The notes under the pieces: generated by a model
What the model was told of the DNA's origin: nothing
Seen by the model: the letters and a program-made list of their open reading frames with translations, nothing else
The model's database searches: none
Position numbers and translations under genes: made by a program
Source of the DNA: an uncultured Gemmatimonadaceae bacterium
GTDB taxonomy: Bacteria > Gemmatimonadota > Gemmatimonadetes > Gemmatimonadales > Gemmatimonadaceae
DNA: 64,000 nucleotides
Assembly: GCA_963790305.1 (NCBI GenBank)
Contig: CAWBOC010000005.1
Location: 800,001 to 864,000, forward strand
Direction of reading: 5' to 3'
Shown: positions 1-64,000 of the stretch, piece after piece
Layout of the letters: each line of letters starts with the position of its first letter
Position numbering within the stretch: position 1 is the stretch's first letter

Positions 1-34
1 ATCACCTCGACATCCTTGACGACCTCGACAACCT
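1..34. repeat. 9-mer tandem repeat arm (family D, (G)ACCTCGAC-like), cut by window edge
   Basis: atcacctcg acatccttg acgacctcg acaacct; same unit as 19068-19179. Confidence 0.6.
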
Positions 35-81
35 TTCGCGAAGAACACACCTTGAGCACTTCCAGAAATCCCGAGGCGTTC

Positions 82-471
82 ATGTGGCGTGAGTTCAAGC
101 AGTTCCTGGTGAAGGAAAATGTGCTGGCTCTCGCGATCGCGGTCGTGATCGGCGCCGCAATGGGAAAGCTGGTCACGGCGCTCGTGAACGACTTCATCAT
201 GCCGATCGTGTCCGCGGTCACGCCGGCGGGGAACTGGCGGGAGTACACGCTCGATGTCGGACCAGTGAGCTTCCTCATCGGCGATTTCATCGGGGCGCTG
301 ATCGACTTCACCATCGTCGCGTTCGTCGTATGGCGGATCAGCAAGGCATTGATCCGTCCCGCCCCGGCTTCCGAGAAGCCTGCCACCCGAGAGTGTCCGC
401 ATTGCCGCTCGACGATCGACGCTCGTGCAACGCGTTGCGCGCACTGTACGGCGACGCTGGTGGCGGCGTAA
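82..471 (+). CDS. mscL: Large-conductance mechanosensitive channel with C-terminal CxxC...CxxC zinc ribbon
   Basis: MWREFKQFLVKENVLALAIAVVIGAAMGKLVTALVNDFIMP is the MscL signature; tail ECPHC...RCAHC. Confidence 0.92.
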   Translation: MWREFKQFLVKENVLALAIAVVIGAAMGKLVTALVNDFIMPIVSAVTPAGNWREYTLDVGPVSFLIGDFIGALIDFTIVAFVVWRISKALIRPAPASEKPATRECPHCRSTIDARATRCAHCTATLVAA

Positions 472-475
472 GGCG

Positions 476-525
476 ATGCGGAATACGGAATGCGGATTCA
501 GGGATCCGCATTCCGTATTCCGCAT
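476..525. repeat. Family B heptamer palindrome (GGAATGC/GCATTCC); possible bidirectional terminator
   Basis: 22-bp perfect stem 476-497/504-525 between convergent genes. Confidence 0.85.
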
Positions 526-528
526 TCT

Positions 529-909
529 TCATAGCCCCAATTTCACATTGATATCGACGAGCACCACCCGAGGCGCGTCGATGAAGACCACGCGCTCCGG
601 CTCGCGACGCACCACGATTTTTTGCAGACGGCCCCGTCCCCGACCGCGTCCGCGGTTGCCGACGCGATAGTAGATGACGCGGGTGTCCTCGATGACGTCG
701 ATGCGGACGACTTCGTAGCCGTGCTTCACGAGCATTTCGCGCGCGACGGTCACGGCCTCGGTGGTCGAGGGGACCTTGACCTTCTTCTTGTTCCCGGCGC
801 CCGGCGGGGCTTTCCAGTCTCCGCTTCCTTGAGCCGCGGCGGCGCCGCCCGTCAACCAGAGTCCGGCGGCCACTGAGGCGATAAGAGCAATTCGCACGTA
901 GCGAGTCAT
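529..909 (-). CDS. Secreted hypothetical protein
   Basis: GGAGAG RBS, MTRYVRIALIASVAAGLWLTGGAAAAQ signal peptide; this is the 3' part of ORF 529-1401, which is an artefactual fusion. Confidence 0.65.
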   Translation of the reverse strand: MTRYVRIALIASVAAGLWLTGGAAAAQGSGDWKAPPGAGNKKKVKVPSTTEAVTVAREMLVKHGYEVVRIDVIEDTRVIYYRVGNRGRGRGRGRLQKIVVRREPERVVFIDAPRVVLVDINVKLGL

Positions 910-928
910 GAGTCTCTCCGTGAAGGAT

Positions 929-1401
929 CTACTCATCACGACGCCCCTGGCCCCTGGCGGGCAACGACTCGTTGCCGAGTGCCTTGAGGAGATGAAACTG
1001 CCGATAGCCGGGCGGGTATCCTTCGAGCACGCCGAACTGGACGTATCCCAGCTTCTCATAGAAGGGGAGCGCCTGGTACTCGAAGGTGTCGAGGTAATGC
1101 CGAGGCAGTCGTGTCGTCGCGCGTACTCTTCGACCGTGCGCATGACGCGCGAGCCGACGCCGTGGCCTCGCAGCTCGTCAGGCAGCCATAGCTTCGCGAC
1201 GTACACCCACCTCCACTTGACGTGACCGAGGAGGCCGCCGACCACGCGGCCGCTCTCGTCGCGCACGAAGACGCCGAGCTGGACTTCGTTGGGGTCACCG
1301 ATGACGGCGCGGTTGAACTCCCGCAGCCCGTCGGTGACGACGCGCGCGTCGTCCGCGCGGGGGCGCTCGTCGAGCTCGACGCGAAGGTCTCTCGGCGTCA
1401 C
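929..1401 (-). CDS. GNAT acetyltransferase (1-nt frameshift near 1096)
   Basis: LWLPDELRGHGVGSRVM motif A; restoring one base continues YLDTFEYQALPFYEKLGY to TAG at 929. Confidence 0.82.
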
Positions 1402-1440
1402 CAGTTCCTGTGCCGTCTTCCGCGGTTGAAACGGAGCGCG

Positions 1441-2248
1441 CTAGAAGCAATGCTCGAATATCACGAGCTGCGCGCTTCCGTCCGGCGCGGAACGCACGCC
1501 GAGGAAGAACTTGTCGATCTTGTTGCCGGGATGCGTGTGGTGGTATTGCTCGATCTTCCGGCCGGTGAGTATCCCGACGAAGGAGCCGAGCACCAGGTCG
1601 CTCATCCAGTGTCTTCGAAGATACAGCCGGCTCGCTGTCGGAAGCGCCGCTACGGTGTAGAGCACCGGTGGCACCCACCTCATGCGATCCGGCCACCGTC
1701 GCTTCATCTCACTCGACACCACGGCCGCGACCGCGAAGTTCGCCGACGCGTGAATCGAAGGGAAGGATCGATACTCGAACTGCTTGAAGCCCTGAAAGGC
1801 GTCGAAGTTGACCGGGTCGTCAGGGGTCACGTACGGACGCGTGCGACCGACGCTTCCGCGAACCAGCGTGAGCAACGTCGACGACACGAACACGGCCTCG
1901 GTCGCGTGAAAGGCAATGTCGGCGAGGTGTCGCTTCTTGGTCAGCCGGCCGGTGAGATACAGGATGCCGCCGGCGAGCATCACGCGGTCGTCGGTCGCGA
2001 GGTTCGCGTTTCGCGACATGCGACCGAATGAATCGGTTCCCCTGGACGTCATCGCCGCGCACCCACTCGTCGACGCGCTCATCCACCTGGAACAACAGGA
2101 TCGACGCGACGAGGAAAGCGCCTCCCCACACCGCGTCCCGACGCGTGAACAACGGCTCCGTAGAAACGCCGGCCGTATCGCTCGGCTGAGCGAGAAGGGA
2201 CGTTGCGAGGGTGAGCGTCAGCAGCAAGCCGGAAATGGCGCGTATCAC
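1441..2248 (-). CDS. PAP2-family phosphatase (frameshift near 2027)
   Basis: Signal peptide in ORF 1820-2248; GRTRP, SFPSIH and SRLYLRRHWMSD PAP2 motifs in ORF 1441-2082. Confidence 0.82.
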
Positions 2249-2331
2249 GAGGCTGTCCTTGTCGGTCGCGCCGGTCTCTAGTGCAACCGCCGTTCCTCTC
2301 CCAGGCCATGAGGAGCTTCACTACCTCTCGC

Positions 2332-2384
2332 AACGGCAAAGAGGACAGAGTTCCGAATTTCTGAACTCTGTCCTCTTTGCCGTT
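2332..2384. repeat. Perfect 22-bp inverted repeat, 9-nt loop
   Basis: aacggcaaagaggacagagttc / gaactctgtcctctttgccgtt. Confidence 0.85.
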
Positions 2385-2395
2385 CAGGAACGAGT

Positions 2396-2539
2396 CTAAT
2401 CCCGAGCCTCGGTGCCGGCCTCGGCGGCGCCCACGTGCTCCTCGTGCTCAGGTGGCGCGTCGCCGCGCTCCACGTTGCCACCTAACGAGCCGATCTCCTG
2501 CGACGACTCCTGGCGAGGATTCTTCATCTGGTCGCTCAC
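2396..2539 (-). CDS. Small 47-aa hydrophilic protein, translationally coupled to yciF (below the ORF-track size cutoff)
   Basis: GTG overlaps the yciF TGA (GTGA), upstream GAGGA; MSDQMKNPRQESSQEIGSLGGNVERGDAPPEHEEHVGAAEAGTEARD. Confidence 0.5.
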   Translation of the reverse strand: MSDQMKNPRQESSQEIGSLGGNVERGDAPPEHEEHVGAAEAGTEARD

Positions 2540-3189
2540 CGTGCCGTTGATTCCTCTTTGGCGCGACCACCACTGCGGCCGCGGCTGCCGCCGCGCGCGC
2601 TCCCGCGACCACCTTCGACGGCGGTGCGCCGGGATACTTCCCGCTCGGAACGTCCGCGCGCTCCGCGCGTCGTCTCTTCCTCTTCCTCATCGCCGTCCGC
2701 CGTCGCCGCCTCGATGTTGATCGAGCTCTCGGCGAGCTGCGTCAGGAGCTTGTTGGTGTCGCCTTCCTCATCGAGCGTCTGCTGGAGCAGCTGCGCCTGA
2801 CGATCGGCGCCGAGGAGCTGGGCGTAGGTCCGCACGGTCCCGTACCCAGCGATCTCGTAGTGCTCGATGTGCTGCGCCTTCGAGATGAGCCCGGCATCGA
2901 GAACGTCAGGGTCAGGGCGCTCCTTGATGAGCTCCTGGCCTTCCTCGATGAGACCCTCCATTCCGACGCACTTCTTGCCACGCGGGCTTTCGCCGAGGTC
3001 TTCGAAGACCTGCTCGAGGCGCTTGACCTGCTGCTCCGTCTGGCGCAGGTGCGTCATGAATGCCTTCGAGAGCTCCGGATCATTGGCGGCCTTCGCCATT
3101 TTCGGGAGCGCCTTCACCAGCTGCTTCTCAGCGCTCCACAGATCCTTGAGCTCGTCAATGTAGAGGTCCCGCAGCGTGTTCAGTTCCAT
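2536..3189 (-). CDS. yciF: Ferritin-like DUF892 stress protein with charged C-terminal tail
   Basis: LRDLYIDELKDLWSAEKQLVKALPKM, CVGMEGLIEEG, QHIEHYEIAGYGT; GGAGGAG RBS. Confidence 0.92.
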   Translation of the reverse strand: MELNTLRDLYIDELKDLWSAEKQLVKALPKMAKAANDPELSKAFMTHLRQTEQQVKRLEQVFEDLGESPRGKKCVGMEGLIEEGQELIKERPDPDVLDAGLISKAQHIEHYEIAGYGTVRTYAQLLGADRQAQLLQQTLDEEGDTNKLLTQLAESSINIEAATADGDEEEEETTRGARGRSEREVSRRTAVEGGRGSARGGSRGRSGGRAKEESTAR

Positions 3190-3245
3190 GATCTCCTCCG
3201 CCTCCCAAGGTCGGTTCGTTGTCGTGCAGTCACCGGTCTTCTCGG

Positions 3246-3260
3246 GCAAGTTCAGCGCCG
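3246..3260 (-). promoter_or_regulatory. Sigma54-like -24/-12 promoter upstream of yciF
   Basis: CGGCGCTGAACTTGC, GG-N10-GC. Confidence 0.45.
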
Positions 3261-3311
3261 GACGTGGGTACCCGCGACCGATTGGTCACATCGCGGCACT
3301 AACTGCGCACC

Positions 3312-3767
3312 TCACCCACGCCTCCCGTGCTTGGGAACCACCGTGACGTGGCCATTCTTCTCGAGCACCGCGTAGTCAATGTCATCCAGGGTCGACACCC
3401 CCTGCAGCTCACGTGCTGCTTCCAGAACGTCCGCCTCGTCCACGCGTTCTCGCTGGAGCCGATCGGAGTGGACTTTCCCTCGCTCGATGAGAACCAGCGG
3501 CGTGCCATCGAGGAGCCGTTCGATGCGGCCCGAGCGCTGCTTCAACACCGACATGATGACGTTCAACCCTACGAGTGTGATCACGAGCAGAAAGGCATTG
3601 GTCATCGAGTGGTCATTGTCGACGAGAGCCGACTGAACTGCTTCGCTGATGATCAGAATGAGCACGAAGTCGAACGTCGTGATCCCGGCGAGTGTGCGCG
3701 AGCCGGCCAGCCGAAGAATCAGAAGCAGGACGATGTAGGTAGCCAGGGCGCGAAGTATGGAATCCAC
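3312..3767 (-). CDS. DUF421/YetF membrane protein
   Basis: RLAGSRTLAGITTFDFVLILIISEA...LDGTPLVLIERG...AVLEKNGHVTVV. Confidence 0.9.
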   Translation of the reverse strand: MDSILRALATYIVLLLILRLAGSRTLAGITTFDFVLILIISEAVQSALVDNDHSMTNAFLLVITLVGLNVIMSVLKQRSGRIERLLDGTPLVLIERGKVHSDRLQRERVDEADVLEAARELQGVSTLDDIDYAVLEKNGHVTVVPKHGRRG

Positions 3768-3776
3768 GGCGCACCT

Positions 3777-4283
3777 CTATGGGTAGATGAATTGGCGGAA
3801 GGAGACACCCTCCCCCCCGGCGATTCCGGCTCGGGCGTGCTCGGACCAGTATTCATCCGGACGCAGGTTGAAGGTGATGCGCGCTGGCTGCGACCGCTCC
3901 GCCGTCATGAACGTGAACAGGACGAGGTCGCCGCGGGTGACGACGCGCGCCGGCTCCGGGATGACGCTTTCGATCTCGATACCCTCGAGGTACTCGCGTG
4001 TCATCCAGAGCGTCAGCGTGTCACCGCGCAGGGCGCGCGGCTCGATCTCGGCCCTGAGGGAGCTCGTGGCTCCGTGACGTGCGAATCGATCGTAGTCCAG
4101 CGTTAGCCCTTCCGCCCGCGCCTGTCCATCGGCGAGCGGCCCGTGGCCGAATAGGCCGAGTGAGGCGCCAATCACGATGAGGAGCATCACTACCCAACCA
4201 ACTCGCTGCACTCGCCACAACGAGCGTGCGTGATCGAGGTCCTGATCGACCTCTATCAAACCGACACGATGTGGTTCGCCCAC
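3777..4283 (-). CDS. Conserved membrane-anchored hypothetical protein, co-oriented with DUF421
   Basis: AAGGAGG RBS then GTG; one TM segment, then LGLFGHGPL; ends FRQFIYP. Confidence 0.75.
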   Translation of the reverse strand: MGEPHRVGLIEVDQDLDHARSLWRVQRVGWVVMLLIVIGASLGLFGHGPLADGQARAEGLTLDYDRFARHGATSSLRAEIEPRALRGDTLTLWMTREYLEGIEIESVIPEPARVVTRGDLVLFTFMTAERSQPARITFNLRPDEYWSEHARAGIAGGEGVSFRQFIYP

Positions 4284-4320
4284 AAACGCCTCCTTTGAAT
4301 GGTGATGTCGGGCCGTCGAG

Positions 4321-4335
4321 GCATTGCCTGTGCCA
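4321..4335 (-). promoter_or_regulatory. Sigma54-like promoter for the hypothetical-DUF421-yciF block
   Basis: TGGCACAGGCAATGC, GG-N10-GC, about 40 nt upstream of the start codon. Confidence 0.6.
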
Positions 4336-4493
4336 TTCTGGCTAGGAAAGTGACGCCGCGGCGTGCAGCCGTCGGCGTCGACGTGCATAACGGGCGGAAA
4401 TGATGAGCAGCGCACACTTCAGCGCAGTCATGGCACAGGTACTGTAAGAGTGCGTGGTCTCGCTCGACGACCGCTCACTCGGAGGATGGTACG

Positions 4494-4778
4494 ATGACGT
4501 ACAAAGTTATTCGTCGCGACATTGCTGGAATGTTGCTCGCGGCACTGTTGATCCTGGTATCGGCACCAGCGCAGGGGTACGCCCAGACCACTGGGGATAC
4601 GGGACAGACCATGAGACAGAGTGGCGGCCAGGTTGCTGCCGTCGACGATGACGACGACGGGATGGATCTGGGATGGATCGGCCTTCTCGGCCTTGCAGGG
4701 CTGCTCGGCCTGCGGCGCCGCGAACCTGACCACGTTCACCGCGTCGACACCCCACCGCGCACGACGACGCGGCCCTAA
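4494..4778 (+). CDS. Small exported protein with WGxxGxxG-CTERM-like sorting tail
   Basis: GGAGG RBS; signal peptide; DDDDDGMDLGWIGLLGLAGLLGLRRR. Confidence 0.8.
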   Translation: MTYKVIRRDIAGMLLAALLILVSAPAQGYAQTTGDTGQTMRQSGGQVAAVDDDDDGMDLGWIGLLGLAGLLGLRRREPDHVHRVDTPPRTTTRP

Positions 4779-4794
4779 GTAGTAAGAGGACGGC

Positions 4795-4821
4795 CTGGGC
4801 TGATCGACTCGGTCAGCCCAG
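4795..4821. terminator. Hairpin between convergent genes
   Basis: ctgggctgatcg / cggtcagcccag. Confidence 0.5.
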
Positions 4822-4912
4822 TTCCATCTCTCTGCTCAACGTCTCGTGATTCGCGTCCGCAGCTGGGGGTGCCTGGCGAGCATCGTCCTGTCGGTGCTCG
4901 CGACGGTCGTGC

Positions 4913-5839
4913 TCAATCTTCTCCTGCGCGCGTGCTCATGACGCCCGTTCCCTTGACGGAGGGCGTCTCGTCGCCGTCCCGCCGCAAGAGGATCTCCAGC
5001 TCTCGCTCGCGCAGGTCGAACGGATATCCGGCGCCGACGATGCCGACCCGGAGATAGCTCAGCGTCAGCGGCGCACCCTTTTGCGCCTCCTCCGCATTGT
5101 CGAACCGGACGCCACGACCGTCCACGAAGTAGACGGAGCCGTTGCCGACGACCTCTCCGAGGTGCCCACGCACGACGAGAGCGGTGTCTTCGTCGATGCC
5201 GAGGCCCATGAGCTCGGGATTCTCGGCCACGCGGCGGAACAGGCGCTGGAGCCGTCCTCGCTTCGAGAAGTGCGTATCGATGAGCGCGGAGAAGCCTAAC
5301 AAGCCGAAGCCGGGACCAAGGTAGAGCGGCACTTCCTGTCCTTCCTCATCGATCTCTCCGCCGGCGAGCATCGTCTCGGACAGCGCCGCGGCACCCGCGC
5401 TCGTTCCACAGACGATGGCCCCGTTGGCGAACGCTTCCTTGATGGCGCGACCGACGCGGGAACCGCTCAGAGTGGCCACCAGGTGCACCTGATCACCGCC
5501 GCCCAGGAAAATGCCTTGCGCATCGAGGACCATTTGCGCGATGCGTGCGTCCTGCGCGCGCGAGCGTCGGTCGATGATCGGGAGCTCCACGTTGGTCGCG
5601 CCCGCCTCGGCGAACGCATCCTTCCAGGCGATGGCGGAGCCGACGGGGTCGGTCGACGCAGTGGTGAAGCCGACGATCTTGCCCCCTTCACGGGCGTTGC
5701 AGCCCTGAAGAAAGACGTCCATCGCCGGCCCCTTGGGGTCGAGCGCTCCGCCGATGAGGATCAGCGTCCCCGCTTTACGATCGTCGTGGCGCGAGGCGGG
5801 CTGTTGCGCGCGCTCCTGCGGAAGACGTGCGGTCGTCAT
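4913..5839 (-). CDS. cphB: Cyanophycinase (peptidase S51)
   Basis: LILIGGA, GGGDQ, GTSAGA (Ser), DTHFSKRGRLQRL (His), GIDEDT (Glu); last gene of the cphA operon. Confidence 0.88.
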   Translation of the reverse strand: MTTARLPQERAQQPASRHDDRKAGTLILIGGALDPKGPAMDVFLQGCNAREGGKIVGFTTASTDPVGSAIAWKDAFAEAGATNVELPIIDRRSRAQDARIAQMVLDAQGIFLGGGDQVHLVATLSGSRVGRAIKEAFANGAIVCGTSAGAAALSETMLAGGEIDEEGQEVPLYLGPGFGLLGFSALIDTHFSKRGRLQRLFRRVAENPELMGLGIDEDTALVVRGHLGEVVGNGSVYFVDGRGVRFDNAEEAQKGAPLTLSYLRVGIVGAGYPFDLRERELEILLRRDGDETPSVKGTGVMSTRAGED

Positions 5840-6901
5840 GCCGTCGCGACCTGCGTGCTCTCGCGATTCAGCTCCTCGGTCGCGAACATGGCCAGTGCGC
5901 CCGCGACCTGTGCCGCGATCGCGACATCATCGCGAACTACGCCACCGTCCACGGTTCGCTCGTAGGTCTGCAGGGCGATGCGCCCATCGCGCACGAGCGC
6001 GACCGCGCACGCTACGCGCTGATCGCGCACGGTGACGTCATCATCCGTCGCGAAGATCGCGACGCGGCAGCTCTGCTCGCGCGCGTAGTCCTGAATCTCC
6101 CATTCCTTCGCCGGCACGATGACGACCCCGTCCCGACGCACACAATCGGCGAGCACGCCCACGAGCCGCTGGGCACGATCGGCATCGCGATACCGGTCGG
6201 GCACATCGGTGAGCTCGGCGTCGAGGATGATCGCCATTCTCGGAGCGGGCGTAGGGAAGCCCCGCCTCGAGGAGATACGAGGGCGAGATGTCGACCACGA
6301 GCTCGGCGTCACTCAGCCCGCGGCGAAGCATCTCTTCACGCGTCTCGTGACGCGGACCGCCTCCGGTGATGCCGCAGAGCACGCGCTGTCGAAGCGCCGG
6401 GGCGTCGGGCGTGTCGAGAAGGGCGCTCAGCTCGCGCACGGCGTACTCCACGCCATTGAGAGTGCCGCCAAACGCTCGCTGCACGATCTCCAGCGCCAGG
6501 GCGCCAGCGCGAAGCCCCGCCTGCTCGTGCCAATGCTCGAACACCACCGTGTATTCGCCGGGCACGTCGCCACCGCGCGTCTTCCCATATCCCACGTCGA
6601 GTCCGGCCATGACCTGCAGCTCGAGCGCGACGTGCTCGATGACATGGGGAGCGTAGGTCCCGCGCGCGAGCCGTTGAAGGAAGCCGCCCCGCTGGCCAAT
6701 GCTGCAGCGATGCTCGATCAGCCCTGGCATCGCGTTGCGCAGTGACTCGAGTACGCCGGGGACGTGCGCCGATGAGATTTCGTCGTACCGTCCCACGACG
6801 AGATCCAGACGCGTCACCGGGCGCTGCGACCAAAAATTCGCTCCGCGGAGCGAGTGGAGGCCCGTGAGCTGGATCTCCGTCGCGGGGACGAGCTCGCTCA
6901 T
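5836..6901 (-). CDS. Truncated CphA paralog: N domain plus degenerate Mur-ligase core, no ATP-grasp domain (frameshift near 6237)
   Basis: LRGANFWS, C-x19-HVIEH; C-terminal half aligns by eye to the CphA M-core without the GKT motif; ATGA overlaps with both neighbours. Confidence 0.8.
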
Positions 6902-9569
6902 GAGGCCTTCGAGCCTCCCAGCCCACGCACATGCTCGAGGACGCCCCTCACATCGTCCGCCAGTATTACCGCCAGATCGTTCGTGTCGAGGAGCGCGACG
7001 GCACGCTCGACGGCCTCGATCTCGGAATGGACGACCTCGACGCGCTCCTCGGGCAAGCCAGCCTCGAGCAGGCCCTCGATGAGCAGAGCCGCAACCTCAC
7101 CGCGCCGGCGCCCGCGTCGGTCGTCGTCTTCCTTCACGACGACATGGTCGAGCGATCCAGCGAGACGGCCCACGGCGCGAATGTCCTCGTCTCTCCGGTC
7201 GCCGGGAGCGGCGAGCACGCCAATGCGCCGGCGCGCCGGGAGCTGCTGCACCAGCTCCATCAGCCCCTGCACGGCCGCCGCGTTGTGCGCGTAGTCAATG
7301 AGCAAGCGGGCGCCATTCATCCGAATCAGGTTCAGGCGGCCGGGTGTCATCGACGGCGACGGGAAGAACGAAAGAAGCCCCGCTCGAATGTCGTCGTACC
7401 GAACACCCTGGACGTAGGCGGTGGCGATTGCCGCCAGCACGTTCCCGCGCTGGAATCGTGCGGCCCCTCCCATCATGAGTGGCACATCGCGCACGGCGGC
7501 GATCGGAATGCGCAGCCGTCCGCGGCGAATGACGAAGGTGTCGTTCTCGATCAACGTCGCGATGCCGTTGCGGCCGATGTGATCGGCGACGGCCGGGTTC
7601 GCGCCTTCGTCGTCGGTCGAAAAGAGAACGACATCACCCGGCGACCGGTCGCGCATCGCGTAGACGAGCGGATCATCGGCGTTGAGCACCGCGTGGCCTT
7701 CACGCTTCACGACGGCGGCGATGACGCTCTTCACCTCTGCCAGCTGCTCCAGCGTATGAATGCCGCGCAGGCCGAGGTGATCCGCGCTGACGTTGAGGAC
7801 CACGCCGACGTCGCACTCGTCGAACCCGAGCCCCGCCCGCAGAATGCCGCCGCGCGCCGTCTCGAGCACCGCGACGTCGACCGCCGCGTTCGACAGGATG
7901 ATGTTGGCGGAGAACGGGCCGGTCATGTCCCCTTCCATGACGAGCCGGTTGTTCAGGTACACGCCGTCGGTGGTCGTTAGGCCCACCGCGCGGTCGGTGT
8001 GGCGAAAGAGATGCGCGATGAGCCGCACCGTGGTCGTCTTGCCGTTCGTCCCGGTGACCGCGATGACGGGAATGGTGCAGTCGCTCCCCGGCGGGTAGAG
8101 CATGTCGAGGATCGGCGCCGCCACATTGCGCGCCTGCCCCTCCGCCGGGTGCGTGTGCATGCGAATGCCCGGGGCCGCGTTGACCTCGATGATGACGGCG
8201 CCGTTGTCGCGGAAGGGCACGGAGATGTCCGCCGTCATGACGTCGATGCCCGCGACGTCGAGCCCCACTGCTCCGGCCGCCATCTCGCACGCGGTGGCGT
8301 TGTCGGGATGAATCTCTTCAGTGCGATCGATCGCCGTTCCGCCGGTCGACAGGTTGGCGGTCGGTCGCAACGCGACGACTTCTCCCTTCGGCGGCACCGA
8401 GTCGAAGGTGTACTCGCGCTCGGCCAGGTACGACGCGGTGAGCTCATCGAGCGGCAACCGCGTGAGAATCTTCGTGTGCCCGAAGCCGCGCCGTGGATCG
8501 CGATTCTCGATCTCGATGAGCTCGCCGGATCGTATGTGTCCCATCTCCGATCACGCGCGCTGGAACGCGCTCCGCGACCGCCACGACCTTCCCGTTCACC
8601 ACCAGCACCCGATGGTCGGTGCCGTCCACGTAGCGCTCGACGACCACGGCGTCGGAGACGGCGTGCGGTTGCCGCCACGACGCGCGCACCGCCTCCTCAT
8701 CATCGAGGCGAGGTGGAGATGCCACGCCCGTGACTGGCATCGAGCGGCTTGAGGATCACCGGATACCCGATGCGCATCGCGATGTCCACCGCTTCCTCGA
8801 CATCGTCGGCCACGTCGCCCACCGGCACCGGCAAGCCGATCGACTCGAGAACGCGCTTGGTCTCATCCTTGTTCTGGGCGATCTCGACCGCGATCGAGCT
8901 CGTGCTGTCCGCCATCGTCGCTTGAATGCGCCGCAAGTTCTTGCCCAGGCCGAGCTGGACCAGCGAGCGCGAATTGAGACGCCTAACGGGGATCCCGCGG
9001 CGGCGCGCCTCCTCGACGATGGCACCCGTGGACGGGCCCAGCCGAACCTGCTGCCAGAGCGCCTGCAGGTCGGGGACGAGGCGGTCCATGTCGGCCGTCT
9101 CACCCGCGATGCATGCCTTGACCAGTCGCACGGCCTCGCGCACGGCACGAAGACCGACTTCCTCCTCCTCGTAGGCGACCATGACCCACCACACGCCCGC
9201 GTCCCCGGACGGCACCACACGCCCGAAGCCGACGTCGCTACCGGCGAGGACCTGCAGCTCGAGCGCGACGTGCTCGAGGATGTGCGGCAGGTGCGTGCCC
9301 TCGCGCAGCCGCTCGACGAACCCACCCGCGACGCCTCGAGAGCATTCGTGCTCGCGCAGGGAAGGGAGCAGGGTCGTCAGGCGCTCGGTGAAGTCGGGCA
9401 GGTCGGCCGAGGAGACGTGCTCCAGGCCGCCGAGGGCGACGTCGCAGGCGATCACGGGAGCGAGACGCCAGTAATTCGGTCCGCGAAGGGCACGAATGCG
9501 AGTAACGCGAAGGTCGTCGGGGCGAAGGTCCGGCGCGAGGTTGGTCGCGCCAGAGAGCGGCTCGGACAT
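6898..9569 (-). CDS. cphA: Cyanophycin synthetase CphA1, about 890 aa (frameshifts near 8715 and 8526)
   Basis: LRGPNYW, C-x19-HILEH, KPLDASHGRG, DHRVLVVNG, ANLSTGG, EVNAAPG, AVTGTNGKTT, DYAHN across three consecutive ORFs. Confidence 0.93.
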
Positions 9570-9880
9570 CGAGGGTTAGCTGCAGGTCAGCGGGCGCGAC
9601 GTCTAAGTCGCAGGGATTCTTGCTGTTCAGCGATAGTCACACCGCGCAAAAGCGCAGAAAGCAGGCCACCCCGCGGCGGCCCCGCGCGCGCAAAAAAAAC
9701 CTCGGCGGCGCGCGAAACATCCGGAGAACCGGCACGAGTTTACAACGCGTTGCGCTGCAAAGTCTTGGGCGTCTTTCCAGTGGCACGATTTCGTACGTCC
9801 GCACGCCGTGCACCTTCGTTGCGCCTCGACCTCCGGATGTCATCCGCGATGTCGAGCGCGTTCTCATTCGCTGCTCCTGG

Positions 9881-11240
9881 ATGTCGAAGACGCCGACACC
9901 CACTGCACTGCGCGCCATGCCGCGCGCCGTCAGCCAATCAGCCCCACGCATTCCGCACCTGACGCCCGTCGCGTCGAGGCAGATTGAGCGTGTCACGGCC
10001 GAGGAGCAGGCGAACGGAGAGATTCTGCTCTGGCAGAGCACCATCCGGCTGGCGCTGCTCGGACTCGCCCAGGCGGTGGCGGTCGGCATCCAGGTGCTCA
10101 CGGTGTCCCCGGTCCCGCTCGGCAACCTCGCCGTGCTCGCGGCCTTGTACGCGATCGTGGTGCTGGCCGTCAGCGCAGTCGTCAGGCAGCGCGGGGGAGC
10201 GCGTGATTGGGTCATCGGCGCGGTGGTCGCGGCCGACATTCTCTTCCTTTTCGGCGCCGTATTCCTTGCCGTCCCGCCCCATCACTACGCGCGAACGCTG
10301 CTCGTCGCGTTGATCATCCTGCACCTCACCGAATTCCACTTCGGTCGCCGGCTCGCGGTGAGCGCGCTGGTGCTGATGTCGGTGCTGTATCTCGCGATGG
10401 TGATGTTCGCGCTCGATCAGGGTGCCGAGCTCGAGTGGGTTCACGAGATGTCGTCGCTGGCGGTGTTCATCCTCGCCGCGGGCTCCTTCGTCTTCCAGTA
10501 CGGCACGTTCAAGAGCCGTCTCGCGCGTCTCGCGCGCCTGTTCGAGAACGCGGAAGAGGGCGACTTCGCCGCCACCTATGACGTCGAGGCCGATCGCCGC
10601 CCCGACAGCATCACGCACCTCGGCCGCTCGTACAACCGGCTACGCACGCAGCTCGCGCAGATGGTGCTGACCGATCCGCTCAGCGGTTGCGCCAACCGGC
10701 GCGGGTTCGAGCAGCAGTTCAAGCGCGAGATCGCGCGTGCGGCTCGGCAGGGAACGAGCATCGCGCTCATCGCCGTCGATGTCGACATGTTCAAGGAGAT
10801 CAACGACTCCTATGGGCATCTCGGCCGGGGATGGCGTCGTGCGCGATCTGGGATCGCTGCTTCGCGAAGTGGCGCGTACCGGGGATCTCGTTGCGCGCAC
10901 GGGGGGTGACGAGTTCGCGATCCTGCTGCCCGACACGGAATCGGATGGCGCCTTCCATCTCGCCATGCGCGTCCGCGATGTGGTCGCGTCGCACCGGTTC
11001 CCCTCGGTCCGTGGGCGGCATTGCATTACGGTAAGTCTCGGCGTGGTGGCCGATCGCGCTCCCGATGCGAACATCGCGCACGATCTTCACTCCCGCGCGG
11101 ACGAGGCGCTGTACGCGGCGAAGGATGCCGGCCGGGACCGAGTGTGCTTATGGACGTCGGACCTGCGCGCGGTGGCGGTCACGGCGGCGCATCACCGGGT
11201 GACGCAGCCGTTGCGGACGGGGGAGCACAAGGTCGAATAG
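9881..11240 (+). CDS. Membrane diguanylate cyclase (several TM helices, HAMP-like linker, GGDEF; frameshift near 10823)
   Basis: TDPLSGCANRR, DVDMFKEINDSYGH, RTGDLVARTGGDEF (RxxD I-site), ADEALYAAK; start codon uncertain. Confidence 0.88.
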
Positions 11241-11366
11241 GGGTGAGGAGTCAGGAGTCAGGAGTCAGGGGGTGTCAGGGGAGATGTGCAGGGGAACTGC
11301 ACGCAGTTCCCTCCTGCAACCTCTCCCCTGACACCCCCTGATCCCTGACTCCTGACTCCTGACCCC
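11240..11366. repeat. Family A heptamer palindromic element (GGAGTCA/TGACTCC)
   Basis: Tandem heptamer arms around a self-complementary core; fills the gap between convergent genes. Confidence 0.88.
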
Positions 11367-11370
11367 TTAC

Positions 11371-13113
11371 CTACTCCTCCGCCAGGAACGGATACGTGAA
11401 CTCCGTCGGCGGCGAGAACGTCTCCTTGATCGTCCTCGCGCTCACCCAGCGCACGAGGTTGAGCTTCGAGCCCGCCTTGTCGTTGGTGCCGGACGCTCTC
11501 GCACCACCGAAGGGCTGCTGGCCGACCACCGCTCCAGTCGGCTTGTCGTTGATGTAGAAGTTGCCCGCCGCGTTGCGCAGCGCGACCGAGGCCTGCCGGA
11601 CGGCCGCGCGGTCACGCGAGAAAATCGCGCCCGTGAGCGCATATGGCGACGTGCGGTCCACCGTGCGCAACGTGTCCTCCCACTTCGCATCCGCGTAGAC
11701 GTACGCGGTCACGACCGGGCCGAAGATCTCCTCGCACAGCAGCCGATAGCCCGGATCCTTCGTCTCGATGAGCGTCGGCTCGATGAAGTACCCTTCGTCG
11801 CCCCGGGTCACGCCGCCCTGTACCACCGTCGCGTTGCGCTTCGCGTCGTCGAGATACTCGCCGATCTTCGTGAAGGCTTTCTGGTCGATCACCGCGCCCA
11901 TGAAATTTCGGAAATCCCGCACATCGCCGACGCGCATCTCGCGCATCATCGCGACGGTTCGCTCCTTCACCTCCGGCCACAGCGACTCCGGAACGTAGAT
12001 GCGGCTGGCCGCTGAGCACTTCTGCCCCTGGTATTCGTACGCACCGCGGGCGATGGCGACGGAGAGCGCACGAGCATCCGCCGACGGATGCGCGACGATG
12101 AAATCCTTGCCTCCGGTTTCGCCGACAATGCGGGGATACGTCTTGTAGTTGCCGATGTTCTGCCCGATCGTGCGCCAGATGCTGTTGAAGACGCCCGTAC
12201 TGCCGGTGAAGTGCACGCCCGCGAGCTCGGGGCTGGCGAGCACGGCGTCGGTGATCGGCGCGGGATCGCCCGGCAGGAAGTTGATGACGCCCGGTGGAAG
12301 TCCCGCCTCCTCGAGGAGGCGCATGATGTAGTACGCGCTCAGCATCGCGCTGCTCGCCGGCTTCCAGAGCACCGTATTGCCCATCAGCGCAGCGGAGGTG
12401 GGCAGATTGCCGCCGATCGCGGTGAAGTTGAACGGCGTCACCGCGTAGACGAAGCCTTCCAGCGCGCGATAGTCGAGCTGATTCCACATGCTTCTGTCAC
12501 TGATCGGCTGCTCGTCGTACAGCTCCTGTGCGAAGTGCGCGTTGAAGCGCCAGAAGTCGATCAGCTCGCAGGCGGCGTCGATCTCCGCCTGGTGCGCGGT
12601 CTTCGACTGCCCGAGCATGGTCGCGGCGTTGACCGTCGAGCGCCACGTCGTTGCCAGGAGCTCCGCCGCCTTGAGCAGCACGGCCGCGCGATCCTCCCAC
12701 GGCCAGTTCGACCACTCGCGCCACGCCTCGCGTGCCGCGGCAATCGCCATCTCGGCGTGCTTGGGCGTTGCCTTGTGATACTCGGCCAACACGTGCTTAT
12801 GCGCGTGTGGCATCACCGAGCGACCGAGGTCGCCGGTGCGAATCTCCTTGCCGCCGATGATGATGGGAATCTCGACGCGCTCCGACGCCATCTTCGAGAG
12901 CCGCGCCTTGAGCTCCGTGCGCTCGGGCGATCCCGGCGCGTACATGCGTACGGGTTCGTTGACGGGCTTGGGAACGCGACGGTTTCCGCTGAAGCCGACC
13001 AGTCCCGCGCCAGCGGGTGTGATCGGCTGCGACGGCGTTGCTGGAACAGGCGCCTGCTGCTCGCGAGCGGCGGCGGGCTGGGATTTGGGCGGGTTGGCCA
13101 CGGGTGCAGACAT
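11371..13113 (-). CDS. pruA: L-glutamate gamma-semialdehyde (P5C) dehydrogenase
   Basis: NEPVRMYAPGSPER, EIDAACELIDFWRFN, TPFNFT, GETGGK, YQGQKCSA, EEIFGP. Confidence 0.95.
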   Translation of the reverse strand: MSAPVANPPKSQPAAAREQQAPVPATPSQPITPAGAGLVGFSGNRRVPKPVNEPVRMYAPGSPERTELKARLSKMASERVEIPIIIGGKEIRTGDLGRSVMPHAHKHVLAEYHKATPKHAEMAIAAAREAWREWSNWPWEDRAAVLLKAAELLATTWRSTVNAATMLGQSKTAHQAEIDAACELIDFWRFNAHFAQELYDEQPISDRSMWNQLDYRALEGFVYAVTPFNFTAIGGNLPTSAALMGNTVLWKPASSAMLSAYYIMRLLEEAGLPPGVINFLPGDPAPITDAVLASPELAGVHFTGSTGVFNSIWRTIGQNIGNYKTYPRIVGETGGKDFIVAHPSADARALSVAIARGAYEYQGQKCSAASRIYVPESLWPEVKERTVAMMREMRVGDVRDFRNFMGAVIDQKAFTKIGEYLDDAKRNATVVQGGVTRGDEGYFIEPTLIETKDPGYRLLCEEIFGPVVTAYVYADAKWEDTLRTVDRTSPYALTGAIFSRDRAAVRQASVALRNAAGNFYINDKPTGAVVGQQPFGGARASGTNDKAGSKLNLVRWVSARTIKETFSPPTEFTYPFLAEE

Positions 13114-13290
13114 TGACGAGACCTCTCGACGATCGGCGTTGTGTGCCGCCCCTGGCGGCCCGTTTCAAGATACAGGACCCCGCGAGTCGAGCCAACCGCG
13201 CTCCCGTTCTCCCCATGCCAGTGAGAGATTTCGCCGCGCAATGACTCCGGCGCTCGACTCCATTCTCAGCGTACGCGTAGCCAAGGAACC

Positions 13291-14100
13291 TTGGGAACCT
13301 CCTCTCGCCGGTACGTCGGATCTTTTGTGCTCTTCGTGACGGCATGCGCCAAGGAGCCGATCGAGTGGCAGCCGCCGCGCGATCTCAGCGGCACGATTGG
13401 CGCGACCACGCGCCTCGTCCTGGACGAGAGGGGCACTCCCCATCTTGTCGATCAGCCAATGCCCACCGTGGTCTTGCCGGCGGCGGCCTGTTCGACGTCC
13501 GTGGTCACAGCCCGTGCGCGCGGAGACGAGTGGTACGCCGCCTGGTTCCTCGCACGGTTCGACAGCAGCGTCGTGCTCATGGTCAGCCGGTCGACCAACG
13601 GCGGCTCGGCGTGGAGTACTCCTGTGGTCGCCGACGGACGCGATCGCGGCGGTCGTGGATGCTCGCGTCCGCGTCCCGCACTCACGGCAGACACGGCGAG
13701 CGCGTACGTCCACGCCGCCTATTTCATCGAGCCGATCGAAGGGACGGGAGTCTGGTACACGCACTCCATGGAGCAGGGCACGATCTGGCATCAGACCATT
13801 GGGGTGCTCTATGGCGACGAGCCGGTCACGGCCAGCATCGCCAGCGCCGGCGATACCGTGCTCGTGGCCTATGAGCATCCCGGCTCCGGAGGCTCGCGCC
13901 TGGGCGTCGCGATCTCTCGTGAGGCAGGACATACCTTCGCGGAGCGACTTCGCGTGGTGCGAGTGAGCGGCACGGTCCGCGAGCCCAGGATCGCGCTCGA
14001 GGACGGGCGCGTCGCGCTGGCGTGGCTCGAGCAGGCACGGGCCGTCGGCGTCGGGATGCCAGCCGTTCGAGCGCGCGTACAGCTCGGAGCGTGGCGTTAG
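13291..14100 (+). CDS. Putative lipoprotein with BNR/Asp-box (sialidase-like) repeats
   Basis: Lipobox VTAC; SRSTNGGSAW and SREAGHTF Asp-box-like motifs. Confidence 0.6.
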   Translation: MGTSSRRYVGSFVLFVTACAKEPIEWQPPRDLSGTIGATTRLVLDERGTPHLVDQPMPTVVLPAAACSTSVVTARARGDEWYAAWFLARFDSSVVLMVSRSTNGGSAWSTPVVADGRDRGGRGCSRPRPALTADTASAYVHAAYFIEPIEGTGVWYTHSMEQGTIWHQTIGVLYGDEPVTASIASAGDTVLVAYEHPGSGGSRLGVAISREAGHTFAERLRVVRVSGTVREPRIALEDGRVALAWLEQARAVGVGMPAVRARVQLGAWR

Positions 14101-14135
14101 GTATGGCGCCGGGGGGAATGCATCAGCGCTGGACC

Positions 14136-14216
14136 AATTCAGAATTCTGCTTGCCGCGTTGGAACGGTCCCTGCGCAGGCAGTTTCCGAACTCTGAATTC
14201 TGACATTTGACGTCTT
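14136..14216. repeat. Family C partial element (TCTGAC/GACGTC heptamers)
   Basis: tctgaattctgacatttgacgtctt resembles the right arm of 48189-48330. Confidence 0.5.
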
Positions 14217-14238
14217 AGCCGTTGAGCCAAGGAGTCGC

Positions 14239-15126
14239 ATGCCATACCTCGGCGCCCACACGATCGACAAAGGCGGCATCCACATGGCCGTCGCCCGCGC
14301 GGAGAAGGCGGGGATGACGGCGCTCCAGGTCTTCACGGCGAAGCCGCGATTCATCAACGACCGTATCTCCATGCGACCCGAGCGCGCCAAGGGGTTTCGC
14401 GACGCGCTCGCGAAGACGAAGATCGATCCCCGTCATGTCCTCGTGCACGCGCCCTACTCGCTCAGCGTCGCCAATGCCGACGAGGCGAAGTGGGCGCGCG
14501 CGAGCGCCGGACTCACCAAGGAGCTGGAGCGCTCGACGCAGATCGGGGTTGGCGCGGCCTGCTTTCATCCCGGCAACGCCGGCGACGGCGATCGCGAGGC
14601 CGCGGCCAAGCGCGTCGCGAAGGCCATCGTCGCCGCCTTGCGTGCAGTCGACACCGATACCAGGCTGCTCGTCGAGAACACCGCTGGAGCCGGCCAGCAG
14701 ATCGGTCGTACCGCGGCCGAAGTCGGCGCCATTCTCGAGCACGTGCCCGACGACCTGCGCCCGAGAACTGGCTACGGGCTCGACACCTGCCACCTCTTCG
14801 TCTCGGGCTACGACATCAGCGCATCGCGCACAGCGCTGGCCGGCGTGCTCGACGAGTTCGAGGAAGCCTGCGGCGAACCGCCGGCCTTCTTTCACCTGAA
14901 CGACAGCGCTGGAGAGCTCGGCTCGAATCTCGATCGCCACGTTCTCATCGGCGAAGGCGCCCTCGGCAAGGAGCCGTTCCGGTGGCTGCTACAGGACAAG
15001 CGCGCTGCGAAGGTGCCGCTCATTCTCGAGACGCCGCAGAAAAACTACGAGGTGGGCGACGACGATCCGACTCCCGACCCGTGGGATGTGAAAATGCTCA
15101 AGCTGCTGCGGGGAATGGCGAAGTAG
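14239..15126 (+). CDS. nfo: Endonuclease IV (AP endonuclease)
   Basis: LGAH, HAPY, FHPG, ENTAG, DTCH, HLNDS, DRH, ILETP. Confidence 0.93.
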   Translation: MPYLGAHTIDKGGIHMAVARAEKAGMTALQVFTAKPRFINDRISMRPERAKGFRDALAKTKIDPRHVLVHAPYSLSVANADEAKWARASAGLTKELERSTQIGVGAACFHPGNAGDGDREAAAKRVAKAIVAALRAVDTDTRLLVENTAGAGQQIGRTAAEVGAILEHVPDDLRPRTGYGLDTCHLFVSGYDISASRTALAGVLDEFEEACGEPPAFFHLNDSAGELGSNLDRHVLIGEGALGKEPFRWLLQDKRAAKVPLILETPQKNYEVGDDDPTPDPWDVKMLKLLRGMAK

Positions 15127-15333
15127 GCACGGTGATCGAGGGTGTCGAGGTCACCTCTGCTGCGAAGAGACCCACGTCACAGACTGGAATCGAGCGCCTT
15201 TCCCTATGAGCGCGCACAGCGCACGAGAGAGTTTTCACCCTTGCGTCTCCTGCAAGCCTCTTTACTTTGAGGCGCGATGGAGTCCGTGGTCGTCGGGGAG
15301 AACGGATCCCTCAACCTCTCGGGAGAGATATCG

Positions 15334-15711
15334 ATGCCCGCAAAGAAGAAAGGCGCGAGAAAAGGCGCGAGGAAGGGCGGCGCGCGTCGGAAGGGCGCGG
15401 CGCGGAAGAAGTCGGCCGGTCGTCGGAAGAGCGCGAAGAGGAAGTCGAGCGGTCGCAAGCGCGCACCGAATCCGGCATTCATGAAGCCCATGCAGCCTGA
15501 CGCTGCGCTCGCCGCCGTAGTGGGCGATCGTCCAATGCCACGCACCGAGATCACGAAGAAGCTGTGGCAATACATCAAGCGCAACGGGCTTCAGGACGCG
15601 AAGGAGCGTCGCATGATCAACGCCGATGACCGGCTCCGCACCGTCTTCGGGGGCAAGAAGCAGGTGTCGATGTTCGAGATGACGAAGCTGGTCAATCGTC
15701 ACATGGGCTGA
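15334..15711 (+). CDS. SWIB/MDM2-domain protein with histone-H1-like basic N-terminus
   Basis: KKKGARKGARK...; AFMKPMQPDAALAAVVG...RTEITKKLWQYIKRNGLQD. Confidence 0.9.
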   Translation: MPAKKKGARKGARKGGARRKGAARKKSAGRRKSAKRKSSGRKRAPNPAFMKPMQPDAALAAVVGDRPMPRTEITKKLWQYIKRNGLQDAKERRMINADDRLRTVFGGKKQVSMFEMTKLVNRHMG

Positions 15712-15837
15712 GCGGTTCGCCGTCAGCTCTACAACGGGGGGCGTGCCGTGCGCGGTGCGCCCCCCGCTCTTGTGCTTCACCGTTCGCGAGCGAGTATTTC
15801 GCGTGACGCTCGACTCCCACCTCACTCACGCGGCATA

Positions 15838-16590
15838 ATGGCAGTGGCGGCACAAAAGGCGCGCGCCGAGCGCGCACGCACTCCCGAGAGCACGCCTCCC
15901 GGAGTGAAAAAGAAACGGGGCGGCTGGCGCCACCTCCTCAAGGAGCTGGCGATCGCCGCGGCGATCTTCTTCACGATCAAGATCTTTCTCCTCGAGGCGT
16001 TCCGTATTCCCTCGGGGAGCATGGAGCCGACGCTGCTCGTCGGCGACTTCCTCTTCGTGAACAAGCTGGTGTACGGTCCGCACCTGCCGCTGATCGACGT
16101 CAACCTCCCCGGATACGCCGAGCCGACGCGGGCGGAAATCGCGGTGTACAAGTCGCCCGATGTCCGCGACGGGAATCCCACCGTCGTGAAGCGCATCCTC
16201 GGTTTGCCGAGCGACACCCTCTACATGCGTGGCGGGCTGCTCTACGTGAACGGGACGCCGGAGGGCGGCACCTACGTCAACACGACGCCGGGTCGCCCCG
16301 GTGGCGACGAGGCGCATCCCGATTTCGTCTGGCAACGGCGCTTCGAGGTGCGGGGCACGCGCTTCGGCGAGCCTCCGGCGGGCCCGACGCACGACAACTG
16401 GGGCCCGATCGTCGTTCCCGCGGAACATTTCTTCTCCCTCGGCGACAACCGGTACAACTCGAAGGATGCACGCTACTACGGCTTCGTGCCGTACGAGAAC
16501 CTGCGCGGCCGGCCGCTGATCATCTACCTCTCGGTGGACTTCGCTGCCTGGCGAATCCGCTGGGGGCGTTTTGGCATGCGGGTGCGATAG
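15838..16590 (+). CDS. lepB: Signal peptidase I
   Basis: IPSGSMEPTLLVGDFLFVNK, VKRILGLP, GDNRYNSKDAR. Confidence 0.93.
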   Translation: MAVAAQKARAERARTPESTPPGVKKKRGGWRHLLKELAIAAAIFFTIKIFLLEAFRIPSGSMEPTLLVGDFLFVNKLVYGPHLPLIDVNLPGYAEPTRAEIAVYKSPDVRDGNPTVVKRILGLPSDTLYMRGGLLYVNGTPEGGTYVNTTPGRPGGDEAHPDFVWQRRFEVRGTRFGEPPAGPTHDNWGPIVVPAEHFFSLGDNRYNSKDARYYGFVPYENLRGRPLIIYLSVDFAAWRIRWGRFGMRVR

Positions 16591-16593
16591 CGC

Positions 16594-17908
16594 GTGACCT
16601 CGCCCTCGCGCGGAACGTGGGTGCGAGGGCTGTCCCTCCTCGGTGCGGTCGCCCTCATCGTCGGCAACATGGTGGGGACGTCCGTCTACACGCTCCCCGC
16701 TCTCCTCGCTGCCGAGCTCGGCCCACTTGGAATTCTCGCCTGGGTCGTCACCGCCGCCGGGTATCTCTTCGTCGCGCTCGTCTACGCCTCGCTCGGCACG
16801 CGGTATCCGGAGACGGGCGGCCCCTATGTGTTCGCGCGCGAAGCGTTGGGCGAATTCGCCGGCTTCCAGTCAGTCTGGGCCTACTGGTTCAGCGCGGTGG
16901 TGGGGAACGCGGCGATCGTCACCGGTGTCGTCGGCTACGTCGAAGGGTTCTCGCCTGCGCTCGCCGCCAGTGAGACGTATCGCTTCATCCTGGCGCAGGC
17001 GCTGCTGTGGACGCTGTGCCTCATCAACGTGCTCGGGATCAAGGTGAGCGCGCGCATCCAGATCTCGGTGCTGTTCTTGAACGTCGTTCCGCTGCTGCTC
17101 TTTTCGATCATCGCGCTTTTCTATTTCGACCCGGCGAACCTCACGCCCTTCGCGCCGAAGGGATGGGGCAGCCTCGTGACTGGAGTGGCGTTGATCGTGT
17201 GGGCGTATTCGGGAATCGAATCGGCCACCGTTCCCGCCGAGGAGGTTCGCGGTTCGTCGCACACGATCGGGCGAGCGACGCTGATCGGCTACGCGGTGGG
17301 CACGGCGGCGTTTCTGCTTGCGGCGGTGGCTGTCGCGGGCGTGGTGCCGAACACCGAGCTCGCGACCTCCGCGCGTCCGATCGCGCTCGCGGCGGAGCGC
17401 ACGGTAGGGCCGTGGGCGGCGACGATCATCGCCTTCGCGGCGATCATCGCCGGGCTGGGCACGCTCAACGGCTGGATCCTCATGGCGGGCCGCATCCCCG
17501 TCTCGGCGGCGCGCGACGGCATCTTCTTCCCCGCGTTGGCGCGACTGCATCCGCGCTATGGCACGCCGCACGTGAGTCTGATCGTCGCGACGATGATCGG
17601 CAGCCTCTCGCTGGGACTGTTTTTCACCGACACGACGCTCGGCGTCTTCGACACGATCGTGCAGCTCTCGGTGCTGACGACACTGCTCCCACACCTCTAC
17701 ACGGCGGCTGCCGAGTGGATGCTCCGCCGTCGTGGTGCGTTGGCGGAGGGAGCAGGCAATGGCTGGCGAACGCAGGTGGTGGCGATCGTCGCCTTCGCGT
17801 TCGTGCTCTGGTCGATGTACGGCATCGGAGCGACGATCACGCGCTGGGCGTTTCTGGTCATCCTGGCCGGGATCCCGTCTGTATATCTGGTTCAAGACGC
17901 GTCGCTGA
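16594..17908 (+). CDS. APC-family amino acid permease (likely extra base near 17878)
   Basis: GNMVGTSVY, PETGGPYVFA, WAYSGIES; corrected end GIPLYIWFKTRR*. Confidence 0.88.
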
Positions 17909-17913
17909 GGGAT

Positions 17914-17997
17914 GAATGCGGAATGCGGAATGCGGATTGCGTGTAAGAACGCGGCCGTCACGCTGTCATCCAAATCCGCATTCCGCATTCCGCATTC
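17914..17997. repeat. Family B heptamer palindrome
   Basis: 25-bp perfect arms gaatgcggaatgcggaatgcggatt / aatccgcattccgcattccgcattc. Confidence 0.88.
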
Positions 17998-18006
17998 TCC
18001 TCAAAA

Positions 18007-18453
18007 ATGCGCAACACACTGTACCTCCTCGCCGCCCTCGCCATGCTCGCCTGTGGCTCGCGCCGCCCGGCTTCGCGGCCGCTGACGGAGTTCCTGACGC
18101 CGTACGGGGCGCCTACGCGACCGTTCTCGCCGGCGGTGCGCGTCGGCAACCTGCTGATTCTGTCAGGAGCGATTGGGACGACGGCGACCGGGGCGCTCGT
18201 TCCGGGGGGAATCGGCCCGGAAACACGGCAGGCGCTCGACAACATTCGCGACGTGCTGCAGCGGACCGGCTCCTCGATGGAGCGCGTGGTCAAGTGCACG
18301 GTGATGCTCGCCGACATGCGTGAGTGGGACTCGATGAATGTCGTCTACGCCTCGTACTTTCCCGGGAACAAGCCTGCCCGGTCGTCGTTTGGCGTGACCG
18401 GGCTGGCGCTGGGTGCGCGCGTGGAGATCGAATGTTGGGCCACGGTCGACTGA
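18007..18453 (+). CDS. RidA/YjgF-family protein with lipoprotein signal peptide
   Basis: MRNTLYLLAALAMLAC; PFSPAVRVGN, VVKCTVML, PARS, VEIEC. Confidence 0.88.
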   Translation: MRNTLYLLAALAMLACGSRRPASRPLTEFLTPYGAPTRPFSPAVRVGNLLILSGAIGTTATGALVPGGIGPETRQALDNIRDVLQRTGSSMERVVKCTVMLADMREWDSMNVVYASYFPGNKPARSSFGVTGLALGARVEIECWATVD

Positions 18454-19064
18454 TCGCCCTCGCGGGCGCGCTCATGTGCCTGGCATCGGCCTGCCAACGC
18501 GAGGCTGACAGCGACCGGGCGGGCCAGCGTCCCACCGACACGTCCGGTCGCGCACCGGTCGCCGATGCCTGCGCGCCTAACGGGCGCGTGCCGGCGGTGA
18601 CGTCGGGTGGCATCGGGGTGGCACGCATCGGCGCCGCGGTGCGGGATGTCGGGCAATCGTGCACCACTCGCGACACCACATTTTCGCTCGGCGAGGGCAT
18701 TCAGGAGCAGGGCGCGGTCATCGAGTTCGCCGGCCACCGCGTGCTCGCCCTCGTCGCGAATGGCGCCATCTCACGCCTGATCGTCGCCGACTCGGCGTTT
18801 CGCACCGAGCGCGGGCTGGGCGTCGGCAGCAGCGTGGCGCAGCTGCGTCAGTCCTATGGTCGCCTGTGCGGAGCCGTTGGAGAGGGAACGGTCGCGGTGT
18901 GGCTCGCCGGACTTCCCAACGTCTCGTTCGGACTCGACACGCGTCTGTCGGATCTCGGCAGCGCCAGCACTCGCGTGAGCGATGACCCCTCGGTGATTCC
19001 GGACACCGCGCGAGTCACGAGCCTCTGGGTGATAACGGAAGGCGTGGCGTGCGGAGGATCGTAA
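18432..19064 (+). CDS. Hypothetical lipoprotein
   Basis: IALAGALMCLASAC lipobox; FRTERGLGVGSS. Confidence 0.6.
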   Translation: MLGHGRLIALAGALMCLASACQREADSDRAGQRPTDTSGRAPVADACAPNGRVPAVTSGGIGVARIGAAVRDVGQSCTTRDTTFSLGEGIQEQGAVIEFAGHRVLALVANGAISRLIVADSAFRTERGLGVGSSVAQLRQSYGRLCGAVGEGTVAVWLAGLPNVSFGLDTRLSDLGSASTRVSDDPSVIPDTARVTSLWVITEGVACGGS

Positions 19065-19067
19065 CTG

Positions 19068-19179
19068 CCGAGGTAGTCGAGGTGGTCCAGGTCGTCGAGG
19101 AGATCGAAGGCGACACCGTGATGACCTGACCTCGATCACCTCGCCCACCTTGATGCACCTTGATGACCTCGACGACCTC
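19068..19179. repeat. Family D 9-mer palindromic element
   Basis: (gaggtagtc/gaggtggtc/caggtcgtc) mirrored by (gatcacctc/gcccacctt/gatgacctc/gacgacctc). Confidence 0.75.
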
Positions 19180-19641
19180 ATGTCTCTCTACGACTCCATA
19201 GTCACCGTCCAGAAAGTTCAAGGCACGCATCGGCGGGCGACGCTGCCGACGGGCCAGACGATCGATTTCGGCGTGCACGGCGCGATCGCGGCTCACTTCC
19301 GCCTTCAGGAGCAGCCGATGCCGCTGCCCGTGGATTACATCGTGGCATCGACCGCGGGGTGAATGCTCGGAACTCTCAATGGCGCGCTGGAGGCGCGTGG
19401 GATCAAGCTCGCTCCTGATGACATCTCGGCGTCAGCCACTGGCGTGAACGACCTGGTCGACGGAATCGTGAGGCTCACCTCGATCACCATCAGCTACCGC
19501 CTGCGCATCCCGAGCGGCTCGCGCGATGCCGTGGACCGCGCGCTCTCCCGCCACCAGGAGAAATGCCCGACCGCGGTGTCGCTCGCTGCCGCCATCGCCA
19601 TCGCCTGGACGGCCGACATCACCGAGCAGGCTGCCGCGTGA
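19180..19641 (+). CDS. OsmC/Ohr-family redox protein with in-frame UGA (probable selenocysteine) at 19360-19362
   Basis: PVDYIVASTAG-UGA-MLGTLNGALEARG...HQEKCPT; the UGA sits at the family's first catalytic Cys position and both ORF halves are in frame. Confidence 0.78.
19382..19398 (+). promoter_or_regulatory. Candidate bacterial SECIS hairpin
   Basis: GCGCGC-TGGAG-GCGCGT; apical loop starts 25 nt after the UGA and has G in its first two positions. Confidence 0.55.
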
Positions 19642-20619
19642 CCTGGAGACCGCTGGCGCTGGCCGCCAGCCTCATGGCCGTCCCCGTCGTGGCGCACACC
19701 GCGCGGGGCCAGGTGCGACCGGACAGCCTGTTCTCGCACGCGTTAGGCGTCCAGAAGCGGCTGCTCGTGTACCTGCCGCACTCGTACCACCGCGAGACGG
19801 CACGGCGATATCCGGTCGCGTACTATCTGCATGGTGCCTGGGGCACTGAGGACAACTGGGTCAGCCTCGGCCGCATCGATCGCACGATGGACTCGCTGGT
19901 CGCGGCGGGGCTTCCCGAGATGATCCTCGTGCTCCCCGATGGCGATGATGGCTGGTACACCACGTGGAATGCCCTCAATAACACCGCCACCTGTCGTGCG
20001 GACACGGCACGACGCGAGCCTGCCAACAGCTACTGCGTGACGTGGCCCAAGTACGATGAGTACCTCGCACGGGAGCTCATCGCGCACGTCGATTCGACGT
20101 ACCGCACTCGGGCGGAACGTGCCCGTCGCGGGATCGCGGGGCTGAGCATGGGCGGGTACGGCGCCATTTCGCTCGCGCTGCGCTATCCCGATCTGTTCGC
20201 GGCGGCCGCCAGCCACTCGGGGGTGCTGTCCCCTCGTTATGCGGGACCAACCCCCTATACGTCCCCGACGCGGTACGCCGCGACGGTCGACACCATTCAA
20301 CGCCGCTACTCGCCGGGCCTCTGGGCCCTCATGCGGCCGGTATTCGGTGGCGACACGATTGGCTGGCGCGCGCGCGATCCCGCGGTGTATGCCCGCCAGC
20401 TCGTCGCGAGACGCGCTCAGGTGCCCGCACTGTTCGTCGACATCGGTCGCGACGATCCGTTCCTCCAGCAGAACCGCGCCTTTCGCGCCGACATCACCGC
20501 GCTCGGTATCCCGGTGAAATACGCCGAATGGCCCGGCAAGCATGACTGGGTGTATTGGCGGTTGCATGCCGTCGAGAGTCTTACCTGGATGGCGGGGGTC
20601 ATCGCGAAACAGGAATTAG
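19638..20619 (+). CDS. Secreted alpha/beta-hydrolase esterase (3' end uncertain; reads to 20846 as sequenced)
   Basis: Signal peptide, YPVAYYLHG, GLSMGG, DIGRDD, GKHDW. Confidence 0.85.
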
Positions 20620-20739
20620 GAGTCAGGGGTCAGGGGTCAGGGGGTTTCAGGGGGATGGGTCGCAGGAGAGAACGGCAATGCATCGCCTACAACGCTTCAC
20701 CCAGCCCCCTGATCCCTGACCCCTGCCTCCTAACTCCTA
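20610..20739. repeat. Family A element
   Basis: caggaattaggagtcaggggtcagg...ccctgatccctgacccctgcctcctaactccta. Confidence 0.82.
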
Positions 20740-20776
20740 CTTGGCCCCGACTCGACGCGGCTACATACTATCGACC

Positions 20777-21358
20777 GTGGCCCGCTACTTCCCCCGCGAC
20801 AATGTCGCGTGGCACCTCGAGGAGCCGAGGATACTCCGCAAGCTGACGTTGAGCTTGCCGGCGATGGCAGTGATCGCCGGACTCCTCGTCAGGCTCATTC
20901 GGGTCGGCGTCAGCGAGATCACCGTCAGCTGGTGGGGGGTCTTCGGGGCGATCGCGCTCGGGTTGGTGGTGCTGCTCACGACCGCGACGGCGCACCTCGG
21001 AAACTATCCGGTGAAGCAGTGGCTGTGGCGCGCACCGCTCTTCGGGCTCGCCGAGGGCGCCGCCGAGTCCGGCGTGAGCGCGCTGCTCACCCTCATCGGC
21101 GTCGAGCGACTCGGCAGCACGCAGGCCCACCTCAGCGACTGGCCGTCGATGGCGACGGACACGATTATCGGGACGCCGGGGCTGGCCTTTCTCGACGGGC
21201 GCATCGTGATGGTGTCGCTGTTCGCGCTCGTGTTGGCCGGCGTCGTCCAGGTGGTGCGCTATCTCCTCCTGCGCAGCGAGAACCGCGACCACACCGCGGT
21301 CGCGATTCATGAGGAGCACGAGCGACAGGAGCAGGCGGCTTCGCATCAAGCAGATTGA
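20777..21358 (+). CDS. Hypothetical membrane protein (about 4 TM)
   Basis: Hydrophobic segments; AHLGNYPVKQWLWRAP; start uncertain (20741 or 20777). Confidence 0.7.
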   Translation: MARYFPRDNVAWHLEEPRILRKLTLSLPAMAVIAGLLVRLIRVGVSEITVSWWGVFGAIALGLVVLLTTATAHLGNYPVKQWLWRAPLFGLAEGAAESGVSALLTLIGVERLGSTQAHLSDWPSMATDTIIGTPGLAFLDGRIVMVSLFALVLAGVVQVVRYLLLRSENRDHTAVAIHEEHERQEQAASHQAD

Positions 21359-21391
21359 TCGTTTCGGCCCTTCACATGTGTAGGCGATGAT

Positions 21392-22771
21392 ATGCGAATG
21401 AGAGCGGCGCGCATCGGTGTCGCGCTCGCGGGCGCGCTCATGTTCCCCGCGCACGCCAGCGCTCAGGGCTCCCCTCCGCTGCGGCCGTTCGGCACGCTGC
21501 GCGAGCAAGCGGCGGTGCGACAGCAGTGGCTGCAACAGCGCATGGAGACCGTGCTGCCCGGGCTCATGCGACAGTACGGCGTCGACATGTGGATCATCCC
21601 GATGCGGGAGTACAACGAGGATCCCGTCTTCTCTTCGATCGTCGCGCCGACGACGTTCGCCGCTCGTCGCCGAACGATCTACGTACTCTTCGACCGCGGG
21701 CCGGAGGCGGGCGTTGAGCGTCTGGCACTGGGCGGCTCGTCACAAGGCGGTGTCTACACTGCCGTGCGATCACAGCGGGCGGTGTCGGGAAGCTGGCTCG
21801 CCGCGAACCGGGCCGAGATCGGCGACGACGAGCAATGGCTCGTGCTCAGAGATCTGATCGAGCAGCGAAAGCCGGCGCGGATTGCCATCAACGTCTCGCG
21901 CGGGTGGGCCTTCGCCGACGGATTGTCAGCCGGTGAGTACGAAACCATGCGTGAGGCGCTGGGGGAGCCGTGGACCAGCCGGTTCGTGCGCGTGGAAGGG
22001 ATGGCGGTCGACTTCATCGCCTCCCGCCTGCCGGATGAAGCGCGGGCCTACGAGGGTCTGCAGCGGCTCGTGTGGGCGCTCATCGACACCGCATTCTCGA
22101 ATCGCGTGATTACGCCGGGCGAGACCCGCACCAGCGACGTCGTGTGGTGGTTCCGTCAGCGCGTGAACGACCTGGGCCTCACGGCCTGGTTCCATCCGTC
22201 AGTGACCGTGCAGCGTCGCGGCGCGACGGCCCAGCAACTCGGCGAGGACCCGATCATTCAACGTGGCGACGTGCTTCACTGTGACGTCGGCCTCGTGGCG
22301 CTCGGCCTCGCCACCGACACGCAGCACATGGGCTACGTCCTGCTCACCGGCGAGACAGCGCCGCCGGCGGGATTGCAGCAGGTCTTGTTGGCGTCGAACC
22401 GGCTGCAGGATATCGTTATGCAGGAGCTTCGCGTCGGCCGGACGGGCAACGAGATCCTCAAGACTTCGCTCGAGCAGATGCGCCGCGCAGGTATCGAAGG
22501 CAGCGTATACACCCACCCGATTGGCGTTCACGGTCATGGGGCGGGCCCGCTCATCGGTCGGTGGGACAGTCAGGACGGTGTGCCCGGTCGCGGCGACCAC
22601 AAGGTGATCCCTGGCATGTGGTTCTCGATCGAGCTCCAGGCGACGTCGGCCGTGGCCGAGTGGGGCGGACAGCGGGTGTGGTCGGCGCAGGAGGAAGATG
22701 CAATCATCTCGCAGGATGGAAAAATCCGGTGGGCACTGCGGAGACAAACTGGATTTCACCTCGTCAGATAA
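21392..22771 (+). CDS. Exported M24 (Xaa-Pro aminopeptidase-like) metallopeptidase
   Basis: HCDVG, TDTQH, HPIGVHGHGAG, SIE, EED pita-bread metal ligands. Confidence 0.88.
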   Translation: MRMRAARIGVALAGALMFPAHASAQGSPPLRPFGTLREQAAVRQQWLQQRMETVLPGLMRQYGVDMWIIPMREYNEDPVFSSIVAPTTFAARRRTIYVLFDRGPEAGVERLALGGSSQGGVYTAVRSQRAVSGSWLAANRAEIGDDEQWLVLRDLIEQRKPARIAINVSRGWAFADGLSAGEYETMREALGEPWTSRFVRVEGMAVDFIASRLPDEARAYEGLQRLVWALIDTAFSNRVITPGETRTSDVVWWFRQRVNDLGLTAWFHPSVTVQRRGATAQQLGEDPIIQRGDVLHCDVGLVALGLATDTQHMGYVLLTGETAPPAGLQQVLLASNRLQDIVMQELRVGRTGNEILKTSLEQMRRAGIEGSVYTHPIGVHGHGAGPLIGRWDSQDGVPGRGDHKVIPGMWFSIELQATSAVAEWGGQRVWSAQEEDAIISQDGKIRWALRRQTGFHLVR

Positions 22772-22780
22772 CGAGGCTAG

Positions 22781-22802
22781 CTTCCGAAGACGTCTTCGGA
22801 AG
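22781..22802. repeat. Loopless 22-bp perfect palindrome; collapsed family C element
   Basis: cttccgaagacgtcttcggaag equals the two termini of 48189-48330 joined at GACGTC. Confidence 0.8.
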
Positions 22803-22833
22803 TTGATCGTTTCGCGATGGCGGGAGGTTCGGG

Positions 22834-23211
22834 ATGCGGAAAAAGGACAAGAAGCTCATCGTCGTCGGCGATCGCGTTCTGATCGCGATCGAGGAGGGTG
22901 AAGAGCGGACGAAGGTCGGCCTCTATCTCCCTCCGTCGGCGGTCGACAACCAGGCGGTGCAGGGCGGCCGGATCGTCGCTACCGGGCCGGGACTTCCGAT
23001 GCCCGATCCTGGGGAAACGTCCGACGAGCCCTGGCGGACGGCCGCGCGGGAGACGCGCTTCGTGCCAATGCAGGCGAGGGTTGGCGACTACGCGCTCTTC
23101 TTCCGGCGGGCCGCGGTCGAGATCACGTTCGAGAGCGACCGGTATCTGGTGGTACCGCAGACGGCGATTCTCGCGCTCGTCCGAGAAGGCGCCGTCCGCG
23201 AGGAGGACTGA
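22834..23211 (+). CDS. GroES-family co-chaperone (orphan, with insertion)
   Basis: VGDRVLI, EERTKVGLYLP, GRIVATGPG, VGDYALF. Confidence 0.85.
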   Translation: MRKKDKKLIVVGDRVLIAIEEGEERTKVGLYLPPSAVDNQAVQGGRIVATGPGLPMPDPGETSDEPWRTAARETRFVPMQARVGDYALFFRRAAVEITFESDRYLVVPQTAILALVREGAVREED

Positions 23212-23230
23212 CGACACTCATGGAGATGTG

Positions 23231-23656
23231 ATGCGAATCCAGATGTATGATGAGCGCTTCGTCACACCAATGCGCGAAGAGCTCACGCAGCTCGGCGTTC
23301 GCGAGATGCGCACGCCTCAGGAGGTCGATGATGTCCTGCGCGAGGCGAGTGGCACCACGCTGGTCGTCGTCAACTCCATCTGCGGCTGCGCTGCGCGCAA
23401 CGCGCGTCCCGCGGTGGCGCGTGCCCTGGAGAGCGCGAAGCGGCCCGACCGCCTGACGACGGTCTTCGCTGGTCAGGATGCCGAAGCGACGGCGCGTGCA
23501 CGGGAGTACTTCACGCCCTATCCCCCGTCGTCGCCACAGATCGCGCTACTGAAGGACGGCGAGGTTGCGTTCATGCTCGAGCGCAGACAGATCGAGGGCC
23601 GCGATGCCGAGCAGATCGCGAAGGATCTGGTGGAGGCATTCGAGCGCCACTGTTAG
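23231..23656 (+). CDS. BrxA/BrxB-family bacilliredoxin
   Basis: PMREELT, VNSICGCAARNARP, TVFAGQD, PPSSPQIALLKDG. Confidence 0.92.
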   Translation: MRIQMYDERFVTPMREELTQLGVREMRTPQEVDDVLREASGTTLVVVNSICGCAARNARPAVARALESAKRPDRLTTVFAGQDAEATARAREYFTPYPPSSPQIALLKDGEVAFMLERRQIEGRDAEQIAKDLVEAFERHC

Positions 23657-23660
23657 AGGG

Positions 23661-23719
23661 GTGAATGCGGAGTGCGGAATGCGGATCACACAATTCCGCC
23701 TTCCGTGCTCCGCATTCGC
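23661..23719. repeat. Family B heptamer palindrome
   Basis: gaatgcggagtgcggaatgcgga / tccgccttccgtgctccgcattc. Confidence 0.8.
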
Positions 23720-23723
23720 CGTT

Positions 23724-23739
23724 TGGCATAGCCTCTGCA
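23724..23739 (+). promoter_or_regulatory. Sigma54-like promoter
   Basis: TGGCATAGCCTCTGCA, GG-N10-GC, about 55 nt before the ATG at 23792. Confidence 0.55.
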
Positions 23740-23791
23740 CTCACGTCACTCGCTTCTGAGACGCAGCACACTAGCCGAGGGGGGAGTGGAT

Positions 23792-24331
23792 ATGGAACGC
23801 AACTACAATGACACGTTCGGTGGCAGCAACGACACGCCAAGCGTCGGGGGCTCCAGCGGACAGAGTGGTGCGGGCACTGGCGACACCGGCTTCGGGTCGG
23901 GCGCGCAGCGCGCCGACACATCCTTCTCCGGTGCGCCCGGATCGATGGGCGCGGGCACATCGACGGAAAGCGTCGGCGGGAAGGTCAGCAAGGCGAAGGA
24001 AAAGATCGGCGAGCGCGCCAGTGAGCTGAAGTCGTCGCTCGCGGATCGGCTCGAGCAGGGCGCCGAAAAGCTTCGGCAGCGCGCGCACAGCGGTGGCCAG
24101 TATGCGGGCGCGACCGGCGAGAGCACCGTCGGCGTCTCCGAAAACGACAAGATGACACAGGTCGCCGACAAGGTCGCCGGCGGAATGCAGAGCACCGCGA
24201 ACTGGGTGCGCAACGCCGATCTCGAGACGGTCAAGGGTGACATCGAGCGCCAGGTGAAGGAACACCCCGCTCGCACGCTCCTCGTCGCAGTCGGGCTCGG
24301 GTACGTGCTGGGCAAGGCGTTCCGCCGCTAG
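23792..24331 (+). CDS. ElaB/YqjD/DUF883-like tail-anchored protein
   Basis: Helical body and C-terminal VKEHPARTLLVAVGLGYVLGKAFRR. Confidence 0.75.
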   Translation: MERNYNDTFGGSNDTPSVGGSSGQSGAGTGDTGFGSGAQRADTSFSGAPGSMGAGTSTESVGGKVSKAKEKIGERASELKSSLADRLEQGAEKLRQRAHSGGQYAGATGESTVGVSENDKMTQVADKVAGGMQSTANWVRNADLETVKGDIERQVKEHPARTLLVAVGLGYVLGKAFRR

Positions 24332-24339
24332 GAGGACCT

Positions 24340-24762
24340 ATGGCGACCGGACGCGACAACGGACGCGGGATCGGCGTGCTGTTACGCGATCTCGCGGACG
24401 GCGGCGCCGCGCTGCTCCGTCAGGAGCTGCGGCTCGCGCGCGTCGAGCTGGGCGGCATCGCCAGCGCGGTGGGCGTCGGCACGGCGCTCACCGCCAGCGG
24501 CGCCGTGCTCGCCATGCTCGGAACGTTCACGGTCTTGATCGGCATCATCCTGCTCGCCGGTGACCAGTGGCTTCGGGACCGGTATTGGCTTGCGGCACTC
24601 ATTGGCGCTGTGATCGCCGGCGGGATCGCCGCGTGGATGGCACGCCGCGGGGCCGCGCATCTCTCGCCTCGCCGTCTCATGCCTGACGAAACGGTGCAGA
24701 CGCTCAAGGAGGACAAGGAATGGCTGAAACGACAGCTGAAGTCCGGCGCGACATCGAGGTGA
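24340..24762 (+). CDS. YqjE-like ('phage holin family') membrane protein
   Basis: LLRQELRLARVEL, two TM helices, PDETVQTLKEDKEW. Confidence 0.8.
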   Translation: MATGRDNGRGIGVLLRDLADGGAALLRQELRLARVELGGIASAVGVGTALTASGAVLAMLGTFTVLIGIILLAGDQWLRDRYWLAALIGAVIAGGIAAWMARRGAAHLSPRRLMPDETVQTLKEDKEWLKRQLKSGATSR

Positions 24763-25187
24763 CTCGGGAGCGCATGTCGGACACGCTCGCGCAGCTCGAG
24801 CACAAGCTGAACGTCATGGAGATCGTTCGCGATCACCCGTGGCCAGCACTCGCCGTCGCCGCGGGGGCGGGGTTCGCGCTCGCCAACTCGCGCGCCAATG
24901 TGAAGGCGGCAGCGGCGGCCGTGAAGGCCACCAATGGTGCCGGCAGCAAGGTCGGCGCACTGCTCGACGATCTTGCCGCCACCCTCATCGGTGGAGTGAG
25001 TACCGCGCTTTCGCAGCGGGTCGACGGTCTCGTCGGTGAGCTCAAGAGCGCCTTGGGGGCTCCCACGAGCACGCACGCGGCGTCGCGATCGACGTCGGAG
25101 CGTCAGCTGGTCGGTTACGGCGAGACGCCGGGCGGATCGCGCTCGAGCGTCGCCCCTTCGGGCGCTCTCGGCGCACGCGCGGACTGA
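24720..25187 (+). CDS. DUF3618-domain protein
   Basis: EVRRDIEVTRERMSDTLAQLEHKL...HPWPALAVAAGAGF. Confidence 0.8.
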   Translation: MAETTAEVRRDIEVTRERMSDTLAQLEHKLNVMEIVRDHPWPALAVAAGAGFALANSRANVKAAAAAVKATNGAGSKVGALLDDLAATLIGGVSTALSQRVDGLVGELKSALGAPTSTHAASRSTSERQLVGYGETPGGSRSSVAPSGALGARAD

Positions 25188-25191
25188 ACGG

Positions 25192-25329
25192 CAGGAGCTA
25201 GGAATCAGGGGTCAGGGATGAGGGGGTGTTAGGGTGAAGGTGTCAGGGGATGCCCAAGCAGTACGCGTTTCTCCCCTCCAACCCGCTCCCTAACACCCCC
25301 TGATCCCTGACTCCTGACTCCTGACTCCC
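25192..25329. repeat. Family A element
   Basis: caggagctaggaatcaggggtcaggg...ccctgatccctgactcctgactcctgactccc. Confidence 0.85.
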
Positions 25330-25333
25330 AACC

Positions 25334-25738
25334 ATGGGCGACGGACTCGGAACCCTCCTTCCCATCCTCGGCGGCATACAGTGGATCGCCGGGCTCGTGC
25401 TCTCGGTCGCCGCCCTGAGGCGGGCCCGAGGCTTTGACCGGCGCGGTGGCTTCCTCGCCCGCGTCAGCGCGCGAGTCGCCATCGCACTTTTCATTACTGC
25501 CGCCCTCGACCTCATCCTGCGGGCATCGGGGGCAAGCGTCTACCTCGCGAACTGGCTCCCACCCGATTTCAACCGGGACACCTGGCACCTCCGCGCGCTA
25601 CTGATCCTCTGCGGTGCCGCTTGGCTGATGCTGCTGATAGCGGCATCGGTGAACGCGAGCCTGGGCGTCGGTGAACGCCGGCGGTCAGCGGCGGAGGAAC
25701 TTCGGCGGCGGATGGGGGGTCGAAGGACACCCTACTGA
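25334..25738 (+). CDS. Hypothetical membrane protein (3 TM)
   Basis: Hydrophobic ORF with GC-rich codon usage. Confidence 0.6.
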   Translation: MGDGLGTLLPILGGIQWIAGLVLSVAALRRARGFDRRGGFLARVSARVAIALFITAALDLILRASGASVYLANWLPPDFNRDTWHLRALLILCGAAWLMLLIAASVNASLGVGERRRSAAEELRRRMGGRRTPY

Positions 25739-26211
25739 CGGGGTGAATCTGCCCCTGGTGTAGCGCGCCCTCGCCGGACCCTGATGGCTCGCATCATCAC
25801 CTGTGGTGCAAGCGCGACACACCAATACTCAGTCAACGGGGGGCGGGAGCAGGGCCGGTGCATACAGAGGCTCGGCGCACTCGTCGCCGTGCGGTGGCGT
25901 GCGTGGGTCGGACCAGGCTCCGCCCGATGTCGTCAAGTCGTTGTCCATCTTGCCGTAACGGAGCTGGTGGCAGACGACATCACGCGGCTTGAACAGCCGT
26001 TCGAGCACCGTGTATTCGAGCACCGGAGCAGGGCTGACTTTGCGAGCAAAGCCGGGCGTCTGGTGGGTGCTCTCCTTGCAACGGCCTTTGCCGCCCGAGA
26101 TGGCTACCCGGTTGTGTGACGTTCGTCGCTGCGACTGGAGCTCGGCTTGTTTACGCCTTGCCGTCTCACCCGCATTGCTAGTCCCACTTCTCTTCCTTCC
26201 AGGAGTCTCGC

Positions 26212-26427
26212 ATGAACCGCTTGATGCAAGGCGTTCGTCGCTTCCTTCGCGACGAAGACGGCGCCGCGATCGCCGAGTACGGGCTGCTCCTCGCCATCGT
26301 TGCAGTTGGCCTGATCGCAATTCTGACTGCGTTCCGAGATGACATCTCGCTGTGGTGGAACAACATGCGCGATGACATCGTCGCGACGCCGAGCGCCAAT
26401 CCGCACGCGCCAGCCGCCGCGCCCTGA
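26212..26427 (+). CDS. flp: Flp (type IVc/Tad) major pilin
   Basis: AGGAG RBS; FLRDEDG|AAIAEYGLLLAIVAVGLI Flp motif. Confidence 0.93.
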   Translation: MNRLMQGVRRFLRDEDGAAIAEYGLLLAIVAVGLIAILTAFRDDISLWWNNMRDDIVATPSANPHAPAAAP

Positions 26428-26445
26428 CCATTCGGGGTTAGTGGC

Positions 26446-26985
26446 GTGAATGCGTTCAGCGGGCCCTCGCCCGTCGTAGCAGGCGCAGCGTTCACGCTAC
26501 TGCTCGTGGGTGCCTGCGTGACCGACCTTCGGTCACGGCGCATCCCGAACGGCTTGGTGCTCGCGCTGGTGTTGGGTGGTATCGGGTACTCGATGGCGAC
26601 GATGGCACCGCTTGCCGGGCTAGGGTACGCACTCGGCGGTGGTGCAGTTGGGCTTGCTCTGTGGCTCCCGTTCTGGTTGATGCGCGTTCTCGGGGCTGGG
26701 GATGTGAAGCTCGCTGCCGCATCGGGTACCTGGCTTGGCATCGCGGGGATCCTGGAGGCGTCGCTTCTCGGCGCCTTCGCCGGTGGGTTGCTTGCCGTGT
26801 GGGCGCTTTCGCGGCAGGGCGGCTTATCGGCAGCAGTAACCCGTTTCGGCGGGTGGATGCTCGCCTCGCGAGCGACCGGTGCCATCGCGCCGGAAGTGAC
26901 ACCGAAGGAACGTCGTATTCCGTACGGCCTGGCCATCGCCGCGGGCTCCGCGGCGGCGGCCTGGGTTCCTGGACTGATCTGGTAG
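26446..26985 (+). CDS. cpaA: Prepilin peptidase A24
   Basis: TDLRSRRIPN, LGAGDVKL, IPYGLAI. Confidence 0.92.
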   Translation: MNAFSGPSPVVAGAAFTLLLVGACVTDLRSRRIPNGLVLALVLGGIGYSMATMAPLAGLGYALGGGAVGLALWLPFWLMRVLGAGDVKLAAASGTWLGIAGILEASLLGAFAGGLLAVWALSRQGGLSAAVTRFGGWMLASRATGAIAPEVTPKERRIPYGLAIAAGSAAAAWVPGLIW

Positions 26986-26993
26986 AGGACGTC

Positions 26994-27413
26994 ATGCGCT
27001 CACGAACGTTGATTCGGGAAGACGATGGAGCCGCAGTGGTCGAGTTCGCGCTCGTTATGCCGATCCTCGCGCTCATCATCTTCGGCATCATCGACTTCGG
27101 GCGCGCGTTCTATACGGTCAACAACATCATTTCAGCTGTTCGTGAGGGCTCGCGGTACGGGGCCATTCTGGCCGCACCAATGAGCACGTTGGGGCAAAGC
27201 GAGATTCGCACACGGGTTCGAGGGGTCTCGAAGCCGTTCGGCGGTGATACGCTCCGCAATGAGCACATCGAGATCGAGTTCGACGGAGAGTTGATCACCG
27301 TGCGTGTCGACAGCTTTCCCTTCCAACCCCTCACGCCAATCGCAGGCGCACTGGGAGTCGGAACCTGGCCGATCACACGACAGGCCACCTTCCGCTGGGA
27401 GCGCGGCACCTAA
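26994..27413 (+). CDS. tadE: TadE-like pseudopilin
   Basis: DDG|AAVVEFALVMPILALIIFGIIDFG...AVREGSR. Confidence 0.9.
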   Translation: MRSRTLIREDDGAAVVEFALVMPILALIIFGIIDFGRAFYTVNNIISAVREGSRYGAILAAPMSTLGQSEIRTRVRGVSKPFGGDTLRNEHIEIEFDGELITVRVDSFPFQPLTPIAGALGVGTWPITRQATFRWERGT

Positions 27414-27464
27414 CGCGAAACATCGGGCGCCGGCTGGAGCCGTGCGCCCTCGGAGCAACGACTC

Positions 27465-28397
27465 ATGGCTCAGAGACGGTACACCATTGTCTTCTACGCC
27501 GCGGTTTTCATTGCGGCGATCGCGACCTACGGCGTCTATCGCGTACTGCAGGCGGCCAAGATGAGCGCTCGCGTCGCGACCAAGGCGGTCGTCGTCGCGG
27601 CGAAGGACATCCCTGCCGGCGCCGCCCTCGACAAGCCAGCACTCGAGGTGAAGCAGTGGCCTGCCGTCGCGGTCCCCAAGGAAGCAATGTCGAGCCTCAA
27701 TGTGGCCGCGGGTCGCGTTGCGCGAGTTCCGATCTTTGCGGGAGAGGCGATCGTTGCGGGACGGCTCGCGCGCGCGGGCACGGCGCCGGGTCTGGAGGCG
27801 CGTATCGCCCCGGGGATGCGGGCGATGTCGGTCCGGATCAATGACGTGGCCGGCATGAGCGGCCTCGTTCAGCCGAACAGCCGGGTCAATGTGCTCGTGT
27901 CGTTGCGTGAGTCGAACAACAGCGCCACCGAGGAAGTCTCCAAGCTGTTCCTGGAGAACATGCGGGTGCTCTCAATGGGCTCGCGCACCACCCGTGACGA
28001 CACCGGCGAGCCGACTCCCGCCACGACGGCTACGCTCGAGGTGACACCGACGCAGGCGGAAAAGCTCGCTGTCGCAATGCGCCAGGGGACGATTCAGCTC
28101 GTCCTGCGCGGCTTCGACGATGGCGACACGACGGAGACGAAGGGATCGACCTCGTCCGAGGTGCTGGCGCAACTCCGTGCGGCCAAGCCGGCCCCTGTGG
28201 TCGCGCAAGCTCCGACACGTCCCGCTCGCTCGACGCCGAGGCGGCAGCCCGAGGTCGAGCGCCCGATTCCGCCGGCCGTCGCCGTGGCCCCACCGGTTGC
28301 GAAGCCGGACTCACTGACGGTTCGAGTTTATCGCGGCAATCAGGTCAGCCAGCAGAAATTCCAGGTCGACACAGCCAACGGTAACGGGACGCCATGA
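27465..28397 (+). CDS. cpaB: Flp pilus assembly protein CpaB/RcpC
   Basis: VVVAAKDIPAG (SAF domain), GMRAMSVRINDVAGMSGLVQP, TLEVTPTQAEKL. Confidence 0.92.
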   Translation: MAQRRYTIVFYAAVFIAAIATYGVYRVLQAAKMSARVATKAVVVAAKDIPAGAALDKPALEVKQWPAVAVPKEAMSSLNVAAGRVARVPIFAGEAIVAGRLARAGTAPGLEARIAPGMRAMSVRINDVAGMSGLVQPNSRVNVLVSLRESNNSATEEVSKLFLENMRVLSMGSRTTRDDTGEPTPATTATLEVTPTQAEKLAVAMRQGTIQLVLRGFDDGDTTETKGSTSSEVLAQLRAAKPAPVVAQAPTRPARSTPRRQPEVERPIPPAVAVAPPVAKPDSLTVRVYRGNQVSQQKFQVDTANGNGTP

Positions 28398-28434
28398 GCG
28401 TCTGCCGCGCCTCATTCGTACGCCAGGAGCTCTC

Positions 28435-29580
28435 TTGAACCGCCTCACCGCGATGTCCACGCGCGTTGTGCTCGCCGCCATGATCACGTTCACGGCGACG
28501 ACCGCCGCGGCACAGGCGCTTCAGGTCACGCGCATCGATCTCCCGATCGGCCGCTCATATCCGATCTCGACCACGGTGCCCATCTCTCGTGTGTCGATCG
28601 CCGCGCCGGGAGTAGCCGACGTGATCGTCATTGGGGAGCGGGAGGTCGTGATCAATGCGCTCACCGCTGGTGAGACCGACGCGATCATTTGGCAGGCAAA
28701 TGGCACCCGCCAGCACTATCGCGTCTCGGTGCACTCGCCCGCCGACCGCATGCAGATCGCCCTTCACATCAAGTTCGCGGAAGTGCGGCGCGATGCCTTA
28801 CGCGAGCTGAGCGTGTCCGGCGCGATATACGACAAGAACGTCAACGCGAGCTCCGGGCTCATCGACCCACGGAGCATCTTTCCCGCCGACAGTCTGATCA
28901 TCACCGCCACGCGCCGCTTCCTCTCGATCTTCACGGACTTCGGCACGGACAGGCTCGTCAGCTGGATCGAGGCGCAGGAGCAGGCCGGCCGGGCGAAGGT
29001 GCTCGCCGAGCCGACGATCCTCGCCGCGAACAAGGAGGAGGCGAACTTCCTCGCCGGCGGTGAGCTCCCTGTGCCGGTGGTCCAGGCGGGCGCCGGCGAC
29101 GCATCCGGGTCGCGCGTCACCATCGAGTACCGTGAGTTCGGCGTCCGGCTGAACTTCATGGGCGAGATCATCAGTGATTCGCTCGTGAAGCTGCGCGTTC
29201 GTCCCGAGGTCTCGAGCCTCGATTTCGTGAACGCCGTGCTCGTCTCCGGATTCCGGGTACCCGCCTTCCGCACGCGCCGCATCGAGAGCACGGTCGACGT
29301 CCGACGCGACCGCAGTCTCATCATCTCCGGAATGTTCAACACCGAGGAAGAGCGCGTGAAGACGGGGATTCCCCTGCTCATGCACATCCCGATTCTCGGA
29401 CAGCTCTTCTCGAGCACCCGGTTTCAGAAGAACGAGTCGGAGCTCGTCGTCATTGTCACGCCGGTGATCATCGACCCGATGCGGCCGCCGCCGGAGCACA
29501 CGATTCAGCTGGTTCCCGACACGACGCTTCCGGCCCGTGAGGCGCTGGAGAAGCGGTTGCCGCCGGGTGCACGGCCCTAG
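28435..29580 (+). CDS. cpaC: Secretin CpaC/RcpA
   Basis: LAEPTI, FLAGGELPVP, EYREFGV, PEVSSLD, IPILGQLFSS, ELVVIVTP. Confidence 0.92.
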   Translation: MNRLTAMSTRVVLAAMITFTATTAAAQALQVTRIDLPIGRSYPISTTVPISRVSIAAPGVADVIVIGEREVVINALTAGETDAIIWQANGTRQHYRVSVHSPADRMQIALHIKFAEVRRDALRELSVSGAIYDKNVNASSGLIDPRSIFPADSLIITATRRFLSIFTDFGTDRLVSWIEAQEQAGRAKVLAEPTILAANKEEANFLAGGELPVPVVQAGAGDASGSRVTIEYREFGVRLNFMGEIISDSLVKLRVRPEVSSLDFVNAVLVSGFRVPAFRTRRIESTVDVRRDRSLIISGMFNTEEERVKTGIPLLMHIPILGQLFSSTRFQKNESELVVIVTPVIIDPMRPPPEHTIQLVPDTTLPAREALEKRLPPGARP

Positions 29581-29587
29581 CGTGTCG

Positions 29588-30778
29588 ATGCTACGCAAGG
29601 CGCTCATCGTCGCCGGCGCGGCCGGCCCGACGGATGCGGCGAAAGCCGTATTGGCGCGCTTCGGCTTCGCTGAGCCGAGCGCGTCGATTGACGTCAGCAC
29701 GGCGTTGTCGGAGCTGCAGAATCAGACCTACGATCTGCTGTTGCTTCCGCTCCAGGAGCTCGACTCCCTCCAGCTGGCGGCGGTCGAGCGCGCGCTTCGC
29801 GCAGGACGCGTGTCGTTTACGATTGGCACCGCACCGCGCGCCGAGCCGGACCTGATCCTTCGCGCGATGCGCTCGGGGATCCAGGAGTTCCTCGTCTACC
29901 CGCCCGATCCGAAGGATCTGGCGACGGCGATCGACCGGCTCATGCGCCGCGCGAACGCGAATGGCCAGCGCGGAGCCGTCTACGCCCTGTACAGCGGCAA
30001 GGGTGGAGTCGGCACGACCTCGATCGCCGCGAATCTCGCCCACGCCCTGGCAAAGGGACAGAAGGACTCGCGCGTCGCGATCGCCGATCTCGTCGTCACC
30101 GACGGCGACATCCGGGTCTTCCTGAACCTCAAGCCGGCGTACGACCTCGGCGATCTGGTGAAGAAGCTCGATCGCGTGGATGCCGAGCTCCTCTACTCGC
30201 TCATGACGCCGTACCGCGAGGGCATCTGGGCGCTGCCGGGTCCGGACAATCCCGAGCTCGACGATCTGCTCGATGGCGCGACGATCAGTACCATCGTCGA
30301 GCAGCTGCGCAGCCACTTCGCGTTCACGGTGCTCGACTGCGAGCATCACATGAGCGAGCGCACATTGGCGGCGATGGACATCGCCGACCGCATTCTGCTC
30401 GTCACGCAGCTGAACGTCCCAGCGCTGCGGAGCACGCAGCGGAGCCTCGCGATCTGCCGCCGGCTCGGGTACCCCAACGACAAGATGTGCGTCGTCGTGA
30501 ACCGCTATCAGTCCGGCGAAGTGTTGTCGCTCACCGACGCGACCGACGTTCTGAAGTGCGACGTGTTCTGGAAGCTTCCGAACGACTATCGCACCTCGGC
30601 GGGCGCGCTCATGAAGGGAATTCCCGTGGCGGAATTCGACTCCAGCTCCAAGCTGGCGTGGAGCTATGGACAGCTCGCGGCCAAGCTCGCGGGCGTGGGA
30701 GAGGTTGCTCGAAATGGTGCTCATCGTGGCGGCGTTCGGTCGCTGCGCGCCCTCCTCGGCATGAAAAAGAGAGCCTAA
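29588..30778 (+). CDS. cpaE: CpaE/TadZ receiver plus MinD-like ATPase
   Basis: AMRSGIQEFL; SGKGGVGTTSIAANLA. Confidence 0.9.
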   Translation: MLRKALIVAGAAGPTDAAKAVLARFGFAEPSASIDVSTALSELQNQTYDLLLLPLQELDSLQLAAVERALRAGRVSFTIGTAPRAEPDLILRAMRSGIQEFLVYPPDPKDLATAIDRLMRRANANGQRGAVYALYSGKGGVGTTSIAANLAHALAKGQKDSRVAIADLVVTDGDIRVFLNLKPAYDLGDLVKKLDRVDAELLYSLMTPYREGIWALPGPDNPELDDLLDGATISTIVEQLRSHFAFTVLDCEHHMSERTLAAMDIADRILLVTQLNVPALRSTQRSLAICRRLGYPNDKMCVVVNRYQSGEVLSLTDATDVLKCDVFWKLPNDYRTSAGALMKGIPVAEFDSSSKLAWSYGQLAAKLAGVGEVARNGAHRGGVRSLRALLGMKKRA

Positions 30779-30781
30779 CGA

Positions 30782-32230
30782 ATGTCGCTGCGCGAACGTC
30801 TCATGGGCGTCAAGTCGAACGGCGGTAACCGGACAGCGGCCCCGCCGCCGCCGACCCGTCCTGCGGCCGCCGAACCCGTGACCTACGGCGAGTACGCCCC
30901 CCCACCGCGGCCCAAGGAGCGTGCGTCCGGGATGTACACCGGCGGGCGCGGCCGCGAGCAGCCCACGCTGAGCGCCGTCGAGCAGCTCAAGGTCGACCTG
31001 CATCGCCGCCTGATCGAGCGCCTCGACCTCGAGGCGCTGGAGCAGGTGAAGGATGAAGCGGAGCTGTCGCGGCAGATCCGCGCCGCCGTCGTCGAGTTCC
31101 TGCGCGCCGAGCAGACGCCGCTGAGCCAGAACGAGCGCGAGGAAGTCGTCGAGCAGATCGTGTACGAGATCATCGGACTCGGCCCCATCGAGCCGCTGTT
31201 CCGCGACCCGACGATCAGCGACATCCTCGTCAACGGCGCGCACGAGATCTACATCGAGCGCTACGGCAAGCTCGTGCGCGTGCCGGCGTCGTTCCGTAAC
31301 GATGCGCATCTGCTGTCCGTCATCGATCGCATCGTGAGCAAGGTCGGCCGTCGTGTCGACGAGTCGTCACCGATGGTGGACGCCCGCTTGCCCGATGGAT
31401 CACGCGTCAACGCGATCATCCCGCCGCTGGCGCTCGACGGGCCGGTGCTCTCGATCCGGCGCTTCGAGGCTGATCTCGCCGTTCAGCAGCTGATTCAGAA
31501 TGGCACGCTCACCGAGAGCATGATTCGTCTGCTCGCGGGCTGCGTGCATGCACGGCTCAACATCGTGATCTCGGGCGGTACGGGCTCCGGCAAGACGACG
31601 CTGCTCAACGCGCTCAGCTCCTTCGTGCCTGCCGACGAGCGCATCATCACGATCGAGGATGCCGCCGAATTGCGGCTCAATCAGGAGCACGTCGTGCGCC
31701 TGGAGACGCGGCCGCCGAACGCGGAAGGCCGCGGTGAAGTGATCTCACGTGACCTGGTGAAGAACGCGCTTCGTATGCGTCCCGACCGTATCATCGTTGG
31801 TGAGGTGCGGTCCGCCGAAGCGCTGGACATGCTGCAGGCGATGAACACCGGCCACGAGGGCTCGCTGACGACGATTCACGCCAACACACCGCGTGACGCG
31901 TTGGCCCGTCTCGAGACGATGATTCTCATGGCGGGAACAGCGCTGCCCACGCGCGCGATGCGCGAGCAGATCTCGTCGGCCGTCGATGTGATGATCCAGA
32001 TCGCGCGTCTCGCCGACGGCTCGCGCCGGGTCATGAGCATCACCGAAGTGACCGGGATGGAAGGCGATGTCGTCACGACGCAGGAGGTGTATCGCTTCCG
32101 GCGCCGCGGCATCACGGCCGAAGGGCAGGTAGTTGGCCAATTCGAGGCGACCGGCGTCCGTCCGCTGTTCGTCGAGCGCCTTCAGGTGGCCGGCGTCGAA
32201 CTGCCGCCACAAATGTTCGACGGGATCTAG
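30782..32230 (+). CDS. cpaF: Tad secretion ATPase CpaF/TadA
   Basis: [39 protein letters not shown]. Confidence 0.96.
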
Positions 32231-32233
32231 ACC

Positions 32234-33187
32234 ATGGATCTTCTCGTCCTTCTCGCCGTCTTCGCCGCGACGATCGCCCTGCTCGTCGGGGCCTACATGT
32301 TCATCAATCGCCGCCGTCTCGAGGCGGCGAATGATGCGCTCGCTCGTTTGGCGACGACCGACGAGGAGCGGCGCGCGATCAGCATTCTCAAGGGCGCCCA
32401 GGCCGGCGGTGCGGGACTGCTCGGCCGCATCCTCACCGGGCGCTCGTACACCGAATCGCTCGCCGACGAGCTCAGGCGCACGGGCTCGTCAATGTCACCG
32501 GCGGGCTTCATTCAGGTGTGCCTCCTCGCCGTGGTCGCGAGTGCCACACTCGGCCTGCTGTTCGGCAGCGTCATCTTCGCGGTGGTGTTCGGGGTGATCG
32601 GCGCGGTCGGCCCGTTCATCTGGATGAAGCGCCGGCAGCGCAAGCGACTCGAGGCGTTTCAGGCGCAGCTCCCCGATGCGATCGACATGCTGGTGAGTGC
32701 GATGAAGGCGGGCTACTCGTTTCAGGCGGCGATGAATTTCATCGGCGAAGAGATGCCGGCGCCGTTAGGTCCGGAGTTCGCCCGGTTCTTCGATGAGCAG
32801 CGGCTGGGCATCGATGTCCGCTCCGCGCTCCTGTCGCTGCAGACACGCGTCGACAGCATGGACCTCAAGATGTTCGTGACGGCGGTCCTCGTGCAGCGTG
32901 AATCGGGGGGAAATCTCGGCGAGGTGCTCGCGAACATCAGTGACATCATGCGGGAGCGATTCGCGCTCGAGGGTGAGCTCGAGACGCTCACCGCCGAGTC
33001 ACGACTCTCGGCCCGTATTCTCGCTGCTCTTCCCTTGCTGGTGTTCATCGGCATGTTCGCGCTCAATCCGGCGTTCATGCGTCCCATGCTCCAGCAAACT
33101 GCCGGACAGGTCATGCTCGTCCTGGCCGGCGTGTCGGTGGCCCTGGGATACCTGGTGATGGTGCGTATCGCCGACATCGACGTGTGA
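32234..33187 (+). CDS. tadB: TadB inner-membrane platform protein
   Basis: QLPDAIDML, QRESGGNLGEVL. Confidence 0.92.
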   Translation: MDLLVLLAVFAATIALLVGAYMFINRRRLEAANDALARLATTDEERRAISILKGAQAGGAGLLGRILTGRSYTESLADELRRTGSSMSPAGFIQVCLLAVVASATLGLLFGSVIFAVVFGVIGAVGPFIWMKRRQRKRLEAFQAQLPDAIDMLVSAMKAGYSFQAAMNFIGEEMPAPLGPEFARFFDEQRLGIDVRSALLSLQTRVDSMDLKMFVTAVLVQRESGGNLGEVLANISDIMRERFALEGELETLTAESRLSARILAALPLLVFIGMFALNPAFMRPMLQQTAGQVMLVLAGVSVALGYLVMVRIADIDV

Positions 33188-33197
33188 GGCTCTTCGA

Positions 33198-34109
33198 ATG
33201 ACGCTCGCGCTGCTGTTCCTCATCGCACTTGGCGTGACCTCTCTCGGGGTCGCGGCGTACACCTTTGTCGTTGATCGTCGACGGCAGGCGCTGGTCAATC
33301 GCGCCCTCGGTGTCACCGATGCCGAAGTCTCACGCCGCAGCGCGCTCCTTGGTGCGGCCAGGAAGAAAGAGCGGCGCGAGAGCGTCCTCAAGCAGATCCC
33401 GGTCGGTCTCGAAACGTCCAGGTTCGCGCAGAAGCTCATCTATGCCGGTCACGATGGACCGGTGGCGCCGGCAGCGTTCGCTGCGGCCCGCCTGGCCACG
33501 CTCGTTCTTCTGCCAACGGCCGTCGGGCTGACCCTCGTGCAGGCCCCTCTGCCGCTCTTGACCGTCATCGTTCTGGGCACGGCCCTCATCGCCTGGATTC
33601 TTCCCATCGCTGTGCTGGAGCGACTGGTCAGAGCCCGTCAGGATCGCATTCGCCATGGTCTGCCCGACGCCCTGGATCTGCTCGTGGTGTGCGTCGAGGC
33701 GGGCATCAGCCTGGACGCCGCCATCCTTCGGGTCGCGAGGGAGCTGTCATTCACGTATCCCGATCTGTCTCAAGAGCTGCTCGTCGTCAATCGAAAGACG
33801 AACGCGGGCGTTACGCGCGAGGAAGCGATTCGCGGACTGTGGAGCCGGACCGGAGTGGAAGATTTGCGCTCGCTGTCGACCAGCCTGATCCAAACCGAGA
33901 AGTGGGGCACCAGCATCACGAAGGTCTTGCGCGTTGCGGCGATGACGCTGCGACGGAAGCGGCGCCAGCACGCGGAGAAGCGTGTCGCGCTCGCGCCGGT
34001 GAAGATGACGTTCCCGCTGGTCACGATGATTCTGCCAGCGCTCTTCATCATCATTCTCGGACCGGCCGTCCTCGAAGTGATCTCGTCGCTCTCGGCAGCG
34101 GCGCGATAG
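33198..34109 (+). CDS. tadC: TadC inner-membrane platform protein
   Basis: LPDALDLLVVCVEAG, KMTFPLVTMILPALFIIILGP. Confidence 0.92.
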   Translation: MTLALLFLIALGVTSLGVAAYTFVVDRRRQALVNRALGVTDAEVSRRSALLGAARKKERRESVLKQIPVGLETSRFAQKLIYAGHDGPVAPAAFAAARLATLVLLPTAVGLTLVQAPLPLLTVIVLGTALIAWILPIAVLERLVRARQDRIRHGLPDALDLLVVCVEAGISLDAAILRVARELSFTYPDLSQELLVVNRKTNAGVTREEAIRGLWSRTGVEDLRSLSTSLIQTEKWGTSITKVLRVAAMTLRRKRRQHAEKRVALAPVKMTFPLVTMILPALFIIILGPAVLEVISSLSAAAR

Positions 34110-34117
34110 GCACGGCT

Positions 34118-35323
34118 ATGATGACAGCGCCCGGAAGGGGGAGACTACGGAATCGCCGTGGTGCGATCGTAGTGATGACGGGGATTTTCATCGTCGCGCT
34201 CATGATGATCGCGGCGATCTCGGTCGATGCCAGCCGCATCTTCGCCGCGAAAAACGAGCTGCAGACAGCCGCCGACGCGGCGGCACTCGCGGGAGCGCTC
34301 CAGCTGCTCGAGGGGAGCGAGACCTACGAGGATACGGCGCGCGCGTACGCGCAACGCAATCTGGTCGAGCAACACAACATCGATTCGGTCGAGGTGGAGT
34401 ACGGCGTCTGGCTCTCGGGAGAGCGTTCCTTCGTTGCAGGGGGGGAGCCCAAGGACGCCGTTCGAATCACGACCCGGCAGCCGTTGCCGCTATCGCTGGT
34501 GCGCGTTTTCGGCGACTCGACCGTCACGATCACCGCCACGGCCATCGCCTGGTCGTCGGGACCGGTGATGGAGCCGCCGTGCCTCAAGCCAATCGCCGTT
34601 CCGTACAGCCGGCTGCTGCAGATTCTCGGTCACCAGCCGTGGTCGGACATCTCCCTCACCGACGACGACATTCGTCAGCTCCGTGATCTGCCGGTCAGCG
34701 CCCGGAAGTGGCACTTCCACTTCGGCGATGAGCAGACGCAGCACAGTACCGCCGGCGGCCAGCAGTTCGGCGAGGACCACCTCAAGCGCGACCAGTATTT
34801 TCCGATCGACATTGATTCGACGTACGACCCAACCGATCCGGGGATGCATTCGCGTCCGTCCATCGATACTGCCACGTACCGTTCGTACCTCGCCGGCCCA
34901 CCCGACGGGCGATGCTCCGCACGAGTGCGTCCCGGCAATCTCGTTCGGTCCGAGCCGACGCCGAAGGTGAGGGCGGTACGCGACGGACTGGCCGAAATCT
35001 GCCGGTCTCTTGGCGGCGACCTGCTGGGCACGACCGTGCTCACCTGTCGCTCGGGCGGTGCACGGATCGAGATGCCACTGCGTGTCGCCTACTGGTCGGG
35101 ATACCTGCCCTCCCCCGACTACGTCCCCTGGTACGACGATGGGGCGGGCGCGATTCTCACCACCCGCGCCACGGGCTCGTTCGTCGTCGACAGCCTCGAT
35201 TGGAATCAGGGCAACGAAATATTCCACGCGCGCATGCATGGGTACTTCGATGTCCAGCCAACGTTCGGCGTCGTGGATGAGACCGCCGCCTCGACGCTGC
35301 TCCGTCCCGTGCTGGTGCGGTGA
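34118..35323 (+). CDS. tadG: TadG-like pseudopilin/adhesin
   Basis: RRG|AIVVMTG TM, then ELQTAADAAALAGA. Confidence 0.85.
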   Translation: MMTAPGRGRLRNRRGAIVVMTGIFIVALMMIAAISVDASRIFAAKNELQTAADAAALAGALQLLEGSETYEDTARAYAQRNLVEQHNIDSVEVEYGVWLSGERSFVAGGEPKDAVRITTRQPLPLSLVRVFGDSTVTITATAIAWSSGPVMEPPCLKPIAVPYSRLLQILGHQPWSDISLTDDDIRQLRDLPVSARKWHFHFGDEQTQHSTAGGQQFGEDHLKRDQYFPIDIDSTYDPTDPGMHSRPSIDTATYRSYLAGPPDGRCSARVRPGNLVRSEPTPKVRAVRDGLAEICRSLGGDLLGTTVLTCRSGGARIEMPLRVAYWSGYLPSPDYVPWYDDGAGAILTTRATGSFVVDSLDWNQGNEIFHARMHGYFDVQPTFGVVDETAASTLLRPVLVR

Positions 35324-37090
35324 GAGCGGACATGCGGCCACCGGCGCGCGACGCCGAAGTCCACCGGGAGGTGACGGACCGCGGGAACGTTCTCCGCGAT
35401 CCGCTGCCTACGGCACGCGCGATCCTCTGGAAACCGCTGCCTGATTCCTACCACCTGCTCGCGTCCATGATGCGGACGACTGAGCAGCAAGCGTTTCTGT
35501 TCGTCACGCAGCGCGCCTTCCTTCAGGTCGAGCGTCACCTGCGGTCGGCGCCCGACCTCGAGCTCGGGGGCTTCCTCGCCGGACAGCTGTTCGAGTGCCC
35601 GCGTACGCACGTGCGCTACTCGGTCATCAACACGGTCGTCCCCTTCGCCGACGTCAGTAGCAACGCGCTCCTGTCACGCGTGACGCAGGAGTCGTTCGAT
35701 ACCGTCCGCAAGCGGCTCGATACGCACCGGTTGTCGCTCATCGGCTGGTATCGCAACGGAACCGGGCTCGGCTTGCAGCTGCTGCCTGACGACGTCGAGA
35801 CGCATCTCACCTACTTCGATCAACCCTGGCAGACGACCATGCTCGTCATGCCGGATCCGATGAAGTGCAAGGGTGCCTTCTTTACCTACGACGCGCGCGT
35901 CGGCCGTAGCTACTGCATTCCCTTCTACGAGCTCTTCGATTCGCCGGGCGCCGACTCCAAGCGCCTGGACCGCACGTGCGTGAGCTGGACGACGTACGTG
36001 GCGGCAGAGCCGGTCGCGCCACTGCCGGTGGCGGAGAAGGAGGTCGTCGAGGCCACGGTCACTCCGCCGCGCAAGCCCGCTCCTGAGCCGGAGCCGAAGG
36101 AGCCGATCGACGAGTGGTGGGAGGCGATCAAGGATCCCTGGGTGAAGCTCAAGGGCGTCGCGACATCGGTGACTCGTCGTGAAGACGAGGCCTCGCCGGT
36201 TGCCGACTCCGTTCGCGAGAGGGCACCCGTTAGGCCGTTGAAGGTCGAGCCGCTCCGTGCCGCGCCGGCGCCCATGCGTGAGCCCCGTGTGCCTGACGAG
36301 CGGGCTCCGATGGTGCCCCCGATGGTGACCGCTGTTCCGCGGCCAACCCGGTCCCAGTCGGCAGCCGCGCAGCCGGCAATGCAGCCCGCGCCGGAGCAGC
36401 CCGCGCCGATGCAAGCCCGCGCCAATCAAGCCCGCGCCAATCAAGCCCGCGCTCGTTCAGCCACCATCTCCGCGGCCGACTCCCGTTCAGCGCGAACGTC
36501 CCCAGCCGGCGGCGCCACGCTCGGCGACGCCGCTGGGCGCATCGCGCAAACGGCCCTCGCCACCGCTGGCGATACCACTGCCCGCGTCTACCACGCCGGC
36601 GGTGGCGCTGCCCCCTGACTTTCATGAGGAAGCCAGACGCTGGCAGCGGCGCCGTCAGATAGGCCTCGCGGTGGCTGCCATGTCGTTCCTCAGTGTGATC
36701 GCACTGTCGACGCTGCGCTCGCCGACCAGGCGTGGAGCGCCGCCGGCACCTCCGGTCGCGGAGCAACCGGTCCCGTCCGCTGCATTGACCGTGGCGATGA
36801 ACGGAGACAGCGCACCGGTGGAGCTCCCGCTGGCGGCGGCGGTCGATTCACTGTCGGGGGCGCTGGCCTACTATCGCGATATCGCGAAGGACCATCGCGA
36901 AGGGCTGGTGGGCTGCCGCGTGCTCGACCGCGCATATGCGCTGGTCGGTCGAGCCCGCACGCGCGTGGACTCGGCGCGTCAGCAGGTCGCTGGCACCCTC
37001 GCCGATGCGGACTCGATTCGCGTTTCCATGCTTGGCGCCGAGTACACCTTCGTCACCCAGACGTACCGTCGGTCCGGCTGCCGCGCCTGA
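35320..37090 (+). CDS. Inactive JAB/MPN-domain protein with Pro/Ala linker, TM and extracytoplasmic helical domain (frameshift near 36413)
   Basis: ELGGFLAG...IGWYRNG...DVETHLTYFDQPWQ; removing one base joins it in frame to ORF 36602-37090; GTGA overlap with tadG. Confidence 0.72.
36370..36460 (+). repeat. 15-bp coding tandem repeat ((Q/K)PAPx)
   Basis: cagcccgcgccggag cagcccgcgccgatg c aagcccgcgccaatc aagcccgcgccaatc aagcccgcgctcgtt. Confidence 0.8.
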
Positions 37091-37111
37091 GCCCCACCTA
37101 ACGAAGGTCGA

Positions 37112-38395
37112 TTACGTCGTGCCGAGCCATCGCGCGAGCTCGCGGATCGTCGGTCGCTTCCCGTACATCAGCATTCCGGTCCGATAGATCCGCGCCGCGA
37201 TCCAGACGGCAATGTAGCTGCCCGCCGCCACCGAGATCAGCGCGACTGCCACCTCCCATCCCGCGACCGGGATCACCGCCATGCGCAGCGGCATCACGAT
37301 GGGCGCGGAGAAGGGAAGCCAGGACAGCGTCTGCGCGAGCCCGCTGGTGGGGTTGGACAGAATCGGCTGAAAGAACACGAAGCTCGATACGAGCAGCAGG
37401 ATGATCGGCATGAGCGCCTGCTGCGCCTCCTGCTCGGTGCTCACCATGGCACCGACCGCCGCGAACAGCGCCGAGTAGAACACGTAGCCCGCGACGAAGA
37501 AGAGCAACAGCATGAGCCCCATGCCGACCGTGACATCGGGAGGCGTGAACGACATCTCCGATGCCCCGAATCTCGCGAGAATTGGCCCACGATAGCGAAG
37601 CAGCAGGATTGCCGACGAGATCCAGACCGCCAGCTGCGTGAGACCAACCGCGCCAACGCCGACGACCTTTCCGGCCAGAAGCTTCCACGGCTCCACGCTC
37701 GAGACCACGACCTCGGCGACGCGCGTCTGCTTTTCCTCCATCACGCCGCGCAGCACCGCCTGGCCATAGAGCATGAGCGCCATGTACAGCATCACCACGA
37801 TGATCAGCGCAAAGAAGACGCTGACCCTCGCGGAGCCGCCGCGCCCGCGATCGGTAATGCGCTCGAGCTCGAACTCGAGCTGCGTGCGTACGAGAGAAGC
37901 GGAGCGGTCCGGCTCGACCCCCGCCATCTCGAGTCGCGTCTGCATCACGCTTTCGCGCACGACGCGGCGAATCATCTCCATGTCCGCCTCCGCCGACGCA
38001 TTACGCCCCGCGTAGCGGACGCGGCGTCCCTCGAGTGCCGCGGAATCGAGTACCAGGTATCCCGTGAGCGCCCCGCGCACGATCTCTCGCGTCGCGACGC
38101 TCTCGGCGGGCGCGAGCTGACCCGCCGTCACCTCCTGCACCCGGGTGCGCGCCGTGTCGCCGATCATCCCTACGCTCAGGCCGTCGGCGATTCGGTGGCC
38201 GAGCTGATGCCCGGTGGCATCGAGCACGACAATGCGCGACACCTCCTCGGACGCCTTCGTGCGCCGGGCGACGATGGCCGGGAGGATCATGAGCAAGGCG
38301 AAGAACACCGGGCCGAACACGGTGCTGAACAGGAACCACCGCGTACGAACCCGCTCGAGATACTCACGCGCGGTGATGACCCAGAGCTTATCCAT
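37112..38395 (-). CDS. ABC-2 exporter permease (NatB/YhaP-like)
   Basis: REYLERVRTRWF, VMEEKQTRVAEV, LLAGKVVG, RIYRTGMLMYGK. Confidence 0.9.
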   Translation of the reverse strand: MDKLWVITAREYLERVRTRWFLFSTVFGPVFFALLMILPAIVARRTKASEEVSRIVVLDATGHQLGHRIADGLSVGMIGDTARTRVQEVTAGQLAPAESVATREIVRGALTGYLVLDSAALEGRRVRYAGRNASAEADMEMIRRVVRESVMQTRLEMAGVEPDRSASLVRTQLEFELERITDRGRGGSARVSVFFALIIVVMLYMALMLYGQAVLRGVMEEKQTRVAEVVVSSVEPWKLLAGKVVGVGAVGLTQLAVWISSAILLLRYRGPILARFGASEMSFTPPDVTVGMGLMLLLFFVAGYVFYSALFAAVGAMVSTEQEAQQALMPIILLLVSSFVFFQPILSNPTSGLAQTLSWLPFSAPIVMPLRMAVIPVAGWEVAVALISVAAGSYIAVWIAARIYRTGMLMYGKRPTIRELARWLGTT

Positions 38396-39353
38396 GGCCG
38401 CTCATCCCCTCCTCGACGCCGGTCGCGCCGACACGGTCGAGGAAGATGCGGTGCAGCGAGGGCCGCACGAGCTCGAACCGCTCGATCGAAGCGCCAGCCC
38501 CGATGAGCCGCGCGAGGAGGTCCTGCGCAGAGGCGGTCGGGGCGAGCTCGATCTCCAGCATGCGATTGGAATCGTCGCAGCGCGCCACGAGCGTTCGATC
38601 GCGAAGAATTTCCGGGACGCTGTCTGGTGTGCCATTCGAGAGCACGACCGCAACGTGGCGGTCGCCCTGACGCGCCTTCACCTCCGCGACCGCGCCATCG
38701 AGCACCTTCTCGCCGCGCGCGATGATGCACACGGAGTCGCAGAGCCGCTCGGCGTTGTCCATGAGATGGGTGCTGAAGATCACCGACTTCCCGCGCTGGC
38801 GCAGCTCGACGACAATGTCTTTCAATGCCTGTGCATTGATCGGATCGAGGCCGCTGAACGGCTCGTCGAGAATGACGAGGTCGGGGTCGTGGATCAGCGT
38901 CGAAATGAATTGGACCTTCTGCTGCATGCCGCGAGACAGGTCATCGACCTTGGCCGCACCCCAGTCCTTTTCGCTAGTCCTGAGTCCCAGACGGTCGAGC
39001 CAGTGGTCTATCCGGCGATCGGCATCGGCGCCCGACATGCCCTTGAGCTGGGCGAGGAACCGTAGAACGCGCCGCACCTGCATCTTCCGGTATAAGCCGC
39101 GTTCCTCCGGGAGGTAGCCGATCCGATCGGTGATCCCGGCCTTGGAGTTCGGCTCGCCAAAGATCCGAATGGTCCCTTCGTCCGGTGCGATGATGTTGAG
39201 CATCATCCGGATGGTGGTCGTCTTCCCAGCGCCGTTCGGGCCCAGAAGCCCATAGACGGACCCACGTGGAACGGTGAGGGACAGGTCACGGACGGCGACG
39301 TGGCCAGTGTAGCGCTTCCAGGCGTGCTGTATCTCGACGGCGGCATTCGACAT
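38388..39353 (-). CDS. ABC ATP-binding protein (YhaQ-like)
   Basis: GPNGAGKTT, LSRGMQQK, ILDEPFSGLD, PSLHRIF. Confidence 0.92.
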   Translation of the reverse strand: MSNAAVEIQHAWKRYTGHVAVRDLSLTVPRGSVYGLLGPNGAGKTTTIRMMLNIIAPDEGTIRIFGEPNSKAGITDRIGYLPEERGLYRKMQVRRVLRFLAQLKGMSGADADRRIDHWLDRLGLRTSEKDWGAAKVDDLSRGMQQKVQFISTLIHDPDLVILDEPFSGLDPINAQALKDIVVELRQRGKSVIFSTHLMDNAERLCDSVCIIARGEKVLDGAVAEVKARQGDRHVAVVLSNGTPDSVPEILRDRTLVARCDDSNRMLEIELAPTASAQDLLARLIGAGASIERFELVRPSLHRIFLDRVGATGVEEGMSGHG

Positions 39354-39379
39354 GGGGGGAATATACGCCACGGCTCCCA

Positions 39380-40294
39380 TTGCCGAAGGCGGTCCAGGGC
39401 CGCCGGTTGGCAGTCATCGTCGGTGCGCGTCAGATTCCCCGGACACCGCCGCGTGCCTACGATCCCGTCGAGCCCTTGATCCCATCTCGCGTCTCCCACC
39501 GAGTCGCCAGCGTCGTCGCCGCGACGTTTGCCTCCCTGTTCCTGCTTTTCCTGGTGGCGCCGATCGCGGAGCTCGTCGCGACCGGGGGCGGGAGCGGCCT
39601 GCGCAAGCTCACCACGGATGCGGAGCTGCGATCTTCGCTCTGGCTGACGCTCGTGACGGCGACGGCGGCGGTGCTGTGCGGTGTCGCGGGGGGCACGCCG
39701 ATCGCCTATCTCCTCGCCCGAAGACAGTTCCGGGGGCGCGCAGTGCTTTCCGCCATTCTGGATCTTCCGCTGCTCATTCCGCATCCGGTAGCCGGCATTG
39801 CGCTACTCCTGGTTCTGGGACGCAACAGCGTGGTGGGCGGGGCGGCGCTCGACGCGGGCCTCCGGATCGTCGGCTCTCCGATCGGCATTGCCGTCGCGAT
39901 GCTGTTCGTGTCGGCCCCGCTGTACGTCAGCGGGGCTCGTGAGGCGTTCGCGCGGGTCGATCCGCGGTACGAGGCCGTGGCGCGCACGTTAGGCGATCCG
40001 CCGTGGCGTGCGTTTCGCCGCGTATCGCTGCCGCTCTCGATGCGTGGCCTCGTCGCGGCCGCGGTGGTCATGTGGGCGCGCGCCGTGAGCGAGTTCGGCG
40101 CGATCGTCGTCATCACGTACAACCCGAAGGCGGCGAGCGTGCTGAGCTACGATCGCTTCACCAGCTTCGGGTTGTCCGAGGCGCTGCCCGTCGCCGCCGT
40201 CCTCGCGATTCTGTCGCTCGTGCCGCTGACCTTGCTGCGCGCGCTGCGCTATGGGCGCACGGCCGCGGACACTGGATGGGCAGGAGAAGGATGA
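39380..40294 (+). CDS. Molybdate/tungstate ABC permease (ModB/WtpB-like); true start may lie downstream
   Basis: LDLPLLIPHPVAGIALL, YEAVARTLG, WARAVSEFGA. Confidence 0.85.
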   Translation: MPKAVQGRRLAVIVGARQIPRTPPRAYDPVEPLIPSRVSHRVASVVAATFASLFLLFLVAPIAELVATGGGSGLRKLTTDAELRSSLWLTLVTATAAVLCGVAGGTPIAYLLARRQFRGRAVLSAILDLPLLIPHPVAGIALLLVLGRNSVVGGAALDAGLRIVGSPIGIAVAMLFVSAPLYVSGAREAFARVDPRYEAVARTLGDPPWRAFRRVSLPLSMRGLVAAAVVMWARAVSEFGAIVVITYNPKAASVLSYDRFTSFGLSEALPVAAVLAILSLVPLTLLRALRYGRTAADTGWAGEG

Positions 40295-41379
40295 TCGACG
40301 TTCGCAGTGTCAGCGCGCGGCTGGGCGCGTTCGAGCTCCGCGACGTCTCGTTCGTGGTGCCGCACGGCAAATATGGCGTCGTCATCGGACCGGCGGGCTC
40401 CGGAAAGACCACGTTGCTCGAGACGATCGCGGGCATCCGCCCGTTGCGTGCGGGGACGATCAGCCTCGACGGCCGGGACGCGCGTGGCGTCCCGCCGGAA
40501 GCGAGACGAGTCGGTTTCGTCTACCAGCATGGGTACTTGTTCCCGCATCTGACTGTCCACGAGAACATCGCCTACGGCGCGTCGACCGCCGAGATGGCGC
40601 GTGAGACCGCTGCGCGACTCGGGGCAGAGGAATTGCTGGGACGATCGGTGCGTGGTCTATCGGGAGGGGAGCGCCAGCTGGTCGCCATCGCCCGCGCTCT
40701 CGCGGCACGACCGTCGATTCTCCTGCTCGACGAGCCATTCAGCGCTCTCGATCCGCGGCGTCGCGTGCGCGTGCGGCGCGAAGTGCGTGCACTGCATCAG
40801 GAGTGGAACGTCACGGTGTTGCAGGTGACGCACGACTTCACCGAAGCGGGACTGCTTGGCGACGTGGCCATTCTGCTCGATAGCGGCCGTGTGCTCCAGT
40901 CCGGCCCGCCGGAGCGCGTCTTCCGCGAGCCAGCGTCGCCGTATATCGCCGAGTTTCTTGGGGCTGAAAACGTCCTTGCGGGCACGGTGCATCATCTTCG
41001 AGACACCGCCCCCGACTGGAGCGCGTCGCGCGATGAGATGAATGATGTTGCCGCCCGCGGGAAGCACGCGATCGAGTTTCGCGCCGGCCCGCTCACCTTG
41101 TACACGGTTGGCGATGCGGCGGAGGGGGCGGGCCACGCGGTGATTCGTGCGGAAGAGATCCTACTGTCCGTCGAGCAGCACCCCTCCTCGGCGCGCAATG
41201 TATTCCGCGGGCGAATCGTTGAGGTGGCCTCGTCCGGCGCTCTCACGCGCGTGACGGTCGACGTTGAAGACACTCCTCTCATCGCGGCACTGACGACTCG
41301 GTCCGCGGAGGAGCTGCAGCTGACGCAGGGCAACGAGGTCTGGGCGAGCTTCAAGGCGATGGCCGTGCACCTGTGTTGA
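40291..41379 (+). CDS. Molybdate/tungstate ABC ATPase with TOBE domain
   Basis: GPAGSGKT, LSGGERQ, LLDEP; SSARNVFRG...ASFKAMAVH. Confidence 0.88.
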   Translation: MIDVRSVSARLGAFELRDVSFVVPHGKYGVVIGPAGSGKTTLLETIAGIRPLRAGTISLDGRDARGVPPEARRVGFVYQHGYLFPHLTVHENIAYGASTAEMARETAARLGAEELLGRSVRGLSGGERQLVAIARALAARPSILLLDEPFSALDPRRRVRVRREVRALHQEWNVTVLQVTHDFTEAGLLGDVAILLDSGRVLQSGPPERVFREPASPYIAEFLGAENVLAGTVHHLRDTAPDWSASRDEMNDVAARGKHAIEFRAGPLTLYTVGDAAEGAGHAVIRAEEILLSVEQHPSSARNVFRGRIVEVASSGALTRVTVDVEDTPLIAALTTRSAEELQLTQGNEVWASFKAMAVHLC

Positions 41380-41427
41380 TCGGTTGACCTCCGCCTTCCG
41401 CTTTCCGAGTTGAGAGCCGGCATTCAC

Positions 41428-41626
41428 GCATCCAGGTTCAAAGTTGGGACGCGGATTTCGCGGATTCAGCGGAAACGGCCGGATCGCTTCTGGCGCATTG
41501 ATTCCTCCTCTACCGCAACAAAAAAACAAATTCTTGGGCTGCACGAGGAGAGTTTCTGGCGCCAGGAATAATCCGCCTGATCCGCTGAATCCGCGAAATC
41601 CGCGTCCCCTCTTTGAACCTGGATGC
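41428..41626. repeat. MITE-like element with 46-bp inverted arms containing CGCGGATTT 9-mers (family F)
   Basis: Arms 41428-41473 and 41581-41626 match at 44/46; AT-richer interior. Confidence 0.82.
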
Positions 41627-41808
41627 TCGGGTGTGATGCCGGCGTCCTGTACGGCCACAGGGATAAGGACCTGTCCTCGACAGGGGACGAAGCCGTGCGT
41701 TCGAAACCTGTCAAGTCATTACCGTTTCAAGCGTTGCTCGAGAGTGGAGGGTTGGCGCGGCGAGTGCCATTGCGAAGGCGAGGATTCGGTTTCGCAACGC
41801 ATTCCCCC

Positions 41809-42372
41809 ATGGACCTTCGAGCAATTCTTTTCGGCGTCGTGCGACCCTGGCGGGCGCGAGTCAGCGACTCGCGCCCGCGGAGTTACGCGCTGTCGCCTGA
41901 CGCCGCTTTCGCGGAGGGATGGGAATCGCTGCAGTGTGAGGAGTTCATCGAGGCCGAGCGCGCGTTTCGACTCGTGCTCGAGGCGCGGCCCGACGATGCG
42001 GACGCGTCGCTCTACCTGGGAATTGCGCTCGCGGGGCAGGGATCCCATGCGGACGCGATCGCGCCTCTGCGCGCCGCAGCGGAGGCACGACCCCTCGACG
42101 CCGAGGTGCACTGGCGGTTAGGCATCTCGCTGCGGGAGACTGGCGAGCTCTTTCTCGCCATGAGCTCGCTGCGCCAGGCGCTTCAGCTGCGCCCGGGACT
42201 CTACGAGGTCGAGGCGGCCCTCGACGACCTCGTCAGCGCGGCGGCGCGCTCGGCGACGCGAACATCGCCTGTGCGCGGACGATCCCTTCGACGAGCCGGA
42301 CGACGTCGCTCACATCGGTATATACGTAGAACGATGCCCGCGTCGTCGCGGGAACTCCGAGTCGGCGCATGA
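41809..42372 (+). CDS. TPR-repeat protein
   Basis: AERAFRLVLEARPDDADASLYLGIAL...AEVHWRLGISL...ALQLRP. Confidence 0.7.
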   Translation: MDLRAILFGVVRPWRARVSDSRPRSYALSPDAAFAEGWESLQCEEFIEAERAFRLVLEARPDDADASLYLGIALAGQGSHADAIAPLRAAAEARPLDAEVHWRLGISLRETGELFLAMSSLRQALQLRPGLYEVEAALDDLVSAAARSATRTSPVRGRSLRRAGRRRSHRYIRRTMPASSRELRVGA

Positions 42373-43462
42373 GCGGCTGGGCACAATGATGCCCGGCCCG
42401 CACGCACACCCCCTGCTGATCGAGTACGGTCGCAAGGTCGTGCGGATGGATCTCATCGACGACGAACGATACGACGCCGCTTCGGCGTGCGAGCGGAGGC
42501 CCGAGGAGGTGGACACCATCGAGCTCCCCCAGGGAGCCGATTGCCGTCTCGAGAATCATCCGCTCATGCTCGGCGACTCGATCCATGCCGAGCCGCTCGA
42601 GATACTCGACGGCTGCCGCCAGGCCGACGGCCCCGGCGACGTTCGGGGTTCCGGCCTCGAACTTGTGCGGCAGCACGTTCCACGTGGTTCGCTCATCGAG
42701 GACGTACTCGATCATGTCGCCGCCGGTCTGATACGGCGTCATGCGCTCGAGGAGCGCGCGCCGCCCGATCAACCCGCCGATGCCCATGGGACCGAGCATC
42801 TTGTGGCCGCTGAACGCGTAGAAGTCGACCCCGAGCGCGTCGAACCGAACGGGGAAATGCGGGGCGCTCTGTGCGCCATCGCAGACGACGATCGCACCGC
42901 ACCGTTCGCGCACGAGCGCGGCGATCTCGCGTACCGGGTTGATCGTGCCCAGGGCGTTCGAGACGTGGCTGAACGCGACGACGCGCGTCCGCGCGTTGAG
43001 CAGGCTCGTCAGGCAGTCCAGGTCGATCTCACCGGTCTCGGTGAGATCGCAGATACGCAGCTTCGCCTCCCGGTCGAGCGCGAGCTGCTGCCAGGGGACG
43101 AAGTTCGCGTGGTGCTCGAGACCGGTGATGACGATCTCGTCCCCGGCACGAATGTTCGGCCGTCCCCACGCTGCCGCCACGAGATTGATCGACTCTGTCG
43201 TTCCACGCGTGAAGATCAGCGACGCTGCATCGGCGACGCCGAGAAAGCGTGCAATGCGAGCACGCGCCTCCTGATAACGGTCGGTCGCCCGCACTGAGAG
43301 CTCATAGGCCCCGCGATGCGGATTCGCGTTGTCCTGCTCGTAGTACGCCTGCATCGCGTCGAGGACGGCGCGCGGCTTCTGCGACGTGGCGGCCGTGTCG
43401 AGGTAGCAGAGCTCGGGATTGGCAGCGAGGAGGGGGAAGTCGGAGCGTGGCGCGAGCGTCAT
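42233..43462 (-). CDS. sufS: Cysteine desulfurase
   Basis: YLDTAATSQKP, EHHAN, SGHKMLGP, RAGHHCAQP. Confidence 0.95.
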   Translation of the reverse strand: MTLAPRSDFPLLAANPELCYLDTAATSQKPRAVLDAMQAYYEQDNANPHRGAYELSVRATDRYQEARARIARFLGVADAASLIFTRGTTESINLVAAAWGRPNIRAGDEIVITGLEHHANFVPWQQLALDREAKLRICDLTETGEIDLDCLTSLLNARTRVVAFSHVSNALGTINPVREIAALVRERCGAIVVCDGAQSAPHFPVRFDALGVDFYAFSGHKMLGPMGIGGLIGRRALLERMTPYQTGGDMIEYVLDERTTWNVLPHKFEAGTPNVAGAVGLAAAVEYLERLGMDRVAEHERMILETAIGSLGELDGVHLLGPPLARRSGVVSFVVDEIHPHDLATVLDQQGVCVRAGHHCAQPLMRRLGVPATTRASFYVYTDVSDVVRLVEGIVRAQAMFASPSAPPR

Positions 43463-43797
43463 GAGCGCTTCCTCGGCCCAACGAACACCTGACCGTCGGC
43501 GACCGAGACCTCGTAGACGGGAAGCGGATCGGTAGCGGGGTGCCGCCGTACATCGCCGGTGAGCCGATCGAAGCGCGCACCGTGCCAGGCGCACTCGATC
43601 GTTCCATCATCGAGCAGCGTGCCGTCGCACATCGGGAAATCCTGATGCGGGCAGGTATCGCTCACGGCGCCGATCTCACCACGAAAGTTGTAGAGACATA
43701 CGCGCTCCCCCGTCTCGAGCTGCACCGAGAGCATGGTTCCGTCGGGCACATCCGTCAGCGCAGCCGCGAGGTGGAACCCGGACTGCGGTGGGTTCAC
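43459..43797 (-). CDS. Rieske-type ferredoxin
   Basis: CPHQ...CAWHGARFD. Confidence 0.9.
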   Translation of the reverse strand: MNPPQSGFHLAAALTDVPDGTMLSVQLETGERVCLYNFRGEIGAVSDTCPHQDFPMCDGTLLDDGTIECAWHGARFDRLTGDVRRHPATDPLPVYEVSVADGQVFVGPRKRS

Positions 43798-44249
43798 TGT
43801 CGTTCGGTACTGGCCGCGTCGGCATCGCCCTTGAGCGCCGCGCGCAGCGCGTGCCAGGCGAGGCTCGCGCATTTCACGCGCACCGGAAATCGGGAAACGC
43901 CCGAGAACGCGGCAAGGGACCCCAGGGTGGGGTCGTCGGGCCGTGCCGCCGGGCTTCCGGTCACGAGATCATGAAAGCGCTCGAACAGCGCCGACGCCTC
44001 TTCGCGCGTCTTTCCCTTGACGGTCGTCGTCATGATGGACGCCGATGCCTTCGAGATCGCGCACCCCGATCCCACGAACGACACATCCTCAATGCGGTCG
44101 CCATCCATCTTGAGCCACACGGTGAGCTCGTCCCCGCACATCGGATTGCGCCCCTCCGATCGCCGATCGGCACCGGTGAGCTCGCGAAAATTCCGCGGGC
44201 GGCGGTTGTGATCGAGAATGATCGATTGGTAGAGGGCGGAGAGGTCCAT
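43794..44249 (-). CDS. sufU: SUF NifU-family protein
   Basis: LYQSIILDH, NPMCGD, GCAISKAS, RVKCASLAWH. Confidence 0.94.
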   Translation of the reverse strand: MDLSALYQSIILDHNRRPRNFRELTGADRRSEGRNPMCGDELTVWLKMDGDRIEDVSFVGSGCAISKASASIMTTTVKGKTREEASALFERFHDLVTGSPAARPDDPTLGSLAAFSGVSRFPVRVKCASLAWHALRAALKGDADAASTERQ

Positions 44250-44257
44250 GGTTGTTT

Positions 44258-44345
44258 CAAAGGCGCTAAAGGCGCTAAAGGCGCTAAGGCGCTCGAGGCG
44301 CTACACGGCTACCCCTTCAGCGCCTGCCGTGCTTTCAGCGCCTTC
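44258..44345. repeat. 9-mer AAAGGCGCT tandem with inverted counterpart (family E)
   Basis: (aaaggcgct)x3 aaggcgct cgaggcgct; mirrored by ttcagcgcct units inside the sufD 3' end. Confidence 0.75.
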
Positions 44346-45650
44346 CTCCATGCGCGTAAATCTCTCCAACGTCAGCTCTTCGAGCGCATCGCGCACTTCC
44401 GCTATCTCCAATCGCTCGAGCACATCCGCCGCGAACGCGTAGATGAGGAGTCGGCGCGCCACGGCTGCGGGGAGGCCGCGGCTCTTCATGTAGAAGAGCG
44501 AGAGCGCGTCGAGCTTTCCGACCGTCGCGCCGTGCGTGCATTTCACATCATCGGCGAAGATCTCGAGCTGTGGCTTGGTATCGATGCGCGCCCTGTCGGA
44601 CAGGAGCAGGTTGTTGTTCTCCTGCTTGCCGTCGGTCTTCTGGGCGATCGGCCGCACGAACACCTTGCCGTTGAACACCCCATGCGATGCCCCCCCGAGG
44701 ATGCCCTTGTAGACCTCGTGGCTGGCGCAGTTGGGGGCGGCGTGCTCGATGCGCGTCTGATGATCGACATGCTGATCGCCATCGACCATGTACAAGCCGT
44801 TCATCCAGACTTCGGCGCCCTCGCCCTCGAGCGTGGTGTAAATGTTCGTGCGCGACAGCGCCGCGCCGGTCGCGAACGAGAACGAGGCGTATTTCGAGTC
44901 GCGGGGCTGCCGAACCTCGGTCGTGCCGACATGGAAGGCGCGCTGGCTCTCGCGCTGAATCTTGTAATGCGCGAGGTGCGCCCCTTCACCCAGCGCGATC
45001 TCGGTGACGGCATTGGTGAAGTATCGCGCGTTCCCCAGCGAGACGTAGCTCTCGATGACCCGCGCACTTGCCTGGCGATCGACGATCAGGAGGTGCCGAG
45101 GATGCATGACCACGCGCGCGGCGATGGGATCGACCACATGCAGGATGTGGATCGGCGCATCGGCTTGCACGTCCTTCGCCACGTGGACGAGAGCGCCGTC
45201 GGACATGAACGCCGTGTTCAGCGCGGTGAAGCTGTGCTCGTCGAAGGTCGCGATCCTCGAGAGGTGTCCCTTCAGCAGCTCCGGCGCGTCACGCCAGGCG
45301 CTCGCGAGATTCATCACCCGCACGCCTAACGGTGCGCTGTCCCCGCTGGACAGCTCGGGCGCGTAGCGGCCGTTGACGAAGACGAACGTCGGCCAGTCGG
45401 CTCGGCCGAAGAGGAATGGCTCGAGGTCTTCCCGGTGGACGTCCCCTGACGGCGCCGACAGCGGATGGAACTCCGCTTCGGTGATCGGGGCGACGCTCGT
45501 GAAGTGCCAGTCCTCGTTGCGTGGCGTCGGGAAGCCGAGTGCCGCGAACCGCGCGAGGGCGGCTCGCCGCACGGGGGGGAGCCAGTCGGGACCAGCACCG
45601 CCGCCGTTCGAGGAGAACGTCTCGAAATCGGCGAGATACGGCTGCGTCAC
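44301..45650 (-). CDS. sufD: Fe-S cluster assembly protein SufD
   Basis: FPTPRNEDWHFT, AQKTDG, KPQLEIFADDVKCTHGATVG. Confidence 0.94.
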   Translation of the reverse strand: MTQPYLADFETFSSNGGGAGPDWLPPVRRAALARFAALGFPTPRNEDWHFTSVAPITEAEFHPLSAPSGDVHREDLEPFLFGRADWPTFVFVNGRYAPELSSGDSAPLGVRVMNLASAWRDAPELLKGHLSRIATFDEHSFTALNTAFMSDGALVHVAKDVQADAPIHILHVVDPIAARVVMHPRHLLIVDRQASARVIESYVSLGNARYFTNAVTEIALGEGAHLAHYKIQRESQRAFHVGTTEVRQPRDSKYASFSFATGAALSRTNIYTTLEGEGAEVWMNGLYMVDGDQHVDHQTRIEHAAPNCASHEVYKGILGGASHGVFNGKVFVRPIAQKTDGKQENNNLLLSDRARIDTKPQLEIFADDVKCTHGATVGKLDALSLFYMKSRGLPAAVARRLLIYAFAADVLERLEIAEVRDALEELTLERFTRMEEGAESTAGAEGVAV

Positions 45651-46396
45651 GCCGCTGCTCCAGTGACCCAATCGTAACCCTTCGCCTCGAGCTCGAGCGC
45701 GAGGTCCTTGCCGCCCGACTTGACGATCCGCCCGCCGGCGAGCACGTGCACGCGATCGGGCACGATGTAGTTGAGCAGCCGCTGGTAGTGCGTGACGACG
45801 ATCGTCGCGTTGTCCGGCCGCCTGAGCTGGTTCACGCCATGGGCGACGACGCGCAGCGCATCGATGTCCAGGCCTGAATCGGTCTCGTCCAGGATGGCGA
45901 GCGTCGGCTGCAGCACAGCCATCTGGAGGATCTCGTTGCGCTTCTTCTCTCCTCCCGAGAATCCCGCGTTCACGGAGCGGTTGAGCATCGTGTCTTCCAT
46001 GTCAACCAGCTTCAGCCGGTCTTCCATCACTTGAAGGAAGTCCAGCGGATCGACCTCCTCCTCACCACGTGCCTTGCGCAGCTCGTTGTACGCCGAGCGA
46101 AGGAAGTACGCGTTGGAGACCCCAGGGATCTCGACCGGGTACTGGAAGGCGAGGAACACCCCCGCCTGCGCGCGCTCCTCCGGCTCCATGGCCAGCAGGT
46201 CACGTCCCTGGTAGTAGACTTCGCCCGCCGTCACCTCATACGCCGGATGCCCGGCAAGCACCTGCGCGAGCGTGCTCTTCCCGGACCCGTTCGGCCCCAT
46301 CACGGCATGTATTTCCCCCGCCTTCACCTCGAGGTCGATTCCCTTGAGGATCGCGTTTCCGTCGACGGAGGCGTGGAGATTCTTTATAACTAGCAT
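45647..46396 (-). CDS. sufC: Fe-S assembly ATPase SufC
   Basis: GPNGSGKST, FQYPVEIPGV, FSGGEKKRNE, DETDSGLD. Confidence 0.96.
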   Translation of the reverse strand: MLVIKNLHASVDGNAILKGIDLEVKAGEIHAVMGPNGSGKSTLAQVLAGHPAYEVTAGEVYYQGRDLLAMEPEERAQAGVFLAFQYPVEIPGVSNAYFLRSAYNELRKARGEEEVDPLDFLQVMEDRLKLVDMEDTMLNRSVNAGFSGGEKKRNEILQMAVLQPTLAILDETDSGLDIDALRVVAHGVNQLRRPDNATIVVTHYQRLLNYIVPDRVHVLAGGRIVKSGGKDLALELEAKGYDWVTGAAA

Positions 46397-46414
46397 TTGT
46401 GTGCTGTAGAGTCG

Positions 46415-46476
46415 GGAATGCGGAATGCGGAATGCGGAACTGAATGAAGCCTTCCGTATTCCGCCTTCCGCATTCG
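46415..46476. repeat. Family B heptamer palindrome between sufB and sufC
   Basis: (ggaatgc)x3 ... ttccgtattccgccttccgcattc. Confidence 0.82.
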
Positions 46477-46477
46477 T

Positions 46478-47914
46478 TTATCCAACGCTTCCTTCGAGCG
46501 TGATGCCCAACAACTGTTGCGCTTCAAGGGCGAATTCCATTGGAAGCTCCTTGAAGACCTCTCGGCAGAATCCGCTCACGATCATCGACACCGCATGCTC
46601 GGCGGACAGGCCGCGCTGCTTGCAGTAGAAGATCTGGTCCTCACCGATCTTCGACGTCGACGCCTCGTGCTCGACCGTCGCCGTGTTGTTCTGCACCTCG
46701 ATGTACGGGAACGTGTGCGCGCCGCAGCGGTTGCCGATGAGCATCGAGTCACACTGCGTGTAGTTGCGCGCGTTCTCCGCCTTGGGCATCACCTTCACGC
46801 GGCCGCGATACGAGTTGTTTCCCTGGCCGGCGCTGATCCCCTTCGAGACGATGTTCGACTTCGTGTTCTTGCCGATGTGAATCATCTTCGTGCCGGTGTC
46901 GGCCTGCTGCCGGTTGTTCACGACCGCCACGGAGTAGAACTCACCCACCGAGTCATCGCCCTGGAGAATCACGCTGGGATACTTCCAGGTGATGGCCGAG
47001 CCCGTCTCGACCTGCGTCCAGGAGATCTTGGAGCGACGGCCGGCGCACTTCCCGCGCTTCGTCACGAAGTTGTAGATGCCGCCGCGTCCCTCGGAGTCGC
47101 CGGCATACCAGTTCTGCACCGTCGAGTATTTCACCGTCGCATTCTCGAGTGCGACGAGCTCGACGACCGCCGCGTGCAGCTGGTTCTGGTCGCGCTTGGG
47201 CGCCGTGCATCCCTCGAGGTAGCTCACGTAGGCTCCCTCGTCGGCGATGATCAGCGTCCGCTCGAACTGTCCGGTATCGGCCGCGTTGATGCGGAAATAC
47301 GTCGACAGCTCCATCGGGCAGCGAACGCCCGGCGGCACGTACACGAATGAACCGTCGCTGAAAACCGCCGAGTTGAGCGCGGCGAAGAAGTTGTCGCTGT
47401 AGGGCACGACGGAGCCGAGATACTTCTGCACGAGCTCGGGGTGATGCTGCACCGCCTCTCCGAACGAGCAGAAGATGATTCCCAGCTTCGACAGCTCTTC
47501 CTTCATCGTCGTCCCGACCGATACGCTGTCGAAAATCGCATCGACGGCGACACCGGCGAGCCGCTTCTGCTCGGTCAGTGGGATGCCAAGCTTCTCGTAG
47601 GTGCGGAGAAGCTCCGGGTCCGCATCATCGAGCGACTGCAGCGGCTTCACGCTCTTGGGCGCCGAGTAGTAGATAATGTCCTGATAGTCGATCGCCGGAT
47701 ACGAGACGTTGCTCCAGTGGGGCTCGGTCATCGACAGCCAGCGGCGATACGCCTTCATGCGCCACTCGAGCATGAACGGCGGCTCGTTCTTCTTCGCCGA
47801 GATCATGCGAATGGTGTCTTCGCTCAGCCCGCGGGGGACGGTCTCCGTCTCCACATCGGTGACGAAGCCGTGCTGGTACTCACGCGTAACGAGCGATTCG
47901 ATCGACGAGCTCAT
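46478..47914 (-). CDS. sufB: Fe-S cluster assembly protein SufB
   Basis: [51 protein letters not shown]. Confidence 0.96.
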
Positions 47915-48105
47915 GGCAACTCCCGAAAGCTGGTGCGGACGACGAGCGGCGCGGCGAGGGCCCCGCGTGCGTTCGACGTCACCCATGCCTGAAGATTCGT
48001 GCCCGGTTCCGCGTTCCCCGATCCGGGGAAACGCCCCGCGTAACGTCAGCGGCTCGGGCGCGCGTCGCGGGCAGTGCTTCCTCGGAGCGCCCGGTTCGTC
48101 ACAGG

Positions 48106-48130
48106 AATCCTAAGTAAATCTGTCGGGATT
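48106..48130 (-). promoter_or_regulatory. IscR/Rrf2-type operator upstream of the suf operon
   Basis: 25-bp AT-rich imperfect palindrome AATCCCGACAGATTTACTTAGGATT. Confidence 0.55.
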
Positions 48131-48188
48131 AGCAACTGCGCAGATCACGGCAGAAGTTGGGATCGTATAAGGGGTTAGCGTCCGAGTC

Positions 48189-48330
48189 AGATCAACCTCC
48201 GAAGACGTCAGGGGTCAGACGTCAGGTCTCAGGAGGCAGAAAAAACCGCGGGAGGCCAAGGCTCGGCTCCCCGCGGTTCTCTGAATTCTGATACTGACGT
48301 CTGACCCCTGACGTCTTCGGAAGTCGATCT
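48189..48330. repeat. Family C full element (37-bp inverted arms, 2 mismatches) with internal terminator-like hairpin
   Basis: agatcaacctccgaagacgtcaggggtcagacgtcag ... ctgacgtctgacccctgacgtcttcggaagtcgatct. Confidence 0.85.
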
Positions 48331-48333
48331 ACG

Positions 48334-49137
48334 CTACCTGGCGGCGAGCCAAGCCACCACGCCCAATAAGAGAACGACGGCCCCGATCGTCATCGGCCCC
48401 GGCCCCGTCCTGATCTTGAACGCATCGTGCGACCCCGTGATCGCCTTCTGGTACACGACGGTCTCGCGGCGCGCGAAGGATTCGTCGGCGTGCTCCTCGA
48501 GATCGACGACCTTCATCCCTGCCGGCGCCTTGCCTTGGGTGAAGGTGAACGTCGCTCGGCCGACGCGAATCTCATCGCCTTCGCGAAGCACCTTCGGCTG
48601 CTTGATCGTTTCCTCGCCAACCTTGGTGCCTCCGGAGCCCATCGAGTAGATCACATGCCGCCCGCCTTCCGTGCGGATGTCCGCGTGAAAACGCGACACG
48701 CTCGTGTCCTTCAACACGATGTTGCAGCCGATCTCGCGCCCGATCTGCACCACACGGCGGTTGAGTGGATAGGCGCGCCGGTTCTGCGCGTCGACGAGGA
48801 ACGCCGCGCCGGCCGGCTCGGGAAGCTCGGGGCGCTTGTCGGATTCCTTGTTGAGATAGATGAAATGCGCGGTTCCCGCGGAGATCACGTCGCCGCCCTT
48901 GACGGCGGCGCCGGCAACCGGCACGGGCTCGCCATTCAGAATGACGATGTGCTGCGCCAATGCGGGGACGACTTTCGCCTTCCCGTCGCCATTGACGTTT
49001 ACCGTGAAGTGGCGCGCCGCGAGGTCCTTGCTCGGCACACGCCACGCTGCCTGCGCCCCACTCCCCACGCTCGTTTCCGGTTCGAGCGCGCGTGGAGGAG
49101 TACCCTCAGGCATACCAACCAGTTCAAGAAACGCCAT
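48334..49137 (-). CDS. Tandem FHA-domain protein with C-terminal TM
   Basis: QIGREIGCNIVLKDTSVSRFHA canonical FHA; degenerate N-terminal FHA. Confidence 0.85.
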   Translation of the reverse strand: MAFLELVGMPEGTPPRALEPETSVGSGAQAAWRVPSKDLAARHFTVNVNGDGKAKVVPALAQHIVILNGEPVPVAGAAVKGGDVISAGTAHFIYLNKESDKRPELPEPAGAAFLVDAQNRRAYPLNRRVVQIGREIGCNIVLKDTSVSRFHADIRTEGGRHVIYSMGSGGTKVGEETIKQPKVLREGDEIRVGRATFTFTQGKAPAGMKVVDLEEHADESFARRETVVYQKAITGSHDAFKIRTGPGPMTIGAVVLLLGVVAWLAAR

Positions 49138-49693
49138 CCGAAGCTCTCCCGCCGCTCTGCGGCATGTCTGATCGTGTATCGATGTCGCGCGTGACGCCCT
49201 CGTCAGGCACCGGCACTTCGACGACGTTCGCGGCGTGAGCATGCACTACCGTGCGCGCTCCGCCGGTCGGCGTGGTCATGAGCTCGAGCCACACCGTGCG
49301 CGCGAAGAGCACAGGATGCCCGCGACGCCCTTCATGCACGGGGAGGACGATTGGCGCCCGCGTCCGTTTGAACGCATCCACCAGCGCCAGCACGCTCAAT
49401 AGATGGACGAATGGGTGGTCGACCGGCCACACGACGACGGCCTCCGCGCGGTCATTGGCGAGCCCCGCGAGCGCAAGGCGAAGTGATCCAGACTGCTCAC
49501 TCCTGGGGTTCGGATTGATTACGGCCCTCGCCGGAGAGGGCACGTCGACCCCAGGGGGCACGACGGCGAGGACTGGACTCAGGTCCCCTTCGGTCGCGAC
49601 CCGAACGACCGCGTCGAGAAAGCGCTCTCCGGATGACAGGCGCGCGAGCGCCTTGGGCTCACCGAAACGGGTGCCCTGTCCCGCGGCAAGCAC
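49124..49693 (-). CDS. MocA/MobA-like nucleotidyltransferase (start uncertain)
   Basis: LAAGQGTRFGEPKAL, PVDHP, GRRGHPVLF, DIDT. Confidence 0.85.
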   Translation of the reverse strand: MLAAGQGTRFGEPKALARLSSGERFLDAVVRVATEGDLSPVLAVVPPGVDVPSPARAVINPNPRSEQSGSLRLALAGLANDRAEAVVVWPVDHPFVHLLSVLALVDAFKRTRAPIVLPVHEGRRGHPVLFARTVWLELMTTPTGGARTVVHAHAANVVEVPVPDEGVTRDIDTRSDMPQSGGRASDGVS

Positions 49694-49843
49694 CGCGCAC
49701 GCGATGGGGACTTCCCGAACGGAGATGGTACCTGGCCGGATGTCGTGAGGAGCGAGTAGCTTACCGTGCGAGAACGACGAGGGCCAGGCGGGAAACGTGC
49801 GACGCTCGTCGCTCGTCCTTCACGGATGCCCCCACGCACTGCC

Positions 49844-50902
49844 ATGGACCTCCCCCGGTTCCGGTTCGCCTGCATCCTGTTCATGATCGTCGCCGCCTGC
49901 ACGCGCTCCCGTGGATCAGGAGAGGCGCCAGCCGAGGATGATCTGCTCGCCAACGACACGATTCCCGCGTCGTTCGTCGCGTTCACGGATGCTGGTGGCG
50001 ACACGGAAGCCGTCATCGAGTTGGCGACCGACTCACTCCGGGCTCCCGTCCATGAGCAGCCGCGGTTCGTCGTCCTGCCGCCTGTCGCGGACACGCTCGC
50101 GAAGTACATGGTGTTCGCCGCGCGTGGGCAGAGTTGGTACGCGGCGTCCGCGCGCGGAAAGCGAATGCTCATCGATATCGGTCGGTTCGATGGAAAGCTC
50201 ACGACCCCCGCGCACAAGGACGCGTTTCGCGAAGCGATCGACATGATCTCTCCGGTGCGCGCTGGCGACCGCTTCCGCTTGTACGGTCCGTGGGGCAGTG
50301 ACACCGTTACCGTGAGCGGCTTCGACATCTGGAATGGGCGCATCGTCGCGACGCTGACGGCGCCGCCCCGTGTCGATTCCATCGCCCGCGCGAAGGAGAC
50401 GCTCGTCGCCAGCGCCATGCGCACCGATTCCGTTGCGGTGCCGGCGACGGGCAGGTGCAGACGCGACAGCGTGCCGGAAGAAGTGTGGCTCCACGCTGGA
50501 TTCGCGCGCGACTCTGTGGAGCAGGCGCTGCGCGATGCCGCGGTCCGTCTTCCCGAGCGCTTGCAGAACACGTTGCGTGTCGAGACATCGCACGCCATCG
50601 GGTGCTTTGCCGATTCGCGCATGCTCCTCGTCGTAACGCTCGTGGCGGGCAACTACGAGTACGTGCGTCAGGGTGCTGTGGCGGTCTCCGATTCCGGCGG
50701 TGCCACTCCGTTGGCGGTACTGGACCCGCGCTTCCGCGCGCACGTCGCGCTGCACGCGCTGGACGCGGACGGAGATGGGGTCGACGATGTCGCCATGCGG
50801 GGGAGGGCGGAGCGGTTGGGCGCGACTGTCGTGTTGCGCTACAATGTGGCGGAGAAACGACTGGAGCGGTTGGCCACGGGGTTTGCCTGGGAGAGGAACT
50901 GA
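49844..50902 (+). CDS. Hypothetical lipoprotein
   Basis: FACILFMIVAAC lipobox; DADGDGVDD motif. Confidence 0.65.
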   Translation: MDLPRFRFACILFMIVAACTRSRGSGEAPAEDDLLANDTIPASFVAFTDAGGDTEAVIELATDSLRAPVHEQPRFVVLPPVADTLAKYMVFAARGQSWYAASARGKRMLIDIGRFDGKLTTPAHKDAFREAIDMISPVRAGDRFRLYGPWGSDTVTVSGFDIWNGRIVATLTAPPRVDSIARAKETLVASAMRTDSVAVPATGRCRRDSVPEEVWLHAGFARDSVEQALRDAAVRLPERLQNTLRVETSHAIGCFADSRMLLVVTLVAGNYEYVRQGAVAVSDSGGATPLAVLDPRFRAHVALHALDADGDGVDDVAMRGRAERLGATVVLRYNVAEKRLERLATGFAWERN

Positions 50903-50904
50903 AG

Positions 50905-51030
50905 GTGAACTTTCGCAGACGTCAGGCGGCAGACATCAGGTTATCAGGAGTCGGATAGCGGCGACGATGTTGACCTTTCTGACATCTGACACCTGACGTC
51001 GGATCCCTGACGTCTTCGGGTGTTGATCTT
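50905..51030. repeat. Family C element (diverged)
   Basis: gcagacgtcaggcggcagacatcagg...tctgacatctgacacctgacgtc...cctgacgtcttcggg. Confidence 0.75.
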
Positions 51031-51088
51031 GTCACGGTACGACCATTGCCGCTCATTGAGGTTTGTCCTGAACCCTGAGCGAGACGAG

Positions 51089-52042
51089 ATGCCCGCCCGC
51101 GCCAAGCCCTCTCCCTCCGTCCCGGTCCCTACTCGCCCCCTCGGCCGCACCGGCGCCGACGTCTCCATCCTCGGACTCGGCGGCTATCACCTCGGACTCG
51201 TCGATACGCAGGCCGAGGCGACCCGGATCGTGCACGAAGCGATCGACGCCGGCGTCACGCTCATGGACAACGCCTGGGAGTATCACGAAGGCGAGAGTGA
51301 GAAGCGCATGGGGAAAGCGCTCGCGAAAGGGAAGCGCGAGCGCGTCTTTCTGATGACGAAGGTCTGCACGCACGGCCGCGACGCCAAGACCGCAATGCAA
51401 CAGCTCGAGCAATCACTCCGCCGCCTCGGCACCGACTACCTCGATCTCTGGCAGATTCACGAGGTCGCGTACTACAACGACCCTGAGCGTCACTTCATGG
51501 CCGGGGGCGCCGCTGATGCGCTGCTGGCCGCCAAAGCGCAGGGAAAGGTGCGGTGCATCGGCTTTACCGGACACAAGGATCCCGAGCTGCATCTCAAGAT
51601 GCTCTCGTACGATTTTCCCTTCGACACCTGCCAGCTGCCGCTCAACTGCTTCAATGCGACGTTCCGCAGCTTCGAGCAGATTGTCCTTCCGGAGCTCCTC
51701 GGGCGCGGGATCGCTCCGCTCGGCATGAAGAGCTTCGGTGGCGAAGCGGGCATGATCAAGAAAAAGGTCGTCACCCCCGACGAAGCACTGCGTTACGCGC
51801 TGAGTCTCCCCGTTGCGGCGACGATTTCCGGTGTCGATTCGCTGAAAGTGTTGCGGCAGAACCTCAGGATTGCCGCCGGCTTCAAGCCAATGTCGGCGGT
51901 CGAGATGGATTCGCTACGGCTGCGCGTCGCGGCCGAGGCGGCCGATGGACGCTTCGAGCTGTACAAGGTGAGCGCGAAACACGAGGGGCCGGAGGGGCGT
52001 AAGCAGCATGGGTTCCCCGACGACGAGGAGCTGGCGGCCTAA
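51089..52042 (+). CDS. Aldo/keto reductase
   Basis: RPLGRTG, DNAWEY, LMTK, SLRRLGTDYLDLWQIH. Confidence 0.92.
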   Translation: MPARAKPSPSVPVPTRPLGRTGADVSILGLGGYHLGLVDTQAEATRIVHEAIDAGVTLMDNAWEYHEGESEKRMGKALAKGKRERVFLMTKVCTHGRDAKTAMQQLEQSLRRLGTDYLDLWQIHEVAYYNDPERHFMAGGAADALLAAKAQGKVRCIGFTGHKDPELHLKMLSYDFPFDTCQLPLNCFNATFRSFEQIVLPELLGRGIAPLGMKSFGGEAGMIKKKVVTPDEALRYALSLPVAATISGVDSLKVLRQNLRIAAGFKPMSAVEMDSLRLRVAAEAADGRFELYKVSAKHEGPEGRKQHGFPDDEELAA

Positions 52043-52148
52043 CGGTTCAGCGGTATGACCGTTGACGTCACGATCGCCACTGCATGTTGCACGAAGAGGC
52101 TCGCTGCTTCGACATTGGATTTACGCGGGCGGTTGACGAAAAACACAC

Positions 52149-52460
52149 ATGGCAATAACTGGCAAGGAGCGCGCTGAGCTTCGGGCGGAAGCGCACCACC
52201 TCGATCCCCTGGTGCACGTCGGCGTCCACGGAATCACGCCGACGCTCGTCGAATCGCTCGACGACGCCCTCCGCACCCGCGAACTGGTCAAGGTTCAGCT
52301 CGGCCGTCCCATCGAGGAGCGACCGCGCGCCCTCGCCGAGCGGCTGGCGCATGAGACGGGTGCCGTCGTCGTTCAGGTCATCGGACGAACCGCCACGCTC
52401 TATCGGGAGAATCCGGAGCTCGAGCGAAAGGACGGGGCGCCTCCACCGTGGAGACGATGA
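52149..52460 (+). CDS. yhbY: CRM-domain RNA-binding protein
   Basis: LRAEAHHLDP, RELVKV, QVIGRTATLYR. Confidence 0.92.
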   Translation: MAITGKERAELRAEAHHLDPLVHVGVHGITPTLVESLDDALRTRELVKVQLGRPIEERPRALAERLAHETGAVVVQVIGRTATLYRENPELERKDGAPPPWRR

Positions 52461-52924
52461 TGCGCCGAGCTCTCTTGCTGCTCATTGCCGCCGCTGTGGG
52501 TTGCGGCACGTCCGACCGCGGCGCAGGCGGCGACTCGGCGTTCGCCGGCGTCCAGGCACGCGGTCACGAGGCGATGGGCGTCGACCAATACACATCGGAG
52601 CACCGCTTCGAGCCCCTACCTGACGGAGGTCGGATCGAGCTCCAGCGGGACAGCGCCGACCGCGCCGGTGTAGCGACGATCCGCGCGCACATGCGCGACA
52701 TCGCCGACCGATTCTCCCGGGGCGATTTCACGATTCCCGGATTCGTCCACGCGCAGGAGGTGCCGGGAACGCGCGTGATGACCGAGCGGAAGGGCCAGAT
52801 CACTTACCAGGCGAACGATCTCCCCGGAGGCGCGGAGGTTCGCATTCGCTCAGCCGATTCCACCTCTGTCACCGCCGTCCACGCGTTCCTCGCCTTCCAG
52901 CGAACGGACCACCGCGTGCACTGA
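52457..52924 (+). CDS. Hypothetical His-rich lipoprotein
   Basis: [11 protein letters not shown] lipobox; several His (EHRF, IRAH, FVH, QRTDH). Confidence 0.7.
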
Positions 52925-53048
52925 GCCTTCGGCGATTGGCCACCCCTCGCGGCCGAGGTTATTATTCCGTGAGCGTGGACCGCGCGGGTGGTGTGCGGGC
53001 AAGGGGCGCATCCGCACGCGCTGCCGCATCAGAGCCAATGAGGGATTG

Positions 53049-53312
53049 ATGCCTTACATCATTACCGAAGCGTGCATCGGCGTGAAGGACAAGGCGTGCG
53101 TGGACGTATGCCCCGTCGATTGCATATATGAAGGCGAGCAGCAGCTCTTCATCCATCCGGATGAGTGCATCGACTGCGGCGCGTGCGAGCCCGAGTGTCC
53201 CGTCACCGCGATCTTCCCCGAGGAAGACGTGCCGGCGAACATGAAGCAGTACGTGCAGCTCAACCGCGACGTGTTCAAGAGCGACAATCCGCCGAAAAAG
53301 CCGACGAGATAG
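53049..53312 (+). CDS. fdxA: 7Fe-type dicluster ferredoxin
   Basis: [18 protein letters not shown]...[12 protein letters not shown]. Confidence 0.93.
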
Positions 53313-53439
53313 GGGTCAGGAGTCAGGAGTCAGGGGCCAGGGGTGTCAGGGTTGAGGTGTCAGGAGAAGTGCACGCTGTTCTCTCCTGCAACCCACTCCC
53401 TGACCCCCCTGATCCCTGACTCCTGACTCCTGACCCCTA
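53310..53439. repeat. Family A element
   Basis: 26-bp perfect arms beginning and ending in TA. Confidence 0.88.
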
Positions 53440-53447
53440 ACAGCTTC

Positions 53448-54167
53448 ATGCTCACCGCAATCTCCCTCGACTACTGGGACACTCTCTTCGACGGCGGCAA
53501 TCTCCCCGAGAGACTCGAGCGCCGGCAGGGCGCACTGCGCCGCATGCTGCGTAACCTCGAGTGCAATGTGCCCGACGAGGAGTTCGTCACGCTGTATCGG
53601 GCTGCGGGGGCCGAGGCAGACCGGTGGTGGCGCGAGGAGCACCGCGGCTACACCGCCGACGACCGCATCCGCTGGATGCTCGCCCGGCTGAACGTGACAC
53701 GTCCACTCGACTGCGAGCATGTCGCCGCGGCGGTACGCGCCGTGGATGAAACTCTCCTCGAGTTCCCGCCGCCGTTGCTCACCGGTGCGACAGAGACCAT
53801 CGAGCGACTGGCCGCGCGGTTTCCCCTGGCGATTCTCTCCGATACCGGATTCGCCTCCAGCGCGGCGCAGGATGCGCTGCTCGCTCGCGAGGGCCTGAAC
53901 GACTACTTCGCCGCGCGCATTTACTCGATGGACATCGGGCACGCCAAGCCACGGCGCGAGATGTTCGAGGCCTGCGCCGCCGCGCTCGGACAGGCCCCTG
54001 AGACGATCATTCACATCGGGGACAACGAGCGCACCGACGTGCGTGGCGCGCTCAATGCCGGATTTCGAGCCATCAGGCTGGATGTGGTTCGGGACAACGG
54101 GCCCAGTGCAGCGGAGCTCGTGGCACGCACCTTCGACGAGCTGCGCGAATACCTGCTCGACGAGTAG
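53448..54167 (+). CDS. HAD-family hydrolase
   Basis: DYWDT, LSDT, KP, HIGDNERTD. Confidence 0.9.
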   Translation: MLTAISLDYWDTLFDGGNLPERLERRQGALRRMLRNLECNVPDEEFVTLYRAAGAEADRWWREEHRGYTADDRIRWMLARLNVTRPLDCEHVAAAVRAVDETLLEFPPPLLTGATETIERLAARFPLAILSDTGFASSAAQDALLAREGLNDYFAARIYSMDIGHAKPRREMFEACAAALGQAPETIIHIGDNERTDVRGALNAGFRAIRLDVVRDNGPSAAELVARTFDELREYLLDE

Positions 54168-54174
54168 CGCGTCT

Positions 54175-54402
54175 TCAGCGCGTGCGGCGCTGGTGCCCCA
54201 GGACGAACCATGCGAGCGCGCCGACGATCGGCAGGGCGATGACGAGCACCGTCCAGATCACTTTCACCCGCGGCGCGTGATGCCGCCCCAGCCAGATCGA
54301 GAGGAGCGCGGCCGCGCTTCCGATTGCCCACGCCGCGAAGAGCCAGAGTGGCCAGCTTCGGGAGCCGGCCAGCATCGACTCTGCAGGCGGCACCTGCATC
54401 AT
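54175..54402 (-). CDS. Small PLDc_N-like membrane protein
   Basis: KVIWTVLVIALPIVGALAWFVLG. Confidence 0.72.
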   Translation of the reverse strand: MMQVPPAESMLAGSRSWPLWLFAAWAIGSAAALLSIWLGRHHAPRVKVIWTVLVIALPIVGALAWFVLGHQRRTR

Positions 54403-55370
54403 CGCCGGCGCACTACCGACTCTGCCGCGGTGATGATGGCGTCGGCAGTCATGCCGTACTTGCGGAGCAGGTCATCGGGCTTGCCTGATTCCGCATAACG
54501 ATCACCGAGGTCGACGAATTCGATCGGCGCTGGCGCCGTGCGCGCCAGCGTGGACGCGACGACGCTCCCCAGTCCTCCGTGATGCAAGTGCTCCTCGGCC
54601 ACGACGAACGCCCCTGTTTCACGTGACGCGCGCGCGAGTGCCTCGGCGTCGATGGGCTTCACGGTGTGCATGTCGAGCACTCGGGCGTTGATGCCACGGT
54701 CCGCGAGCTGGTCGGCGGCGACGAGCGCCTGCGCCACCAGCAAGCCGTTGGCGACGATGGTGAGCGCATCCCCGTCACGCAGGGTGATGGCGCGCCCAAA
54801 GGCGAAGTCGAGCGGAGCCTCGTGAACGATCGCCGCCTTCGGCCGACCCAGTCGCAAATACACCGGCCCCTGGTGTGCGGCGGCCGCGTGCACCGCGGCA
54901 CTCATCGAAACTTCGTCGGCCGGAATGCACACGATGAATCCGGGAAGGGCACAGGCGAGCGCGACGTCCTCGACGCTCTGCTGCGAGACACCGTCCTCGC
55001 CAATGGAAATGCCACCGTGCGACCCCGCGACTTTCACGTTCAGGTGTGGATACGCGGCGCCCATGCGCAGCTGATCGAACCCCTTGCAGAGCACGAACGC
55101 GGCGAAGCTGGAGATGAAGGGGATCTTCCCGCTCGACGCCAGCCCGGAGGCGATCCCGACCATGTTCGCTTCCTGGATACCGATGTTGAAGAAGCGCTCC
55201 GGAAAGTGCTTGCCGAACGTCCAGCTAAAAGTGGACTTGGCGAGGTCGGCGTCGATGGCGACGACGTCACGGTTCGCGCGGCCGAGCTCGAGAAGCGCGT
55301 CGCCGTACGCTTCGCGCGTGGCGCGACCGATTCTGAGAGTGTACTTCGTTGAGAGCATTCGCTTGGACAA
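54399..55370 (-). CDS. Transketolase C-terminal subunit
   Basis: ATREAYG, NIGIQEANM, GEDGVSQQ, GPVYLR, TVKPID. Confidence 0.92.
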   Translation of the reverse strand: MSKRMLSTKYTLRIGRATREAYGDALLELGRANRDVVAIDADLAKSTFSWTFGKHFPERFFNIGIQEANMVGIASGLASSGKIPFISSFAAFVLCKGFDQLRMGAAYPHLNVKVAGSHGGISIGEDGVSQQSVEDVALACALPGFIVCIPADEVSMSAAVHAAAAHQGPVYLRLGRPKAAIVHEAPLDFAFGRAITLRDGDALTIVANGLLVAQALVAADQLADRGINARVLDMHTVKPIDAEALARASRETGAFVVAEEHLHHGGLGSVVASTLARTAPAPIEFVDLGDRYAESGKPDDLLRKYGMTADAIITAAESVVRRR

Positions 55371-55496
55371 GGTGTCAGGAGTCAGGAGTCAGGGATGAGG
55401 GGGTGTCAGGGTCCAGGTGTGAGGCGGCGGCTCGCGCAACTCCTGAACCCCTCACCCTGACACCCCCTGACCCCTGACTCCTGACTCCTGACCCCC
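55371..55496. repeat. Family A element between the transketolase subunits
   Basis: gtcaggagtcaggagtcaggg...ccctgacccctgactcctgactcctgaccccc. Confidence 0.85.
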
Positions 55497-56324
55497 ATTC
55501 AATTGCGTCAACGCGATCTCCAACTGCTCGCGAGTGGGTGCCTTGCCATGAAACTCGTTGTTGTGCTCCATGAACGACACGCCCTTGCCCTTCACGGTGT
55601 GCGCAATGATGCAGGTGGGGCGGCCGCGGTGTTCGCGCGCGGCGTGCAACGCCTCGAGCACCGCCTGAACGTCGTGTCCATCCGTCTCGAGGACATTCCA
55701 CTTGAATGATTCGAACTTCTCGCGCATCGGCTCGAGTGACTGAATGTCCTCGACCGCCCCGTCGAGCTGATACCGGTTGTAGTCGACGATCGCGCACAGC
55801 GTGTCGAGCTCGTAGTTGCCCGCGCACATCGCCGCCTCCCACACCTGCCCTTCCTGACACTCGCCATCGCCCAACACCACGTACGTACGGAAGTGCTTTC
55901 CATCGAGGCGGCCGGCAATGGCGTGCCCAATGCCGATCGATAGCCCCTGGCCGAGGGAGCCGGTGGACGCCTCGATCCCGGGCGCGACGCCCTGCACCGG
56001 ATGACCCTGCATGCGAGAGTTCACCTGTCGAAACGTCATCAGCTCGTCGGCCGGGAAATACCCCCGCTCGGCGAGAGCCGCGTAGAGAATGGGAACGCCG
56101 TGTCCCTTCGAGAGAATGAAGCGGTCCCGATCGGGCCACCCTGGATTGTGTGGATCGTGCTGCAGCACACCGCCGAAATAGAGTGCGGTGACGATCTCCG
56201 CGGCCGACAGCGAGCCGCCCGGGTGACCGCTGTTCGCCGCCGCAATGGCGCGGAGCGCGTTGGCGCGCAACGTTCGCGCAATGGACTCGAGCTGCTCAAC
56301 GGGGGGCGATGCGGTCGCGGCCAT
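55452..56324 (-). CDS. Transketolase N-terminal subunit
   Basis: SGHPGGSLS, DRFILSKGH, TGSLGQG, GDGECQEG, TVKGKG. Confidence 0.93.
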   Translation of the reverse strand: MAATASPPVEQLESIARTLRANALRAIAAANSGHPGGSLSAAEIVTALYFGGVLQHDPHNPGWPDRDRFILSKGHGVPILYAALAERGYFPADELMTFRQVNSRMQGHPVQGVAPGIEASTGSLGQGLSIGIGHAIAGRLDGKHFRTYVVLGDGECQEGQVWEAAMCAGNYELDTLCAIVDYNRYQLDGAVEDIQSLEPMREKFESFKWNVLETDGHDVQAVLEALHAAREHRGRPTCIIAHTVKGKGVSFMEHNNEFHGKAPTREQLEIALTQLNGGQESGVRGQGVSG

Positions 56325-56404
56325 GCGGGATCCGGGCGAAGGAAAGCCTGCGCGTGGAAAGATATTGCCCCGAGGGAAGGGATGCGACTTGGGGGGCGCG
56401 GCAA

Positions 56405-56440
56405 GGACGTCAGAGGTCAGAATACCGATTTCAGAATTCC
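56405..56440. repeat. Family C half element
   Basis: ggacgtcagaggtcagaataccgatttcagaatt. Confidence 0.45.
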
Positions 56441-56451
56441 TTTGCCGTTCG

Positions 56452-57237
56452 CTAGACTCCGGCGAGGAACTCGCTCAGCACCTGATTGAACGCCGCCGGC
56501 CGCTCGACGTTGCTGACGTGACCCGCGCCGGGAATGATCTCGAGACGACTTCCGGAGATGGCGGCGTGCATTGCACGCGACTCCTTGGGAGGGGTCAGCG
56601 CATCCTCCTCACCCACGACGATCAGCGTCGGAACATCAATCGTCGCGAGGGAGGCGGTCGCGTCGGGCCGGTTCATCATCGCTTCCGAGGCACCGACAAT
56701 GCTGTCCACGCTCGCGCTCTCGAGCATCGCTCGCATCGTGGCCACGACGGAGGGCTCCCGCTCACGCGTGGATTTGCCGACCATCCCGGGAAGCATCGCG
56801 CGCGCGACAGCGGTCGGCCCCTCGCGCCTGGCGAGCTCGATGGTCTCGCGCCGCTTCTGCTTGCCTTCCTCATTGTCCGCGCCGGCTCGCGTGTCCGAAA
56901 GCACGAGTGCCAGCACGCGTTCGCGATGCAGACGCCAGAACGCGAGGGTGATGTAGCCGCCCATCGAGAGACCTGCGAGCACCGCTCGCTCGATCTCGAG
57001 TGCGTCGAGGAATCGGGCGAGCCCGTCGGCCCAGCTATCGATGGCGAACCGCTCCGGCATGTCGCTCTCGCCGAAGCCGGGAAGATCGAGTGCGATCGCG
57101 CGGCTATGCCCGGAGAGCGCGCGCAGCTGCGGCGCCCACAGCTTCCGGTGGTGCGGAAAGCCGTGCACGAACACCACTGGGCGTCCCTCGCCCGCGTCAT
57201 CGTATGCGACGCCGCGCGTTCCTAGATCGACCCGCAT
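56452..57237 (-). CDS. Alpha/beta-fold hydrolase
   Basis: VHGFP, DLPGFGES, GLSMGG, GEED, AGH. Confidence 0.9.
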   Translation of the reverse strand: MRVDLGTRGVAYDDAGEGRPVVFVHGFPHHRKLWAPQLRALSGHSRAIALDLPGFGESDMPERFAIDSWADGLARFLDALEIERAVLAGLSMGGYITLAFWRLHRERVLALVLSDTRAGADNEEGKQKRRETIELARREGPTAVARAMLPGMVGKSTREREPSVVATMRAMLESASVDSIVGASEAMMNRPDATASLATIDVPTLIVVGEEDALTPPKESRAMHAAISGSRLEIIPGAGHVSNVERPAAFNQVLSEFLAGV

Positions 57238-57274
57238 CGCGACAAAGTGGAGCCCGCGTTCCCCGCGCGGAAGG

Positions 57275-58261
57275 CTACCGCAGCCATCGGGCATCAAACG
57301 TCGACCAGAAGAGCGTCACGCCGTCGGCGGCGCGGGCGACACGCAGGGCGATGGCGAACGCCTTCGCGCTGTAGGTGGCATCGAGCCGCATTCCACTCGC
57401 GCGCTCCATGGCCGCGGCCGCTTCCGTTGCCAGCGGCGATACACGCCCGTATGCCCCAGCGTATGCGTCGTGCACCACCCGAACTGCGTCCGTCCTCACC
57501 CGCGGCAGCGCGACCCCCGTGGTGCGACGAACCCACCGTGCGGTCTCGCGCGCGCGGAGGACGACGCGCGCGCGTCCGGTCGCGATCCGCGGGACCACCC
57601 GCGCACCGACCACCTCCGTCCTCATTCCCGCTGCCGCAAAGCCCAACGCGAGCCCGGCCGCCGTTCCGCCGGTTCCGAGGGGCACCACCACTCGCGTAGG
57701 AGCAGGCAGCTCGCCCGCTTCCACCTGATCCGCCAACTCGAGCGCGGCATTGACGTGTCCGAGAATTCCTCGCGCGGATGTGCCACCGAATGGAATCCAC
57801 CGGGCTCCCAGCGTCATGCGACGCAGGAGCGTGCGGACAATGCCGCCCAGCGCCGATCCGGACGTTTCGACGACGGCGCACTCGGTCAGCGAGCGGCGCG
57901 CAACGTCCTCCGATATCGGATGCATCTCGTGTCGCCATCGAACCGCGTGCACGCGCGCGTGCAGTCGTGAGGCGTGCACCGCTGTCGCCAGAACGTGCGT
58001 CGAGCCTTCACCGCCGCCGGTGAGCAGCACGTCGCCCGGCTGCACCCCCGCGAGGAGATATTCGAGCGCGCGCACCTTGTTGCCACCGAGCGCCGTGGAC
58101 GCCAGGTCGTCCCGCTTGATCCACAGTGGGGCGTCCAGGTCCGGGAAGCGCACCGACTCGACGGGCGTCGGATACTCCCCGAGCGGCACACGCGGGATGC
58201 TCGCCAGCGCCGGATATCGCCTGACGAGTGGAATCGGCGGATCCGGACGCCTCCCCGTCAC
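57275..58261 (-). CDS. PLP-dependent D-cysteine desulfhydrase/ACC deaminase family
   Basis: PTPVE, IKRDD, GGNKVRALE, GTGGTAAG, LDATYSAKA. Confidence 0.85.
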   Translation of the reverse strand: MTGRRPDPPIPLVRRYPALASIPRVPLGEYPTPVESVRFPDLDAPLWIKRDDLASTALGGNKVRALEYLLAGVQPGDVLLTGGGEGSTHVLATAVHASRLHARVHAVRWRHEMHPISEDVARRSLTECAVVETSGSALGGIVRTLLRRMTLGARWIPFGGTSARGILGHVNAALELADQVEAGELPAPTRVVVPLGTGGTAAGLALGFAAAGMRTEVVGARVVPRIATGRARVVLRARETARWVRRTTGVALPRVRTDAVRVVHDAYAGAYGRVSPLATEAAAAMERASGMRLDATYSAKAFAIALRVARAADGVTLFWSTFDARWLR

Positions 58262-59577
58262 TTTGCGCCGGCCGACGCCTCCTTCGCCTTTTTTTCCTCT
58301 TCCTCCACTTCCTCCGGCAGCACCGCCATGTCGTCACCGACCACGCCTTCGACGTACAGCATCTTCACCGGCACCATGATGGCGCAGAGCAAGGGGACCG
58401 CCACCATGAGCCCGAGGAAGCCGAACAGCAGCGCCATGAGCGCTTGCGAGACGACGGTGAGCGCTGGCGGAATGTTGACGCCGCCCTTCATGAGAAGCGG
58501 GATCAGCAGGTGATTCTCGAGGAACTGGATCGCGCCATACGCGATGGCGACCGCCAGCGCCTTGTCGGGCGAATCGAGGAAGCCCATCGCCACGGCGGGG
58601 ATCGCGCTGAGCAGGGGTCCGATCGTCGGCACGAACTCGAGCAGACCGGCGAGCGCGCCTAACGCGAACGCCGCCTTCACGTCCAGCGCCAGCAGGATGA
58701 TCGTCGTGATCGTGCCGATGACCAGCATCGCGATGAGCTGCGTCACCAGCCACTTGCGCAGCACCGTCGCCATCGCGCTCAGGACCTCCCCCGCTCGTTT
58801 GCGGGCATGATGCGGAAAGAGGTGCATCAGCCCGCCGTGATACACGTCCGGCTCGGCGGCAATGTAAATGGCGAGGAAGATGATGAGGATGATGCCGGCG
58901 AAGACGGCGAAGGTCGACGTGAGGAATGGGAAGAGGTATTTCGCCACTCCGCTCACCTGCCTGCCGAGGCGATCGCTGAGCGGACCGTCCGGCCGCTGTG
59001 CGGCCGTTGCGGCTGCCGTGTCTCCCCGGGCTGTCTGGGGCGCGGCGGGTTGCTGCGCGGGCCGAACCACCGTGCTCGAGTCGAAAACGATAACGACGGT
59101 GTCCGGGCGTGCTCCGGTCGCTGCACCGGTGGGGGCCGTCTGAGGCGCCTGCGCGACCTCGGTCCCGCCGAGGATGAGTCCGAACATCCCTCGGCGCCGA
59201 TCGTTGAACCACTCTTCGACCTTGTCGATCGCCTGCGGCAGCCGGGTGCGTAGCTCGCGCGCCTGCTCGCGCAACGTGGGCGCCATCCACGCACCGAGAC
59301 CGAACAGGAGTGCGAAGAACGAGACGACGATGAGCGCCGCTGCTACCCCGCGCGGGATGCGGAAACGCTGAAGCCGGTCCACGCCGCCCTCGACGGCCAG
59401 GCCGAACAACACGCCCAGGAAGACGGTGAGAATCAACGGGTGGGCGAACCAGACGAGCTTGAGGAAGACCCAAAGCCCGGCGAGCAGCACACCGGCGCGC
59501 AGAATGTCGCGGCTCTGCCAGCCGGGAACGCGCCGGCGACGCTCCGGTGCAAGCCCTTCGTCGGTCTTCTGGGTCAT
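58258..59577 (-). CDS. AI-2E family transporter with low-complexity insertion
   Basis: EFVPTIGP, QFLENHLLIP, GFLGLMVAVP. Confidence 0.88.
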   Translation of the reverse strand: MTQKTDEGLAPERRRRVPGWQSRDILRAGVLLAGLWVFLKLVWFAHPLILTVFLGVLFGLAVEGGVDRLQRFRIPRGVAAALIVVSFFALLFGLGAWMAPTLREQARELRTRLPQAIDKVEEWFNDRRRGMFGLILGGTEVAQAPQTAPTGAATGARPDTVVIVFDSSTVVRPAQQPAAPQTARGDTAAATAAQRPDGPLSDRLGRQVSGVAKYLFPFLTSTFAVFAGIILIIFLAIYIAAEPDVYHGGLMHLFPHHARKRAGEVLSAMATVLRKWLVTQLIAMLVIGTITTIILLALDVKAAFALGALAGLLEFVPTIGPLLSAIPAVAMGFLDSPDKALAVAIAYGAIQFLENHLLIPLLMKGGVNIPPALTVVSQALMALLFGFLGLMVAVPLLCAIMVPVKMLYVEGVVGDDMAVLPEEVEEEEKKAKEASAGAK

Positions 59578-59611
59578 CTCGATTCGCTCAGGGGAAGGGT
59601 GATGCGGCGCA

Positions 59612-59953
59612 TCATCGCGCGCGGAAGTACCAGTAGGCCACGACGTCCTTGGCGATCGGCAGGTCGATGTGTGGCTCCTCCGGGGCGTCGGGCAGCGTGT
59701 CCAGGAGCATCGGCACGAGGCGCAGGGCGTCGCGCTCGCGACGCATCCGCTCCTCGCGCGGGATGCCTCCCTTCGCTACCGATTGAAGCCGCTCCATCCA
59801 CCGCCGCACCTCTCTTTCCACATGTGGCAGCTCATCCGCCGGTATGTCTCGCCAGCGGGCCACCGGCACGCCGTCGATGACGATCGTCCCGTCCCCCCGC
59901 GCCACCGTGCGAGGATTGAGTGCCTGGTCGTGCACGGGATGATCATGATTCAC
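59612..59953 (-). CDS. Hypothetical protein
   Basis: Fills the gap, co-oriented, plausible composition; start uncertain. Confidence 0.5.
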   Translation of the reverse strand: MNHDHPVHDQALNPRTVARGDGTIVIDGVPVARWRDIPADELPHVEREVRRWMERLQSVAKGGIPREERMRRERDALRLVPMLLDTLPDAPEEPHIDLPIAKDVVAYWYFRAR

Positions 59954-60019
59954 GCCGGCGGTCGCGCAAGAGACGCGCCCCTTCACTCGCGCAGGCGGCC
60001 CGGCGATACTTCGCGGGTC

Positions 60020-61195
60020 ATGGCTCCGGAATCAACACGCCAGAAGGCCCCTGCAAGGCGAGAGGGCTCCCACCAGCCACTCTGGATCGACAGTCCGGAG
60101 CAGCTCGACCGATTCCTGGAATCGGTCGCGAGCGTTCGCGAGATCGCGATCGACACCGAGGGCGCCAGCTTCCACCGCTTCGTCGATCGCATCTACCTGC
60201 TTCAGCTGTCGACCCGCGACGCCACCGCGGTCGTAGATCCGCTGGCGGTCGGACGGCCCGAACGGCTCGGAGCGCTGCTCGAAGATCAACGCATCGAGAA
60301 GGTCCTGCACGATGCCGATTACGACCTGCGCCTCCTGCACCAGGACTACGGCTGGAACACGCGCAACATCTTCGACACGCGGATTGCGGCGCAGCTCCTC
60401 GGGCTCACCGCGTTTGGGCTCGCCGCGTTGCTCGACAAATACTTCGGCGTGCGGCTCGACAAGAAGCACCAGCGCGCGGACTGGTCGATGCGCCCGCTCA
60501 CGCAGGGCATGCTCGACTACGCGGCGCAGGACACGATGTATCTGCTGGAGCTGCGCGATCGAATGCGCGAAGGGCTGGAGCGCGCCGGTCGTTGGGACTG
60601 GGCGCTCGAAGAGTTCCAGCGCCTCGAGGGATTGCGATGGGAGGATGAGGAGGCTGGCGCAGCGTTTTTTCGGGTGAAGGGCGCGCGCGACCTGTCACGT
60701 CGGGAGCTGGCTCGACTCCGCGAGCTCGTGCAATGGCGCGACGCCGTGGCCGCGGAGATGGATCGCGCGACGTTCCGCGTGGCGGGCAACGAGGTCCTCC
60801 TCGAGGCCGCTCGCCGCGCGCCTCGCACGGTTCCCGAGCTCCTCGAGATCAAGGGAGTTCCGCGCGCGCTCGCCGAGCGACGCGGGCGCGAGCTGCTCGA
60901 CGCGATCAAGCGTGGCGACGCGGTACGAGACGCGGACCTTCCGAAATTCCCGCGCGGGCAGCGTTGGGAGCGCGACGCCGACTTCGAGGAGAACGTGTCC
61001 CGACTCAAACGGGTTCGGGATGACGTCGCGAAGCGGCTTTCGATCGATCCCGGGTTCATGTGCTCGCGCGATCGCCTCGAAGCAATCGTGCGCCGCAAGC
61101 CGCAGACGGTTGCGGATCTGGCCGACATCAAGGATTTGCGGCGATGGCAGGTGGGGGTGCTTGGCGGGGAGTTCATCGAGGCGATGAAGCGTTAG
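60020..61195 (+). CDS. rnd: Ribonuclease D
   Basis: IDTE, LLQLS, FDTRIAA, DWSMRPL, YAAQD; HRDC domains. Confidence 0.92.
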   Translation: MAPESTRQKAPARREGSHQPLWIDSPEQLDRFLESVASVREIAIDTEGASFHRFVDRIYLLQLSTRDATAVVDPLAVGRPERLGALLEDQRIEKVLHDADYDLRLLHQDYGWNTRNIFDTRIAAQLLGLTAFGLAALLDKYFGVRLDKKHQRADWSMRPLTQGMLDYAAQDTMYLLELRDRMREGLERAGRWDWALEEFQRLEGLRWEDEEAGAAFFRVKGARDLSRRELARLRELVQWRDAVAAEMDRATFRVAGNEVLLEAARRAPRTVPELLEIKGVPRALAERRGRELLDAIKRGDAVRDADLPKFPRGQRWERDADFEENVSRLKRVRDDVAKRLSIDPGFMCSRDRLEAIVRRKPQTVADLADIKDLRRWQVGVLGGEFIEAMKR

Positions 61196-61197
61196 AA

Positions 61198-61338
61198 GGG
61201 GGGTCAGGAGTCAGGAGTCAGGGGTCAGGGAAGGAAAGGGGCCGCCGCGCTTCGCGCAGGCGGCCCTCATCAAATGAGCGCCGCGGCGAAGCCGCGGCGC
61301 TTTCCTTCCCTGACCCCTGACCCCTGACTCCTGACCCC
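61198..61338. repeat. Family A element with a different core, between convergent genes
   Basis: ggggtcaggagtcaggagtcaggggtcagggaaggaaag...ctttccttccctgacccctgacccctgactcctgacccc. Confidence 0.88.
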
Positions 61339-61340
61339 TT

Positions 61341-61679
61341 TCAAATTCCGAGATAGGCTCGAATCCTCGGCTCAATCCGATCCGGCGTCCAGAACGGCGT
61401 CCACACCAGATTCACCTGCACGTCCTCGACACCGGGGACTGAACGAACCGCCTCTTCCGCGCCGGTCATGATCTCGGGCCCAGACGGACAGCCGGGCGAC
61501 GTCAGGCTCATGTCGATGTTGACCTTGGAGCCGTCGACGCGAACGCCGTAGACCAGACCCAGGTCGACGATGTTCAGGTTGAGCTCCGGATCCTTCACGC
61601 GTCGGAGCGCCATTTTCACTTGCTCTTCGTTCAGCGGCTCGGTGGCGCCGCTCTCGGTCGTCGTCGCGATGTCGGTCAT
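61341..61679 (-). CDS. sufT: DUF59 Fe-S assembly factor (SufT/PaaD-like)
   Basis: DPELNLNIVDLGLVY, LTSPGCP, WTP. Confidence 0.88.
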   Translation of the reverse strand: MTDIATTTESGATEPLNEEQVKMALRRVKDPELNLNIVDLGLVYGVRVDGSKVNIDMSLTSPGCPSGPEIMTGAEEAVRSVPGVEDVQVNLVWTPFWTPDRIEPRIRAYLGI

Positions 61680-61849
61680 TTGCGCTCCTGGTACCGTCAC
61701 TTCAACATCACCGATTGCCCCCGGCCGAACAACCCGTCCAAAAAAAACCGAGCGGCCAGCTTGCGCCGGACCGCCCGTAACCGCCGTCGAACCCGTCAGG
61801 GAGCGAGCAAGCGGATCCGTAGTCCGCGCTCACGCGCGGACTCTGAAGC

Positions 61850-63175
61850 CTATGAGCCTGGCTTTGCCGCCGGCTTCTTGGCCGGCGCCTTGACGACCTT
61901 CTTCGTCGTCACGCGGCGTGCGCCGCGGCGGTTCTTCGACGACTTCGAGCGCTGCACGCGCGTCGGGCGATTCCATCCCGAGGCCTTGTCGGCGCGGAAC
62001 GCGCGCGGCATCGCGAGCACATGCTGCGGATCGTCCGTGACCGAGAGCGCCGCGAGGTCCGACACGTCGGCGCGAACATCCGAGATCACCTTCGCCGGAC
62101 GGCGCGCCCGCGCCGCGTGCACGCGGTTCGTGAAGAGCACGACGAACATCTCGCGGTCGGGATCGATCCAGAGTGAGGTGCCCGTGTAGCCGGTGTGGCC
62201 GTACGAGCTGCCGCTCAGGTAGCTGCCCGAGCCGCCGTCGCCGTCAGCCGTGTCCCAGCCTAACGCACGGGTGCCGGCGGTGCGACGCGTGAACAGCGCG
62301 ATCGTCGAGTCGGACACGATGCGCACGCCGTTGTACTCGCCGCCATTGAGCATCATCTGCGCGAAGACGGAGATGTCGCTGGCGGTGGAGAACAGCCCGG
62401 CGTGGCCGGCGATTCCACCCAGCGCGTAGGCGTTCTCGTCCGCCACCTCACCGCGCAGCGGATAGCCGCGAGGCGGGTTGACATCGGTCGGGGCAATGCG
62501 CGCGCGCAGCGAGTCGGACGGCCGGAAGAACGTCGACATCATGCCGAGCGGCTCGAACACGCGCTCGCGGAGGAAGCGGTCGAGTCCCACGCCGCTGATG
62601 TTCTCGACGACCATGCCAAGCAGCACCATGCCCAGATCCGAGTACTCGAAGCACACGCCCGGGCGGCACTGGAGCGTCGCGTCGACGACGCCGAGTCGCG
62701 CTTCCTGCGGATTCGTCGCGAGCTTCCAGAGATCGCGACTGGCCGGGAGTCCCGAGCGATGCGTGAGCAGCTGGCGGATCGTGATCGAGTCCTTCCAGCC
62801 GCCGGTGAAGGCAGGGAGATACTCGACCACCCGCGCGTCGAGCGAGACGCGACCTTCGTCATACAGGATCATCAGCGCGGTGGTCGTCCCGATGACCTTC
62901 GTCAGCGACGCGAGATCGTAGATCGTCGCGTCCGGGTCCACGCGCGAGGCATCCTTCGTCCAGCCCAAACGGCCGTAGCCCTTCGAGAACACCGCGGCCC
63001 CGCGGCGCCCAATGATCACCGAGGCCCCCGGGAACCCGCCGGCGCGAATGCCGCGACCCACCACGCGATCGATCGCCGCAAGGCGTTTGGCGGACATGCC
63101 TACGGCCGCCGGATGCTTTCCGGGAAGGCCGTCGCCAAAGCCGAACGTGATTGCCGCGAGCAGGGAAACCAGCAC
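61850..63175 (-). CDS. Serine hydrolase, beta-lactamase/class C family, with Lys-rich tail
   Basis: ASLTK (SxxK), LLTH, YSD, GHTG. Confidence 0.9.
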   Translation of the reverse strand: MLVSLLAAITFGFGDGLPGKHPAAVGMSAKRLAAIDRVVGRGIRAGGFPGASVIIGRRGAAVFSKGYGRLGWTKDASRVDPDATIYDLASLTKVIGTTTALMILYDEGRVSLDARVVEYLPAFTGGWKDSITIRQLLTHRSGLPASRDLWKLATNPQEARLGVVDATLQCRPGVCFEYSDLGMVLLGMVVENISGVGLDRFLRERVFEPLGMMSTFFRPSDSLRARIAPTDVNPPRGYPLRGEVADENAYALGGIAGHAGLFSTASDISVFAQMMLNGGEYNGVRIVSDSTIALFTRRTAGTRALGWDTADGDGGSGSYLSGSSYGHTGYTGTSLWIDPDREMFVVLFTNRVHAARARRPAKVISDVRADVSDLAALSVTDDPQHVLAMPRAFRADKASGWNRPTRVQRSKSSKNRRGARRVTTKKVVKAPAKKPAAKPGS

Positions 63176-63516
63176 GTCGTGGCTCCGTAGGTTACGGGAC
63201 TCGAGCGGTTCTTGGCGGCCCTGTCAGAAAAGCCGCCATCTGCTTGATCTCACGTGAGATACAAGCGAAGCCCGCCTTATGTTCCGGGCGGGCACTCCAT
63301 GGGCGAACCGAATGACCGAAGGGAAGCCGGTGCACTTGCTCCAACCCGCTGCAGCCGGCTCATTTGAGAGACGAGTGACCTATGTTGCGGTCACCCCGCA
63401 ACATGCCACAGAATGAACGGCCGTTCCCCCCCTCCAGCCCCACCAAATCCGTTCGTCGCACAAAAAAGGCAACCCTCATACCAAGTCCTCGTGACTCATC
63501 CCGCAGAGAAGACGGC

Positions 63517-64000
63517 ATGGAATCGGATCAGCTGCTGATCAGGCGCGCCATCGATGGCGACGAGCGGGCATTGCGACAGCTGTGGTCGCAGTATGCGCCG
63601 CGAATCGACGCGGTCGTCAAACGGCTCGCCGGAGATCCGGATCTCGCCGCGGACATCGCGCAGGATGTGTGGATTCAGATCTTCCGGGCACTGAAGACCT
63701 ACCGTGGTGATGCCCAGTTCGGCACATGGGCCCACCGCATCGCCGTCAACCGAACACTCAATGCGCTGCGCAAGGTGCGGCGCCTGGCGAAAGTGGAAAT
63801 GGATATCGAGGAGGACAGCGTGTCGGTCGAGATGGATTCGGACCGGTCGTTCGTCGCCGCCTCGATCGAGGAGGCGGCGCGCAAGCTCCCGGATGGGGCG
63901 CGCACGGTATTCCTGCTGCACGACGTCGAGGGATACACCCACGAGGACATCGCGCGCGAGCTCGGGATCACCCCCGGCGCGTCGAAGTCCCAACTGTTCA
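63517..64000 (+). CDS. ECF sigma-70 factor (3' end beyond window)
   Basis: MESDQLLIRRAIDGDERA...DIAQDVWI...FGTWAHRIAVN...VEGYTHEDIARELG; open to the window end so absent from the ORF track. Confidence 0.92.
   Translation, partial: MESDQLLIRRAIDGDERALRQLWSQYAPRIDAVVKRLAGDPDLAADIAQDVWIQIFRALKTYRGDAQFGTWAHRIAVNRTLNALRKVRRLAKVEMDIEEDSVSVEMDSDRSFVAASIEEAARKLPDGARTVFLLHDVEGYTHEDIARELGITPGASKSQLF

Follow-up and report, generated by a model that had tools for sequence, protein, structure and literature searches.

A gene encoding a 354-aa protein, here called X, lies between the cyanophycin synthetase gene cphA1 and the cyanophycinase gene cphB in a 64,000-nucleotide stretch of DNA from an uncultured Gemmatimonadaceae bacterium (the window), and it probably specifies a trans-acting, zinc-dependent endo-cyanophycinase, a separate protein split off from the synthetase. 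Cyanophycin is a nitrogen-storage polymer whose metabolism is usually pictured as comprising a synthetase, an exo-cyanophycinase, and dipeptidases. To our knowledge, internal cutting of the polymer has been described only as a cryptic secondary activity confined within the synthetase. If this assignment is true, X would add an enzyme to the cyanophycin pathway and be a clean case of two activities of one enzyme parted onto two genes. X could also find use in biotechnological cyanophycin production, as a soluble protein ready to generate primers or trim chain length, and it offers a direct in vivo test of the role of the N site that leaves the polymerase untouched.

Gene X, its neighbors, and the extra bases

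On the minus strand of the window, X is read as an ORF of 286 aa at 6901-6041 and an overlapping one of 158 aa at 6312-5836; the two jointly span intact homologs of 352-366 aa. The first ORF is 93% identical to residues 1-222 of the intact homolog P0003 and the second 79% identical to its residues 211-354. Removal of one extra base at 6237 restores a product of 354 aa; the original prediction, which had expected about 355 aa after a one-base removal near this position, is thereby borne out by the homologs and by relatives that lack the base. The ATGA overlaps that it described with both neighbors were likewise computed at the cphA/X and X/cphB junctions. The downstream gene product scores 191.8 bits against TIGR02069 (cut-off 126.6), and the pieces of cphA1 cover positions 2-266, 268-345, and 329-859 of the NCBIfam profile TIGR02068. 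The features discussed below are as follows.

4913..5839, minus strand: cphB, a cyanophycinase of the S51 family, the start of which overlaps the X stop (ATGA); from TIGR02069
5836..6901, minus strand: gene X, a 354-aa CphA1-derived protein (N domain plus ligase-dead Mcore remnant); from the ORFs and intact homologs
5839..6397, minus strand: Mcore remnant, aa 169-354, with a Mur-ligase middle-domain fold that lacks ATP and Mg ligands; from profile and structure
6237..6237, no strand assigned: single extra base splitting X into two frames, almost certainly an assembly artefact; missing from relatives
6344..6376, minus strand: degenerate P-loop remnant C-G-I-T-G-G-G-P-R-H-E, replacing T-G-T-N-G-K-T-T of CphA1; read from the sequence
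6398..6901, minus strand: N domain, aa 1-168, with the CphA1 N-domain fold; from PF18921, profile, and model overlay
6632..6706, minus strand: C66-x19-H86-x2-E89-H90 metal and catalytic motif; computed coordinates, definition from PMC9262961
6898..9569, minus strand: cphA1 (cyanophycin synthetase 1), in three frames owing to extra bases 8525 and 8714, with a derived R-V-V...W N site; from TIGR02068

The cphA gene next to X is thus also frame-broken, by two one-base insertions that the original prediction did not mention.

The extra base at 6237 (T on the plus strand, A on the minus strand) is missing from the same-genus genome G170 and from related soil contigs, and the cphA indels at 8525 and 8714 were identified against related contigs and the same genome; in this comparison the contigs of relatives were ∼90% identical, and the best read run contained 0.09 of the sampled words. 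Six long genes of the assembly were checked: rpoB, gyrA, and secA are whole, and the essential genes rpoC, dnaE, and ileS carry one, one, and two breaks, respectively, or four in ∼19.5 kb. Each of the eight breaks in the cph region and these three genes shifts the frame with the arithmetic expected from a +1 insertion, which is a systematic signature. Because rpoC, dnaE, and ileS are broken likewise and relatives lack the base, the break at 6237 almost certainly belongs to the assembly, as an error, and not to the gene, and programmed frameshifting was discarded on the same two grounds. GroES was considered as an additional broken gene and dropped, the partial Cpn10 match at 22807-23208 being one open 134-aa frame.

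It is highly unlikely that this copy of X is a true pseudogene within a decaying cph operon bearing three frameshifts in 4.7 kb. The one-base insertions are indeed uncompensated (one in X, two in cphA, and one at 10823 in the adjacent GGDEF gene), and four of them in ∼5 kb is denser than was noticed elsewhere in the window. However, three of the six long genes checked are split alike, every one of the eight breaks carries the +1 arithmetic, and the pieces are free of stops or further damage, with those of X still 93% and 79% identical to the intact homolog.

Conservation across genomes points the same way. A homolog search yielded 1229 proteins (E ≤ 0.001). Related loci numbering 80 were examined, and in every one X forms a single unbroken ORF; all of them come from Gemmatimonadota wherever a taxon is named (one is labelled only "bacterium"). 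The order cphA1-X-cphB recurs in nearly all X loci: cphA is found no more than 400 nt upstream of X in 62 of the 68 loci with room, at a spacing of 0-140 nt in most, and cphB no more than 500 nt downstream in 68 of 72; in two of the remaining four it overlaps the X stop. Calculated from 1187 of 1431 pairs among 54 loci, the dN/dS of X is 0.34 (0.27 in the N half and 0.39 in the C half), compared with 0.27 in cphA and 0.37 in cphB; these values indicate purifying selection on X similar to that on its neighbors. The original prediction had weighed a decaying duplicate against a conserved gene and had suggested examining gene order and dN/dS; homologs of the same architecture, a conserved order, and purifying selection all speak for the conserved gene. 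Within a sample of 201 Gemmatimonadota genomes, full-length X occurs in 8 of the 59 that bear CphA, so most cyanophycin users manage without it.

Proteins of 420-510 aa with N and Mcore but no G domain were also seen in metagenomes, with P-loops ranging from intact to eroded. This wider G-less class consists of singletons, mostly on short contigs; the nearest relatives of one member, P0230, are 735-aa betaproteobacterial CphA proteins, and no common family or origin with X was established.

Domain architecture and the N-domain site

The CphA N domain PF18921 is the only Pfam family matched by X (E 1.8e-35; 121.8 bits against a gathering score of 27), and P0003 also exceeds the gathering score, at 120.1 bits. 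No ATP-grasp family was found in the Pfam search of the window X pieces or of P0003, and the structural alignment skips the G domain, which agrees with the earlier claim that the ATP-grasp domain is absent. Pfam gave no Peptidase_M16 match in X, and neither S51 nor TIGR02069 was found there with Pfam and NCBIfam, S51 being borne by the downstream gene. Against the whole-protein CphA1 models TIGR02068/NF010623, the N piece of X reaches 140.1 bits where the cut-off is 850, and the C piece matches NF010623 only (E 0.0058). The CphA2 architecture (N, G, and Mcore with a motif-less N domain) does not describe X either, the G domain being absent and the motif present.

Both halves of X nevertheless correspond to parts of the synthetase. 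The X family profile matched solved CphA1 at N residues 2-138 (in 7lg5; E 1.1e-39) and, with two matches, in the M domain, at E 4.9e-6 for residues 552-647 and E 5.7e-7 for residues 553-671. An AlphaFold model of X (pLDDT 95.0, pTM 0.88) gave query-normalized Foldseek TM-scores of 0.75-0.81 against CphA1, and a VIA overlay placed model residues 10-346 on chain residues 1-710 of 7txv_A with a Z of 32.6 and an rmsd of 2.6 Å over 330 residues, so both X domains are placed as in CphA1. The model shows a rigid N-Mcore arrangement like that of CphA1, with X ending at the last Mcore helix and lacking Mlid.

The original prediction had located a C-x19-H-x2-E-H motif in X (6632-6706) with the same spacing as in the window CphA (9270-9344); computed coordinates reproduce both exactly, and every one of the 80 loci and of the 64 alignment rows carries the motif, contrary to the concern that homologs might lack it. 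Invariant in the 64 rows are X residues H64, C66, S67, F74, R77, H86, E89, H90, and E94, and Y117 is conserved in 63. In the profile alignment these ten correspond to SuCphA1 H57, C59, S60, F67, R70, H79, E82, H83, E87, and Y110, which serve as ligands, base, or polymer contacts according to PMC9262961. The second shell (H57, F67, R70, and E87 in SuCphA1 numbering) is thus as invariant as the motif. X D252 (60/64) is aligned with the SuCphA1 M-domain polymer contact E607, and two polymer contacts are not kept, E90 being replaced by T/A/G/S and S603 varying as S/G/A. The hydrophobic M-contacting loop is retained, with F/Y23 and W24 invariant.

The ligase half has taken another course. Across the X family the P-loop reads G-G-x-x-R-x and has no Lys-Thr (G180 in 64/64 rows, R184 in 60/64), the equivalent of the Mg-binding Glu is A/S206, and that of the DH His is V233; the roles of these P-loop, Mg-ligand Glu, and His residues in CphA1 are taken from PMC9427784. 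With substitutions at the P-loop Lys/Thr, at the Mg-binding Glu, and at the DH His, the term "ligase-dead" fits the sequence, and the eroded P-loop first noticed in the window extends to the family columns (64 rows). X residues 169-346 superpose on Mur ligases at Z 13-15 over ∼155 residues, although PF08245 (Mur_ligase_M) is not matched at E ≤ 0.01 (window) or E ≤ 0.001 (P0003). An alignment of the C half to the Mur-ligase core, originally made by eye, is now backed by the CphA1 M-domain profile matches and a Mur fold at Z 14-15. By eye against the window CphA, ∼45 residues are absent after the P-loop helix, before the core strand that follows it. Strong conservation persists in the remnant at R184, G214-L-P216-Y217, D232-V-P-x-R236-Y237, P263, and W267, and these residues could point to another function.

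Origin of X, its partner synthetase, and its role

The N domains of X form one clade (support 97/93; SH-aLRT 98 in a second tree) that is sister to the clade of partner CphA1 proteins (83/84; 93 in the second tree). As far as these trees of N-domain sequences go, X is shown to have a single origin as sister to its partner. At the positions of SuCphA1 T101/R102/Y110, X has T (60) or A (16), R (77), and Y (76) in 77 loci, and other CphA1 representatives (n = 11) have T (8) or A (3), R (10), and Y (11). The adjacent CphA1 instead has V (60), V (62), and W (58) in 62 loci. The partner changes T101V, R102V, and Y110W thus fall on three conserved N-site positions, two of which are known polymer contacts. 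A new point from these alignments is that X retains the ancestral polymer-contact residues T/R/Y and that the partner CphA1 has been altered to V/V/W.

Among the 201 sampled genomes, eight of the 10 with a V-V-W CphA1 also encode X and the other two a second canonical CphA1, and the 45 single-CphA1 genomes that were read all lack the V-V-W type. Since there is one X origin and one CphA1 clade, this co-occurrence represents a single evolutionary event rather than 10 independent ones. In 62 of 63 loci the C/H/E/H site is also present in the partner CphA1, and X is therefore not required merely to supply a missing motif; given the T101V/R102V/Y110W changes, X probably took over at least part of the N-site function.

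In the proposed scheme, X would have been born by duplication of the neighboring CphA1, would have shed the ATP-grasp (G) domain, Mlid, and every Mcore ATP/Mg ligand, and would have retained the peptidase site of the N domain along with the packing surface that Mcore presents to it. A stretch of cyanophycin would be bound across the N/Mcore groove and cut internally, as at the N site of Synechocystis CphA1, and the cuts would prime CphA1 or give the exo-acting CphB additional chain ends to work on. The Mcore remnant may have been kept as scaffold and as part of the binding groove because an isolated N domain is insoluble without Mcore; PMC9262961 reports that the excised SuCphA1 N domain is insoluble unless its M-contacting loop is mutated. 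The same text describes the CphA1 N site as a slow enzyme that lacks a transition-state stabilizer and states that, with hydrolysis and synthesis in one enzyme, their balance is not adjustable by expression. X is a separate gene product, so its dosage can be set independently, and an own gene for the cutting activity would allow hydrolysis to be set independently of synthesis. Prediction of an X-CphB complex gave run scores of 0.69, 0.00, and 0.00, with the median below the mark.

A broader proposal is that X founds a dedicated endo-cyanophycinase family through domain-level subfunctionalization, in which, after duplication, CphA1 kept polymerization as its N contacts drifted (T101V, R102V, Y110W), X kept the ancestral cutting groove and gave up polymerization, V-V-W synthetases need X or a second canonical CphA1 for primers, and the cell gained separate control over the frequency of chain cutting, both for initiating synthesis and for creating more ends that the exo-acting CphB can attack. 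We put this forward tentatively, as a possibility somewhat short of even chances.

Other functions for X can be set against the same data. It is rather unlikely that X is a noncatalytic cyanophycin binder that acts through the N/Mcore groove as granule coat, chain-length control, or regulator of CphA1 or CphB. Anchoring of nascent chains is a further property of the CphA1 N domain (PMC9427784 and PMC9262961), the ligase half of X is already catalytically dead, and the Mcore remnant bears conserved surface motifs that lack an explanation. A pure binding protein, however, should have lost the base, if nothing else, whereas E89 and the three metal ligands are invariant throughout the alignment and the motif in every locus, and the N half of X evolves as slowly as cphA (dN/dS 0.27 for both). 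Distinctly less probable is an obligate hetero-oligomer in which X, as a subunit alongside the partner CphA1, supplies the altered N-site function rather than working as a free enzyme. The restriction of V-V-W CphA1 to genomes with X or a second CphA1, the close coupling of the genes (the cphA-X ATGA overlap in the window and the short spacing in most loci), and the contacts of CphA1 Mcore with Gcore modules of other protomers (PMC9427784) would suit such a subunit. Yet X lacks Gcore, which makes the large dimer interface according to that text, and the Gcore surfaces in the CphA1 tetramer are already taken by the enzyme's own Mcore; this alternative also overlaps with a trans-acting endo-cyanophycinase, and the two are compatible.

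Very improbable, finally, is action on a substrate other than cyanophycin, or a ligand-binding or regulatory role gained by the remnant, for example nucleotide or amino-acid sensing through R184 and the DVPxRYR loop. The family-specific conserved remnant residues that lack a CphA1 counterpart and the existence of further G-less N-Mcore proteins with intact to eroded P-loops are what recommend it; the tight, conserved place of X between cphA1 and cphB ties it to cyanophycin, the cyanophycin-contact residues are retained, and all canonical ATP/Mg ligands are gone.

Comparison with known systems

Within the literature covered by full-text searches, no description of a stand-alone N-domain or N-Mcore protein was listed, and the matches to "CphA3" that were examined are resistance-gene and Aeromonas studies. 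Among the closest known counterparts of the putative endo-cyanophycinase X is the "cryptic third active site" in the N domain of SuCphA1 (PDB 7txv; Sharon et al. 2022, PMC9262961), with which X shares the fold, the C-x19-HxxEH motif, the second shell, and the packing against Mcore. The difference is that the site in SuCphA1 is one domain of an 870-aa synthetase, whereas X is its own 354-aa product with no G domain, Mlid, or ATP site.

CphA2 (PDB 7ta5, 8fxh) is also a reduced CphA, with an Mcore that lacks P-loop and Mlid (PMC9427784), and X matches it at Z 13-14. The reduction runs in reverse, however: CphA2 keeps the G domain, polymerizes β-Asp-Arg, and has an N domain devoid of the peptidase motif (PMC9262961), whereas X kept the motif and lost G. 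The Mur-ligase middle domain (MurC-F, FolC; PF08245) shares the fold of the remnant, but X has no Pfam match to it and its ligand residues are replaced. The M16 inverzincins have HxxEH in common with X; they have a large M16 fold, and their third ligand is a downstream Glu/Asp/His, in contrast to the upstream Cys that X shares with CphA1 (PMC9262961). CphB and CphE (peptidase S51) hydrolyze cyanophycin, and CphB adjoins X, but they are unrelated serine exopeptidases that release dipeptides, whereas the hydrolysis by X is putative and would use a metal to cut internally.

Precedent for the action proposed for X comes from an engineered, excised SuCphA1 N domain (Y14S/I17T), which, when added in trans, rendered the primer-dependent TmCphA1 primer-independent (PMC9262961). 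In both cases an N domain would serve a separate synthetase in trans. The difference is that the construct needed solubilizing loop mutations, whereas X keeps the hydrophobic loop together with the Mcore that covers it.

The cphA-X-cphB operon and its frameshifts

X, a protein of 354 aa, is encoded between a cyanophycin synthetase gene and a cyanophycinase gene, with open reading frames as follows:

9569-8700, 8740-8444 and 8544-6898, minus strand, cphA (three frames)
6901-6041 and 6312-5836, minus strand, X (two frames)
5839-4913, minus strand, cphB

The cphA pieces match positions 2-266, 268-345 and 329-859 of the NCBIfam cyanophycin synthetase profile, and cphB scores above the NCBIfam cut-off for cyanophycinase. 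The first piece of X carries a CphA N domain as its sole domain (Pfam PF18921, E 1.8e-35); the second gave no match in the Pfam search and matched NCBIfam only weakly, at CphA positions 586-666. The ATGA overlaps with both neighbor genes that the original prediction described were found at both junctions, and the C-x19-HxxEH motifs of X (6632-6706) and CphA (9270-9344) have exactly the coordinates it gave.

When a genome of the same genus was aligned (6.3 kb, 85.6% identity), four uncompensated extra coding bases stood out in the window, at 6237 (X), 8525 and 8714 (cphA), and 10823 (a GGDEF gene, 9620-11240, plus strand). Related soil-bacteria contigs have one base fewer at each of 6237, 8525 and 8714. 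Six long housekeeping genes, mostly essential, were also searched in the window's own genome, an assembly of 13 contigs. While rpoB, gyrA and secA are unbroken, rpoC and dnaE are each split once and ileS twice, giving four breaks in the ~19.5 kb examined, all on contig C9 of this genome (G000):

~423285, rpoC break
~541670, dnaE break
~65100 and ~63455, ileS breaks

By frame arithmetic, all eight breaks in the window and the housekeeping genes behave as +1 insertions. Because relatives lack the extra base, and because rpoC, dnaE and ileS, which cannot all be dead, are likewise broken, it is very probable that the frameshift at 6237 belongs to the assembly and that X is intact in the organism; a search of sequencing runs turned up no reads of the organism itself. 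Single-base breaks are frequent in this assembly, essential genes included, and until it has been polished any "pseudogene" or "split gene" call made on it deserves distrust.

Conservation of X and its gene order

Of 8000 candidates scored in a protein search with the first piece of X, 1229 matched at E ≤ 0.001. Those ranking highest are 352-366 aa long, up to 94% identical, and aligned exactly up to the frameshift (77% of the query). All organisms named among the 120 matches listed are Gemmatimonadota, one record giving only "soil metagenome"; annotations among them read "hypothetical protein", "cyanophycin synthetase" or "cyanophycin synthetase family protein". A 50%-identity library contains ~30 near-full-length clusters of the family, down to ~36% identity, and among the best 80 genomic loci every record title that gives a taxon names Gemmatimonadota (one states only "bacterium").

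Homologs of the same architecture, a conserved motif and a conserved cphA-X-cphB order had been named as points to check, and each is borne out. A single open frame spans both halves in 80/80 best loci, with C-x19-HxxEH present in every one. The end of cphA lies within 400 nt upstream of X in 62 of the 68 loci with room, and 0.4-1.4 kb upstream in five further loci; in 68/72 the start of cphB is no more than 500 nt downstream of X, two of the four misses being cphB genes that overlap the stop of X. One locus (L078) has an X-cphB pair with no cphA within 7 kb upstream, and another (L048) an over-long X reading frame of 517 aa. Pairwise Nei-Gojobori estimates (54 loci, 1187/1431 pairs) gave dN/dS values of 0.34 for X (N half 0.27, C half 0.39), 0.27 for cphA and 0.37 for cphB, which are rough because dS is ~0.9-1.0.

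Close to the operon, at least seven loci have another S51 cyanophycinase-like gene that has diverged from cphB (33-37% identity); of the seven listed here, six are encoded on the opposite strand and one, in L067, on the same strand:

L019, 7306-8076
L021, 5126-5974
L029, 5809-6579
L060, 411-1187
L067, 3448-4254
L077, 8089-8865
L082, 2195-2962

Active-site residues and predicted structure

Residue equivalences were derived by alignment of X to 7lg5, in the numbering of Synechocystis CphA1 (SuCphA1), with roles from passages of Sharon et al. 2022 (PMC9262961). The equivalents of H57, C59, S60, F67, R70, H79, E82, H83 and E87 are invariant in 64/64 alignment rows, and that of Y110 is retained in 63. 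E607, described in the same passages as an M-domain polymer contact at the CphA1 N site, corresponds to D252 in X (60/64 rows); conservation was not found for the equivalents of E90 and S603 in this 64-row alignment. The proposed erosion of the P-loop is seen throughout the same alignment, where its Lys-Thr is replaced by R184 and a variable residue. Further, the Mg-binding Glu has become A/S206 and the DH-motif His V233 (ligase roles from passages of PMC9427784). Judged from these residues, X has lost the ligase site and kept the predicted peptidase site. The Mcore remnant also has strongly conserved family-specific residues, namely R184, G214-L-P216-Y217, D232-V-P-x-R236-Y237, P263 and W267 (numbering of P0003, an intact homolog; window ~6100-6350).

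A model of X built from the 64-sequence alignment (mean pLDDT 95.0, pTM 0.88) has solved CphA1 structures as its top Foldseek matches (E ~1e-15, query-normalized TM-score 0.75-0.81). VIA-align superposed model residues 10-346 on chain residues 1-710 of 7txv_A, a structure of the E82Q enzyme whose N site is occupied by cyanophycin (Z 32.6, rmsd 2.6 Å over 330 residues). In this overlay the modeled N domain and Mcore pack against each other just as they do in CphA1, and only the G domain is missing. Alone, the C-terminal half resembles Mur-ligase middle domains (Z 13-15). The family profile matches CphA1 residues 2-138 and M-domain residues 552-647 (7lg5) and 553-671 (7wac), confirming an alignment to the Mur-ligase core originally made by eye.

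Origin and candidate roles

An N-domain tree resolved two sister clades (support 83/84), one of X (97/93) and one of the adjacent CphA1s (100/99), with 11 other CphA1 representatives lying separately. A second, quick tree including the common Gemmatimonadota CphA1s gave the same relationship (X 98, partner CphA1 97, sisters 93, common type separate 100), both trees being rooted at the midpoint only. Passages of PMC9262961 describe T101 and Y110 as SuCphA1 polymer contacts and R102 as merely conserved.

Table. Residues at the SuCphA1 positions T101, R102 and Y110
X (77 loci): T101, T 60 and A 16; R102, R 77; Y110, Y 76
Adjacent CphA1 (62): T101, V 60; R102, V 62; Y110, W 58
Other CphA1 representatives (11): T101, T 8 and A 3; R102, R 10; Y110, Y 11

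The T/R/Y residues of X, set against V/V/W in the partner CphA1, argue that X retains a putative ancestral groove that is altered in its partner, where the metal site is still present (62/63). In a sample of 201 Gemmatimonadota genomes, a CphA-type N domain occurs in 59 and full-length X in 8, each of these X genes having cphA ~3 kb upstream. Residue types were surveyed in 58 N-domain regions (55 readable) plus the window and G170, a same-genus relative. A V-V-W type CphA1 was found in 10 genomes, invariably alongside X (8) or a second, canonical CphA1 (2); the V-V-W type occurs in none of the 45 readable single-CphA1 genomes. At the sequence level, the pattern fits a division of labor between X and CphA1 after duplication, although the co-occurrence counts as a single evolutionary event because X has one origin and the CphA1s form one clade.

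In the two V-V-W genomes that lack X, a pair of full-length CphA1 genes is present ~5-6 kb apart, one V-V-W and the other canonical Cx21:

G182, contig C28, 25444-25917 and 32022-32522
G019, contig C4, 17940-18356 and 22875-23348

In the common Gemmatimonadota CphA1 (loci L088-L142) the motif reads C-x21-HxxEH, two residues having been inserted ahead of the first His relative to C-x19, so a strict Cx19 census would miss its N-domain site.

X is a known catalytic module in the form of a separate, conserved, lineage-restricted protein, its catalysis being predicted. It could instead bind cyanophycin without acting as an enzyme, although the invariance of the general base speaks against this; it could also act in complex with CphA1. 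As a predicted hydrolase, X may serve priming or mobilization. Passages of PMC9262961 report that a solubilized N domain supplied in trans renders a primer-dependent CphA1 primer-independent. They also note that the balance of hydrolysis and synthesis cannot be set by expression while one enzyme holds both, a constraint that X, as its own gene, would lift.

Full-text literature searches and passages of the most relevant papers gave no mention of a stand-alone N-domain or N-Mcore protein; a 2023 census of cyanophycin gene clusters (passages of PMC10206079) screened RefSeq for known gene types only. Other proteins of 420-510 aa combine a CphA-like N domain and Mcore without ATP-grasp (library entries P0166, P0177, P0200, P0210, P0219, P0256, P0160, P0183, P0187, P0220 and P0230), their P-loops ranging from intact GKT to fully eroded; the 10 looked up (all but P0220) are single-member clusters, mostly on short contigs.

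The excised N domain was fully insoluble until its M-domain-contacting hydrophobic loop was mutated (passages of PMC9262961). This loop is present in X (F/Y23 and W24 invariant), where the Mcore remnant would cover it; CphA2 likewise retains an Mcore without P-loop or Mlid, as described in passages of PMC9427784.

What the first reader, a model, noticed from the sequence alone, without database searches (positions are those of the whole stretch)
19180..19641. Probable selenoprotein: OsmC-family gene with UGA at the catalytic Cys and a SECIS-like hairpin
Seen in sequence: two track ORFs (ending 19362, starting 19363) are one frame separated only by TGA: DYIVASTAG-U-MLGT, with a second Cys in EKCPT. 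A GCGCGC/GCGCGT stem with a TGGAG loop follows, the loop starting 25 nt after the UGA. Established: OsmC/Ohr proteins use two Cys, the first in an 'LLAALAGC'-like helix, and bacterial SECIS elements lie just 3' of the UGA with a G early in the apical loop. Inference: UGA is recoded as Sec, giving a 153-aa Sec/Cys peroxidase that gene callers would split. The other apparent errors in this window are indels, not substitutions.
Basis: partly seen in the sequence, partly recalled or inferred. Interest (0 to 1): 0.8.

Follow-up and report, generated by a model that had tools for sequence, protein, structure and literature searches.

The report
Hidden selenocysteine OsmC-fold redox enzyme
A small antioxidant-type gene that databases cut in two has an internal TGA stop codon at its catalytic cysteine, which is very likely read as selenocysteine; such selenoproteins have been predicted since 2005, but this widespread subfamily falls outside the curated model.

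Summary
Confirmed. Window 19180-19641 is one frame with TGA at codon 61, the first catalytic Cys column of the OsmC/Ohr fold.
- The codon is TGA in 160 of 160 homologous loci, never TAA or TAG. Full-length Cys homologs exist, one seen as TGC in DNA.
- A 6-bp hairpin 20-36 nt downstream is paired in every cell of 129 distinct sequences. One pair swaps A-U/G-C repeatedly, even changing an amino acid.
- The genome has selA, selB, selD and tRNA-Sec. All 112 carriers among 401 phylum genomes have selA; none of the 81 without selA carries the gene.
Sec recoding: about 0.96.

Sec at this Cys of an OsmC-like protein was predicted in 2005. This subfamily differs: U-M-L-G-T instead of UxxT, and 23 bits against the curated cut-off of 95. 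It lacks the catalytic Glu of Ohr/OsmC, so peroxidase activity is likely (0.6) but not shown.

The scan found apparently the same family before on other genomes (e.g. e1-4253533, e1-4723284). Solid, modestly novel.

The parts
19180..19641 (+). 153-aa OsmC/Ohr-fold (seleno)protein gene, split by gene callers into a 60-aa and a 92-aa piece
   Evidence: Pfam PF02566 46.8 bits; AlphaFold pLDDT 97, best structural match 2onf Z 15.9, rmsd 2.0 over 139 residues; the 92-aa fragment is what databases hold
19360..19362 (+). In-frame TGA, predicted Sec61, at the peroxidatic-Cys column
   Evidence: aligns with Cys in five full-length homologs of 51-61% identity and with the first Cys of OsmC structures; TGA in 160 of 160 loci
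19382..19398 (+). SECIS-type hairpin: stem 19382-19387 with 19393-19398, loop UGGAG (U-G can close a 7th pair)
   Evidence: 100% of 774 cells paired, 3 pairs with two-sided changes, slid controls 4-68%; RNAalifold finds the same helix; silent-site entropy 0-0.86 at codons 68-73 against 0.96-1.88 at the other four-fold codons scored
19564..19566 (+). Cys129, resolving-Cys column (H-x-x-K-C-P)
   Evidence: TGC/TGT in 160 of 160 loci
19231..19233 (+). Arg18, near the Ohr catalytic-Arg position by spacing (Cp-43; Xylella Arg19 is Cp-42)
   Evidence: 194 of 196 sequences; catalytic role inferred
19270..19281 (+). Family-specific G-V-H-G motif with invariant His33
   Evidence: His33 in 196 of 196
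19333..19335 (+). Asp52 (Cp-9), invariant; candidate stand-in for the missing catalytic Glu at Cp-10
   Evidence: 196 of 196; role inferred

Best explanation
The gene has an in-frame TGA at the first catalytic cysteine of an OsmC/Ohr fold, followed by a conserved, covarying hairpin; the TGA is very likely read as selenocysteine, and the product is likely a dimeric peroxide-reducing enzyme. Recoding step (about 0.96, inferred): SelB bound to the UGGAG hairpin would deliver Sec-tRNA to the UGA, giving a 153-aa protein. Catalytic step (about 0.6, inferred from the Ohr/OsmC family): the Sec61 selenolate would attack a hydroperoxide, form a Se-S bond with Cys129 and be re-reduced by a dithiol such as a lipoyl group. 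Arg18 and Asp52/His33/His125 would replace the canonical Arg-Glu pair, which the more reactive selenolate may need less.
For: Codon. TGA in 160 of 160 loci (80 genome, 80 metagenome; the best 80 of 162 and of 215 confirmed; some overlap, 142 distinct incl. the window). The same genes end in TGA 114, TAG 29, TAA 14 (3 run off the contig). TGA also in 20 of 20 loci of a sister clade, 29 of 29 parsed Acidobacteriota loci and 16 of 17 parsed Eisenbacteria loci; the 17th is TGC.
Hairpin. Six pairs intact in 142 of 142; pair +24/+32 is A-U 99, G-C 39, G-U 4, never A-C, and has the highest mutual information of 3915 column pairs. The swap changes Ala72 to Val. The G-C state needs 14 changes on a tree built with residue 72 masked, at least 5 forced by starred branches (quick tree). 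The one Cys gene seen as DNA has lost loop G27 (CTC for CTG), which 146 of 149 TGA genes keep (one case).
Machinery. tRNA-Sec 73 bits, selD with its own TGA, selA and selB present. 112 of 112 carriers have selA against 320 of 401 overall; 0 of 81 selA-less genomes carry the gene; in one family 58 of 61 against 0 of 9 (kin are not independent). Acidobacteriota 30 of 31, compared by eye.
Fold. OsmC/Ohr.
Against: No RNA, proteomic or 75Se data. selA (2) and selB (1) are frameshifted in this assembly; background is about 0.2 shifts per kb and selA's neighbours carry 2-3 each, selB is intact in 5 of 5 sister genomes checked and sister selA matches are unbroken. Carrier G003 lacks selD and tRNA-Sec hits. 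Carriers G515 and G731 lack selA hits but have tRNA-Sec. The hairpin is broken at the +20/+36 register in 3 of 20 sister-clade loci and has at least one mismatch in 8 of 29 Acidobacteriota loci. The catalytic Glu (Cp-10) is V/L/I in 196 of 196; an Ohr-like protein without Arg/Glu was inactive in one study and active in another (PMC5384416 passages). Of 39 full-length database homologs, 19 have Trp at this column; their DNA was not seen. No conserved operon points to a substrate.
Confidence: 0.6

Rival explanations
1. It is a selenoprotein but not a peroxidase: Sec61, Cys129 and the invariant His33/His125/Asp52 form a site for another thiol/selenol reaction, such as persulfide or selenium transfer, disulfide exchange or soft-metal binding.
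For: Canonical Glu absent in 196 of 196; His33 in 196 of 196, His125 in 192 of 196. The top four structural matches are annotated as putative, hypothetical or unknown-function OsmC-like proteins (2onf, 1ml8, 2egt, 2d7v). YhfA activity is unknown (PMC5962072 passage). The genome already has a canonical OsmC.
Against: Z-scores of Ohr/OsmC proper lie within about 2 of the best match. The two-Cys spacing and an Arg at about the Ohr position are kept.
Confidence: 0.34
2. Two translationally coupled genes: the TGA is a true stop and the next ATG starts a 92-aa protein, the halves reassembling.
For: ATG follows the TGA in 154 of 160 loci; databases hold both halves as separate proteins.
Against: Cys homologs also have Cys-Met, so the Met is ancestral. 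The next codon is CTG/CTC/CTA in 6 of 160 and in 31 of 49 further loci. The stop is never TAA or TAG. The break falls in the middle of helix 50-72 and would delete the nucleophile. It does not explain selA co-occurrence or the hairpin.
Confidence: 0.02
3. TGA is read as Trp, Cys or Gly by leaky or lineage-wide reassignment.
For: 19 Trp and 1 Gly at this column in database proteins.
Against: TGA is the normal stop here, including this gene's own end. The annotated Trp tRNA has anticodon CCA and the only TCA tRNA found at the default threshold is tRNA-Sec. All 20 such records come from one annotation source, which fits gene callers choosing code 4 or 25 (inferred).
Confidence: 0.02
4. Sequencing error or a pseudogene.
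For: The assembly is error-prone.
Against: Its errors are indels. The same TGA stands in every sister genome that has the gene (8 of 8). Independent contigs show no other letter at 19360-19362: one 100% identical over 19157-19382 (only 20 letters beyond the TGA), one 89% identical bridging it.
Confidence: 0.01

Closest known systems
OsmC-like selenoprotein of the Sargasso Sea / GOS surveys (PMC1088965, PMC2398784; listed as predicted, motif UxxT, in PMC13188914 Table 1) and NCBIfam NF041052 'OsmC-related (seleno)protein'
   Same: PF02566 fold, Sec in place of the first Cys, a second Cys near the C-terminus, hairpin after the UGA; computationally predicted only.
   Different: Published sequences read ...GIGF-U-LLTQ... 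and ...GCFAE (supplements). Here 0 of 180 have UxxT, F-U or CF[AS]E, and 180 of 180 have UxxxT. NF041052 score 22.8 against cut-off 95; best E 2e-10 among 90 family members. Hosts named in record titles are Gemmatimonadota, Acidobacteriota and Eisenbacteria. That NF041052 models the Sargasso family is my inference from its name.
Ohr and OsmC thiol peroxidases (TIGR03561, TIGR03562)
   Same: Fold (Z about 12-14 to solved Ohr/OsmC), two redox residues 68 apart, an Arg at about the Ohr position.
   Different: Sec for the peroxidatic Cys; no Glu at Cp-10; TIGR03562 score 24 against 85.8; extra invariant His33 and Asp52 and near-invariant His125.
Ohr-like / YhfA-type proteins (PMC5384416; PDB 2onf, 1ml8, 2egt)
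   Same: Two-Cys OsmC fold without the catalytic Glu; best structural matches.
   Different: Only 12-18% identity; these use Cys; their activity is largely uncharacterised.

Membership tests
Bacterial selenoprotein | In-frame UGA aligned with Cys in homologs | tested here: met
Bacterial selenoprotein | selA, selB, selD and tRNA-Sec in the genome | tested here: met
   selA/selB frameshifts match the assembly's indel noise
Bacterial selenoprotein | bSECIS consensus: loop 3-9 nt, stem 4-16 bp, G in the first two loop positions, 16-37 nt spacing, MFE at most -7.5 (PMC13188914 Fig. 2 legend) | tested here: met
   loop UGGAG, 6-7 bp, 25 nt, -9.8 kcal/mol for the hairpin; the rule alone is weak, covariation is strong; bSECISearch itself was not run
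Bacterial selenoprotein | Sec shown in the protein | not testable with these tools
   needs 75Se labelling or MS
OsmC/Ohr superfamily (PF02566) | Pfam score over cut-off, fold, two redox residues about 60 apart | tested here: met
   46.8 against 27.5
OsmC/Ohr superfamily (PF02566) | Homodimer with active sites at the interface | not tested
   no complex prediction was obtained; assumed from the family
Ohr or OsmC subfamily proper | Catalytic Glu ten residues before Cp | tested here: not met
   V/L/I in 196 of 196; numbering from PMC5962072 (Glu51, Cys61)
Ohr or OsmC subfamily proper | Catalytic Arg (loop beta1-beta2 in Ohr; loop before helix 1 in OsmC) | tested here: inconclusive
   Arg18 in 194 of 196, near the Ohr position by spacing but on strand 2 in the model; the OsmC position (41) is R/K/G/Q
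Ohr or OsmC subfamily proper | Curated model score | tested here: not met
   TIGR03562 24.3 against 85.8
Published OsmC-like selenoprotein (UxxT, NF041052) | Sec at the first Cys | tested here: met
Published OsmC-like selenoprotein (UxxT, NF041052) | UxxT motif | tested here: not met
   0 of 180
Published OsmC-like selenoprotein (UxxT, NF041052) | NF041052 score of at least 95 | tested here: not met
   22.8; none over the cut-off in 151 and 201 genomes of two carrier phyla
Published OsmC-like selenoprotein (UxxT, NF041052) | Same clade in a tree | not tested
   no true member was available as a locus, so the tree holds only below-cut-off matches

The most novel reading that the evidence does not exclude
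An uncatalogued selenoprotein family that acquired Sec independently of the 2005 OsmC-like family, is almost always in the Sec form across three bacterial phyla, and uses a new Sec/Cys/His/His/Asp/Arg site for chemistry other than peroxide reduction.
Probability: 0.2. Interest if true: 0.65.

Novelty: new variant of a known kind. Interest (0 to 1): 0.38.

Why it matters
It adds a common selenoprotein subfamily in little-studied bacteria: 112 of 401 Gemmatimonadota, 31 of 201 Acidobacteriota and 18 of 111 Eisenbacteria genomes sampled. Public annotation splits it into fragments and the curated model misses it. It offers a test of whether Sec lets an Ohr-like enzyme work without the catalytic Glu. 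It is also a clean case of an RNA signal shaping protein sequence: an Ala/Val switch tracks a SECIS base pair. It does not change the concept of Sec recoding.

Tried and rejected
- Single-sequence folding of the hairpin region: no better than shuffles.
- Rfam: only a chance match at E 4.4.
- Promoter and terminator scan: none found.
- Sequencing runs: no RNA holder listed; DNA shares were small.
- Cys-form DNA on plasmids: no match with two queries. Only one Cys gene was obtained as DNA.
- True NF041052 members: none over cut-off in 151 and 201 genomes.
- Gene neighbourhood over 100 loci: clusters follow lineage; no neighbour cluster exceeded 15 loci; neighbours were clustered but not annotated.
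- Genome-wide scan for other TGA-plus-hairpin genes: 5 of 232 candidates, with the target best (6-bp stem). It missed selD, so it is insensitive and gives no selenoproteome.
- Dimer prediction: none obtained, so the interface is untested.
- The careful tree did not finish; the quick tree is quoted.
- Atlas search with a Cys homolog returned only generic OsmC clusters.

Full report
Observation. Window 19180-19641 is one reading frame with a single internal TGA at 19360-19362 (codon 61) and Cys129 in EKCPT. Read through, it matches Pfam OsmC (46.8 bits) and folds at pLDDT 97 into the OsmC/Ohr fold. The TGA sits in the middle of helix 50-72, at the column of the first catalytic Cys. Near relatives carry Gemmatimonadaceae titles.

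The codon is conserved and specific. Eight of 60 relatives have a close homolog, all with TGA. All 160 loci kept from the genome and metagenome scans have TGA at column 61 and TGC/TGT at column 129. These are the best 80 of 162 and of 215, and they partly overlap. The same genes end in TGA, TAG or TAA at 114:29:14. TGA also stands in 20 of 20 loci that I picked from the weaker Gemmatimonadota hits (a sister clade), in 29 of 29 parsed Acidobacteriota loci (1 of 30 not parsed), and in 16 of 17 parsed Eisenbacteria loci (1 of 18 not parsed). The 17th has TGC. Five full-length Cys homologs of 51-61% identity read Cys-Met, so the ATG after the TGA is an ancestral residue. It is replaced by Leu codons in 37 of 209 loci.

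The hairpin is real by covariation, not by energy. Alone it is no better than shuffles, and a loose SECIS rule fits 70% of ordinary stops in this genome. In 142 distinct sequences, however, all six pairs are intact, and +24/+32 (A-U 99, G-C 39, G-U 4) is the top pair of 3915 by mutual information. No shuffle of 500 reached any measure, and slid registers gave 4-68% pairing. RNAalifold finds the helix unaided. The swap couples a silent site to an Ala/Val change and recurs: 14 changes, at least 5 forced, on a quick tree with that residue masked. Silent sites are constrained only at codons 68-73. It meets the consensus printed in PMC13188914. Against this, the helix is broken at this register in 3 of 20 sister-clade loci and imperfect in 8 of 29 Acidobacteriota loci.

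Machinery. The genome has tRNA-Sec, selD (with its own TGA), selA and selB. selA and selB are frameshifted, but so are 24 of 131 gene comparisons with a sister genome, selA and selB among them and selB counted twice. selB is intact in 5 of 5 sister genomes checked. In 401 phylum genomes, 112 of 112 carriers have selA against 320 of 401 overall, and none of 81 selA-less genomes carries the gene. The matches of 2 of the 112 were not listed, and kin are not independent. In Acidobacteriota 30 of 31 carriers have selA against 163 of 201 (compared by eye). Exceptions: G515 and G731 lack a selA hit but have tRNA-Sec; G003 lacks selD and tRNA-Sec hits, which are adjacent in G000 and could be one missing contig. 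Unpublished genomes G015 and G458 enter only these background tallies.

How it likely works. Shown: frame, fold, codon conservation, hairpin covariation, machinery. Inferred: Sec insertion (about 0.96). Inferred from the family: a Sec61/Cys129 cycle on hydroperoxides with a dithiol reductant (about 0.6). The doubt comes from the active site. The Glu ten residues before the peroxidatic Cys (Glu51/Cys61 in Xylella Ohr, PMC5962072) is V/L/I in 196 of 196 sequences. Instead Arg18 (194), His33 (196), Asp52 (196) and His125 (192) are conserved. By the criteria of PMC5384416 this is an Ohr-like protein, a group whose activity is unsettled. The genome also has a canonical OsmC. No conserved operon gives a clue.

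Comparison with what is known. An OsmC-like selenoprotein with Sec at the first Cys was predicted in 2005 and 2008 and is the only OsmC entry in the 119-family table of 2026. Its sequences carry F-U-L-L-T and GCFAE, motifs absent from all 180 sequences tested here, and NF041052 scores 23 against 95. That review counts different Sec motifs as separate subfamilies, so this would be one. In a quick tree the Sec forms and their Cys relatives group together (SH-aLRT 93, unstarred) apart from canonical OsmC, with Cys forms scattered among Sec forms. No true member of the published family was in the tree, so independent origin is untested.

Literature seen. PMC1088965 and PMC2398784: passages and supplement passages. 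PMC13188914: section 7 parts 1-2 and passages. PMC9312934 and PMC1976440: one passage each. PMC5384416 and PMC5962072: passages. PMC13326102 (BSepDB): parts 1-3 of 6 and a search of a supplement that was cut when stored, with no OsmC hit. Searches found no description of this subfamily. I could not query BSepDB itself, whose permissive tblastn may already hold these genes, and most subscription papers are outside the library.

Earlier scan notes. Several describe what appears to be the same family in other genomes and call the kind known since 2005. I checked the 2005 source and found the kind known but the motif different.

Verdict. Real, very probably a selenoprotein, a new subfamily of a known kind. 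Interest 0.38.

Noticed in passing
window 19065-19179: An imperfect palindromic intergenic repeat built of 9-mers, with about 109 look-alike places in the genome. A variable copy lies upstream of the gene in several relatives and is absent in others (e.g. G008). Its 3' arm ends at the start codon, leaving no clear Shine-Dalgarno.
   Followed up: partly
P0276-P0299 (database proteins): 19 full-length homologs have Trp and one has Gly at the Sec column, all from one annotation source; probably gene callers choosing code 4 or 25 for a UGA. DNA not seen.
   Followed up: partly
L257-L276, L320-L348: A second, more distant paralog group (T-T-L-D...GG-U-L-T-G-T-F...C-P-V) also has TGA and mostly the same hairpin; many Gemmatimonadota genomes carry both types.
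   Followed up: yes
G000 C6:122325 (L019) and L367: selD has its own in-frame TGA with a similar Y-G-G loop, about 9 nt closer to the UGA than in the OsmC gene; tRNA-Sec lies directly downstream of selD in G000.
   Followed up: partly
G000, whole assembly: About 0.2 frameshifts per kb against a sister genome, clustered locally; broken genes in this assembly should not be taken as pseudogenes without reads.
   Followed up: yes
Gemmatimonadota and Acidobacteriota samples: selA is present in 320 of 401 and 163 of 201 genomes, and was not found in whole genera (e.g. 0 of 16 in g47); a search for selenoprotein plus Gemmatimonad listed no study devoted to this.
   Followed up: no
window 19638-20846 and 18007-18453: The next gene (esterase, PF00756) overlaps the stop codon by GTGA, and a Rid-family gene lies upstream; this context is limited to close relatives.
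   Followed up: partly
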